Positions 1 through 47,315 of a DNA stretch of 47,315 nt are shown in pieces; within the stretch, counting starts at the first letter, position 1, and every line of letters starts with the position of its first letter. Source of the DNA: an uncultured bacterium (lineage in GTDB: Bacteria; B130-G9); assembly GCA_965372715.1 (NCBI GenBank), contig CBDVDH010000028.1, forward strand, positions 1 through 47,315, written 5' to 3'. The notes below the pieces were generated by a model. That model had not been told where the DNA came from. It searched no databases and saw nothing but the letters and a program-made list of their open reading frames with translations. Position numbers and translations under genes: made by a program.

Positions 1-197
1 GAGACACCGCCCCTACAGGCCGATTCCGACAATCGCGTCGCAAATGAAAACCGCCACTTTGATCTTGACAATTGGCAGCATTTCTTGTATCATTTTTGTG
101 CAAGTGGACGAAAAAACCTCCATGCCCCGACTTATGACCCAGCCTCGGAAAGCCTGCCCCACGCGCACGAGAGTCACGGCCTTGAATTATTCGGGCT
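1..197. repeat. Composite REP/MITE-like dispersed repeat (truncated by window start)
   Basis: Positions 1-146 align ungapped with 16421-16566 (about 116/146 identical, hand count). Positions ~155-197 are the reverse complement of the AGCCCGAATAATTCAAGG..GTGGGGC module at 4608 and 47259. Confidence 0.85.
65..93 (+). promoter_or_regulatory. Sigma70-type promoter carried inside the repeat
   Basis: TTGACA-17 nt-TATCAT, pointing toward tolQ. The copy at 16485-16513 reads TTGACA-17-TATTGT. Confidence 0.55.
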
Positions 198-356
198 GGC
201 CGAGCTGCTCTTCGCCCAGCCGCCAACTCCTGACTTTGGACTTTGGACCGGGAACCCCAACCCGGCGTTGACATCCACGCCTGACCGACTTAGCTTCTGC
301 CGCACCACGAGAAACTGTGAAGGAGTCCCGCGCGAGGGCTTTGGAGGCATGGGCAC

Positions 357-1124
357 TTGAGTCTGCTATCAACCGCAAAAACGAGCGTTGTTGTTTCGCT
401 GTTTTCGCAGATGGACTCCATCGGGGTCGGGATTACGGTTTCCCTGTTGGCCGTTTCAGTCTATTCGTGGTCAGTAATCCTCGAGCGAGTGTTTTTCTTC
501 AGGGAGATGGCAAGGGGATTCTGGGAGTTTGAGCGGATATTCAGAAAATCGCAGAACCTTGAGGAGGTTGCCGCCGGCCTGAAAGACATCCCGCCCAGCC
601 CGCTGTCGAGGATATTCACCAGGGGCTACGCAGTTCTGGAGGAAGGCCTCGAGCTCTTGGCCGTCGGCAACTCGAGAACGGCCAGCGAGTCGGGGCTCAG
701 AACCGGGATGGTTGAGATGCAAATGGACGTTCTGAAGGAAAGCCTCGCAATCAGCGCCGATGAGGAGGCGGCTCTGTTTGAGAGGCGGCTCGGCGTGCTC
801 GGGACCATCGCGGCAGCCGGTCCTTTCGTTGGCCTGCTCGGGACTGTGTGGGGAATCATGGTTGCCTTCCACAGCATGGGCGGCGCAGGAACAGCCGAAT
901 TCCGAGTGGTCGCGGCCGGAATATCGAGCGCACTTCTTACGACGGTAGCTGGGCTTGTAGCCGCGATTCCCGCGCTCGTATCTCACAACTTCTTCGTCCA
1001 CAAGTCACAGCGCCTAAGCGTGAGGATAGACGATTTTAACGACAGGTTTCAGCGGCTGGCCGGCCGTTGGTTTGTCCAGGCGATCTCAGAGACGGCGCCT
1101 GAACAGGAGAGCAAGAAGCGATGA
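357..1124 (+). CDS. tolQ: MotA/TolQ/ExbB proton-channel family protein
   Basis: N-terminal TM (SVYSWSVILER) and C-terminal LGTIAAAGPFVGLLGTVWGIM..GISSALLTTVAGLVAAIPA signature. ExbB cannot be excluded. Confidence 0.85.
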   Translation: MSLLSTAKTSVVVSLFSQMDSIGVGITVSLLAVSVYSWSVILERVFFFREMARGFWEFERIFRKSQNLEEVAAGLKDIPPSPLSRIFTRGYAVLEEGLELLAVGNSRTASESGLRTGMVEMQMDVLKESLAISADEEAALFERRLGVLGTIAAAGPFVGLLGTVWGIMVAFHSMGGAGTAEFRVVAAGISSALLTTVAGLVAAIPALVSHNFFVHKSQRLSVRIDDFNDRFQRLAGRWFVQAISETAPEQESKKR

Positions 1125-1540
1125 GGCTTGCTAGCCGAAGAAGGACCGCCGTATCAGACATAAACGTAACGCCAATTGTTGATGTCATGTTGATGCTCCT
1201 GGTGATCTTCATCCTCACCGCACCCGTGATTAGATACGGATTGGATATCGGCTTGCCCAAAGGGACCTTCGGGGAGCAAAGCACTCGTCAGGCCGTCATC
1301 GTCTCACTGAGGCAGAATGGTCAAGTGTTTGTGCAGAACAAGAGCGTCAACCGAACGGAGCTGCCAAGGGTCCTGACGGAGAAGCTGCTAGAGATGCCTG
1401 CCTCAAAGGTGATGATTGCCGCCGACAAGGGCATTTCATACGGGGGCGTAATGGAGCTTTTGAGCCTGGTGCAAAGCGCTGGAGTTGATGACGTCTATCT
1501 CTTGACCGAATCGCCCGAGAAGCAGGCTAAACCGCGATGA
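1121..1540 (+). CDS. tolR: TolR/ExbD biopolymer transport protein
   Basis: INVTPIVDVMLMLLVIFILTAP TM with the conserved Asp, plus IAADKGISYG motif. ATGA overlap with the upstream gene. Confidence 0.85.
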   Translation: MRLASRRRTAVSDINVTPIVDVMLMLLVIFILTAPVIRYGLDIGLPKGTFGEQSTRQAVIVSLRQNGQVFVQNKSVNRTELPRVLTEKLLEMPASKVMIAADKGISYGGVMELLSLVQSAGVDDVYLLTESPEKQAKPR

Positions 1541-1690
1541 ATCCCCTTTCGTACCGGGACCGTTTCGGAATCAGATGTGCCCGTGTGCCATCTTCGAGTC
1601 GATGGTGATCTGGGCCAGCGCGAAGGGCGTTGCAACGCTGCGCGAGCGACATGACCACACCCGGCCCGACAACCGATGCCTACCGCGTCG

Positions 1691-1719
1691 TTGACAGCGT
1701 TCGTCTTGCGCTTTAGTAT
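1691..1719 (+). promoter_or_regulatory. Sigma70 promoter of rpmH operon
   Basis: TTGACA-17 nt-TAGTAT about 100 bp upstream of rpmH. Confidence 0.55.
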
Positions 1720-1815
1720 TCGCGCGGTTAGGTTTTTTAACTCCTCTTTGCAGGGATTCCCTTTTACTGACAATGTCGCGTTGAGAGTTTAGAGAGCATT
1801 TGAGAAGGCAGCAGA

Positions 1816-1950
1816 GTGAAGCGAACATATCAACCTCACAACATAAGACGCAAACGGACGCACGGCTTTTTGGTCAGGATGCGAACCAGAAGTGGCAAGC
1901 AGGTCATCGCGAGAAGGCGCTCCATAGCCCGAAAGCGCCTCTCGGTGTAG
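1816..1950 (+). CDS. rpmH: 50S ribosomal protein L34 (not in ORF track)
   Basis: GTG start; translates to [44 protein letters not shown] (44 aa). Canonical position before rnpA. Confidence 0.97.
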
Positions 1951-1990
1951 GGACCACGATGAGCCCTAGAATATCAGGGCTGTAGCCAAA

Positions 1991-2611
1991 TTGCCGACGC
2001 ACGGCGTTGACTATGAGCGGCTAAGGCTTAATTCAGAGTTTCAGCGGCTCTATGAAGGTGGTGGGCGCGTCGCCGGCGCGAACCTGGTCGTAATCGGTAT
2101 AAATGACCGCGGCGAGACGGTCCCTCGGTTCGGCGTGTCCGTCAGCCGAAAAGTGGGGAACGCAGTTGTCAGAAACCGCACAAAGCGCCTTTTGCGGGAA
2201 GCATTCGTGAGTCTGGCGCCGGATGTCGGGCCGGGCTGGGATATTGCCATCTGCGCGCGGCCATCGATTGCCGGCGCCTCGTTCATTGGGGTTCAGGAAG
2301 ACCTGAGGCGCGTTCTAAGAAGGCTTTGCCGAGTCGGCGGCAAGCAAGGGTCGGTTCGCAGTCGGGCAGCTAGGGTGGTCAGCAAGACGGTGTCAGGGCC
2401 GATTATCTTTGCGCTCGTCGCCTACAAGAAGCTGGTCTCGCCGGTCATGCCCCGGTGTTGCCGCTTTGAGCCAACCTGCGCAGACTACGCTGCTGCGGCC
2501 TATCGGAGGTTCGGGTTTTTTCGGGCGACGGGGCTCACCCTTTTGAGGCTTCTGAGATGCCAGCCTCTCTGTGAGGGCGGTTACGACCCAGTGCCCGAAG
2601 CTAAGCATTGA
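1991..2611 (+). CDS. rnpA: Fused RNase P protein component (RnpA) and membrane protein insertion efficiency factor (YidD)
   Basis: N-half has RFGVSVSRKVGNAVVRNRTKRLLREAF (RNR motif). C-half has YKKLVSP..CRFEPTCADY..RCQPLCEGGYDPVP (YidD). No stop codon between them. Confidence 0.92.
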   Translation: MPTHGVDYERLRLNSEFQRLYEGGGRVAGANLVVIGINDRGETVPRFGVSVSRKVGNAVVRNRTKRLLREAFVSLAPDVGPGWDIAICARPSIAGASFIGVQEDLRRVLRRLCRVGGKQGSVRSRAARVVSKTVSGPIIFALVAYKKLVSPVMPRCCRFEPTCADYAAAAYRRFGFFRATGLTLLRLLRCQPLCEGGYDPVPEAKH

Positions 2612-2644
2612 ACGCTATTGTTGCAGGTTAAGGATTAAGGACGA

Positions 2645-4609
2645 ATGGAGACCAGAAGACTCATTCTTGCGGTGATTCTAGTCATCGCGGTCGTGTTGCT
2701 GTACAATCACTTCTTCGCACCAAAGCCCGAGCCCAGACCGAGAGAGTCGCCCCGGGCCCCGGCGAAAGCAACAGGGAGCGCAGTTTCCAAACAGGACGAT
2801 GCCGTGAAGCGATACCTCGAGCAACAGATGGTCGGTGGGCAGGCCGAGGCCCCATTGAGACCCGACACTGCCGAGGGTGCAGAAAAGGAGATCGTGGTCG
2901 ATACTGACCTTTTCAGAGTGGTCTTCTCCACTGATGGCGGCGCGATAAAGAGCCTCCGACTGCGGCGCTATAGGGACCTTCCGCCCGATTTCATAACCGC
3001 AAAGGAAAAGCTCCTGAGGAAGAGCTCGGGCGACCTACCTATGAACGAGTTCCAGCTCGCAAACGCAAAAGAGGTGCTTTCTGGCATAGTATCCGATTTT
3101 CGCGAGGACTTCTTTGGCAAGCGGGAGCTTTCTTCTGTAGAGCAGGACCACCTCAAGGCGCTCGTCGAGAAGTTCTATGTCTCCGCAAAACGCATCTTAA
3201 ACTCCGACTTCATGAAGCGGCGTGCGTCCGCCAAAAGGATCAGACAGAGCCTCCGGGATGAATGGTCCGGGACGACATCACGTGCCAGCAGGACGATGCG
3301 GCGGCTCGAGCTGCTCGAGGGCGTGGAGCTCGTTCCTGCTTACTTATCCGAGATCGGCGAGTATATGCTGAAGACGGTCTATCCGGTGAAGCTCGGAGAG
3401 TCGGATGAGACAACGTTTGAGACCGTTCGGTTTGATACCGCTCATCCTGAAACGACAGTGCTTGATGGCGGCTTGGACTTCAGCACAATCAGATTCGAGG
3501 CCTCGTTCAACGACGACACGATCAAGCTGATTAAGGAATATCGGGTCTCAGCAGAGAGCTACGTGCTTGACCTTTCTTATAGTATCGAGGCGGCATCTTC
3601 GCCGACGGTTGATGTGCCTACCATTGAGACTTGGCTCGGCCCTGATGTAGGTTCGTCGGCCGTGGAGCCGAAGGGGAGATACTCAGGCGGCGGGATCGCT
3701 GCATCGGACGGCACGCAGCTCTTGGACAGCGCTTTCGGCTTCAACGACATGCTGACCTGGGCCGCGCTTCAGGACCGCTACTTCATGGTCGCTATGGCCC
3801 GGAAGGACGCTTGGTTGATTGGCGCCAATCCCTTCCTTCAAGGCTTTAATCTCAGGTGGGTCGTCCCGCTCACGACCGACGCGAGCTCCAGCATCAGCGT
3901 CTTCGCTGGGCCAAAGGACATCGACGAGCTGACGAAACTGGGCGAGGGGCTGGAGAAGGTCATTGATTTCGGCTGGTTCACCTTCGTCGCCAAACCGATT
4001 TACCTTCTATTGAGGTATCTATATTCCATCGTCGGCAACTATGGCGTGGCGATCATAATTCTGGCACTGCTGATCAAGATCGTCTTCTACCCGCTGACGG
4101 TGAAACAGACCAAATCGATGAAGAAGATGCAGGTGGTCGCCCCCCAGATCAAGATGCTTCGCGAGAGATACAAGAACGACAAGGAACGCCTCAACAAGGA
4201 GATCATGGCGCTTTACAAGAAGCACGAGGTGAACCCGATGGGCGGGTGCCTCCCGATTCTGATACAGTTCCCGATACTGTTCGCTCTCATCAGGGTCTTG
4301 CCCATTGTCATCGATCTGAGGCAGGCGCCGTTTATCCTCTGGCTACACGATCTCTCTGAGCCAGACCCCTACTACGTAACGCCGATTCTCATGGGCGCCG
4401 CAATGATCTTGCAGCAGAAGATGACACCAGCAGGCGACCCCAAGCAAGCCAGAATGATGCTAGTGATGTCGGTTGTCTTCACCTTCTTCTTCTTGAGCTT
4501 CTCCTCAGGCCTCGTCCTTTACTGGTTCTGCGGAACCATATTCCAGTTGCTTCAGCAGCTTCTGATGAGCAAGAAGGAGGAGAAGGCCAAAGCTATCGCG
4601 CAGCGATAG
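2645..4609 (+). CDS. yidC: Membrane protein insertase YidC
   Basis: N-terminal TM, large periplasmic domain, IDFGWF, GNYGVAII, VNPMGGCLP and GLVLYW motifs. rpmH-rnpA-yidD-yidC synteny. Confidence 0.96.
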   Translation: METRRLILAVILVIAVVLLYNHFFAPKPEPRPRESPRAPAKATGSAVSKQDDAVKRYLEQQMVGGQAEAPLRPDTAEGAEKEIVVDTDLFRVVFSTDGGAIKSLRLRRYRDLPPDFITAKEKLLRKSSGDLPMNEFQLANAKEVLSGIVSDFREDFFGKRELSSVEQDHLKALVEKFYVSAKRILNSDFMKRRASAKRIRQSLRDEWSGTTSRASRTMRRLELLEGVELVPAYLSEIGEYMLKTVYPVKLGESDETTFETVRFDTAHPETTVLDGGLDFSTIRFEASFNDDTIKLIKEYRVSAESYVLDLSYSIEAASSPTVDVPTIETWLGPDVGSSAVEPKGRYSGGGIAASDGTQLLDSAFGFNDMLTWAALQDRYFMVAMARKDAWLIGANPFLQGFNLRWVVPLTTDASSSISVFAGPKDIDELTKLGEGLEKVIDFGWFTFVAKPIYLLLRYLYSIVGNYGVAIIILALLIKIVFYPLTVKQTKSMKKMQVVAPQIKMLRERYKNDKERLNKEIMALYKKHEVNPMGGCLPILIQFPILFALIRVLPIVIDLRQAPFILWLHDLSEPDPYYVTPILMGAAMILQQKMTPAGDPKQARMMLVMSVVFTFFFLSFSSGLVLYWFCGTIFQLLQQLLMSKKEEKAKAIAQR

Positions 4610-4751
4610 CCCGAGTAATTCAAGGCCGTGACTCTCATGGGTGTGGGGCAGCCTCTTCTAGCCTGCCAAAGACTAAGGTCTTTCTGGCGCGAGTGTGCCG
4701 TGTGATGGATGCAGCAATCACTAAAAAGGCAGGCTGGAAAGCCCGCCCCAC
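4607..4751. repeat. Repeat module plus inverted GTGG-type REP doublet, starting at the yidC stop codon
   Basis: TAGCCCGAGTAATTCAAGGCCGTGACTCTC module, then inverted REPs at 4643-4667 and 4728-4751. The latter is the exact reverse complement of 9782-9805. Confidence 0.85.
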
Positions 4752-4788
4752 ATCTCATACCAGCCGCAGCTTGAGACCTCACTGCGTC

Positions 4789-6219
4789 TCAGGGTCGGGC
4801 GAAGAGCAGATCGCTATCGAGGCGCTTGCCGAATAGGTAGATCACGGGGCGACGTTCGTCTGCCGCTTTCTTCTTCAAGTAGGTCTCTATCTCGTTCTGG
4901 TCCGGGCCAAAGTCTCTCGGCCCGCATACCTCGAGAAAGGATGCGCCTCGTCCGTGCATCTCGAGCGCGGACCCAGGCGGCGCTCCTTTGGCGCCTATCA
5001 CGCAATGTGACCATTCACGCCTGTCGGGCTCTTTCATGGCGAACGTGGCGCCAATGCTCTCGAAAGTGCCCAGCAGGTCAGCGTTGACTTTCGTTTTGCC
5101 CTTGGCGGCAAGCACCACAATGGTTCCTGATGGAAGGTCCCTAATTACCTGCTCGAGTTTCCGATTATCCTTGGGGCGAGCGATGGTATCAAAACGGTCG
5201 GCGGCTAGCAGTTCCCCCGAGTTCTGATCGATGGCGACGAGATTGTAGCCTCTGAGGTTGGTCGAAACGTCCGCCCCGTTCCTAAGGATGTTCCCGTAAT
5301 CGCCATTCTGGTCGCCGGCGCTGCGAACGACAATATCGCAAGGCGCCAAAACGCCGGTTGAGCCAATCTCCCTTTTGCCCGAAAACACGAGGCGCATCCC
5401 CATACGCTCGATGAGCTGAGACAGATCGTACCACTTCAGCGACTCGACCAGCGTCCAGGCGGGGTGAAGATCGTCGGGAACGAGCGCCTCGATCGTCGTT
5501 TTCGTAACCTGCTCTCCCCTTGAGCGCTCCTCGAAATCCCCAAGAAGCGAACCCATGCCGGAAGCTTTGAGCAGTTTCGGCAAGGCCGCCGTCGCACGGT
5601 CCCAATCCCACGTGATTGAGAACACGTAGGTTTGCCACAAAAGCGCCGAAGACTCCGAGCCGCTTTGCTTCTCACATTCTTGTAGCCGGGCTCTTGCTTT
5701 GTCCCATTCACTTCTTAGCGAATGAACCTTACCCATGAAGCAGGAATTGTCCCCCATTGTGTCGAGGAGAGCCATTAGGTCATCATTCTTTGGCGCAAGG
5801 AGCTGCTTAGTGGGAAAGACGAAGAAGTAGTCTTGGGCCAGCGCCATCCCAGCTGCATACTCGGCAAGAGCTTGCCGAAGCTGCCCTTTAGCAAACAAGG
5901 CCTTGCTCCGCTCGTAATGCTTGCCTATGCCCGTTTGGGCTATCTCCCTCATCTTCGGCTCCGAAGGCGCGCTTTCGCGCTCGATGCGCCGAATCCTGAT
6001 AAAGAGCTTCATCGCCGCCGAGAAATCGCCAGAAGCTAGCGCGCTCTCGGCGCGGGACCTAAGCACTGACGGGAGATTTGCGATCTGGATGGCCACGGCA
6101 AAAGCGCAGGCAAGGCAAAGCAGGGCGACAACCAGAAATGAAGAAATCCGGCGCCTAGCACGGTTGTCGTAAGATGCAAGGACTCCGCCTCCGCTCTGCT
6201 CGGACTCGGGTTCAGACAC
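4789..6219 (-). CDS. Membrane-anchored helical-repeat protein with C-terminal ILEI/PANDER-like domain
   Basis: N-terminal TM and TPR-like helices; RGYNLVAID..FDT..LPSGTIVVLAAKG..IGAKG pattern resembles ILEI. Start placed at GTG 6219 (GAGG RBS) rather than 6294. Confidence 0.6.
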   Translation of the reverse strand: MSEPESEQSGGGVLASYDNRARRRISSFLVVALLCLACAFAVAIQIANLPSVLRSRAESALASGDFSAAMKLFIRIRRIERESAPSEPKMREIAQTGIGKHYERSKALFAKGQLRQALAEYAAGMALAQDYFFVFPTKQLLAPKNDDLMALLDTMGDNSCFMGKVHSLRSEWDKARARLQECEKQSGSESSALLWQTYVFSITWDWDRATAALPKLLKASGMGSLLGDFEERSRGEQVTKTTIEALVPDDLHPAWTLVESLKWYDLSQLIERMGMRLVFSGKREIGSTGVLAPCDIVVRSAGDQNGDYGNILRNGADVSTNLRGYNLVAIDQNSGELLAADRFDTIARPKDNRKLEQVIRDLPSGTIVVLAAKGKTKVNADLLGTFESIGATFAMKEPDRREWSHCVIGAKGAPPGSALEMHGRGASFLEVCGPRDFGPDQNEIETYLKKKAADERRPVIYLFGKRLDSDLLFARP

Positions 6220-6316
6220 GTCTTTCCTCAATGTGAGTTCTTCAACTACGAATAGAGCCGCCGAAATCGTATAAGCCCGATAGCGCAGTGTCAAATGATG
6301 CCAGAAACCAAAACGG

Positions 6317-6345
6317 TTGACAGAGAATCACCTGATGCCTATTCT
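6317..6345 (+). promoter_or_regulatory. Sigma70 promoter
   Basis: TTGACA-17 nt-TATTCT upstream of the 6411 CDS, which has a GGAGG RBS. Confidence 0.55.
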
Positions 6346-6410
6346 AAAGTAGCCTGTAAAAGGAATCAGCACAGAATAGCTAATGTTTTCGGACTATTTG
6401 GAGGCAGTAA

Positions 6411-8129
6411 ATGGCTGGACGTCATTTGCGGTTGTGGAATCTTGTCTTTTCCCTGGCGCTATGCGCCAGCGGTGCTTTGGCCCAGGACACAATTGTCGTT
6501 CCTGACGATTACCTGACTATCCAGCAGGCAATCGACGCCGCCCGAACCGGCGACACGGTCTTCGTTTGCGGCAGTGAAACGCATTATGAAGGTAACATTG
6601 AGCTGAAAGACGGCATCACACTTGAGGGTGAAGGCGCAGACTACACTACAATCGAGGGCGATAACTACTATCACGCCGTTGTCATGGCCAACGGCACAGC
6701 GATTCGCGGTTTCACCATCATGGGGAACCCATCGTGCGTTTATTCTTGCGCCTCGAACGTCGTGGTTGAGGACAACACCCTTCTTGGCCATTACTACGGG
6801 GCCCAGGTTGAGGCCGGGTCAATTGACATCGTCAATTGCGACATTAAGGGCGCTCCTCCCTTCTTCGGAGTCTATTGCATCAATTGCGCCGTCACAATCG
6901 ATAACTGCGACATTCTCGGCGCGTATGCCGGGATGAAGCTCGAAGACTCGCAGGTTGAAGTACTCCGCAGCTTCGTTCAGGGAACTGACAGCGGCATCAA
7001 CGTTGAGTCATGCACCGGGTCAATTTTCAACTGCCACATTCTGGATAACAGATTCGACGCTGTGCATCTAAGGGATTCTGATGGCTTCATTGTGGCTAAC
7101 AACGTCATATACGGCCGCGGCTACTCTCTCGTTCGAGGCGTTCTGTGTTACGACGTGGCTCCGATAATTGCCAACAACATAATCTCGGACTGCCGGTTCG
7201 GCATAATGACAGGCCCGGACGCAGTGCCCATTGTGCTTTACAACGACGTTTATAACTGCGCTGACGGGGACTACGTCGATTTCAACGAGGATGACGTTGT
7301 GCCCTCGCCTGGGTCTGGCGAGATTAGCTCGGACCCTCTTTTCGTTGCGGCCGGCGATATGGACTTTAGTCTGGCGGATGGCTCCCCGTGCATAGACGCA
7401 GGCTATACGACGGACGCCTATACGGATACCGATGGCTCGGCGACCGACATGGGCGCTCACGGTGGGCCGTATGCAGGCTGGGTGGGCCAGAGCCAGCCGC
7501 CTTACATCAGAGTTGCGGCGAATCGGGACCTCGTGGGCGCGGCAGATGAGGAGCCCTTCATCGTCTCGGTGGCCCACACCAATCGCGCGAAAGAGACGGT
7601 CGAGGTTGACAGATACGTCGCGGTCATGGCGGATTTCGGGCTATTCTATCTTCCATGGCTGTCCCGGGAGCCGATGGCGGAGAGGATGTTCGTTGAGCCC
7701 AGCCGAGCGGAGATAACAGAGGAGATTCTCAGGATTGAGGATATGCTCACCATGCCGGTCGGGGGATACACCTTTTACGCCGCGTTTGCGAGGCCCGGAA
7801 CGTTTGATTTCTATTCGGGCATCACGACGTTCTCTGTGGAGCGCGTCAACAAGCCTGTCGCCAAGTTCACGGTTACGCCGTCAGAGGGACCCGTCGGAGA
7901 GAACTTCCACTTCGACGCAAGCGACTCTTACGACATCGAAGACCCGCTGATAGTCCTCAAGACCAGATGGGACTGGGAAAACGACGGGACCTGGGACGGG
8001 GACTTTCGATTCAACAAGACCGCCGATCATTCTTATGATACACCCGGAACCAAGACCATTACATTGGAAGTTATGGACCTGGACGGTTATATCGGCTCAG
8101 CAACCAGGCGGGTATCGGTAACCGAGTGA
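6411..8129 (+). CDS. Secreted right-handed beta-helix (NosD/pectin-lyase-like) protein with C-terminal PKD domain
   Basis: Signal peptide, VPDDYLTIQQAIDAA, beta-helix repeats, DPLFV..SPCIDAG..DMGAHGG, and PKD motif WDWENDG..HSYDTPGTKTITLEV. Confidence 0.8.
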   Translation: MAGRHLRLWNLVFSLALCASGALAQDTIVVPDDYLTIQQAIDAARTGDTVFVCGSETHYEGNIELKDGITLEGEGADYTTIEGDNYYHAVVMANGTAIRGFTIMGNPSCVYSCASNVVVEDNTLLGHYYGAQVEAGSIDIVNCDIKGAPPFFGVYCINCAVTIDNCDILGAYAGMKLEDSQVEVLRSFVQGTDSGINVESCTGSIFNCHILDNRFDAVHLRDSDGFIVANNVIYGRGYSLVRGVLCYDVAPIIANNIISDCRFGIMTGPDAVPIVLYNDVYNCADGDYVDFNEDDVVPSPGSGEISSDPLFVAAGDMDFSLADGSPCIDAGYTTDAYTDTDGSATDMGAHGGPYAGWVGQSQPPYIRVAANRDLVGAADEEPFIVSVAHTNRAKETVEVDRYVAVMADFGLFYLPWLSREPMAERMFVEPSRAEITEEILRIEDMLTMPVGGYTFYAAFARPGTFDFYSGITTFSVERVNKPVAKFTVTPSEGPVGENFHFDASDSYDIEDPLIVLKTRWDWENDGTWDGDFRFNKTADHSYDTPGTKTITLEVMDLDGYIGSATRRVSVTE

Positions 8130-8140
8130 AGGCGTTTTAG

Positions 8141-9727
8141 ATGCCTGAATTATTAGAGAAGTTCTACGGTTGGCTCTCATCTATGGCGACCGGCAACAGG
8201 GGCATCTTCGCATTCCTCATAACGGCCTCGGCGGTTATTATTGTGCTCTTCCTGAAAGGCGCTATCAGCAGAGCTGGCCCTGGGCGACGGTCGGGGGCCG
8301 TATCACGCCGCCTTAATTTCTTCCAGAAACGCAAGGTGATACGGCAGGCCGAGTACCTCATGGACGACGGTGATTACCGGCAGGCCGGGGCGCTCCTCGA
8401 CTCCGTTGGCGCGTTTGAGCTTTCGCTTCAGGCGTACCTCAAGGGCAATGAACTCGCTTCCGCCGCGTCGCTTGCTGAGAAGCTGCAACGCTATAATCAA
8501 GCCGCTTCGATCTTTGCCAGGCTGGAAGAGTATGACAGAGCCGCGGCGCTCTACGAGAAATCAGATGACCATGGCGCCGCCAGAGAGATGTATATTTCCG
8601 CCGCCGAGAAGGCCGCGAAGGCAGGCAAGAATTACGTTGCGGCCGAGATGTATGTGAAAGGGGATGAACCAGGCAGAGCCGGAGAGATGTATAACAAGGC
8701 CGGCGATCCAGAGAAGGCTGCGGTGTTGTTCGAGCAGGCCAAAGAGTATGAGAAGGCCGCCAACGCTTATGAAACGGTTTATGCCCAGTCCCTCACGAGA
8801 GATTTCGGAACTTCGCTCAGCATGACAAAGAAGGGAAGGGAGGCCGCCACAAAAGGCGCTCGAGCCTTTGAAAGTGCCAGCAATTACAAATCTGCTGCGA
8901 GGTTATACAAGGTGGCGGGAGACGTGATACGAGCCTCAGAGATGCTTTCCAGGGCCGGTGACGACGAGGGCGCGGCGGAGATACTGCTCGAGGCCAAACG
9001 TTACGACGATGCTGTCCAGGCGTTCCGCCGGGCCGAGGATGAGAAAGGAGCATCCAAAGCTCTTGCCCTCAAAGCGCTCAATTCCGAGAAGCTCGATGAG
9101 GCGGCTCAGCTCTTTGAGAAGATAGAAGATCACATACAGGCGGCGGCGCTTTATGAACGTGTTGGAAAGACCCTTGATGCGGGCCGGATGTTTGAGGCGG
9201 CCGGGGAAAATGCGTCAGCGGCGTCTATGTTCGTCGCCGCCAATGAATGGGAAAGGGCGGCTGAGAATTATGAAAAAGCCGGCGCCAATGAACTAGCTGC
9301 CGAATACTACGCAAAGGCCGGCGACCCCAGAAAGGCCGCGCCGCTGTTTGAGGCGGCTGAGCAGTTCTTTGAGGCGGGAGAAGCCTACCTGCAGGTTGGC
9401 AAAGAAGATGAGGCCATGTCCATGTTCCAGAGGGTCCGCCCCGCGTCCGAAAACTACGTCCGCGCCTCGAACCTGCTCGGGCAGCTTTTTGTGGACAAGG
9501 GCAGACACAATCTCGCAATTAAGAAATTCCTGGAGATCACTGCCAACAAGTCGGTGACGCTCGACAACATCGACGTCTTCTACAACCTATCGCGTGCCTA
9601 CGAGAAAACGGGCCAACTTGCCGACGCCAAGGCACTCTACGAGAAGGTCATACTCGTCGATTTCAACTACAAGGACGCCAACGCCCGCCTCGCCGCCCTC
9701 GAGAAAAAGGGAGAAAGTCCCTCCTAG
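8141..9727 (+). CDS. Membrane-anchored TPR/alpha-solenoid repeat protein
   Basis: N-terminal TM, many A-x-x-[YF]-E-[KQ]-A-G helical repeats and a C-terminal TPR. Confidence 0.75.
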   Translation: MPELLEKFYGWLSSMATGNRGIFAFLITASAVIIVLFLKGAISRAGPGRRSGAVSRRLNFFQKRKVIRQAEYLMDDGDYRQAGALLDSVGAFELSLQAYLKGNELASAASLAEKLQRYNQAASIFARLEEYDRAAALYEKSDDHGAAREMYISAAEKAAKAGKNYVAAEMYVKGDEPGRAGEMYNKAGDPEKAAVLFEQAKEYEKAANAYETVYAQSLTRDFGTSLSMTKKGREAATKGARAFESASNYKSAARLYKVAGDVIRASEMLSRAGDDEGAAEILLEAKRYDDAVQAFRRAEDEKGASKALALKALNSEKLDEAAQLFEKIEDHIQAAALYERVGKTLDAGRMFEAAGENASAASMFVAANEWERAAENYEKAGANELAAEYYAKAGDPRKAAPLFEAAEQFFEAGEAYLQVGKEDEAMSMFQRVRPASENYVRASNLLGQLFVDKGRHNLAIKKFLEITANKSVTLDNIDVFYNLSRAYEKTGQLADAKALYEKVILVDFNYKDANARLAALEKKGESPS

Positions 9728-9781
9728 CGCTACTTGCTGAAAGCTGTATTCGGCATCTGCCTCGGGCCGATCGGGCCTGGT

Positions 9782-9805
9782 GTGGGGCGGGCTTTCCAGC
9801 CTGCC
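9782..9805 (+). repeat. Single GTGG-type REP palindrome
   Basis: GTGGGGCGGGCTTTCCAGCCTGCC; identical to 47294-47315 (truncated) and the reverse complement of 4728-4751. Confidence 0.85.
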
Positions 9806-9991
9806 AACTACGTCTATATCAATACCATCTGCCGCCGCCGTCGTCCTTGACAGCCAGCTCTGTGACGTGAAAGAGCAATCGCGGACAATACTCGACCGGG
9901 GCCGAAACGCTTGACTGAGCGGGCCAACTCCACATAATGACATACTAGAGCATCTACAAGCCAGACCAGGAAAGTCGCAGGACAATAGGGC

Positions 9992-11725
9992 ATGATCACG
10001 AAACTGACGTTACGGAACTTCAAGAGCATTCAAGAGCAGACCTATGAGTTGTCGAGATTCGACCTCTTCGTGGGGCCGAACAATTGCGGGAAGAGCACGA
10101 TTCTTCAGGCGTTGGCCATCTGGCAGTTCTGCGTCGATGAGTTTCGTCGAGTGAAGCGCGGCGGCAGGAGCGGGGTACAGGTTGTATTACCGAACTTCAC
10201 GGCGCTTCCTGTGCCTGAGTTTGACCTCCTCTGGAAGGACCGCACGGACCGGAAATACCCAATGGTAGGAGGTAGCAAGAAGCAGGAGTTCATCCTGATC
10301 GAGATTGGCGTAACATGGCTGACGGAGGCGGCCGAGGAGAGGTTCTTCGAGGTAAAGTTGCGCTACAACTCACCGCAATCAGTCCATGCAATCCCCTCAC
10401 AAGGTTGCGGTAGGTTCCGCAAGCTCGAGGAAGAGAATTCTCTGCCGATAATCGCCTATGTTCCGCCGTTTTCAGGACTTGAGGCGCACGAAGAACGACG
10501 CGACGGCGCCCCCATCCGCGCTCAGATTGGCAAGGCGCAACCGGGCAGTGTTTTGAGAAACATGCTATTATATGTCCCGCCGGGAGACTGGACTGAGGTC
10601 CAGAATGTAGTGAGGCGTTGGTTCTCCGTTGAGCTTCAGGAGCCGCAGTACGAGCGTGGCGTTGACAAATACATCGAGTGTTTATATCGGGAGAGTGGGA
10701 GCGGCGAAAGGCGCAAGAGAAAGGGCAAGAAGGACTTCTTTGACATTATTGCCGGCGGAAGTGGGTTTCATCAAGCGCTCACACTGCTCGCGTTTCTTTA
10801 CGGCTACGGGCCGACGACTATTCTACTCGACGAGCCCGACGCACACCTGCACGTGAATCTTCAACGAGAGATTCTCGACTACTTCAAGCAGAAGTCCAAT
10901 GAACGCGGCACGCAGTTTCTGATCGCAACCCACGCAGAGGAGCTCGTTACCGGCGTTGATGTAAGCCAGATCATTTCGTTGCTGGAGCAGCGGCAGCCGA
11001 AACGCGTGGAATCCACCGCGGAAATCATCAGTGCAATGGCCGACTTGCCCAACACGGAGATCGCTGCGCTTCTGGCCTCGCCTTTTCTTCTCTATGTTGA
11101 GGGCAAAGGCGACGAGCGTCTTCTGCGGGCTTGGGCGGGAGCGTGCGAGGCAGAGAGCATATTCAGCAGACTGTGTTTTCACGACATGAGGGGCGGCTCA
11201 AAGAAAGAGATGAAAGACAACGCTGACAAGCACTTCGATGCAGTGAAGCAGATTGTACCTGATACGAAACGCTTGATGCTGTTCGACTACGACACAGAAG
11301 AAACCGCATTTCATCCAGAACCAGACAACCCGGTCCTCTTTGAGTGGAAACGCAAGAACATCGACAACTATCTGCTTGTCCCAGACGTGTGGAGACGGGC
11401 GGCGCTGCGTGAGTTGAACTTGCGTGATGATGACGTCTTTGCTCAACCAACCAAACAGTTGATTACTGAGTTCTTCTCGAGCGAGAACCTCACCCTGCCA
11501 CCTGGACAGACGTGGCGAAACGTCAGCGCGAACGTTTTCAAGGTTGTTGACGGGAAAAGGCTCCTATATGGGGACGAGGAGTCGCTTTTTCAACGGTTGC
11601 GTCGTTCTAATCCATCGATCCAGCTTCTTCGCGAGACCGTCACAGCTAGCATGACAGCCGACGAAATCCACGAGGATGTCCACGCTTTCTTCGGGAAACT
11701 CAAGGAAGCAATCGGATCCAACTGA
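9992..11725 (+). CDS. ABC/AAA_21-type ATPase fused to TOPRIM-like nuclease domain (OLD/PARIS-like)
   Basis: LRNFKS, Walker A GPNNCGKS, GSG signature, Walker B LLDEPDAHLH, IATH H-loop. C-terminal LYVEGKGD, FDYD and IDNYLL motifs. Confidence 0.75.
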   Translation: MITKLTLRNFKSIQEQTYELSRFDLFVGPNNCGKSTILQALAIWQFCVDEFRRVKRGGRSGVQVVLPNFTALPVPEFDLLWKDRTDRKYPMVGGSKKQEFILIEIGVTWLTEAAEERFFEVKLRYNSPQSVHAIPSQGCGRFRKLEEENSLPIIAYVPPFSGLEAHEERRDGAPIRAQIGKAQPGSVLRNMLLYVPPGDWTEVQNVVRRWFSVELQEPQYERGVDKYIECLYRESGSGERRKRKGKKDFFDIIAGGSGFHQALTLLAFLYGYGPTTILLDEPDAHLHVNLQREILDYFKQKSNERGTQFLIATHAEELVTGVDVSQIISLLEQRQPKRVESTAEIISAMADLPNTEIAALLASPFLLYVEGKGDERLLRAWAGACEAESIFSRLCFHDMRGGSKKEMKDNADKHFDAVKQIVPDTKRLMLFDYDTEETAFHPEPDNPVLFEWKRKNIDNYLLVPDVWRRAALRELNLRDDDVFAQPTKQLITEFFSSENLTLPPGQTWRNVSANVFKVVDGKRLLYGDEESLFQRLRRSNPSIQLLRETVTASMTADEIHEDVHAFFGKLKEAIGSN

Positions 11726-11762
11726 GCGCGCCATCGCTCGTGTCCGACAAGAAAGCCCCGCG

Positions 11763-12941
11763 CTACTTGGCTTTTTTCCGCTTGTTCTTGCGGTCTATGT
11801 GCTCCTGGCTCGATTTGGCGCCTTGCAGCGCGTCGTCGCTTCCGGGGGACATCTTTAAGACCTTCTTGTAGGTCTCAAGCGCCTTGTCGTGTCTGCCCTG
11901 CTTGTAATAGCAGTGCGCCAGCATCAGAAGTGGGGTAACCTCCTTCTGGCTTTGATACAGGTCGCGATAATAGTACTCCGCTTCGAGGTATTGTCGACGC
12001 TGATAATACATGCTCGCCAGACGTGCAGCCGCCAAATGCGTTCCGGGGCCCTTCAATTCAACAGCTTTCTTGAAATCAGCTATCGCTTTCTGAGATTGTC
12101 CAAGCGCTTGGTGTGCTTTTGCTCGAAGCAAGTAACCCCATGTCTGTCTAGGCGCAATCCGAATCATTGTATCTCCTGTCGATACAGCGCCATCAAATCG
12201 ACTCAATGAAAGCTGGATATCGCCCAGAACCTTGAGCGCGTTGATCTTCTTGGGGTTCTTGGCAAGAACATCCTGTATCGTATGAAGCGCGGGCTCCAAA
12301 TCGCCGAGACCCTCATAACAATGTGCGAGAGAAATGACAGTAGGCACGTGACCTGCTCTTGCGTCCAAGGCGCGCTGTAGGTGCTCTATGGCATCTCTGA
12401 ATTTTCGAAGGTGATTCAGCACCAGGCCGTATGTGTAATTGAATTCGAATTTCTCCTTTCCTTGATCCTCGATCCTCGAAAGGACCGATCGAGCATTCTC
12501 ATACTGCTCAAGTCCCGCGTAAATAGCCCCCAACTGGTAATTAGCCTGATAGTTCTCCGGGTCATACTTCAGCCCCAGCTGAAGTAACTCGATAGCCTTT
12601 GGGTAGTTCTTCTGACGCGCGTATACCTGCCCGAGAGTGAGAATGGCCCTATCGTGGCTCGGCTTCAGGCTTAGGCACTTGGTGAGCGCAGGACTAGCGC
12701 TCTCCAGATCTCCTTGTCCCAGCAGTATCAGCGCTTTCAAGTAATATGATTCGGCCTTCTCGGGCTCCTTCTGGATAGCTCTATCTATCGCACTCTTCGC
12801 GGCGCCGAATTCACGTTGGCTGTAAAGATCGAACGCCTCAGCATACCCATCGTGCTGGGCAATGCCATCACTACATAAAACGACCAGAAGCAGGAGTGCA
12901 AGAACCACCAGTTGTACTCGGCGAGTTGTGCACGACATCAT
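11763..12941 (-). CDS. Secreted tetratricopeptide repeat protein
   Basis: Signal peptide followed by about 10 TPR units (e.g. AESYYLKALIL, ANYQLGAIY). Confidence 0.85.
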   Translation of the reverse strand: MMSCTTRRVQLVVLALLLLVVLCSDGIAQHDGYAEAFDLYSQREFGAAKSAIDRAIQKEPEKAESYYLKALILLGQGDLESASPALTKCLSLKPSHDRAILTLGQVYARQKNYPKAIELLQLGLKYDPENYQANYQLGAIYAGLEQYENARSVLSRIEDQGKEKFEFNYTYGLVLNHLRKFRDAIEHLQRALDARAGHVPTVISLAHCYEGLGDLEPALHTIQDVLAKNPKKINALKVLGDIQLSLSRFDGAVSTGDTMIRIAPRQTWGYLLRAKAHQALGQSQKAIADFKKAVELKGPGTHLAAARLASMYYQRRQYLEAEYYYRDLYQSQKEVTPLLMLAHCYYKQGRHDKALETYKKVLKMSPGSDDALQGAKSSQEHIDRKNKRKKAK

Positions 12942-13329
12942 TTATGTTCTCCCTGTATACTCTATATCGTCGATTCTGACCAATTTGATTAGATCTGACT
13001 AGTATAATCGAACAAGTCAGAATGGGCGCTGGTTCCTGTGCATCAGCAGGACTTGTCCCGCCACGATTTATTCGAAATACATTTACCTCGTCTGTCTAGG
13101 TCGGCAGCGCTGACGGCAAACCACTACCGTAATATTCAATCCTCGAATAGAACATTCCATCAGGGTTGCTGCTGCGCGCAACCCAGGCCATAGTATCAAT
13201 ATATCATGTCAATAAAGTCATCTGCAAGTCAATATGACCGATCTTTCAAAAAAGTGCAAATCACAATAGGCGCGCGATAACCTAATCGCAGATATGAGTT
13301 TGGCCAAACGGTCCAGAAAAAGCAATCGT

Positions 13330-13686
13330 TCAAGCTTCGTTCGATTCCTGGTCCTGCTTGCAGTCGATGCACAGCGTTGCGACAGGTCTGGCTTCAAGCC
13401 GCTCTATACTGATATCGCCTCCGCAGCTCTCGCAGATGCCGTAAACGCCCTTCTCGATCTTCGCAAGCGACTCGTCGATCTTGGCCAGCAGCTTCTGTTC
13501 CCTGTCTCGCAGCCTAAGCTTCAACGCCTTATTCGATTCCTCGGAGGCTACGTCCGCGAAATCGCCCCCTTTTGGCTGAGAGCCGCCGCAGGACTCCCTC
13601 AGCGTTCTAGCCGCTTGTGCCAGAAGGTCTGCCCTACGTTCCGTAAGAAGCCTCTTGAATGATTGTAATGTTCTCTTGTCTAGCAT
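13330..13686 (-). CDS. dksA: DksA/TraR C4-type zinc finger transcription factor
   Basis: DFADVA coiled-coil tip (DxxDxA), YGICESCG..RLEARPVATLCIDC. Confidence 0.88.
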   Translation of the reverse strand: MLDKRTLQSFKRLLTERRADLLAQAARTLRESCGGSQPKGGDFADVASEESNKALKLRLRDREQKLLAKIDESLAKIEKGVYGICESCGGDISIERLEARPVATLCIDCKQDQESNEA

Positions 13687-13696
13687 TTATGTTGCC

Positions 13697-15100
13697 TCAC
13701 AACACTCCAGAAACATCGACTGACGGATATCTGGATAACAGTGCCTTGAAATCTGCCCTTATGCGTTTGAGCGTCTCCTTCGTCTCGGCCTCGAACCTGA
13801 GCACCAAAACGGGCTGCGTGTTTGAGGCGCGAATGAGTCCCCAGCCCTTTTCGTAAATAACCCTTGCGCCATCTATGTCGATAACCTCGTGGTCTTTCTT
13901 AAGTTCCTCTGCGATAGCGTCAACTACCTTGAACTTCTCCTCGTCCGGGCACGGGACGCGAATCTCAGGTGTGTGATAGGTCTGAGGAAGGGCATTGATC
14001 GTCTCGCTGAGCTCCTCGTTGGCCTGGGCCAGAATCTCCACCAGCCGGCAGGCGCCGTAAAGCGCGTCATCGTAACCCAGATACCTATCGGCGAAATACA
14101 TGTGCCCGCTCATCTCGCCAGCCACGAGGGCTTTTTCCTCAAGCACCTTCCGCTCGATCAGCGAGTGTCCCGTCCGCCACATTATCGACTGGCCGCCCAG
14201 ACGCTCTATCTCCTGTTCAAGGACCTGCGAGCATTTGACCTCCGAGATGACCTTTGCGCCTGGGTTATCCGCAAGTATCTGCCTGGCGTAAAGCAGCAAG
14301 AGAATATCGCCCCATATCGGCCGGCCCTTCTCATCTACCACGCCGATTCGGTCGGCGTCCCCGTCAAAGGCGATTCCGACCATCGCCCCAGTCTCGATCA
14401 CCGTTTCAGACAGTGCCGTGAGGTTCTCGACCACCGTCGGGTCCGGGAAGTGATTCGGGAAGCTCCCGTTAAACTCACAATAGAGCGGAATCACCTCGCA
14501 ACCCATCCTCTCCAGGAGCCGAGGCGCAAGGACACTGGCCATCCCGTTGCCGGCATCGACCACGACCTTCACCTTTCTGCCGGACCTCATCTTGTTCATG
14601 TCTATCGAGTTCTCAAACAGATAATCGACGTAGTCGTCCTCAACATCTCTCCTGTCGAGCTGCCCGGTTCCGTCTGCGAAGTCGCCACCTTCGATGATCG
14701 TCCGCAGGTGCTGTATCTCCTTGCCGAAAATGGTGTGCTTGCCCTTACACACCTTGAGTCCGTTGAACTGCGGTGGGTTGTGGCTGCCGGTGATCACTAT
14801 CCCACCGTCCGAATCCAGAAGATGAAGCGAGAAGTAGAGCACGGGGGTCGGAACCATGCCGACATCCGTCACGTTGCAGCCCGTCGTCAGGATCGCATCG
14901 ATCAACACATTCGCAAAGCCCGGCGAGGAGAGCCTAACGTCCCGTCCCACAACGACATTGCGCAACCCGCTTCTTATGATGTCGGTCCCGAACGCCTTGC
15001 CAATGCTCGCGACAACGTCGGTGGTCAGGTCGTCGCCAACCGTCCCTCGAATGTCATATTCCCTGAAAATCCGAGGATTCACCGCTGGATTGTGCCTCAT
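13697..15100 (-). CDS. Phosphomannomutase/phosphoglucomutase (AlgC-like)
   Basis: IFREYDIRG, TGSHNP phosphoserine loop, FDGDADR metal loop, GEMSGH, RASNTQP. Confidence 0.95.
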   Translation of the reverse strand: MRHNPAVNPRIFREYDIRGTVGDDLTTDVVASIGKAFGTDIIRSGLRNVVVGRDVRLSSPGFANVLIDAILTTGCNVTDVGMVPTPVLYFSLHLLDSDGGIVITGSHNPPQFNGLKVCKGKHTIFGKEIQHLRTIIEGGDFADGTGQLDRRDVEDDYVDYLFENSIDMNKMRSGRKVKVVVDAGNGMASVLAPRLLERMGCEVIPLYCEFNGSFPNHFPDPTVVENLTALSETVIETGAMVGIAFDGDADRIGVVDEKGRPIWGDILLLLYARQILADNPGAKVISEVKCSQVLEQEIERLGGQSIMWRTGHSLIERKVLEEKALVAGEMSGHMYFADRYLGYDDALYGACRLVEILAQANEELSETINALPQTYHTPEIRVPCPDEEKFKVVDAIAEELKKDHEVIDIDGARVIYEKGWGLIRASNTQPVLVLRFEAETKETLKRIRADFKALLSRYPSVDVSGVL

Positions 15101-15103
15101 CTG

Positions 15104-16060
15104 TTACTTTGACTCGGACTCCTTGGCCCCCGGCTTCTTTGCAGTGTCAGCCGCATCTACGCTGATCGCTTTCTTCCCATCCTTCCCACTGCCGACGACG
15201 ACGCGCTGCACCTTGCTCGGATCGAATCCGGGCGGAAGCCGTGACATGTCGGCCCCGATAGGCCGCTTGCTCGAGGCCATCGACTTGCCGGGCGCCTCCA
15301 TCCTCTTGAGCGCCTTGTCTGCGTCCCGCTCCCACTGGGAACCCGGATACAAAGAGGTGATCTTCGTATAGACCTCTTTGGCCGAATCGGGCCGCTTCAT
15401 CTTCTCGTGAAGCTCCGCAAGGCTGAAATAATACGGCGCAATCCCCGACGCGCCTTCGTGTGCCTTGAAAACGTCCTCGTAGGTCTGCACGGCCGAGTCG
15501 TACTCGCCAAGCTGCTCCTGCGTCCTCGCGATATCGACCCTGCAAAGCGCGTTGTAGTCCCCTTCCTGATACTCCCTCAAACACTCCTCAAAAGCGGCAA
15601 TTGCTGAGCGATAATCGCCCAGCTCGTAGCGCACTATCCCGATGTAAAACAGCACGCGCTCCATGTTCTCCGCGCTGGGGTAGGCCTGCTTCAGCTCCTC
15701 GAACTTGGCGAGCGACTGTTCCAGCAAGGCCCGCCGCTCGCTGAGCCGCTCCGTCAACGGTTTCGGCTGAACGTCCTCTCCCTCCGAAGGCTCCTGATCC
15801 AGCGCAAGGTCTATCGCCATCGCCTGGTTGTAAAGGTCCGCCCCAAAATACTCCATCGCAGAGACCGCCTCGATACGACCTTGCCGATACGACTTGTAAC
15901 CGAAAGACCCGGCGATGACCACCGCCGCGGCAACAACGGCAAATGTTATGAACCTACTGTTTCCCTTTGTGTAATCAATGATATGAGTAAGAAGGTCCTT
16001 CGGGTGCGCCTGATCCCCCCGCCTGGCCTTCTTCTTAACCTTAATCGTCCTTCTGACCAA
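15104..16060 (-). CDS. Membrane-anchored TPR protein (YfgM/CpoB-like)
   Basis: Basic N-terminus, single TM, then TPRs with ..YPSA.. and ..YPGS.. motifs. Confidence 0.7.
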   Translation of the reverse strand: MVRRTIKVKKKARRGDQAHPKDLLTHIIDYTKGNSRFITFAVVAAAVVIAGSFGYKSYRQGRIEAVSAMEYFGADLYNQAMAIDLALDQEPSEGEDVQPKPLTERLSERRALLEQSLAKFEELKQAYPSAENMERVLFYIGIVRYELGDYRSAIAAFEECLREYQEGDYNALCRVDIARTQEQLGEYDSAVQTYEDVFKAHEGASGIAPYYFSLAELHEKMKRPDSAKEVYTKITSLYPGSQWERDADKALKRMEAPGKSMASSKRPIGADMSRLPPGFDPSKVQRVVVGSGKDGKKAISVDAADTAKKPGAKESESK

Positions 16061-16330
16061 TCCAGTTCCTCCTCACTGCCTGAGAATCCGCGTCTTCAGG
16101 CGAGATGTTTTTGTTGCGAGCGAACAATATCAAACCACTCTAGATATGGCAAATACAACCGAATGTCGAGACTTAGAAGTCGGAATGCGCGCGTTCCAGC
16201 TTGCGCATGATTCGGGCGACCAAAAAAACAACACAGAGGGAACAAACTTGGTGTCCTTTGTGCCCTTATGGTTCGTGTCTTTCGGCAGAAGGAGGCTAGA
16301 AGAGGCTGTGCCATAAGTCGTTGCGGTTGT

Positions 16331-16582
16331 GTAGGGGAGTGGTCTCAGACCCGCCCTCTCTAATTGATGGTCGCATAAGATGCCTCGTATCCGCAGGGAT
16401 TCATGTAGGCGGGCGGGTCTGAGACACCGCCACTACAGGCCGATTCCGACAATCACGTCGCATAAGAAAACCACCGCGTTGATCTTGACAGTCGGCCGCA
16501 TTTCCTGTATTGTTGTTGTCTGAATGGACAACCAAATCCTTGTCAATCGACTTATGACCCAGCCTCCACGAGCTGCCCCTAC
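16331..16582. repeat. Composite REP/MITE-like repeat, second copy
   Basis: GTAG-REP doublet at 16331-16436, then the segment homologous to 1-146, ending in GCCCCTAC. 16331-16368 resembles 47182-47220. Confidence 0.85.
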
Positions 16583-16621
16583 AGCAAAATTCGACCCACC
16601 TTCTACCCGCCACAGAGGCGG

Positions 16622-17614
16622 CTAGTCCGGCAGCGTCTCCTCGGTGGGGAAGAAGGCGTCGTAGTGGCGGAGTAGATAGACGCCATCCGTAAACTTGCCG
16701 AGCTTGGCTTTCAGTTTCTCGCCCCGAACCAGGCGAATGAGGTCCTTGGCGAGGTCGGCGCCGGCCGCTATCGAGAGCAGCACGCCGGAGCCGAAGCGGG
16801 GATTGGCCTCGGTCAGCTTCAGCGCGCCGTGTTCGTCGAGAAGTCCCTGGACTACCGCCGGGCCTATCAGTTTCAGCGCCTCGGCTGCTCTGGCAACTAG
16901 CTCGATGAACTCCATGTTCCTGACTGTCTTGCCCTTGAATACCTCGCCGTCCCGAACGTAGAGGCGCTCCCGCGGGACCACCGAAAGGACTTTGCCATCG
17001 AAGTCCGAAAGCGTGTCGAACGAATACTCGGGCCCCGGCAGGAACTCTTGAACGACAGGATTTGCGGTGCGGTCCAGGTAGAAATGGAGCTCCTCCTCGT
17101 CCGCAACCCTGTGAACGCCCTTGCCGCCGATGCCGCGCCGCGGCTTCACCAAGAGCGGCCAGCCCGGCGTGTTCGTCTTGGGAGGCAACTCCTCCGGCAG
17201 CCAGGTTCTGGGCGAGGGAATGTCATTGTCGCAGAAAAACTGATATGTCCGATGCTTGTCGTCGCAAACACCGATTGTCTCAGGGCTTGAGACGACCGCC
17301 GTGATACCGCCCTTCCTCAGCCGCTTGCGATGCTCAGCGAGAAACGGCAGGTCCTTGTCGATCGACGGGACAATGGCCGAGATGTTGTGCTTCTGACAGA
17401 TTCCCTCGAGATGTTCGATGAACCCTGACGAATCAAGCGGTGGGACAACTTCGTATCCGTTACTCTGAAGCAGCGCCGCCGAAAGTGGGGACATGTCGGC
17501 CGCGACGACCTTCCCGCCGCCAAGCTCCGCGAGCGCCCGCTGAAACGCCTTGACGAGGTCCGCCCGCCAGTTCGCGCTCAAAATGAGAATGTTAGTCTGC
17601 TTATCACTTGCCAT
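16622..17614 (-). CDS. ATP-grasp domain protein (carbamoyl-phosphate-synthase-like family)
   Basis: NILILSA..ADMSPLSAAL, CDDK, LVKPRRGIGGKG, VQEFLPGPEYS, EANPRFGSG. Confidence 0.85.
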   Translation of the reverse strand: MASDKQTNILILSANWRADLVKAFQRALAELGGGKVVAADMSPLSAALLQSNGYEVVPPLDSSGFIEHLEGICQKHNISAIVPSIDKDLPFLAEHRKRLRKGGITAVVSSPETIGVCDDKHRTYQFFCDNDIPSPRTWLPEELPPKTNTPGWPLLVKPRRGIGGKGVHRVADEEELHFYLDRTANPVVQEFLPGPEYSFDTLSDFDGKVLSVVPRERLYVRDGEVFKGKTVRNMEFIELVARAAEALKLIGPAVVQGLLDEHGALKLTEANPRFGSGVLLSIAAGADLAKDLIRLVRGEKLKAKLGKFTDGVYLLRHYDAFFPTEETLPD

Positions 17615-17708
17615 ATTCCCACTCTAGTCAATTCAGCCTCTTCGTGGACTCATTATACACAGAACGATTAGCGTCTTCTGGCTAGCTACAATGGACTCCA
17701 TCCTGCCG

Positions 17709-18518
17709 TCAGCCTGGACGTCTGGCAACTATCTGGATTGTGTTCTCCGAGCGGATCAACGTGTTGGCTATCACACACGACATCCCAAAGCGCCTCGCAC
17801 AGTATTTCTGAACGTCGATTATCGAAAGCCCGTTCGACTTCAGGAGCGAGACCACTTCGCGCACATCGATCCCGCCGAACTGCCGCTGAACATCCGACAT
17901 GGAGTAGTCGATGCTTCTCGCCTCATCGGGCAGCGAGCGGATGCAGACCTTGTAGAGCGCCTCGTCGAGAACGGCCAGTAGGCGATGAAACACGTATCGC
18001 AATCTGCTCGAGATCACCTGTTTGAGCGGTTCGTGAGTGATTAGGATGATTCCGCCATCGTTGAGACTGGCCGAGGCGAGCCTCAGCGCCTCCGAGACGT
18101 CGCGGACGTGATGCAACGTGCCGCAGAAGACGATCAGATCGAACCGACGCGGGCAGCCGGCCAGAAACGAGAACAGATCGGCGCAGACTAGCCTGAGTTT
18201 TGCATCGAGCTTCTTCTGTCGAAGTCTGTCCTTGAAGACAGAAAGCATGTGGATTGAGATGTCCGTCCCGGTTACGTCAAAACCCGCTTCGGCAAGCATA
18301 AGCGACATCTTGCCCGTCCCACAGCCAACATCGAGCGCGGAAAGCCTCCTGTCCCTGTCACCCAACGCCCGCCTGACAACTGCCAGAGCCCGCTTTCGCC
18401 GCAACCGCTCGAAGAAGTTGCGCTCCTCAAAGTGCAGTGCGTCGTAATGAGGCGCCTCGACCCGGTGCACGTCGATGTTTGCGGCGATAACCTCGTCATC
18501 GCTGGCGTAAGAGCTCAT
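17709..18518 (-). CDS. Class I SAM-dependent methyltransferase
   Basis: ALDVGCGTG motif I, VTGTDIS, FDLIV..LHH. Confidence 0.88.
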   Translation of the reverse strand: MSSYASDDEVIAANIDVHRVEAPHYDALHFEERNFFERLRRKRALAVVRRALGDRDRRLSALDVGCGTGKMSLMLAEAGFDVTGTDISIHMLSVFKDRLRQKKLDAKLRLVCADLFSFLAGCPRRFDLIVFCGTLHHVRDVSEALRLASASLNDGGIILITHEPLKQVISSRLRYVFHRLLAVLDEALYKVCIRSLPDEARSIDYSMSDVQRQFGGIDVREVVSLLKSNGLSIIDVQKYCARRFGMSCVIANTLIRSENTIQIVARRPG

Positions 18519-18533
18519 GCCCTAAATACCCTT

Positions 18534-18695
18534 GTAGGGGTGCTGCTCGCTGCACCCTGGATACGCATTCGCCCGCGTCCCGTAGGGGCGGCTCACGAGC
18601 CGCCCTTTTTCGGATTGACCGAACTGATACAGGGCGGTTCGTGAACCGCCCCTACAAACATGGCCAATATAGGGCGGGGCAAGCGCCGCCCCTAC
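18534..18695. repeat. Four GTAG-type REP palindromes arranged as nested doublets
   Basis: Forward units at 18534-18558 and 18582-18606 start with GTAGGGG; reverse units at 18631-18655 and 18671-18695 end with CCCCTAC. Confidence 0.9.
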
Positions 18696-18718
18696 AGTTC
18701 TGCCCTGCCCAGTAGCGG

Positions 18719-20995
18719 TCACGTCAGCTCCCCCGAACTAAGGGCCTTGAGCCGCTGGGCCAAGAGCGTGTATCGCCTCGATGTCTTGTCGTTGCCGATT
18801 GCCATAAACAGCGCCTTCCTCGAACCGACCATCACGACCAGTTTCTTGGCCCTGGTCACCGCTGTATAAATGAGGTTGCGCTGAAGCAGCATATAGTGCT
18901 CTGTCGTAAGAGGCAATATGACGGCGTCGTATTCGCTGCCTTGGGACTTGTGCACTGAGATTGCGTATGCCAGCTCCAGCTCCGCCATATCGACGGGCGA
19001 GTAGTTCACCTTCCTGTCGCCGAAGTCCACGACGAGTCTTTGCGCCGCTCGATCGATCATGAGGATCACGCCGATGTCGCCGTTGAAGACCTCCTTGTCG
19101 TAGTTGTTCTTGGTTTGCATGACCTTATCCCTCTCACGAAAGACGCGGCCGCCGAACTGCACGGGCTTCCCCTGGCTGTTGAGCGCATTCTGGAGCTCTG
19201 CATTCAACGTGCGGGTCCCGGCTCGACCCTTGTGCATCGGCGTCAGAACCTGAATCTGCGTCAACGGATCGAGGCCAAAGCGCATGGGCACTCGCTCGGT
19301 CGCGAGCTCAATCACGGCATTGAGAACGGCATCAGGCCCAAACCTATCAACGAAATAGAACTGACTTAGGCCGGCGTCAGATCGCTTTGGGAAGATCAGC
19401 GCGGCGCCCTTGTTTATCCTATGGGCATTGACGACGATGAGATTCTCAGAACCGTCTTCCGAGGCTTGTCGAAAGATATGTGTGAGCCTCGCGACTGGCA
19501 ACGTGTTCGACGCGATGATGTCGCTGAGGACCGCGCCCGGGCCCACGGACGGCAGCTGGTCAGCGTCGCCGACGATGACAAGCGAGCAGCTCGCCGGCAG
19601 CGCCGAGAGAAGCTTGGACATGAGCCAGATATCGACCATCGAGGCCTCGTCCAACACCACGAGATCGACAGGGAGCTTCCGAGATCTACCGTATTTGAAG
19701 CGACGTTTGAAGGCGTCATATTGCAGGAGCCGGTGAACTGTCTTGGCCTCAACTCCTGTGGCCTCTGAGAGCCGTTTTGCCGCGCGCCCCGTCGGTGCGC
19801 AGAGCGCAAGCCTGATTCCGACGCGCCGGCAGATTCCGACCAACCGGCCTACCAGAGCTGTCTTGCCGGTCCCAGGACCGCCGGTTATCACCGTAACCTT
19901 TGACGTCAGCGATCTCTGAATGGCAGAAGCCTGTTCGTCGGAGAGAACAAGTCTGTCATCCTTCTCGGCAGTGACGCTCGCGGCCAATGCCCTGGCGGCG
20001 TCGAGGCTCGTCGGTCCTGCGATCATTTGGGCGAGGCCCTCGGCCACCGACGCCTCGCAGGCTTTCAGGTCCGGCAGAAATATCGCATCGTCAAGAAGTG
20101 GGTCGAGCACGAGTTTCTGCTCCTCACACAGCCGCTCGAAAGCCTCTTGAACCAATGGCTCCTCGACTTCAAGAAGCTCCTGAACCGCTTCCAGAAACGC
20201 ATCCTTCGGAAGATAGGTGTGGCCCTTCTCGCTGGCCCGGCCCAGGATGTATGAGGCGCCAGCCTTGATCCGCTCCGGAGCTTCGCGGCTCAGGCCCAGT
20301 TTCATCGCGATCGCATCCGCTGTTTTGAAGCCGATGCCGGTAATGTCGTCCGCGAGTTTGTATGGATTCGAGGTGAGTACGCTGACCGCCGAGGCGCCAT
20401 ATTCCTTGAACACCTGCATTCCGCGCACGATGCTCACGCCGTATCCCTGCAAGAACACGAGCAGCTCGCGGAGACCCCTGTATCTGTTCCAGGCCTCGAC
20501 CGCGCGCTCGACGGTTCTCGGGCCGATACCTGGTATCTCGCACAATCTCTCGCCGTCGTGGTCCAGCACTTCGATCGTTTTGGCGCCAAAACGCTCCACA
20601 ACCTGCCGAGCCCTCTTCTCGCCTATGCCAGTGATAAGCCCCGAACCGAGGAACTTCTTCAGGCCAGCAAGCGTCTGCGGGACGCGAGTCTGGAACGATT
20701 CAACCTTAAGCCTCGGTCCGTGCTTGGGATGCTGCGACCAGGTGCCCTCGACCTTAACCTCCTCGCCCGGCGAACAAAGCCCCAAACTGCCGCAGATCAC
20801 GATCGTTTCGCCGCTGTCTTGCTTCAGCGTGGCGACAGCGTATCGCTCGTCGTCCGATTTGAAGAGTATCTTATCGATGGCGCCGGTCGTTGTCAGATGC
20901 TCGGATGTTGGCTCCACAACTGCAAGCTGGCCCTGCTTCGCCTCGTCCTTCCGAGCACTTCTCTCGTCTGAACGGTCAATTGTCTCTTTGAACAT
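18719..20995 (-). CDS. recD2: ATP-dependent RecD-like DNA helicase (RecD2)
   Basis: N-terminal OB/HhH region (GIG repeats), TGGPGTGKT, APTGRAA, DEASM, VGDADQLPSVGPG, AYAISVHKSQGSE. Confidence 0.95.
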   Translation of the reverse strand: MFKETIDRSDERSARKDEAKQGQLAVVEPTSEHLTTTGAIDKILFKSDDERYAVATLKQDSGETIVICGSLGLCSPGEEVKVEGTWSQHPKHGPRLKVESFQTRVPQTLAGLKKFLGSGLITGIGEKRARQVVERFGAKTIEVLDHDGERLCEIPGIGPRTVERAVEAWNRYRGLRELLVFLQGYGVSIVRGMQVFKEYGASAVSVLTSNPYKLADDITGIGFKTADAIAMKLGLSREAPERIKAGASYILGRASEKGHTYLPKDAFLEAVQELLEVEEPLVQEAFERLCEEQKLVLDPLLDDAIFLPDLKACEASVAEGLAQMIAGPTSLDAARALAASVTAEKDDRLVLSDEQASAIQRSLTSKVTVITGGPGTGKTALVGRLVGICRRVGIRLALCAPTGRAAKRLSEATGVEAKTVHRLLQYDAFKRRFKYGRSRKLPVDLVVLDEASMVDIWLMSKLLSALPASCSLVIVGDADQLPSVGPGAVLSDIIASNTLPVARLTHIFRQASEDGSENLIVVNAHRINKGAALIFPKRSDAGLSQFYFVDRFGPDAVLNAVIELATERVPMRFGLDPLTQIQVLTPMHKGRAGTRTLNAELQNALNSQGKPVQFGGRVFRERDKVMQTKNNYDKEVFNGDIGVILMIDRAAQRLVVDFGDRKVNYSPVDMAELELAYAISVHKSQGSEYDAVILPLTTEHYMLLQRNLIYTAVTRAKKLVVMVGSRKALFMAIGNDKTSRRYTLLAQRLKALSSGELT

Positions 20996-21115
20996 CGCCT
21001 AACCAAGGTAATTCACAGATTTGGCTTCATCATGGGCAATCAATGTGATCGCACTTCTGAGAGGTTACTTCAGATGAGCCGCAAAGGCAAAATCGCCCGA
21101 CTGCGCCCCTGGCGG

Positions 21116-21775
21116 TTCCCCGTCGGGGAAGCATTTGAATAGCCGTGGGTTTCAACCCACGGGAACCGTTCCCCCGGGAAACCGACCGACCCTGAAGGGG
21201 TCGAACAACCGAGACGAATCATAGCAGGTACTTCTCGTGAAACTCTATCCCCGCCTCAAGCAGCAGATTCCTGAGCTCATCACGAAATGAGAGCTTCCTG
21301 TGATGCTCCTGTTGGCCTTTAATGTAGTCGATCAATGGCCCGATCTCTGGCGTGGAATGAGTGAACGCTCCGTAACCATCTTGCCAGCCTGCGAAGCCTC
21401 TGAAGACACCGTTGGCTCTGATCCATCTCGACGCGCTGCCCTTCATCCCCTTTATGAAATCGGCTAGACAGACTGTGGGGCGCAGACTGGAAAGAATGTG
21501 AAGATGGTCCTCTGTCCCGTTCATGCGATAGAGATGGCAACCTTTGTTCTTTATGATCCCCCAGATATATCGAAAAAGATCGTCCCGCCTATCGGCAGTC
21601 AAGACCGGCTGCCCGCCTTTGGTCGAGAACACTATATGATAGTAGATTTGGGTATAGGTGGGCATATATCCTGACCCTTGGCGACGGTGCAACCCCTTCA
21701 GGGTTGTGGTGTTTTCTTGTCTCCTTCTCCGTGGGTTGAAACCCACGGCTATTCATGTTGTTCCCCTCAGGGGAA
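21116..21775. mobile_element. IS200/REP-associated (Y1 HUH) element with ~90-bp inverted, three-hairpin ends
   Basis: Perfect 27-bp inverted repeat TGAATAGCCGTGGGTTTCAACCCACGG (21136-21162 / 21729-21755). Mirrored hairpins at 21116-21130 / 21761-21775 and 21188-21202 / 21691-21705. Confidence 0.8.
21219..21665 (-). CDS. tnpA: IS200/IS605-family Y1 transposase
   Basis: YHIVFSTK, HUH motif DHLHIL, WQDGYGAF, catalytic YIKGQ. Start placed at ATG 21665 (148 aa). No tnpB. Confidence 0.92.
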   Translation of the reverse strand: MPTYTQIYYHIVFSTKGGQPVLTADRRDDLFRYIWGIIKNKGCHLYRMNGTEDHLHILSSLRPTVCLADFIKGMKGSASRWIRANGVFRGFAGWQDGYGAFTHSTPEIGPLIDYIKGQQEHHRKLSFRDELRNLLLEAGIEFHEKYLL

Positions 21776-21872
21776 TAGGACGAGCAAACTTACCGAACCA
21801 ATGTCGCAACGGAACCCCGGCGCCCCGGGCTCGCCGAGGCGCCGGTGATTGACTCTGTTGAATCCGCTGATG

Positions 21873-22880
21873 TTAGCCTTGGGCTTGGAGGGAGGTGATT
21901 GCGGCCAGGACGACGATGTCTTTTGCCGAGCAGCCGCGAGAGAGGTCGTTGATGGGTGCCGCTAGGCCCTGGGTGATGGGGCCGAAAGCGTCCGCGCCGC
22001 CGAGTCGCTGCACGAGCTTGTAGGCGATGTTGGCCGAGTTGAGGTCAGGGAAGACCAGGACGTTGGCGTGGCCCGCGACCTTGCTGCCTGGGGCCTTCTT
22101 TTCGCCGACCTTCGGCACAATGGCCGCGTCTGCCTGAAGCTCGCCGTCGATGGCGAGGTCCGGCGCTTTTTCCTGAGCCAGCTTGGTCGCGTTGATGACT
22201 TTTTCGACTGTAGAATGCCTGGCGCTCCCTTTCGTCGAGAAAGAGAGCATGGCGACGACGGGTTCCACACCGATAAGCGCCTTGTATGTGCTCGCGGAGG
22301 AAATGGCGATGTCCGCCAGCTGCTCATCCGTCGGCGCGGGAACGAACGCCGGGTCGGAAAACGCAATTATCTTGTCCTCGCCGCACGACGACGCGGGCAC
22401 GACCATGATCATCGAGCTGGAGACAACCTTGACGCCCGGGCTCGTGCCGACCACGTGAATGGCGGCCCTTAGAACGCTGCCCGTGCTGTGGCATGCTCCC
22501 GTGACCATCCCGTCGGCCAGTCCCTTCTTGATCATCATCGAGCCGAAATAGAGACACCCCAGGTCATCGTCGGTCAACAAGACCTTCGCCTCCTCGAGCG
22601 TCATACCCTTGGCCTTACGAATCTCGTAAAGCGCGTTTGCGAAATCGTCAAGCCTCTCGCTTTGCTGAAAATCGACGATCTCAACGCCGCTGAAGTTGAG
22701 GTTCTGCTTCCGCGCCTCGGCCAGTATCTCCTCCTCGGGACCGAGGATTGTCACACCGCAGACCTCTTCCTTAACGAGAGTGGCCGCCGCCTCAACCATT
22801 CGCGGGTCAGGCCCCTCGCCGAGAACAATCTGCATCTTCTTCCGACGGGCTGTCCTTTTTAGCTGTTCAACTAGGTCCAT
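21873..22880 (-). CDS. pta: Phosphate acetyltransferase
   Basis: MLSFSTKGSA, IDGELQADAA, NVLVFPDLNSANIAYKL, NDLSRGCS. Confidence 0.95.
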   Translation of the reverse strand: MDLVEQLKRTARRKKMQIVLGEGPDPRMVEAAATLVKEEVCGVTILGPEEEILAEARKQNLNFSGVEIVDFQQSERLDDFANALYEIRKAKGMTLEEAKVLLTDDDLGCLYFGSMMIKKGLADGMVTGACHSTGSVLRAAIHVVGTSPGVKVVSSSMIMVVPASSCGEDKIIAFSDPAFVPAPTDEQLADIAISSASTYKALIGVEPVVAMLSFSTKGSARHSTVEKVINATKLAQEKAPDLAIDGELQADAAIVPKVGEKKAPGSKVAGHANVLVFPDLNSANIAYKLVQRLGGADAFGPITQGLAAPINDLSRGCSAKDIVVLAAITSLQAQG

Positions 22881-22905
22881 CCGAGTCCTCCTGAAAACTC
22901 ATGCT

Positions 22906-23934
22906 TTAAGAGTGGAACGTTCTCTCAACGTATTGCTTGTCGTAGTATCTGGCGAGGCGCTCCTTGATCTTGAGCCACCACTCGGGATGCTCCTTGTACC
23001 ACAAGACGGTCTCCCTGATCCCGTCGTCGAAGTTGACCTGAGGCGTCCAGGCGAACGTCTTCCGCAGCTTGTCGCTGTTGACCGCGTGCCTCAGGACGTG
23101 GCCTGGCCTGTCAACGACGAACTCGATGAGCTCCTTCGGCTTGCCGAGCGTCTCAAGTATGTGGTCGCACATCTCGAGGATCGTCACCTCGTGGCCCGAG
23201 CTCACGTTAAACACCTCGCCGAAACAGTCCTCCTCAAGTATCAATAGCTCCAGCACCTTACAATGGTCCAAAACGTGTATCCAGTCGCGACTGTTCTTGC
23301 CGTCGCCATAGACCGGCAGCGGTTTATCCTCGATGGCGTTTGTCGCAAAGAGCGGGATCATCTTCTCGGGGAGCTGATACGGGCCGTAGTTGTTGGAGCA
23401 GCGAGAAATTAAGACCGGAATCCTGTGCGTTGCCCAATATGAGTATGCTAGCCGGTCGGCGCCCGCCTTGGATGCGGCGTAAGGGCTCTTCGGCATCAAC
23501 GGGTCGCTCTCGAGGCATGGCTTGTCGTGCGCCTCGCCATAGACCTCGTCGGTTGAGATGTGGATGAACTTCTCGATGCCACGGATTTTCGCGCAGTCCA
23601 GCAGGACGAAGGTGCCGAAGACGTCAGTCGTGACGAAGTCGCCGGCGTCCATGACGGAGCGATCGACGTGCGTCTCGGCCGCGAAATGGACGATGATGTT
23701 TGCCCACTTGACGAGCGGATCAACGAACGTTCTGTCGGCGACGTCACCCTTCAAGAAACGGTAGTTGGGGAGGTTCTCTACGTCTCGCACGTTCTCGAGG
23801 TTGCCCGCGTAGGTCAGCTTGTCGAGGTTGCACACGTACCAATCGGGGTGCTGAGACATTATGTATCGGATGAAGTTCGAGCCGATGAACCCGGCGCCGC
23901 CTGTTACAAGCAGCTTCATCTCTTTGTCAGCCAT
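22906..23934 (-). CDS. rfbB: dTDP-glucose 4,6-dehydratase
   Basis: TGGAGFIGSNF, DKLTYAGN, HFAAETHVDRS, STDEVYG, YAASK, DRPGH. Confidence 0.96.
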   Translation of the reverse strand: MADKEMKLLVTGGAGFIGSNFIRYIMSQHPDWYVCNLDKLTYAGNLENVRDVENLPNYRFLKGDVADRTFVDPLVKWANIIVHFAAETHVDRSVMDAGDFVTTDVFGTFVLLDCAKIRGIEKFIHISTDEVYGEAHDKPCLESDPLMPKSPYAASKAGADRLAYSYWATHRIPVLISRCSNNYGPYQLPEKMIPLFATNAIEDKPLPVYGDGKNSRDWIHVLDHCKVLELLILEEDCFGEVFNVSSGHEVTILEMCDHILETLGKPKELIEFVVDRPGHVLRHAVNSDKLRKTFAWTPQVNFDDGIRETVLWYKEHPEWWLKIKERLARYYDKQYVERTFHS

Positions 23935-24395
23935 TATCGGTCTTTTCTCGCCCAGTCGTAGGGGATCTTCGAGCCGTGCGCCGGGAGGCGATACTCGTCC
24001 GGGTCATCGTAGTTGTATGACTTGTCGGGGATGTTGATAATGATGCCCTCCTTTTCGCTGACGCACTTGAACCCGTGATACACGCCCTTGGGGATGACCA
24101 GCAGAATGGGGTTGTGCTCGCCCATGAAGAACTCGTTGATCTCGCCTCTGGTAGGCGACGCTTCACGGTCATCGTAAAGCACGACCTTCATCATGCCCGA
24201 GACCGCCGTGAAGTGGTCGGTTTGATGCTTGTGGTAGTGCCAGGCCTTGACGACGCCCGGATAGCCCGTCGTCATGTATGCCTGCCCAAACTCCGTGAAG
24301 TACTCCTCGCCGTCGTCGTTTCTGAGTATCTCCATCAGGCGACCCCGCTCGTCGGGGATAACATTCAGCTTCTTGACCTTAACGCCCTCGATCAT
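23934..24395 (-). CDS. rfbC: dTDP-4-dehydrorhamnose 3,5-epimerase family (cupin)
   Basis: DERGRLMEILR, VVKAWHYH, IPKGVYHGF. Adjacent to rfbB. Confidence 0.85.
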   Translation of the reverse strand: MIEGVKVKKLNVIPDERGRLMEILRNDDGEEYFTEFGQAYMTTGYPGVVKAWHYHKHQTDHFTAVSGMMKVVLYDDREASPTRGEINEFFMGEHNPILLVIPKGVYHGFKCVSEKEGIIINIPDKSYNYDDPDEYRLPAHGSKIPYDWARKDR

Positions 24396-24469
24396 GCGAC
24401 CTCCTTACTCTCCTTATTGATGGCCACAATACTATGGATACCGCTGTAGATTTGCAACACGCTACGTCA

Positions 24470-24730
24470 CAGGAGTTTCCCCAGACGGGGAAACGGGAGA
24501 AAAGGGAAAGCGGACTTGACCATAGTAACCTTGGCTATGTCGGCTGAAAAGGCGAAAAGGGAGAGACCAGTAGTAGCCAGAAAGGCTCAGTCCTGTCCCT
24601 GGCGAATCCGAGGCAGCTGATCGCGGGGGCTATTCTCACAGAGAGGCGTGTCTCAGTTCGTAAGTGCTCCTAATGGGGCTATATAGATGGCGACTGAGCC
24701 ATTGGAACTTCAGTCTTGGGAAAACTCCCG
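24470..24730. mobile_element. Possible MITE/IS scar with imperfect terminal inverted repeats
   Basis: CAGGAGTTTCCCCAGAC (24470-24486) versus CGGGAGTTTTCCCAAGAC (reverse complement of 24713-24730). Non-coding interior. Confidence 0.35.
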
Positions 24731-24778
24731 TTTTTGAGCCATTGACAGCATCAGACGAGCGAATTCAAGGTCGCTCAT
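24710..24778 (-). pseudogene. 5' remnant of HEPN-domain toxin
   Basis: ATG overlapping the MNT 3' end gives MSDLEFARLMLSMAQK-REFSQD*. The first 16 aa resemble HEPN helix 1, then the frame stops. Confidence 0.5.
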
Positions 24779-25100
24779 AAAGCACCTTGCCGTCCCTTAA
24801 AGAGCGGCCGATAACGTGATTGACAGAACCCCTCCATTTTGCGAACTCATCCTCGCCATAGATCAAGATGTCTTTCGCGATTCTGAATCCGGAGAGCACC
24901 TTGCGAACAAGTGACATCTCTTTCCGCCGGCTGCGATTTTGACCGAAGGGCTCCCGCTCCACAATCAGAAGGTCCAAATCAGACTCTTCTCTTGCATCGC
25001 CTGATGCATGCGACCCAAACAGGATTATCATCACCGGATCGACCTGCCTCACGATGGCCTGAACGATCTCCGCCAGCACTTTGTCAGTGATCTTCATCAT
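24765..25100 (-). CDS. Minimal nucleotidyltransferase (MNT) antitoxin
   Basis: ILFGSHASGDAREESDLDLLIV (GS-x10-DxD), 111 aa, ending GKVLYE. Confidence 0.9.
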   Translation of the reverse strand: MMKITDKVLAEIVQAIVRQVDPVMIILFGSHASGDAREESDLDLLIVEREPFGQNRSRRKEMSLVRKVLSGFRIAKDILIYGEDEFAKWRGSVNHVIGRSLRDGKVLYERP

Positions 25101-25243
25101 CTTAACCGTTTCCTACCACTGTGATTACCCCAGTTTAGCCTATCCAAAGGGCGGTCAAGTGTCAAGAATGAGCAGTATCCCGGAAGGAGATCGTAAAAGG
25201 TTGGGATGTCGGGGGGAGGCGGTCCTGAAAGGAGCTTTTCCTG

Positions 25244-27136
25244 TTAGAACGGATAGCAGACCTTCATCATCGTGATATGCACGGTCAGAACCTCGATGAC
25301 GATCAGTATGACGACGACGACCAACACGCCAAATCGCCGTATCTTCAAAGGCAGGAGGTTCTCGATGCTGAATGCGAAGAAGACGGCCATACCTATGCCG
25401 ACTGGCAGAAGGTATCTTCCATTGAATGCTCTGAACTTGCCGACGCTCATCGAGCCTTTGGCCACTTGTGTGAAGATGATAAACGTGTGGATAATCACGG
25501 AATACGCCAGAATCTTGAGCCGTCTTGCAGTTTGCGGCGTCAGCAGTCGCCTCCTCCTGAATATCCTGAGGAATGCGGCTCGAACCAGACCGAGAGCGGC
25601 GATGTCAATGAGCAGATATGTCAATTGACTGCTAGTTTGTGATGGCGAGAAGCCTGTGTGGCTTGCAATCTTAAGGAACCAACCTATCGTGACCCAGGCC
25701 CAGAGGCTATCGGAGCGCAGGATGTCAATGAGGCCGATGACGACCGGCAGCTCCTTATCCGGCGCAAACATTGTCGCCGTTATGATTGGCATCCCATAAA
25801 GCACGCAGTTCCTGACGAACCACCAGCCAGAGACGCCGAGAACCACCAGCATGAATAGCCCCCACCTGGCCGAGGCTCGCTTGAGGCTGCCTGAGCCATT
25901 CCCTCTCTCCTTTTGCCAAAGGAACAAGAACACAATTGGAATCGCGGTCAGAAAGAGCAGCTTTGACATGAGCCCGAGTCCGACGATGATGGCCAACACG
26001 AGCGTTTTCTTGCGGTCAAGGGGCGTCTCGGACCACTTGAGCATGAGATAGAGCAGCAAAGAGTAGAGCAAGATCAACAGGTGATCGTTGTTTATGCAGG
26101 CCTCATCGAACGTGAAGACAGGTGAGAAGAGCAGAAGCCCTGGCACGAGCAGCCAAATGAGGGATTTAGTCCCGAAGAGGAGTTTGCCCGAAAGCGCCGC
26201 GATTGCTATCGTGATAGTTGACAGGATAACGGAGAATAACCTCAGGGCGAGCACTCTCGTGAAAACAGGCTTCTTGCTTAAAGCGGCCTCGATCGGGAGC
26301 ATCAACAGATAGTTAAGCGGCGGGTGATGAGCGCACCAGTTTCGACAATCGGAAGCCATCAGGGGAAGTTCATCATCCTCGAAGCCGGTCAGATGAACGG
26401 CCTGGCCCTGTCTCGAAAGCCAGATATCGTCGATGAGTATTGTGCCGGAGAGCGTTTTCTGGGACACATAGTCGTCTGCAACGTATATCTTCAGGGTGGC
26501 GGAGGGGCAAAGATCGCTCGTGAGACTGGCTGAGAAGAGCGAAAACGGCGCATCGATTCGTCTCCAGCCGCGCCAGTCCACGGGGATTTGGAAGCAGTGC
26601 TCCCTTCGTCCAATGGTCTCCACCGAGAGCTGAAGCAGCACATTTGAGCTATCGCCGCGAATCCACATGCCCAGCCCGTCGGCTTCCGACACATCTACGC
26701 GGGGGTTGTACGCACAAAGAGCCTCGCTTTCTTGCGCCGTGAAACGGTAGTTGAGCGCGAGTGAAGACTCACCGATGTGAGCGTCGGCATTGGTCCTTTG
26801 ACAGCTTCCACCTTCGCCGAAGGCCGCGAATCCGTGCGTGTAAAACGCCTCGGGCCCGGGTCCGACCTTCCCCGTGCGGCGCTTGAGGCCCCACCAATCG
26901 GCCTCGTAGGACGAGCCCTTCACCTCTTCGGACATGAAGCATGTCCTCTGGTCTGGAAGCGAGCCATGAAGGCGAAGGTGTTGTATATAGGCGTAGTGCG
27001 CGAGTTCGTCTGGCCCAGTCCACATCGGGACAATGACCGATAGCAGGGCGCCGTTCACGAGATTGATCGCAATAATGAGGACGAATAGGACCCGGAAATC
27101 CCTGAGCGCAAAGGTCGTATCTTGATTGTCGGTCAT
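25244..27136 (-). CDS. GT-C-type (DUF2142/PMT-like) polytopic glycosyltransferase with CBM11-like insert, paralog 2
   Basis: Start placed at ATG 27136. PDELAHYAYI, HHPPLNY, INNDH, GLMSK, many TMs and a soluble beta-rich insert. Confidence 0.7.
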   Translation of the reverse strand: MTDNQDTTFALRDFRVLFVLIIAINLVNGALLSVIVPMWTGPDELAHYAYIQHLRLHGSLPDQRTCFMSEEVKGSSYEADWWGLKRRTGKVGPGPEAFYTHGFAAFGEGGSCQRTNADAHIGESSLALNYRFTAQESEALCAYNPRVDVSEADGLGMWIRGDSSNVLLQLSVETIGRREHCFQIPVDWRGWRRIDAPFSLFSASLTSDLCPSATLKIYVADDYVSQKTLSGTILIDDIWLSRQGQAVHLTGFEDDELPLMASDCRNWCAHHPPLNYLLMLPIEAALSKKPVFTRVLALRLFSVILSTITIAIAALSGKLLFGTKSLIWLLVPGLLLFSPVFTFDEACINNDHLLILLYSLLLYLMLKWSETPLDRKKTLVLAIIVGLGLMSKLLFLTAIPIVFLFLWQKERGNGSGSLKRASARWGLFMLVVLGVSGWWFVRNCVLYGMPIITATMFAPDKELPVVIGLIDILRSDSLWAWVTIGWFLKIASHTGFSPSQTSSQLTYLLIDIAALGLVRAAFLRIFRRRRLLTPQTARRLKILAYSVIIHTFIIFTQVAKGSMSVGKFRAFNGRYLLPVGIGMAVFFAFSIENLLPLKIRRFGVLVVVVILIVIEVLTVHITMMKVCYPF

Positions 27137-27141
27137 GGCGC

Positions 27142-28989
27142 TCAGAACGGATACCAGTGTGCTATCGCTGTCATATAGACGTTGGATACTTCGAGCGCAA
27201 TGAGAATGGCTACCACGGCCGCCAGAAGTTGATTCTTGGCATTGTGGGGGAGCAATTTGCAGACTCCGAGCGCCCAAATGGCCGCAATCCCCGCGATAAC
27301 CGGGAAGAAATACCTCCCGTGAAGAGCCCTGAACCGGCCAACCTTGATCGAGCCCGTTGACACGACGTAGAAGACGGCAAAGACGTGGATAACAACAGCG
27401 TAGAAAAGCAATGCCAATCTCTTGAACAGGCGAGCGCCGAATATCTCTCGCTTCCTCCAAAACGAAAGAAACAGCGCCTTGACAAAACCCGCTCCGGAAA
27501 TCCCTAGCGCCAAGATAACCAGTATCAGGTCTGTGCGGGAGGCCGTGAGCATGAGCCAGCCAACTCCTACCCAACCAATGAACTTCTCCGAGAGAAAGAA
27601 ATCCAGAAAAGTGATCTCAACCGGGAACGTCCTTGACGGCAGATAAGTCGTCGCGGTGATATACAATTTGCCATAGACCACCAGGTTCCTAACGAACCAC
27701 CAGCCGCAGACCACAAGTGCTGAGGCCAGGAATATGGCATACTTGCCCGCCGCTCTTCGCACCGTGTGACAGTATTGCCTCGCGTTGAGCGCAAAGTACA
27801 TCGCGACAACCACAAACGCGGTTACGAATAGCATCTTGGTTAGCATCCCGAGGCCGCATATCACGCCGAGCGCGATCGCCTTTCTGGGCACAATTGCCTC
27901 ATCCTGCCATTTGAGCAGGAGATATAGAAGGAGCGTGTAAAGAAGGATCAGCAGGTGGTCGTTATTGATGCAAGCCTGGTGCAGCGAATAGGCCGGTGAG
28001 AACACCATGAGGCATGGTAGAAGCAACCATTCAGGACAATCGTCTTGGAACAGCAGTCGGCCGATAAGCGCCGCGATCACAATCGTGATGGTGGAGAGCA
28101 CAAGCGAATAGAGCCTGAGAGCGAACCCCCTGGTGAATATGGCCTCGTCCCTTAGGGCCCTCTCGATCGGAACGCCAAGCAGGTAATACAGCGGTGGATG
28201 GTGCGCCGCCCAATTCAGCCGGCTGGCCTCGCGGTTCGGCAGCTCCTTCTGCTCAAATCCGGTCAAAAGAACCTCGCGACCGTTATCCTGAAACCATATA
28301 TCATCAACGAGCACAGTTCCTGAGAGTTGCTCATCCTGTGCCGACGCGTCAGTGATGCTGAGCTTCAACATCGCGGCACCGCTCCGGTGCGCCATCAGAC
28401 CGCCGGAGAATCTGTCAAACGGCGCGACGATTTTTCTGAAACCGTCAAAATCGAGCGGAACGACGATCTTATGACTCCGCTCTCCGGGCGTGTCGATAGC
28501 GAGTTCAAATTGTTGGCCCGAGCCGTCGCCGCAGAGCCAGAAGCCAATTGCGTCGAATCCCCTTATGTCCAACAGTGGGAGATAAACGCCAAGCGCCTCG
28601 GCCGTCTTGCGTCGGAATTGATAGCTAAGGGCGAGCGAACACGAGCCGGAGTGCGCCTTGTTGCATTCCAGTCCACATTTGCCGGCGGCCGCGAACTGGA
28701 GAAAACCGTGGGCATAGAACCGTTCCGGGCCGGGTCCGACCTTGCCCACGTTCCCCGACAACCGCCACCAGTCCGCCTCGTGGATGGACGTCTCGAGTTC
28801 TTGAGAGAAGCGGCAGCTCCGCTGGTCAGGGAACGAGCCATGTGCCTCCAGGTGCTTTATGTAGCCGTAATGCGTATATTCGTCCGCGCCGAGCCACATC
28901 GGCGTCAAAATCGCCAAGAGCGTGCCGTTCACGAGATTGACGCCAACAAGAAGCAGAAGCAGCAACCAACCGGTGTTATACCTGGTCAT
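27142..28989 (-). CDS. GT-C-type polytopic glycosyltransferase with CBM11-like insert, paralog 1
   Basis: ADEYTHYGYI, HHPPLYY, INNDH, GMLTK. Colinear with the downstream paralog (both end in YPF). Confidence 0.7.
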   Translation of the reverse strand: MTRYNTGWLLLLLLVGVNLVNGTLLAILTPMWLGADEYTHYGYIKHLEAHGSFPDQRSCRFSQELETSIHEADWWRLSGNVGKVGPGPERFYAHGFLQFAAAGKCGLECNKAHSGSCSLALSYQFRRKTAEALGVYLPLLDIRGFDAIGFWLCGDGSGQQFELAIDTPGERSHKIVVPLDFDGFRKIVAPFDRFSGGLMAHRSGAAMLKLSITDASAQDEQLSGTVLVDDIWFQDNGREVLLTGFEQKELPNREASRLNWAAHHPPLYYLLGVPIERALRDEAIFTRGFALRLYSLVLSTITIVIAALIGRLLFQDDCPEWLLLPCLMVFSPAYSLHQACINNDHLLILLYTLLLYLLLKWQDEAIVPRKAIALGVICGLGMLTKMLFVTAFVVVAMYFALNARQYCHTVRRAAGKYAIFLASALVVCGWWFVRNLVVYGKLYITATTYLPSRTFPVEITFLDFFLSEKFIGWVGVGWLMLTASRTDLILVILALGISGAGFVKALFLSFWRKREIFGARLFKRLALLFYAVVIHVFAVFYVVSTGSIKVGRFRALHGRYFFPVIAGIAAIWALGVCKLLPHNAKNQLLAAVVAILIALEVSNVYMTAIAHWYPF

Positions 28990-29035
28990 TTTTGTCCGAT
29001 ACCGTCACGTTGTCTGTCTGACCGGCCTGACTCGC

Positions 29036-29093
29036 GTAGGGGTGCCGCTTGCTGCACCCTCTGCCTTTCGGGCGGGGCAAGCACCGCCCCTAC
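29036..29093. repeat. GTAG-type REP doublet
   Basis: GTAGGGGTGCCGCTTGCTGCACCCT .. GGGCGGGGCAAGCACCGCCCCTAC; matches the outer pair at 18534 and 18671. Confidence 0.88.
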
Positions 29094-29113
29094 GCAGATA
29101 ACCACGACCCATA

Positions 29114-30670
29114 TCATCGACGGCCCCGCATCCGCCTCAGTTTATCAACAGCAAGCCGCGCAAAGGCAACCGGGCCCTCGTGCAACAACACATCTCTGGC
29201 CGCGACTAAAGCAAATCTGAGGTTGCTTGTCGGCCGCAACGCCAAGCCACAGTCGCCCGCGCAGAAAGCCGCACGCACCTCCTCAATGAGTGATTGCGTT
29301 TTATCAACATTCGCCTCCCACAGGAATCGCTGGCTGTTGATCCTCGCCCGCTGCGACATCCTGGAAAGCGAATCCCGGTCGCTGGCGAGCTTCCTAACGG
29401 CCTGTTCAAACTCCGCTTCGTCCTCGGCCAGAACGCCGGCCCCCGTCCCGTCGATCAGCTCCGGATGCGCCCCGCAGCGCATCGCAACGCAGGGCGTGCC
29501 CTGGAACTGCGCCTCACATAAGGGCAAGTCAAACCCCTCCCAGAGCGACATTGAGACGAAGAGGTCCGCGGCAGCGAGCGCCAGCGCAACCTTATCTTCA
29601 GGGACGTTCAGCAAAGGTATAACGCCCATATCAGCAAGTTGTTTCTCGGCGGCGGGGTCCGCTCGTCCAGCGAGGACAAGCCTGACGTGTGGCATATCGG
29701 CGTGAATGCGCTTGAAGACCTCGACAAGCTTGCCGACTGACTTGTATGGCTGTTTCTGCCTGTCGAAATCGATCCTACCGACGAACGCCAGGAGAACGTC
29801 GGTATCCGATAGCCCGAGCTCCCGGCGGAACCCTTCTGCCGCGCTTGCCTGAACAAATGGATAGTGATCGCAGCCGTTATAAATGATTTCTGTCCTGTCC
29901 GCGGTCGATTTCGGAAGCTCAGACGCGATAAATCGCGAGATCGCAACGATGCGGTCGTATGGTCCGATTGCGCTGAAAACCCGCTCTCGTTTGGTCAAGC
30001 GCGCCAGTCGGACGGAAAGCGAGACGTCTCGCGGGAAGAGCTCAGGAAAAGGGGTCCCGTGCTCCACGAATATCACCGGCCCGGGGAGGCTGTCTCGCCA
30101 GTAATAGAACGGAAGCGACTCAACAATCCAGACGTCGACGCGAGAGTCCTTTAGCGAGAGAATCGCCCGCTGAAAGAACTCCTGCGAGAAGATGTCCGCC
30201 AATCGCTCGCCCTCCCCGAGCCGAACGATGTCGTAATCGACCGAGGCGTAGATTGGATCGACAGAACCCGTGAAAACCGTGACCTTGTAGCCCCGGCTCG
30301 TCAGCCGTTTCGCTGTCTCGTGCACGACCAGGTCAACGCCGTAGCCCAGCTTCATCCGCTCGGTCAAAATGCCTATCCTGGGCCTTTTAAGCTCCGCTTC
30401 CTTCGCTTGACGCGACTCGGCCCTTTCATCCTCAACCACAAGCCTCGTCTTGATTATCGTTGAGACTATCGCCGCCGCCTCGGCTTCAGTCGTGGAGAAC
30501 CGTTCGCTGAGCCTGCGCTTGAGGTTCTCACGGTTGATGTTCTCGAGAGCGAACAGGAAAGCAGGATCAACAAAGAACGAAGATGAGTCCGAACGCTGAA
30601 CCTCCCTGTGTGTCTTACCCGAAATCGTCTGAACGTGACCCGTGATCGTGCAGTTGAGCCTGAAGAGCAC
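29114..30670 (-). CDS. Glycosyltransferase family 4 with ~90-aa N-terminal extension
   Basis: GYGVDLVV, FVGR, DLFVSMSLWEGFDLPLCEAQFQGTP (E-x7-E). Confidence 0.88.
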   Translation of the reverse strand: MLFRLNCTITGHVQTISGKTHREVQRSDSSSFFVDPAFLFALENINRENLKRRLSERFSTTEAEAAAIVSTIIKTRLVVEDERAESRQAKEAELKRPRIGILTERMKLGYGVDLVVHETAKRLTSRGYKVTVFTGSVDPIYASVDYDIVRLGEGERLADIFSQEFFQRAILSLKDSRVDVWIVESLPFYYWRDSLPGPVIFVEHGTPFPELFPRDVSLSVRLARLTKRERVFSAIGPYDRIVAISRFIASELPKSTADRTEIIYNGCDHYPFVQASAAEGFRRELGLSDTDVLLAFVGRIDFDRQKQPYKSVGKLVEVFKRIHADMPHVRLVLAGRADPAAEKQLADMGVIPLLNVPEDKVALALAAADLFVSMSLWEGFDLPLCEAQFQGTPCVAMRCGAHPELIDGTGAGVLAEDEAEFEQAVRKLASDRDSLSRMSQRARINSQRFLWEANVDKTQSLIEEVRAAFCAGDCGLALRPTSNLRFALVAARDVLLHEGPVAFARLAVDKLRRMRGRR

Positions 30671-30676
30671 GGTTTG

Positions 30677-32509
30677 TTACTCGCCGCGACCCGATAGACG
30701 CAGGAGCCTCGCCACCTTTTTCAGAGAGATGTAAATGCGGTAGGCAAAAGAGCTCTCGATCCTCTTGAGACGCGCCTTGAGGTGCTCGCTTTCCACCCGC
30801 ACAACCTCAAGCTGCTGCTGCAAGACGTGATGCTCGCTCTGCAGCGACGACAGCGACTCCTGATGCTCCTTTATCTGCTTCTGGAGAGCGATTACTTCCT
30901 CTTTGCGAGACTCAGCAAGCTCCTCAAATTGCATTACGAGCTCGTCTTTCTCTGACATCGCCGCATCTGCCCTCTCGAGTCGCTCGTCCCGTTCCCCAAT
31001 CGCGGCCGAGGCGTTCTTCAGCTCCTCGTCGCGCTCGGCAATCGAGGCCAGCGCGTCCCGTATGACGTCCTCTTTTGCCCTCGCCGCAGCTATAGCATCA
31101 GTGGCCTCCTTCCGCCTTTCGGCCAGCGCCTCGTGAAGCCTTGCGACTTCCTTGGCTCGGTCCTCCAGCGTCGCCTCGAGCCCCTGCGCATGCTTCTGGT
31201 CAGCAGCTCTGGCGTACTGAAGCCTGTCGAGCTCCTCATAGAGCCGAGCCTGGAGCGACTTCATCTGCTCATCCACGAGCGGGCCGGGACGCTTCTCGCC
31301 CAAGACCTTGCTGAGGCCGAGCGATTCCAAAAGCGTCCTCTCGACCTCGAAGTAACTGCTGTTGAAAAATGACGGGAAGAAAAAGCCGGGGAAGCGATTC
31401 AGTATCTCATCGTCGCCTCGCTGCCTGAGTTTTTGACATTCCGGTCGTTTTGCAAGGATGCTCTTGAGGTTTGAGGCGACGTATAGCGTAGCCAGGGAAC
31501 CTGATAGCGCGCTCGACGGCAGCGAGACGGACTCGCCCAAGGCGTTCAGCACGTCAAGCATCTCTCGAACGTCCGACCTCGCCGCGTCATAGATGACGTT
31601 CTCCGGCGGCAGCGCATCCTTCGCCCGAGGGACCAGGCGGGCGGCATTCATGAAGAGCGACGCAGGAAGCAGGCGCGAGAGATTCTTTTCCTCGAAGTTC
31701 TTGAGTACAAACGTGAGGGCGTTCTTCTCAGCCAGAAAGGCCATCGAGGCGTCCGACAGAAACTCAGCCGAGGTCCCGTGATGGACGTGATAGCCGACCG
31801 CCTCCCTCGCTATCAGCACACGGTAGCCAGAAAGCCAGAAGCGATAGCCCAGGTCCACGTCCTCGAAATAGGCAAAGAACGACTCGTCGAAACCGCCAAC
31901 GCGCAAAAACGCCTCGCGGTCCACGACCATTGCGCCAGCGCATGCAAAGCTCGTCTCCTCAATCGGCTTGAGGGCCTTGTCCGCCTCGGGGTCCAAGGGG
32001 CTGCCAAACCGGACCTGCTGGCCAAAGCCGCAGAAATTGATCGTGCCCCCGTCGAAATCGATCTTGTCGCCATCCTTGCTCAGAAGCCGACTTCCGACGC
32101 ACGCTATGTCATTCTCTCCGGCGAAAACCGACAGTATCGTCTTGAGCCAGCCCGACGATAGCATCACGTCGGTGTTCACGAACGCCACATATCGAGACTG
32201 CGCCGCCTCCGCGCCCTGATTCGCCGCGCCGGCAAAGCCCAGGTTCTCCGCGTTCTCGATCAGGCGGACATCGGGGGAATGATCCTTGATGACTATCTTC
32301 GAGTCGTCCGTGGAGCCATTATCAACGGCAATGACGCTTATCTCGCCCTGCGCCTCGATCGCCGAGAGGCAGCCCTCCAAATATCGACTGCCGTTGAAGT
32401 TGACGACTACAAACGTTGTGTCCGTTTCCAAAAGCCCTACTCGTAATGCAGATGACCAGTCAAACTGCTCGCCGGTCTCACCCTCAAATGAGCGAGCAAC
32501 CGACCCCAA
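30677..32509 (-). CDS. Glycosyltransferase family 2 with C-terminal coiled coil
   Basis: VVVNFNG, VDNGSTD, NLGFAGAAN, NTD, GGFDESFFAYFEDVDL. C-terminal ~170 aa are heptad-rich. Confidence 0.9.
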   Translation of the reverse strand: MGSVARSFEGETGEQFDWSSALRVGLLETDTTFVVVNFNGSRYLEGCLSAIEAQGEISVIAVDNGSTDDSKIVIKDHSPDVRLIENAENLGFAGAANQGAEAAQSRYVAFVNTDVMLSSGWLKTILSVFAGENDIACVGSRLLSKDGDKIDFDGGTINFCGFGQQVRFGSPLDPEADKALKPIEETSFACAGAMVVDREAFLRVGGFDESFFAYFEDVDLGYRFWLSGYRVLIAREAVGYHVHHGTSAEFLSDASMAFLAEKNALTFVLKNFEEKNLSRLLPASLFMNAARLVPRAKDALPPENVIYDAARSDVREMLDVLNALGESVSLPSSALSGSLATLYVASNLKSILAKRPECQKLRQRGDDEILNRFPGFFFPSFFNSSYFEVERTLLESLGLSKVLGEKRPGPLVDEQMKSLQARLYEELDRLQYARAADQKHAQGLEATLEDRAKEVARLHEALAERRKEATDAIAAARAKEDVIRDALASIAERDEELKNASAAIGERDERLERADAAMSEKDELVMQFEELAESRKEEVIALQKQIKEHQESLSSLQSEHHVLQQQLEVVRVESEHLKARLKRIESSFAYRIYISLKKVARLLRLSGRGE

Positions 32510-32639
32510 GTGCCCGATCTGAACCTAGAATAGTTGCTGGACCGCTCTCAAGTCAAGAACGGAGAGGCCGATTTGGACTGCGGCAAGCTCTTGCCGCTTT
32601 GGATCGCGATGACCTGGCATCGCATCGACATGATATTCC

Positions 32640-32840
32640 TCAAAAGGGGAGTCTAGAGAGGAGGAGGAGCGGGAGCCTCGCCATCCCGAATCACCCGAAT
32701 GAATTCGGGCGTTGATATAATGAAAGCCATCTATATGACCGCGTTGAAATGCGGTCGAGAGGTGCCAGGTCGCCCGGCTTCAGCCGAGGCGACGGAGAAG
32801 GCTCTCATTGTCCTAGCCCCCATCTTCAGATGGGGGATCT
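32640..32840. repeat. Hairpin-array repeat left of Roco gene (module order C-A-B)
   Basis: A (32691-32757) matches 36468-36534 at 62/67. B (32767-32840) matches 36315-36387. C (32640-32690) is weakly similar to 36420-36467. Confidence 0.9.
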
Positions 32841-32892
32841 GGGGTAAATAGGCATTGTCAATTCAGGGTGGTGGGTGGGCGACAACCCTCAC

Positions 32893-35800
32893 CTACAGCG
32901 CGTATTCCTTTGCGTGGTGCTCGCAGAGCCACAGAAAATGCCCCTCGGGCGTCAGCACCTTCTTCAGGCCCCCCCAGTGCCGCTTCGGGTCCTTCTCGTC
33001 CAAGAATCGATACAAGGCGCGCAGCGCGGCGCCTGTCACCCGGTGCGGATCGCCTGTCTCTTCTGCGAAATCCTCGAGGCCGTATTCAGTCGCTTCCTCC
33101 AGGTCTGGTAGCATCTTAACGAACTCGGTCATTAGCTTGATGTCGGTTTTCATCAAGGCCGCGCTCTCAGGTGTCGCGTAAGCCAAGGAAGCGCCGGCGA
33201 CCGGCGCGGCGTATTTCAGCAATCGAACCATCTTGCGGATGTATGGCCCTGTCACCTTGAGCCAGCCAGCGGGATCATCGATCTTGTAGCGACCACCCTC
33301 CGCGATGGTATGCCACTCGCCCGGCGCCTCGCAATAGAGCTGAAGATCCAACATCCTGCTCTTGATCGCTTTCGTCAAACCGGAGGCCTCCCGTGGTCGG
33401 AGCACAAAGACGCTCGGGCAGACCGCCTCGATCTTTGACTGCTCGAGCCGGAAGTTCTTTGTGAACTCACGCTGGGCGAGCTCCCGCAACTCCTGGATTT
33501 GGTCCTTTATCTCGTCATGGCCAGCAACAACTGTGTCCTCGAGGGAATCGATTCGCTCCAGGACAGCATCTTGCGTGCTCCAGTGCACGCCGAACATCAG
33601 GCCGGGCACCGAGACCATCTCGAGCGAGACAGGGCATTGAATCGCCGCACCCGGTGGGTTTCTCTCGATAGCACGCTCGAGGGTCTCAAGGTCGAACTCG
33701 TGGTCGCAAGGCTCGTGATCGTGGCCCGGGCAGGGCATCGTCCTCTCGATCTCAAGCCCCGGAAAGCGGGCCAGCGTGAGTTCGAGGCCGTCCTTCAGAA
33801 GCACGAAGAAATTATGCGGACAAGGGCCCCGGACTGTGAGCTGAATCTCCCGTTCGTGCGTCAGCGCTCGAACCAGAGCGAGATGCCTGCGCTCCTCTCC
33901 GTCCGCGAAAAGGGCGCCGGTGCGCCAGTGCTTGTGCGTCGTGAAGCGGTGCGAACGCGCGATGAACCAGGTCGGGATTCCGGGGGGGATCGTGTTGAGC
34001 CTGAACCGCATCGAGATCTCGCGACATGGTTCCGTATCCTTGATCGCATCCCACTCTTGCGAGTAGTCAGGCGGATCGAGGGGAAGCCGCTCAACGACAA
34101 GACTTATCTCGCGGTTCTCCAGGGTACGGTAGGAGAGGTCAAATCGCTCCATCAGGCGCAGGAAGTGGTTCTGCATGTCGTGCGAAAGGTCCGCCCAGAG
34201 CTCGCGCATGTGTGTCCGAGTGAATATGCCGAGGCGGCCGATAACGTCCTTGCTCTCCAGAACCTCGCTGATGTATTCGGTCATCCATTGTGGCTTTAGG
34301 ATGACCTCGTCGTTGATCTCATCGTCGTCCTGGTAGTAGAGTATCTCGCCGAGTTCGTGCAGCCAGACGGCGAGTATCTTTGCGTCGTCACCAGAGACGC
34401 CTTTCTCACTCATGATGCCGAAGATCTTGCGCGGAGAGAGGTGTTTCTGCTCCCTCGCTCGGATGGCTTCGGCGGCGTCTAGCCACGTTCCAGGCCAGGT
34501 CTCTCCCTGGGTGGTAGTCCGACCGCGGCTTTGATGAGTGCCGCCCGCAGCTCCTCGACGCCCTCTCCGCTCTTGTTGCTGATCTCATAATGGCCTATGA
34601 TCTGAGGGTATTGGGCGCGCAGCCCCGAGAGTGGCAGATCGGCGTCGCGCTCATCAACGTGAGTGGCGACGATCAGAACCGGCGAGTCCGGGGCCCGGGC
34701 TTGGATGGCATCCAGCCAGTAGTAGAGCTTCCCCTGCTCGCAGCCATGTCTTGCGTTCCAGACGAGAACGAAGAGGGAGCGGTTGGTGAGAAAGAACTGG
34801 TGGGTCGCGTGATAGATCTCTTGCCCCCCGAAATCCCAGCCGTTGAGCTCCATCGTCACGTCGGCCTCGGCCGGATGGTCGAGTTCAAGCTGCGATATCT
34901 GGATACCGTGTGTGGTCGCCAACTTTGGATCGAACTTTTCCCCCAACAGCGTCTGGAGCGTTGCGGTTTTGCCCACACCCCCTTCTCCGACGACCAACAG
35001 CTTGGATACCCATTGCCTGCGTCCCCGCTCCAGCTGTGCCCTCAGATAGGCGAGCACCGCCTGCGTTCCCTGCTCAACGATTTCAGGTGGCGGTGAGACA
35101 AGCGGATTGCCTTCGAGACCCAACTCCTGCAGGCTCGTCAGCTTGCCGATCTCTGGCGGCAGCGATGTGAGCTGGTTGCCGACAAGCCACAACATCTCCA
35201 GGCTCGTCAGTTTGCCGATCTCCGGCGGCAGCGTTGTGAGCCGGTTGCCCCAAAGGTACAACTCGCGCAGACTGGTCAGTTCGGTGATCTCCGGCGGCAG
35301 CTTGGTTAGCTGATTCCCTGTGAGGTCCAAAGTCCGTAGGCTGGTGAGTCTTGCGAACTCTGGCGGCAGGGCTGTGAGCCGGTTTTCACGAAGGCTCAAG
35401 CTCCGCAGGCTCGTTAGTGCGCCGATCTCCGGCGGCAGAGTCGTGAACTGGTGGTTCGAAAGATCCAGCTGCTGGAGGCTGGCGAGTTTGGTGATCTCCG
35501 GCGATAGCGTTGTGAGCTTGTTGAGACCCAAGAGCAGCTTCTGGAGGCTGGTCAGTTTGCCGATCTCCGGCGGCAGCTCAGTGAGCTGATTTCCCCAGAG
35601 GTCTAACTCCCGCAGGCTAGTGAGTTTGCCGATCTCCGGCGGCAGAGCGGTGAGCTGATTGCTCCGAAGGGACAATGTGTCCAGGCTAGTCAATTTGCCG
35701 ATCTCCGGCGGCAGCGTTGTGAGCTTGTTGTAACCGGGGACCAGTGTGTGCAGGCTAGTGAGTTTTACGATCTCCGGCGGCAGCGCGGTGAGCCCGTTGT

Positions 35801-36080
35801 TCCTAACATCCAACAACTGGAGGCTCGTCAGTTTGACGAATTCCGGCGGCAGCGCCGTGAGCTGGTTCTCCGAAAGGTACAACTCCTTCACGCTCGTGAG
35901 TTGGCCGAATTCCGGCGGCAGCGCCGTGAGCTGGTTCCGCGAAAGGTCCAACGCCTGCAGGCTCGTCAGTTGGCCGATCTCCGGCGGTAGTTCGGCAATG
36001 CCCTTGAGCGAGAGATCCAGCTTAGCCGTCCCCCTCTCAGCAGCTTCGTCGATGATCCTGAGCAGCTCTTTCCGGTCCAT
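32893..36080 (-). pseudogene. LRR-Roc-COR (Roco) GTPase split by a 1-nt frameshift near 34508
   Basis: ORF 34479-36080 has ~13 LRRs and Roc motifs (GEGGVGKT, WDFGGQ, THVD). ORF 32893-34413 encodes COR. The COR frame stays open upstream to 34506 (GETWPGTWLDAAEAI..). Confidence 0.85.
35100..36020 (-). repeat. 69-bp coding tandem repeats (23-aa leucine-rich repeats)
   Basis: Recurring CCGATCTCCGGCGGCAG at 69-bp period, encoding LPPEIGKLTSLxxLxLxxNxLT. Confidence 0.92.
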
Positions 36081-36314
36081 CCTTATGCCTCAGTTAAGCG
36101 AGGATTTGCGTGTTCGCCCATTCCTCAACGTTCCCGACTTGGATGATCGCACCTGACTCCGATCGAGCAAACGCATAGTGAGGATATAATACCGGGTTTC
36201 CCAGCATTTTGTCAAAGGGTCTGAGGAAGGGAGAAAAGGAAAAAGGGAGAATCCGCCGCCGCTGAAGCTATGGCGGACAAGGGAGAAAAGGGGGAGGCGT
36301 GGCGGGAGGGTGGG

Positions 36315-36534
36315 AGGTCGCCCGGCTTCAGCCGAGGCGACAAGCTGGCTCTGATTGTCCTAACCTCCATCTTCAGATGGGGGATCTCGGGAAACGCGGC
36401 ACCCTCCTCTCTGTCCTCTTCAAGAGAGGATTCTATGGAGGCGGAGGGGGCGCCGCGCCACGTCAAGTCACCCGAATGAATTCGGGTGTTAATGTAATGA
36501 TAGCCATCTATATGACCGCATTGAAATGCGGTCG
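36315..36534. repeat. Hairpin-array repeat right of Roco gene (module order B-C-A)
   Basis: Same-strand copies of the modules at 32640-32840 in permuted order, with four hairpins carrying TTCA/TGAA loops. Confidence 0.9.
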
Positions 36535-36610
36535 CGAGCGCTGCTTGACATGGGAAGGGCGAAATCACAGTATTGCCTCAGCCATTCAGGATAATCACGG
36601 AGCGAGGAAG

Positions 36611-38293
36611 TTGAACGGAAAGCCGGCGTCAGGTTTGAGGTCTGGATATGTCCTCGCGGTCGGGCTGGTCCTGCTAGCGCTTACATCCGCAGCGTTTGGG
36701 CAGCAGGAGTATCCGCATCGTCGGTTTCCGATACTCTTTTCTGAGAACAAGGGAGCCTCGAACTTGGGGATAAACGTCGGGCCGTGGTCGATGCCCGATC
36801 CAGTGAAGAACGACGTTCGTATCGCGTGGGACTACACCTACTGGGCTGGCGTGAAGTGGGTCAAGCTCTCTCACTGGGCCAACAAAGGCTGCTGGGATTG
36901 GGTCGAGCTAATGCCGGGCGAATATCATTTCCACGACGACGTTATCGGGGCGAACATAGACGACGCGATCGCGCACGGGATGCAGGTCGTCTTCAACCTC
37001 GCTTACGGCAATTCGCTCTACGGGAAGCACCCTGAGTGGGAAGACAGCATCTGTGTCGAGGACCCCTCCCATCAGGACTTTGGACCTTGCACGAGGCTTT
37101 ACGTGCCCACCGACGACGCGTTGTTCAAAAGCTTCTCGCACGCCTTCGCGAGATACTGCCAGGAGATGGTCCTGCACTTTGGAGACCGGGTCAAACACTG
37201 GGAGGTCTGGTGCGAGCCCGACTTCGGGAGCTGCGATCGCACGGACGTCAACTTCTGGTCGCCTCACCCGAACCCTGCACAGTATGCCTACCTTCTGTTC
37301 GAGGCGGCAGGCGCGATCAAGTCAGTCGATGAGAGCGCAAGAATATCTTTCGCGGGCCTTGTCGGAATGGACAAGGGCTTTTTGGCGAGGTGCTTTGACA
37401 TGCTGAACTCCATGGGCGATGCAATTGGCGAGTCGGACTGGGTCTGCGGGAACATAGACATCATCGGGATAGACCCTTTCCGCCACGATAAGTCCGGTCC
37501 GTTGAGCGCCCATAACCGTCCCGAGAGTCCGACGCCCGTCGTCAACGACGACAGCATGGAGAACGCCTGGTGCGAGCGCCGCCTTTCCGAGTTTGCGAGT
37601 TATGAGGAGCAGATGGCCGATTTCCGTGAGTTCCTCCAGCCGTTCTTTGAGTGCAGAGGAGGCGCGGACGTTTGGGTTTTACAGGACTGCTGGATGGACA
37701 ACGTTTGGGGCCCTGAGATACAGGCCAAATACTTGGCTAGGACATACGTCATCAACTTCGCGCTGGGGGTTCCGGTCTTCTGGTGGCAGCTGAAGGAAGG
37801 CTCGGAGCTCTACGCGCACGACTGGGGCATACTTCACAACCAAACGTGTGAGCCCAGGCCGGCCTATTTAACGCTCCAGGCCATTTGCGCCGCGTTTGAC
37901 AGCAGCATGAGCCCGCGTCCTCTGTGGTTCAGGTTTCCCGACCGGGACCCGGGGCCGGTTCGCTTCTTTTCCTTCTTCTCTCCGACCGACGTTACTATCG
38001 CGGTCTATAAGGACATCAAGGCCGACAAATCCACGCCCGAGACGGAGCCGCCAGAGACGTTCGACCTGGAGATCGAGAACCCCTACGATGAGCTGCCGTT
38101 TCAGGTCTGGCCCGTCCAGATGCAGACGTACCCCAACTTCCAGGTCCCCGAGGGAAAGCACCCCTGCGTCGAAGCCTACGTTACGTATGAATATAGCCCG
38201 TCGCTTAGAACGATAATCCTTCACGACGTGATCGTCGCCGACTACCCGGTTGTAATAAGCCTGGGCCGAGCGCCAGCCAGCTTAATGAGATAG
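36611..38293 (+). CDS. Secreted clan GH-A (GH39/GH5-like) glycoside hydrolase homolog
   Basis: Start placed at TTG 36611 (GAGGA RBS, signal peptide). GVKWVKL..WDWVE..PGEY, VKHWEVWCEPD; catalytic motifs atypical. Confidence 0.7.
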   Translation: MNGKPASGLRSGYVLAVGLVLLALTSAAFGQQEYPHRRFPILFSENKGASNLGINVGPWSMPDPVKNDVRIAWDYTYWAGVKWVKLSHWANKGCWDWVELMPGEYHFHDDVIGANIDDAIAHGMQVVFNLAYGNSLYGKHPEWEDSICVEDPSHQDFGPCTRLYVPTDDALFKSFSHAFARYCQEMVLHFGDRVKHWEVWCEPDFGSCDRTDVNFWSPHPNPAQYAYLLFEAAGAIKSVDESARISFAGLVGMDKGFLARCFDMLNSMGDAIGESDWVCGNIDIIGIDPFRHDKSGPLSAHNRPESPTPVVNDDSMENAWCERRLSEFASYEEQMADFREFLQPFFECRGGADVWVLQDCWMDNVWGPEIQAKYLARTYVINFALGVPVFWWQLKEGSELYAHDWGILHNQTCEPRPAYLTLQAICAAFDSSMSPRPLWFRFPDRDPGPVRFFSFFSPTDVTIAVYKDIKADKSTPETEPPETFDLEIENPYDELPFQVWPVQMQTYPNFQVPEGKHPCVEAYVTYEYSPSLRTIILHDVIVADYPVVISLGRAPASLMR

Positions 38294-38327
38294 AATACGC
38301 GCGCCCGGTCATCCCGCCGCCACCGGC

Positions 38328-38357
38328 TTGACAGTCGAGGCGCCGGGGCGTTATAGT
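38328..38357 (+). promoter_or_regulatory. Sigma70 promoter for tRNA pair
   Basis: TTGACA-18 nt-TATAGT about 70 bp upstream of tRNA-Gln. Confidence 0.55.
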
Positions 38358-38424
38358 TAAGCACAGTGTGAAGGTTGCACGACCGGGTTGCGCGGCCGCA
38401 TTTTCGCGGTCGTGAGCGTTGCGC

Positions 38425-38498
38425 TGGGAAGTCGTCCAGGGGTAGGACACGTGACTCTGGATCACGGAACCGGGGTTCGAATCCCTGCTTCCCAGCCA
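38425..38498 (+). tRNA. tRNA-Gln (anticodon CTG)
   Basis: Acceptor TGGGAAG/CTTCCCA, anticodon arm CGTGA-CTCTGGA-TCACG, GGTTCGAATCC T-loop, encoded CCA. Confidence 0.95.
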
Positions 38499-38510
38499 AT
38501 TTGTTTATGT

Positions 38511-38585
38511 GGCCCCTTCGTCTAGTGGTAAGGACGGGTGGTTCTCAGCCATCAAACAGGGGTTCGATTCCCCTAGGGGCCGCCA
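38511..38585 (+). tRNA. tRNA-Glu (anticodon CTC)
   Basis: Acceptor GGCCCCT/AGGGGCC, anticodon arm GGTGG-TTCTCAG-CCATC, GGTTCGATTCC, encoded CCA. Confidence 0.95.
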
Positions 38586-38687
38586 CTAATCTCGGTGTTC
38601 TGGTGTTTGCACGCGGATGGTCCGGGTTGCGCCGGCTACCGAAGAACGCTGCGGACAGCGGGGGATAGCGGCGCTTCAGCGAAATCG

Positions 38688-39530
38688 CTAGATAAAAGAG
38701 CGGACCAGCGAGCCGACGATAAGATACCAGCCGTCAACCATCACGAAGAGTAGTATCTTGAATGGCAGCGAGATCATGATGGGGGGCAGCATCATCATTC
38801 CCATTGAAAGCAGAACGGATGCGACGACCATGTCGATGATGAGGAAGGGCACGAAGAGGAGAAACCCTATCTGAAAGGCCGTCTTCAGCTCACTCAGCAC
38901 GAATGCTGGCACAAGGACTTTGTTCGGGACATCTTGGGGCCTTGCGGGCCGCTCCTCCTTCGCAAGATGCACGAACAGGGCGACATCCTTTTCTCGCGTC
39001 TGCCTTAGCATGAACTCCCGAATCGGCGCCATGCCGGACTTGAACGCCTCCTCGTAGTTTATTTCGTTGTTCATCAGCGGCAGGAAAGCGTCGGAATAGA
39101 CCTGATTGATGACCGGGCTCATGACGAAGTAGGTCAGAAAAAGGGCCAGTCCCAGCAGGATCTGGTTGGGTGGCGTCGATTGCGTCCCAATAGCCTGGCG
39201 CAGGAAATGGAAGACGATGATTATCCTGGTGAAGCAGGTTAGGAGCACAAGTATCGCCGGCGCAAGGGTCAGGACCGTCAGAAGGAGCATGAGCTTGAGC
39301 GTGAGGGCGACGCTGTCCGGCGAGTCGGTCTCTCCCAGCGTCAGGGTTACGGAAGGAGCAGGCGGCGCGGGAGCTGCGGGACGCGCTGGTTCCGGCGCTG
39401 CTGGCGGAGCAACCGGTAGCGTCTGGGCAAGAGCGCTGCCGCCGTCGCCCACTAGACCAAGGAAGCAAAGGACGATCAAAAATCCCAAGATGATACTTGA
39501 AGTCTTCGGCGCCCGCGCTGACCTATTCAT
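38688..39530 (-). CDS. fliP: Flagellar export gate protein FliP
   Basis: Signal peptide, LLTVLTLAPAIL..TCFTRIIIV..PPNQIL, SELKTAFQIGF, GMMMLPP..PFKILLFVMVDGW. Confidence 0.96.
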   Translation of the reverse strand: MNRSARAPKTSSIILGFLIVLCFLGLVGDGGSALAQTLPVAPPAAPEPARPAAPAPPAPSVTLTLGETDSPDSVALTLKLMLLLTVLTLAPAILVLLTCFTRIIIVFHFLRQAIGTQSTPPNQILLGLALFLTYFVMSPVINQVYSDAFLPLMNNEINYEEAFKSGMAPIREFMLRQTREKDVALFVHLAKEERPARPQDVPNKVLVPAFVLSELKTAFQIGFLLFVPFLIIDMVVASVLLSMGMMMLPPIMISLPFKILLFVMVDGWYLIVGSLVRSFI

Positions 39531-39582
39531 GTTTCATCCAATACCTCAGACCGAACAAATGCGAAGGCTGTGCAAGAGGGTC

Positions 39583-40632
39583 TCATACTACCAACAGTCT
39601 TTCGATCGCGTTGTCCCAACTGTGCTCTAACGAGGCCTCGTATGCCGCCTGGCCCAGCGATTCCGCCAGGTCCCGGTTTGCGCTGAGCCTATCTATTGCG
39701 CGCGCGATGGCGGTCTCGTCAGGTTCGCAGACAAGGCCGGTGGCCCCGTCCCTCACGAGCTCCGTCGGGCCGCCGCTGTCGGTGCAAGTTATCACGGCCT
39801 TATGACACTTGCTCGCCTCAAGCGTCACCAGACCGTAATCCTCGCTAAACGGGCCGTAGAAAACGGCCAGGCACTCCGAGTAATACTTGCTGAGCGTGCT
39901 GTAGTTCATCTCGCCCGCGAATTTGACCTTTCTTTTGAGCCCCAACCGCTCCACCAGAACCTTCAATTGACTCTCCTGCGGCCCCCCTCCAGCGATAATG
40001 GCGTGAACGCCTGACCTTTTCAAGTTGCCAAGAGCTTTGATCAGAAGATCGTGTCGCTTCAGATCGACAAGCCTGCCCGGTGACAGGATGAACTTGCCAT
40101 AGCTGTATCTTTCACACCCAACGAGGTCCGTCGCGGGCGGATAGAGCACCTCGGAGCGTATGTCCCCGAATCGTCGCAGCCTACTTTGGACAGTTCTCGA
40201 CTGCGCGTAGAGCCTCGTCACGTTTTTCTTCAGCAGATAAGTGTCTATCGTGTGCAGCAGTCTCCGGCGAACTCGCTCTTTTATGAGTTGTCGGCTAGAA
40301 ACGAGGCTGGACGAGAATCTCTCCCAGAGGTCGTAGTATTCGCGCATGCGATGGTTGAACCAGCAGACGTGAGCCGGGTGCCGAACCGCGAAGCTCGGGA
40401 ACTTCAGCGAGATGACTTGATCAACGCTCTCGACACAGCCCTCGAAACGCACATCGGTCAGAAGCGCAGCCAAATAGGCAGAAAACTGGCGACCAAACCG
40501 GTTCTGCGCAACCGTCAATAGCTGCGCCTCGTGTCCACGCAGCTTGAGCTGTCGAATCAACGTCTGCGCCAGGAGCTCGTTGCCGCCTTCCACAAACGGC
40601 ACGGTGGACGTCACGACACATATCCGTTTCAT
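39583..40632 (-). CDS. Glycosyltransferase family 4
   Basis: PFVEGGNE, GRLVDLKR, EDYGLVTLEA (E-x7-E), DSGGPTELV. Confidence 0.9.
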   Translation of the reverse strand: MKRICVVTSTVPFVEGGNELLAQTLIRQLKLRGHEAQLLTVAQNRFGRQFSAYLAALLTDVRFEGCVESVDQVISLKFPSFAVRHPAHVCWFNHRMREYYDLWERFSSSLVSSRQLIKERVRRRLLHTIDTYLLKKNVTRLYAQSRTVQSRLRRFGDIRSEVLYPPATDLVGCERYSYGKFILSPGRLVDLKRHDLLIKALGNLKRSGVHAIIAGGGPQESQLKVLVERLGLKRKVKFAGEMNYSTLSKYYSECLAVFYGPFSEDYGLVTLEASKCHKAVITCTDSGGPTELVRDGATGLVCEPDETAIARAIDRLSANRDLAESLGQAAYEASLEHSWDNAIERLLVV

Positions 40633-40771
40633 AGTGATGAGAGTATATCACAGTCGTCGCGGGCCGCAGGCGAAAGGTCGTCGCGCATACATTTGCAGTT
40701 GGCGGTTGGCAGTGAGTGGGTTCGCCGCGAGAATGCCTGCCCTCATCGCTCAGAAAGAGCGACGCCGGGAG

Positions 40772-41641
40772 CTAGTTGAGGACTACAGAGAGATTCTTTT
40801 CCTTTGCGAATCGGCGTATTCTCTGCTTCGCAACGGACTCGATCTGCCGGACACGTTCTCGGCTCAAACCCATTTCTTGCCCCACGCTCTCCAGGCTTCT
40901 TTTGAGACCGCCCTTCAGGCCGAACCTAAGCGTTATCACCGTTTGCTCCTGTTTATTCAGCTGCTCGATGAGCTCGCGAAGGCGCTCCATGTAGCTTTGC
41001 AGTATAGCCGCCTGCTCGATCTCGCTCTCGCCGTAGGTCTCTGCGTCGTCGAGATTCGCCTCTAGAATATCGGTGCCGCGGTCCTTTGAAGACTCGATCG
41101 AGATGGCGTCGGTCGATGCTCTCAGAAGGATCTCAACCTCGGCCTCGGAGAGGCCAACGTGCTCCGCGACTTCGCCCGGCTTCGGCGCTCGGTTCAGCTC
41201 GTTGCGCAGGTATTCGTATGCGTTCTTGATCGCCTGAAGCCGAAGCCGCTGTTTGGCTGGCAGCCTCACGATGCCGGCCTGGGCTGCCAGGGCCGACCTG
41301 ATGGATTGCTGAATCCACCACTTGGCATAGGTAATGAACCGATTGGCTTTGTCGGGATCGAATCTCTTGGCCGCCTCGATCAAGCCTATATTGCCCTCGT
41401 TGATCAGGTCGAGCAAGGGTACTCCGCTGTTTGAGTATTTCTTGGCTATCGAGACAACGAAGCGCAGGTTGGACCTGACGAGTCCCTCGACCGCCTCCTT
41501 ATCGCCGTTCTTGGCACGCCGGCCTAGCTCGATCTCCTGCTCCCTAGTCAAAAGAGGAGTCCTGGAGATCTCCCTCAAGTAGGTTCTGAGAATATCCTCA
41601 GAAGCTGCCTCGCTACCGTTGGATTTGCTTCTATCGCTCAT
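40772..41641 (-). CDS. Sigma-70 family (RpoD/RpoS-like, no region 1.1) RNA polymerase sigma factor
   Basis: YLREI, NLRFVVSIAKKY, DLINEGNIGL, TYAKWWI, region-4 HTH LSRERVRQIE. Confidence 0.93.
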   Translation of the reverse strand: MSDRSKSNGSEAASEDILRTYLREISRTPLLTREQEIELGRRAKNGDKEAVEGLVRSNLRFVVSIAKKYSNSGVPLLDLINEGNIGLIEAAKRFDPDKANRFITYAKWWIQQSIRSALAAQAGIVRLPAKQRLRLQAIKNAYEYLRNELNRAPKPGEVAEHVGLSEAEVEILLRASTDAISIESSKDRGTDILEANLDDAETYGESEIEQAAILQSYMERLRELIEQLNKQEQTVITLRFGLKGGLKRSLESVGQEMGLSRERVRQIESVAKQRIRRFAKEKNLSVVLN

Positions 41642-41850
41642 TGGTTCGTGCTTCGCTCCTCACCATCCGCAGCCGAAACGCCCAGCCACACATCGGTAGT
41701 GCAGTCGCTCTTCATACAGAAGATTACCGCAGAGCTGAAACCGATGCAAACGCCTGACCTCGCCATCGATCTGCGCGGAGGACGGAGCCCCGCGCCGATT
41801 CCCTGTGCTCCACCACATTGTATGGCAAGACGGACAGCTAGGTCCGCCGC

Positions 41851-42270
41851 CTATTCTCCCATGATCTGAACGATCACTCTGCGGTTGCGGGGACTGTTGT
41901 CGAAATCGAGAAGCACAATCTGTTGCCATGTGCCGAGCACGAGCTTTCCAGAATGAAGCGGCACAGATAACGAGCTGCCGATCATGGCCGCCCTAACGTG
42001 TGAAAAGCCGTTGCCGTCGCCCCACCTCAGATCATGTTGGTAGCGGATGTCCGAAGGGGCCATGCGCGCTATCGCGTCTTTCAGGTCTTGCACCACACCT
42101 GACTCGTATTCGATTGTCGATATCGCAGCCGTCGAACCAGCCACACAAACGGTTACCAGCCCATTCTTGATATCGGACTGTGATACCGCTTTAATAACGC
42201 GGTCTGTGATATCGATAGTGTCCGTAAACCCCCTCGTCGGGACCTGGAACTCTCTCAAGGCAACAGGCAT
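41851..42270 (-). CDS. yjbQ: UPF0047/YjbQ protein (secondary thiamine-phosphate synthase)
   Basis: GSTAAI..EYE, HD..WGDGNGFSH, LGTWQQIVLLDFD. Confidence 0.9.
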   Translation of the reverse strand: MPVALREFQVPTRGFTDTIDITDRVIKAVSQSDIKNGLVTVCVAGSTAAISTIEYESGVVQDLKDAIARMAPSDIRYQHDLRWGDGNGFSHVRAAMIGSSLSVPLHSGKLVLGTWQQIVLLDFDNSPRNRRVIVQIMGE

Positions 42271-42383
42271 CTCGCCTCGCTGTATCTCTTATACTTTGGC
42301 AAATGCGAGGGAAGAGCACTGCTCAATCCCTCGTATCTAAACAACTGAGCGACTCCTTCGGTTGCCGGTAACACGGCAAGGGT

Positions 42384-42410
42384 TAAGAAAATCACAGTCA
42401 GTTACGATAT
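42384..42410 (+). promoter_or_regulatory. Putative sigma28 (FliA) promoter for motA operon
   Basis: TAAG-N15-TACGATAT versus consensus TAAA-N15-GCCGATAA, 80 bp upstream of motA. Confidence 0.45.
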
Positions 42411-42490
42411 GTATTGGCGCAAATAGTAGTGCGTCTTTTCGTGTCTGAAAAGCTTATAAGGACTCTGAAGGCAGGTTAAGCTAAAGCGCT

Positions 42491-43249
42491 ATGGACATAG
42501 CGACAATCGTCGGCTTATTGGTTGGGGGCGGCCTTGTCCTGTTTGGGATGGGTGGCTCAGTCAGCGCATTCATCGACGTCGCCTCGTTTATGATCGTGGC
42601 TGGCGGCACGATCGGAGCTGCGCTCATCAGTTTCCCACTCAAGGACATGACGGGGCTGGCTGGCGTGATTCAGCATGCTGTTTTCGTCCGCGTAAAGGCC
42701 CCCAACGATCTGGTTATGCAGCTGGTTTCGTTTTCGCAAAAGGCCAGAAGGGACGGGATGCTTTCGCTGGAGGGTGTTGCAAAGGAAATCGACGATGAAT
42801 ACCTGAAGAAGGGGATTGGCCTCGCCGTTGACGGCACTCAGGCTGAGCTTGTGAAAGAGATACTCGAGACCGAGATGGACTATGTATCCGACCGGCACAA
42901 GGTTGGCGCGTCAATACTGGAAGCCATGGGAGGGTATTCCCCCGCGTTCGGCATGGTTGGAACCTTGATCGGGCTCATCTTGATGTTGCAGTCCATGGAC
43001 GATCCAAGCACGATTGGCCCCGCGATGGCGATTGCGTTGATAACGACCTTCTATGGCGCTTTGTTTGCGAACCTGATATTTATACCTCTCGGCGCGAAGC
43101 TAAAGAAAAGATCACAGGAGGAAAGGCTCCGCAAGGAGATGATAGTATCCGGCATTATGTCGATTCAGAGCGGGGACAATCCCAGGCTGGTTGAGCAGAA
43201 ACTCAACACTTTTTTGGCGCCCAAGGAGCGCGGGTCTTCCTTCGAGTAG
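42491..43249 (+). CDS. motA: Flagellar stator A subunit (MotA/PomA)
   Basis: MDIATIVG, IVAGGT, ARRDGMLSLE (conserved R/E), PAFGMVGTLIGL, ALITTFYG. Confidence 0.95.
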   Translation: MDIATIVGLLVGGGLVLFGMGGSVSAFIDVASFMIVAGGTIGAALISFPLKDMTGLAGVIQHAVFVRVKAPNDLVMQLVSFSQKARRDGMLSLEGVAKEIDDEYLKKGIGLAVDGTQAELVKEILETEMDYVSDRHKVGASILEAMGGYSPAFGMVGTLIGLILMLQSMDDPSTIGPAMAIALITTFYGALFANLIFIPLGAKLKKRSQEERLRKEMIVSGIMSIQSGDNPRLVEQKLNTFLAPKERGSSFE

Positions 43250-43388
43250 GCACGATGAATACAAAGAGCTCCGAGCGCTCTCTGCTGACCGTTATGGCAG
43301 ACTTCGCCATAGTAGCCTATGAGGCTACGTCGGCTGAACCGGCAACGGTCGAATTACCCAGACGTTCTCCCTCCAGGTAGGAAGCAAG

Positions 43389-44132
43389 ATGGCCGAAGAA
43401 GAGTCAAAAGAGCTCCCAGGGTGGGTTCCGCTTTTCACCTGTTTGATGATCCTTTTGTGCGCCTTCTTCATCATGCTCGTGGCGTATTCGTCGTTTGATG
43501 ACAAGAAAACCAAAGTTGCGATCGGTTCCTTGAGAGGCACATTCGGCGTCTCCGGTGGTCTTGGACTGTTCCCAACTGACGAAAGCTCATCGCCGCTTCA
43601 GGACCCCGGCAATACGTCAGAGCCCCACGGGACTGAGTCGATGGTACAGAAGCTCCGCGCCTTCGGGAGGTTCTGCGAAGCACACAAAGGAATTCGTGTC
43701 CGATATGACTCAAAAGGCATGAGGATAGATGCAGCAGAGAGAGTCCTATTCGATCTTGGCTCTGCAAAGATCAGAACCGATAGTGAAGAGTTTTTGGGCA
43801 CGGTTGCTGATCTTGTCGTGGAGGCCCAGAGCCACGCGCTGGTCGAGGGGCACTGCGACAAGGCCGACGTCGAGGCCTCTGATTACGCTTCAGGATGGGA
43901 GCTGTCCGTTGAAAGGACAATTGCGGTTACGAGATTCTTCGTGAGTTCTGGGGTCGAGCCCGGCAGGCTGGCGAGCTATGGCTACGGTGAGTTCAATCCG
44001 CTCTCCTGGGGGGAGAATAAGAAGGACGGATTCAATCGAAGGGTTACAATCCTAATAGACATCGGAGATGTAGAGAACCTGTTGAGTGAGTTTGAGGAAA
44101 CGGATGGCGAGGAAGAAGAAGCAAACAGCTAA
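43389..44132 (+). CDS. motB: MotB-family stator subunit lacking the conserved TM Asp
   Basis: TM WVPLFTCLMILLCAFFIML and OmpA-like domain VEGHCD..WELSVER..GYGE..NRRV. Confidence 0.85.
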   Translation: MAEEESKELPGWVPLFTCLMILLCAFFIMLVAYSSFDDKKTKVAIGSLRGTFGVSGGLGLFPTDESSSPLQDPGNTSEPHGTESMVQKLRAFGRFCEAHKGIRVRYDSKGMRIDAAERVLFDLGSAKIRTDSEEFLGTVADLVVEAQSHALVEGHCDKADVEASDYASGWELSVERTIAVTRFFVSSGVEPGRLASYGYGEFNPLSWGENKKDGFNRRVTILIDIGDVENLLSEFEETDGEEEEANS

Positions 44133-44877
44133 GGGCGGCGCAGACCAGAGCTGGATGTTGACATTCTCGGACATGATGACGTTGCTTCTAACGTTCTTCG
44201 TGCTCCTGTTTTCGATGTCTTCCACCGACAGTGAAAAGCTGAATCGGGCGATTCAGGCGCTTCAGAACCAGTTTGCAGTTCTCGAGCTGGGCGCTTTAGG
44301 TCTGAGCGATTCTCCCATGGCTGGCCGGGAGGACCCCGGGCTGAGGATAAGGCCGGGCCAGATAGGAGCTGCAATTGACGAGATGAAGCGATTCATCTCG
44401 TCCGAAAACCTTGACGACGGCGTTCAGGTGACGCGAACCGAGCGGGGCCTGAAGGTCTCCATTTCGGCAGACGTTCTCTTCGATTCGGGTTCCGTGGTGG
44501 TAAAGAAAGAACTATACCCTCTTCTTCACAAGGTCTCGCTTCTCGCAACCAGGCTTGCCAAGACGGTTCGTGTCGAGGGCAACACGGATAGTGCGCCTTT
44601 CGTCGGGAGAAACTACGATTCGAACCTTGAACTCTCCGCTTACAGGGCGATTAACGTTCTTCGGGTCATTTTGCAGAAAAGAGCTTTCACCCCTCACGGC
44701 GCATCCATCGGCGCGTTTGGCGAACATAACCCGATCTATCCACAAGAGCAGACCGACGAGGAACGAAGGGCTAACAGACGAGTTGACGTCTTCATAACCG
44801 ATCCACCTGACGCTGAATCTTTTTGGTATGCGCTAATGCAGTCGTATCTTGACAGCGCAAATAGGGCAAATCGATAA
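44104..44877 (+). CDS. motB: Flagellar stator B subunit (MotB/PomB) with canonical Asp
   Basis: Start placed at ATG 44104. TM WMLTFSDMMTLLLTFFVLLFSMS; OmpA-like VEGNTD..NLELS..RA..NRRVD. Confidence 0.92.
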   Translation: MARKKKQTAKGGADQSWMLTFSDMMTLLLTFFVLLFSMSSTDSEKLNRAIQALQNQFAVLELGALGLSDSPMAGREDPGLRIRPGQIGAAIDEMKRFISSENLDDGVQVTRTERGLKVSISADVLFDSGSVVVKKELYPLLHKVSLLATRLAKTVRVEGNTDSAPFVGRNYDSNLELSAYRAINVLRVILQKRAFTPHGASIGAFGEHNPIYPQEQTDEERRANRRVDVFITDPPDAESFWYALMQSYLDSANRANR

Positions 44878-44952
44878 GTTCATTTGCGTCTTGATAAACT
44901 CTTTGCTATCTTAGACTTGTAATTCATCAAACGCTTGTGGAGATGGCTTATC

Positions 44953-45495
44953 GTGGCAGATGACACGACTGGCGCGGGAGACCCAGGCGGCCAGCAGAAA
45001 GCGGGCCCCGTCAAGAAGAAAATCTCCCTCGTCAAGATACTAATTCTCTTGATCATTGCGCTCGTGGTGCTTGGCGGCGCTGCCGTGGGGGTTCTGTATT
45101 TCCTCTATGGTTTGGAGTCGACTGACAGCGGCTCAAAGACGCAAGCTGGCGAGCCCAAGCAGAACGATTCCCCCCAAACCCCGGTGGCCTCCGAAGAGGT
45201 CGGCACCTACGAGCTCAAGCCGTTTATTGTCAACCTGGCGGACGGTAGCTCTTATCTAAAGATCACGATAGCGCTGGGCTACGGTGTCCCGGAGCATCAG
45301 AAGCTTCTTGAGGACAAGTCAACACAGATAAGGGACGCGATTCTTACGGTATTGTCCTCCAAGAGCGCCAAGACATTGTCAACCAAACACGGGAAAATGA
45401 AGCTCAAGGAAGACGTTAAGAACGCGTTGAACAAGCTCGCCGGCCTTAGAAATGTTATCACTTCGGTCTATTTCACAGAATTCCAGATCCTATAA
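44953..45495 (+). CDS. fliL: Flagellar basal body-associated protein FliL
   Basis: Single TM, then FIVNLAD..YLKITI..IRDAI..VYFTEF. GTG start after GGAG. Confidence 0.92.
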   Translation: MADDTTGAGDPGGQQKAGPVKKKISLVKILILLIIALVVLGGAAVGVLYFLYGLESTDSGSKTQAGEPKQNDSPQTPVASEEVGTYELKPFIVNLADGSSYLKITIALGYGVPEHQKLLEDKSTQIRDAILTVLSSKSAKTLSTKHGKMKLKEDVKNALNKLAGLRNVITSVYFTEFQIL

Positions 45496-45637
45496 GGGGT
45501 CATCGACTCGAGCCTGGAGCATTTTTGAAGGTTGGCTAGGCGCCCGAAGATGAACGGTTGACCACAAATAATCCGTGTCGATTTCGCGGCATCCCGACAA
45601 TGCTGCAAGACGTTTAGGCTGCAAAAGAGGCAAGATA

Positions 45638-45958
45638 ATGGCCAAGACTCTGCCGCCCTCGGAGACTGGTTTTGTATCGGAACCTCTCGTTGCAAGCTCC
45701 CATAATACCTCAAAATCAACGATTGATTTCTTGTCAGATATCTCGGTAACCCTTTCCGTAGTATTGGGTAGGGCAACCATCTCTATCAGACAGCTGTTGG
45801 AATTGGGCGTTGGCAGCGTGGTAGAAGTTGATAGGCCGGTTGGCGAAAGCCTTGATTTGAACACAAATGGGTCGCCGTTTGGCAAGGTGGAGGTTACGGT
45901 CATTGAGGATACCTACGGTCTGCGAATAGCAGAGATAATCAACCCTTTTGCGGGGTAA
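45638..45958 (+). CDS. fliN: Flagellar motor switch protein FliN (SpoA domain)
   Basis: IDFLSDISVTLSVVLGRATISIRQLLEL..GSVVEVDR..YGLRIAEI. Confidence 0.88.
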   Translation: MAKTLPPSETGFVSEPLVASSHNTSKSTIDFLSDISVTLSVVLGRATISIRQLLELGVGSVVEVDRPVGESLDLNTNGSPFGKVEVTVIEDTYGLRIAEIINPFAG

Positions 45959-46004
45959 CCACCTTCTCATCGACCATGCCGCCTTTTGCAGTGGGGAAAG
46001 ACCG

Positions 46005-46607
46005 ATGCCGGGGATAAGATGCTTTAAGCTAGTCTTTTTTCTCAGTCTCGTCATTTTTGCCTCGGCCACTCCGATTGGTGGTAGGGCCCAGGAGCGGTAC
46101 CTTAACCAAGAGCTGGAGAGCCTCGCTTCCCCCTCCCCTGAGTCCGCTGCATCCGCTGCGCCGGCCGACGAGCCTTCTTTCATGCAGCTCTCGGTGCGGA
46201 TGTTCATCGTTCTCACGGTTGTGGTTGGGCTGATCATCCTCCTTGGGTTTGGCATGAGGAGATTCTTGAAGGGCAAACGGTTTGGGTCTGGCAAGATTGC
46301 CAACGTGCTTTCTGTTACGCACGTTGTGGACAGGAAATACATCGCTGTTGTTGAGGTTCTTGGAAGGACGTTAATCGTTGGCGTCGGCGCCGACTCGGTT
46401 ACCCTCCTGTCCGACATGGGACCCGCGCTTCCCTTAGAACAGGAAGAGGCGGGCTCTTCTGTGCCAGTGAGCCGCGATCGGGACGCGGCAGGTTTCTCCG
46501 ACGTGCTGGCGGACAAGCTCGCTGGGTTGGAATCTGCCCAGGCCTCGTCGTTTCTGGATGATCTGAGTGAGCAGGTAAAGAAGAAAATCTCGCGCCTCAA
46601 GGAATGA
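46005..46607 (+). CDS. fliO: Flagellar biosynthesis protein FliO
   Basis: TM followed by IAVVEVLGRTLIVGVGADSVTLL; located after fliN. Confidence 0.82.
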   Translation: MPGIRCFKLVFFLSLVIFASATPIGGRAQERYLNQELESLASPSPESAASAAPADEPSFMQLSVRMFIVLTVVVGLIILLGFGMRRFLKGKRFGSGKIANVLSVTHVVDRKYIAVVEVLGRTLIVGVGADSVTLLSDMGPALPLEQEEAGSSVPVSRDRDAAGFSDVLADKLAGLESAQASSFLDDLSEQVKKKISRLKE

Positions 46608-46645
46608 GCGTGCCCGGTCAAGGATGAAGGATGATTGTAGAGGAC

Positions 46646-46709
46646 TCCACGAAGGACACGAAGACACACTAAGAAAGAACCTTCGTGTACCTTCGTGCGT
46701 CTTCGTGGA
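46646..46709. repeat. Inverted repeat with ~10-bp periodic sub-repeats (CACGAAG / CTTCGTG)
   Basis: TCCACGAAGGACACGAAGACACACTAAG .. CTTCGTGTACCTTCGTGCGTCTTCGTGGA. Confidence 0.75.
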
Positions 46710-46750
46710 TCATTTCAGGTATGTTCTCGGACATGGAGACCACGAGGATT

Positions 46751-47083
46751 ATGCGGAATAGTACTTTTTCTGGAGTGCCAGTCTTGAAGGTGTTCGGCAG
46801 TTCGACGTGCCCGAAGTGCGCGGACGCGAAGTCGCGACTTTTGCAGCATAGGATCCCTTTCAAGTATTTCAACGTGTCCAATGCCAAGGGATTGGCCGAG
46901 GCTGCGTACCACGGTCTTGTGAACGACCAGTTTCCCGTCCTTCTTCTGGTGGGACAAGACGGCGAGGTAATCACGAGATTCCGCGCGGTCATGCACGCGA
47001 TCTCGGGCATAGAGAGAAAATCGCTCTTCTCGCAAAACAAGCAAATGGAAATCCCCCTTTCCGAGGATGACCTAGCCTGCTGA
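46751..47083 (+). CDS. Glutaredoxin/NrdH-like thioredoxin-fold protein
   Basis: LKVFGSSTCPKC (CxxC), GLAEAAY..FPVLLL cis-Pro region. GAGG RBS before ATG 46751. Confidence 0.7.
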   Translation: MRNSTFSGVPVLKVFGSSTCPKCADAKSRLLQHRIPFKYFNVSNAKGLAEAAYHGLVNDQFPVLLLVGQDGEVITRFRAVMHAISGIERKSLFSQNKQMEIPLSEDDLAC

Positions 47084-47134
47084 CGCAGAGCAGCCGAGGC
47101 GCTTGGAGGGCAGAACTTGGCTCAGCGATGGCAA

Positions 47135-47315
47135 GTAGGGGCGGCTCACGGAGGCTGGGAGCATAATTGCACGCGGGGTGTGTAGTAGCGCGGTCTGAAG
47201 ACCCGCCCGTTCTAATTGATTGCCCTGTCGAGGTCCGCGTATTCGATTGAATTGACATAGCCCGAATAATTCAAGGGCATGACTCTCGTCGGTGTGGGGC
47301 GGGCTTTCCAGCCTG
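47135..47315. repeat. Composite REP/MITE-like repeat (truncated by window end)
   Basis: 47135-47166 resembles the reverse complement of 16552-16582; 47182-47220 resembles 16331-16368; 47258-47315 resembles 4607-4665. Confidence 0.85.

Follow-up and report, generated by a model that had tools for sequence, protein, structure and literature searches.

The motA operon of an uncultured bacterium (GTDB lineage B130-G9) encodes two MotB proteins, the first of which, MotB1, has no Asp at the ion-binding position of its membrane helix. Loss of the Asp is conserved, motB1 is under purifying selection and obligately adjacent to an Asp-bearing motB, and the MotB architecture is retained. The best explanation for these features, judged from sequence comparisons, is that MotB1 belongs to an old and widespread family of Asp-less MotB paralogues, here termed MotB'. 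We infer the assembly of MotB' with MotB2 and MotA, as well as any functional effect. That MotB1 and MotB2 sit together in the MotA pentamer, forming a MotA5-MotB-MotB' stator that has just one ion site, is given a probability of about 0.5; the broader proposal, of an ancient and widespread natural flagellar stator with only one ion-binding Asp, is put forward more tentatively.

The motA-motB1-motB2 operon and the missing Asp

The window (the whole stretch of 47,315 nucleotides that was analyzed) carries the genes in the order motA, motB1, motB2, fliL, fliN, and fliO (Table 1). A first-pass annotation of this DNA had recognized one MotA and two MotBs, both with OmpA-like domains. Domain searches agree, with PF00691 above its cutoff in each MotB and with one flagellar MotA and two MotB_plug matches in the genome; a genome-wide search turned up neither another flagellar MotA nor a third MotB. 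The genome also encodes flagellins and FliG. A dedicated second MotA for MotB1 was looked for and not found. The remaining five MotA_ExbB matches are not flagellar MotA: three have an ExbD or TonB gene as neighbor, and the other two had no partner in the stretch fetched.

Table 1. Features of the motA-fliO region (window coordinates)
Feature	Coordinates	Strand	Description
motA	42491..43249	+	252 aa; PF01618 at 107 bits; the genome's only flagellar-type A subunit found
motB1 (MotB')	43389..44132	+	247 aa; full-length homologue of MotB lacking the channel Asp; PF13677 MotB_plug 32.2 bits (cutoff 24), PF00691 OmpA 49 bits (cutoff 27.2)
TGT codon	43440..43442	+	Cys18 of MotB1; position of the ion-binding Asp
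motB2	44104..44877	+	257 aa from ATG 44104; canonical Asp-bearing MotB; PF13677 73.8 bits, PF00691 37.3 bits (both above cutoffs)
motB1/motB2 overlap	44104..44132	+	29 nt; holds with motB2 start at ATG 44104
fliL	44935..45495	+	PF03748 at 77.9 bits
fliN	45575..45958	+	PF01052
fliO	45948..46607	+	PF04347

The overlap between the two motB genes had been given as 29 nt, which is true from the ATG start of motB2 (MARKKK...), the start common to orthologues; an alternative start at GTG 44086 would yield 263 aa and a 47-nt overlap. The overlap is 26 nt in orthologues and 4 nt in most other triads, a pattern that fits coupled translation. A promoter and terminator scan of positions 41600 to 45100 returned 0 promoter-like sites, and the 139-nt gap between motA and motB1 held no telling feature.

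Cys18 of MotB1 aligns with the channel Asp of MotB2 (FSDMMTLL), with the Asp of canonical MotBs, and with its counterpart in the Clostridium sporogenes MotB structure (6ysf). Codon 18 and these alignments bear out the earlier observation, made from the TGT at 43440, that MotB1 lacks the essential Asp. Retention of the Asp in MotB1 orthologues was looked for and was absent: 17/17 orthologues (54 to 85% identity) have Ser at the site, and the Asp is invariant across all 17 aligned partner sequences on the MotB2 side. The codon is TCT or TCG (Ser) in the other six genomes of the phylum, and the sister genome has TCT versus TGT here. Thus, the Asp loss is general in orthologues, but the Cys first called at the site is private to this genome; phylum-wide, Ser or Cys occupies the site and Thr precedes it at −1.

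A Cys that is unique to one genome and one base from the Ser codon TCT could stem from an error made in sequencing or in putting together the metagenome-assembled genome, or motB1 could be a decaying duplicate. Either is highly improbable. The gene is present in 7/7 genomes of the phylum with its frame intact in each, and its dN/dS is well below 1; together with the Ser in all 17 orthologues, these results rule out a private mutation or pseudogene, and decay of motB1 is refuted. The result is independent of whether the residue here is Cys or Ser.

Conservation of motB1 and the Asp-less MotB family

The purifying selection on motB1, a check proposed with the first-pass annotation, was seen in dN/dS values of 0.23 to 0.34 among unsaturated pairs, as compared with 0.15 to 0.23 for motB2, 0.26 to 0.47 for fliL, and 0.035 to 0.063 for motA. 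Pairwise identity among MotB1 proteins was highest in the membrane helix (0.85) and lower in the OmpA domain (0.66) and linker (0.46). Such strong conservation is expected of a buried helix, not of a lipid anchor.

Gene neighborhoods were surveyed for tandem motB pairs with Asp loss. In the phylum, motB2 adjoins motB1 in 6/7 genomes, and the contig of the seventh stops there. A metagenome scan, run with a 7-row alignment, found an Asp-less copy in 11 of 80 loci, a ratio that is no estimate of frequency because the second pattern of the scan also hits canonical MotBs. An Asp-bearing motB directly adjoins the Asp-less copy in all 11 of these loci, and no Asp-less copy stood alone. The B'/B pair is followed by fliL in 11/11 triads and preceded by motA in 10/11, the eleventh locus ending at a contig edge.

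Across the family, a provisional one defined in this analysis, the residue at the Asp site in 151 rows (not deduplicated) is Gly in 79, Ser in 53, Ala in 13, and Cys, Asn, or Thr in 6. Asp-less rows share with Asp-bearing MotBs the W at −6, F/Y at −2, FF at +8/+9, and L at +12. The two groups differ at −3 and +3, which are L/V/I in the Asp-less family and T/S in 94 to 100% of Asp-bearing rows; the lost hydroxyl residues sit one helical turn on either side of the Asp site. MotB1 fits the provisional family pattern (L15, C18, I21, F26, and F27). In the periplasm, the OmpA-like core residues G154, H155, D157, W170, L172, S173, and R176 are invariant across the family.

These residue patterns bear on whether MotB' might still carry ions, with Ser, Cys, Thr, or some other residue standing in for the Asp and both chains active. 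The Ser or Cys at the site in this phylum, with its adjoining Thr, would be compatible with such a role; however, the family site is mostly Gly, the flanking hydroxyls have been replaced by L/V/I, and no conserved acidic residue was seen within the helix across the Asp-less rows. We therefore regard ion carriage by MotB' as improbable.

On a tree of the periplasmic region only, the backbone of which is poorly supported, B' and partner B are never sisters and the clades of each mirror the other. A recent lineage-specific duplication was ruled out on this basis. A single origin of the 17 Asp-less rows on periplasmic columns alone was not rejected (p-AU, 0.526). FastTree placed MotB1 among 6 Asp-less rows within a group of 20 Asp-less representatives (support, 91), a grouping for which membrane helix columns were included. 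The best NCBIfam score of MotB1 was to MotD (NF006541), at 111.7 bits versus a cutoff of 283, and MotB2 was likewise under the NCBIfam cutoffs (142.9 bits versus 301). Genes of this kind are currently annotated as "OmpA family protein" or plain "MotB." A literature search that covered few subscription journals found no description of an Asp-less MotB paralogue.

Proposed placement of MotB' in the stator

The AlphaFold2 model of MotB1 comprises a helix (residues 12 to 48), a disordered segment (residues 44 to 80), and the OmpA-like domain. The family profile aligned over the full length of the solved MotB chains 6ysf, 8ucs, and 6ysl (E values of about 1e-65 to 1e-55), and Foldseek returned the periplasmic domains of MotS, MotB, and PomB as nearest to the periplasmic fold of MotB1. 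The matches also included a Desulfovibrio vulgaris structure, 3khn in the PDB ("putative MotB like protein"), whose chain consists of the periplasmic part only.

A two-chain model of MotB2 with MotB1 scored 0.69 versus 0.00 for the best of three controls, passing a mark reached by 116/157 solved complexes and 2/215 mismatched pairs, a pass that may reflect only the likeness to solved MotB homodimers and does not separate hetero- from homodimers. Runs had at least 74% of their contacts in common, with a partner pLDDT of 65 or more. The helix contacts lie at −1, +2, +6, +9, and +13 in both chains, so that site 0 points outward in the model; a preprint (bioRxiv 10.1101/2023.03.05.530362) reports this contact register for the MotB dimer of E. 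coli.

In the proposed mechanism, MotB' would be coproduced with MotA and the normal MotB from one operon and would most likely fill one of the two central positions within the MotA pentamer. It would contribute the MotB helix register, a plug-like segment, and an OmpA-like cell wall domain, but neither the channel Asp nor the two flanking hydroxyls. Possible consequences are that the ions used per MotA turn would be halved or that one chain would serve only as a passive axle and anchor. Mutants of E. coli MotB at Asp32 are described as dominant negative; if so, mixed units fail in that species, which counts against a mixed stator.

The adjacency in the operon would also suit a dummy stator unit or a role as accessory anchor. 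In the former, MotB' homodimers would occupy MotA5-MotB'2 units that are nonconducting but still bind the wall and rotor, acting as a brake, placeholder, or load-bearing spacer among MotA5-MotB2 units. This arrangement is unlikely in our judgment. A single MotA is available to it, the retained helix register and OmpA domain would suit any MotA-bound form, and the dimer model is blind to the distinction. Nevertheless, a subunit is more easily accounted for than a constitutive inhibitor that is made from the same operon, with stop and start often overlapping, and has persisted across phyla, and the Asp-less metagenome copies adjoin an Asp-bearing motB in every case, not motA alone, although neither point is decisive.

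Alternatively, MotB' could lie outside MotA, as an accessory of the stator ring that is anchored in the membrane and binds peptidoglycan, in the manner of MotY or the T ring, or as a partner of FliL in positioning or stabilizing stators. The invariant OmpA-like core and the fliL gene that always follows the pair are consistent with this role, as is the presence of extra periplasmic scaffolds in many motors, described in PMC7990780. Against it, no part of the protein is better conserved than the membrane helix, which keeps a MotB-specific pattern that includes the FF at +8/+9, whereas a simple anchor could drift, and MotB_plug is still recognized by Pfam. We consider an accessory role slightly less likely again than the MotA5-MotB'2 units.

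The first-pass annotation had suggested either a B/B' stator or an ion-blind subunit. Pairing, the conservation and register of the helix, and the pass of the heterodimer model are all consistent with a B/B' pair within MotA, but a mixed unit, a B'2 dummy, and an accessory anchor are not separated by them. The hint in the same annotation that the stator is of the Na+ type was not supported. The best NCBIfam scores of MotA, to MotP and PomA (265 bits each), are under their cutoffs, and MotB2 has Val ten residues past the Asp, a residue tied to H+ in PMC7787011; the ion is not assignable from sequence.

Comparison with known systems and implications

MotB1 shares with the canonical MotB, PomB, and MotS proteins of MotA5B2 stators (6ysf, C. 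sporogenes; 6ysl, Bacillus subtilis; 8ucs) full-length homology, both Pfam domains, the helix register, the periplasmic fold, and a place in a motA operon. MotB' differs from them in having Cys, Ser, Gly, or Ala for Asp, in lacking the −3/+3 hydroxyls, and in always being paired with a normal MotB. MotY and other OmpA-like stator scaffolds share the OmpA-like domain and a link to the stator. MotY is not known to have a MotB-type membrane helix or plug, both of which MotB' has.

A single operon of Aquifex aeolicus likewise carries one motA and, after it, a pair of motB genes (PMC4525482). As reported there, the two Aquifex MotBs have in common an Asp-bearing membrane helix and are 97% identical over their N-terminal and membrane regions, with one residue differing (Gly/Ser20), and the periplasmic parts are strongly divergent. 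Here, in contrast, it is the ion site face of the membrane helix that differs, the MotB1 helix being unlike that of MotB2 and without Asp. One gene for a MotA/TolQ-like pentamer with two different B-type genes is also found in AglR-AglQ-AglS of Myxococcus gliding and in ExbB-ExbD1-ExbD2, whose B proteins are of the TolR/ExbD type, not the MotB type. An AglQ-AglS heterodimer is predicted inside AglR5 (PMC11761067), and a mid-membrane Asp is described in both AglQ and AglS (PMC9389320). The two tandem ExbD genes of the present genome also both keep a mid-membrane Asp.

The Asp is termed universally conserved in MotB in PMC7787011, a survey from which Asp-less sequences were filtered away; Asp-based filtering of this kind would hide an Asp-less family. 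The findings also correct the annotation of genes labeled "OmpA family protein" or "MotB."

Current stator models hold that two MotB aspartates alternate while MotA rotates around them. If the MotA5-MotB-MotB' reading is true, two alternating Asp residues would not be obligatory, contrary to this accepted picture, and a 5:2 rotary motor could operate with just one ion site and might use half the ions per MotA turn. Such a stator would amount to a cheaper, lower-torque "gear" suiting low-energy anaerobes. A conserved, selected, and operon-linked MotB without the Asp and its polar stripe is a natural experiment on the long-standing question of the need for both ion sites and on the role of each chain.

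Organization of the stator operon

[quoted passage not shown] As had also been described, both MotBs carry an OmpA-like domain, and the 29-nt overlap between motB1 and motB2 holds when counted from ATG 44104, the motB2 start common to its orthologues. MotB1 and MotB2 were the only MotB_plug matches in the whole genome (3.56 Mb in 112 contigs; its named relatives are Candidatus Coatesbacteria MAGs), which also encodes three flagellin-type genes and one FliG. Six MotA_ExbB matches were present, and the flagellar MotA was that of the window only; three of the other five adjoin ExbD or TonB genes, and two had no partner in the stretch fetched.

Coordinates of the stator operon and of other features discussed (window positions unless another locus is named)
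Feature	Position	Strand	Description
motA	42491-43249	+	252 aa
motB1	43389-44132	+	247 aa; Pfam MotB_plug and OmpA, both above curated cut-offs
MotB1 cytoplasmic tail	43389-43412		MAEEESKE
MotB1 site codon	43440-43442		TGT (Cys18)
motB2	44104-44877	+	257 aa (263 aa from GTG 44086); Pfam MotB_plug and OmpA above curated cut-offs
MotB2 cytoplasmic tail	44104-44130		MARKKKQ
fliL	44935-45495	+
fliN	45575-45958	+
fliO	45948-46607	+
Sigma-70 family factor	40772-41641	-	289 aa; regions 1.2, 2, 3, 4
fliP	38688-39530	-	PF00813, 283.8 bits
ROCO-type protein, both ORFs	32893-36080	-
ROCO ORF	34479-36080	-	LRR and Roc GTPase
ROCO ORF	32893-34413	-	COR-A and COR-B
IS200-like Y1 transposase	21219-21746	-	PF01797
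L004, tandem ExbD locus	G000:C36:29619-32981, 607-2367	-	ExbB, then two ExbD genes
L050, metagenome triad	L050:1703-3044		motA-B(Asp)-B'(Asn)-fliL

The sigma-70 family factor encoded just upstream of the operon may be a candidate flagellar sigma factor. No fliP comes after the end of fliO, its usual place; fliP is instead on the opposite strand, 6 kb upstream. Elsewhere in the window, a ROCO-type protein is encoded in two ORFs, and the transposase gene lies between those for a RecD2-like helicase and phosphate acetyltransferase.

Loss of the ion-binding Asp in MotB1 and its relatives

The MotB1 Cys (W-VPLFT-C-LMILL) aligned with the Asp of MotB2 (W-MLTFS-D-MMTLL) and of canonical MotBs, and a profile of the Asp-less family put the site at the Asp of C. 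sporogenes MotB, whose structure (6ysf) is solved. Among 5.8 billion proteins searched, 17 MotB1 orthologues were identified (54 to 85% identity); none retains Asp, and all 17 have Ser. motB1 was present in all seven available genomes of the phylum, followed directly by motB2 in six; in the other, a contig end lies 86 bases beyond motB1. A private loss of Asp is thereby ruled out. The site codon in the other six genomes is TCT or TCG, so the Cys is a one-base change on a Ser background: the Asp loss first noted from the TGT codon is conserved, and Cys in particular is private to the window genome. Nei-Gojobori dN/dS values, restricted to pairs with unsaturated dS, were 0.23 to 0.34 for motB1, as anticipated for purifying selection, 0.15 to 0.23 for motB2, 0.26 to 0.47 for fliL, and 0.035 to 0.063 for motA. 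That motB1 is decaying, or that its Cys is a sequencing error, is scarcely credible.

Searched exhaustively with HMMER, 1.84 billion representatives yielded only one representative cluster at E < 1e-30, followed by ordinary MotB-like proteins at ∼30% identity. Of 163 aligned rows, seven were dropped (four long proteins without an aligned helix and three fragments), leaving 156, with Asp at the site in 131 and another residue in 25. In a FastTree phylogeny, a fast method run here with the helix columns included, 20 Asp-less rows formed one group (support, 91) inside a starred set of 24 (22 without and 2 with Asp), MotB1 fell in a starred set of six along with a Candidatus Schekmanbacteria protein, and five changes between Asp and non-Asp states were needed, versus a shuffled mean of 23.4. 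A profile built from the 20 Asp-less proteins recovered 103 more (70 Gly, 15 Ser, 3 Ala, 1 Cys, 13 Asp, and 1 unaligned). Named Asp-less proteins came from MAGs of Desulfobacterales, Deltaproteobacteria, Thermodesulfobacteriota, and Schekmanbacteria.

The residue at the site in 151 Asp-less rows, counted without de-duplication, was G in 79, S in 53, A in 13, C in 3, N in 2, and T in 1. These rows share W at −6, F/Y at −2, FF at +8/+9, and L at +12 with Asp-bearing MotBs. Thr/Ser occupies −3 in 97 to 100% and +3 in 94 to 99% of Asp-bearing rows; in Asp-less rows, both positions hold Leu, Val, or Ile. Since these hydroxyls are also replaced, the entire polar stripe, and not Asp alone, has been lost. 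That the Asp-less MotB (MotB') still conducts ions is very improbable.

Pairing with an Asp-bearing MotB

In a scan of 80 metagenome loci (ORFs called, MotA/MotB/FliL assigned by phmmer, and the Asp column by hmmalign), 63 had only Asp-bearing MotB, 6 had matches without an aligned helix, and 11 had an Asp-less copy (6 Gly, 3 Ser, 1 Ala, and 1 Asn), a proportion that gives no frequency estimate because the search patterns match ordinary MotBs too. In all 11, the Asp-less copy directly adjoins an Asp-bearing motB, in line with the proposed tandem arrangement, and fliL follows the pair; motA lies upstream in 10, a contig end cutting the 11th. The stop/start overlap was 4 nt in most. The Asp-less copy comes first in 10 loci (motA-B'-B-fliL); only L050 has the order motA-B-B'-fliL, and its Asp-less copy may have an independent origin. 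In a second tree, from periplasmic columns only and with a poorly settled backbone, no B' copy paired with its own partner B; Coatesbacteria B' and B clades each had support of 100, and the Gly-type B' clade mirrored that of its partner Bs. Constraining all 17 Asp-less rows together was not rejected (p-AU, 0.526), the constrained tree lying 1.92 log units above the free search.

The AlphaFold2 model of MotB1 (50 sequences; mean pLDDT, 76.1) has a long helix (residues 12 to 48), a low-confidence stretch (44 to 80), and an OmpA-like domain; among solved structures, it is closest in fold to the periplasmic domains of MotS, H. pylori MotB, Salmonella MotB, and PomB. Modeled as a complex of two chains, MotB2 and MotB1 scored 0.69, versus 0.00 for the best of three controls. 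Of 157 solved complexes, 116 attained the mark of this pair, as did 2 of 215 mismatched pairs. The score does not discriminate heterodimer from homodimer and, as solved MotB homodimers exist, may reflect mere likeness. Runs had at least 74% of contacts in common (partner pLDDT, at least 65), joining OmpA-like domain to OmpA-like domain and helix to helix, the latter at −1, +2, +6, +9, and +13 in both chains. This is the register of the E. coli MotB dimer core, given as A31, M34, M38, F41, and W45 in bioRxiv 10.1101/2023.03.05.530362, so Cys18 and the MotB2 Asp would face outward, to MotA. With a score that fits either dimer, MotB' could instead form a nonconducting A5B'2 unit (a MotA pentamer around a MotB' dimer) acting as a brake or placeholder, which we consider unlikely.

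Possible place of MotB1 in the stator

MotB1 is most strongly conserved in its membrane helix (mean pairwise identity, 0.85 for residues 9 to 34); identity is lower in residues 35 to 55 (0.72), the OmpA domain (0.66), and the linker (0.46). The MotB1 tail is acidic, with few changes in 18 of 18 orthologues; tails of Asp-less copies in other lineages are mostly basic, so acidity is phylum specific. The MotB2 tail is basic. The MotB1 OmpA core retains His, Asp, and Trp (EGHCD, SGWELS). In MotB2 of the phylum and its orthologues (loci L014 and L016 to L019), the core is changed (EGNTD for EGHTD, SNLELS for SNWELS), and a C-terminal extension, PPDAESFWYALM.SYL, is conserved. Anchoring and ion roles may be split between the two proteins. 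That MotB' is an accessory cell-wall anchor outside MotA, a role for which its OmpA core seems suited, is quite unlikely, its helix being the better-conserved part.

The literature searched contained no account of a MotB paralogue lacking the Asp. Excerpts of the sources describe an Aquifex motA/motB1/motB2 operon whose two MotBs are 97% identical in their N-terminal and membrane regions (PMC4525482), Asp in both AglQ and AglS (PMC9389320), a predicted AglQS heterodimer within AglR5 (PMC11761067), and a MotB phylogeny that admitted only Asp-bearing sequences (PMC7787011). The tandem ExbD pair of the window genome, which adjoins a TonB-dependent receptor fragment, has the membrane Asp in both copies, unlike MotB1/MotB2.

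E. coli MotB Asp32 mutants are dominant-negative, which would speak against working mixed units in E. coli. Judged from sequence, motB1 encodes an ion-blind MotB paralogue that is functional, under selection, and linked to an ordinary MotB. In the most likely reading, to which we give a probability of about one-half, MotB1 occupies one of the two central places of the MotA pentamer; MotB1 and MotB2 would then be the two central chains of one pentamer, forming a stator with a single ion site.
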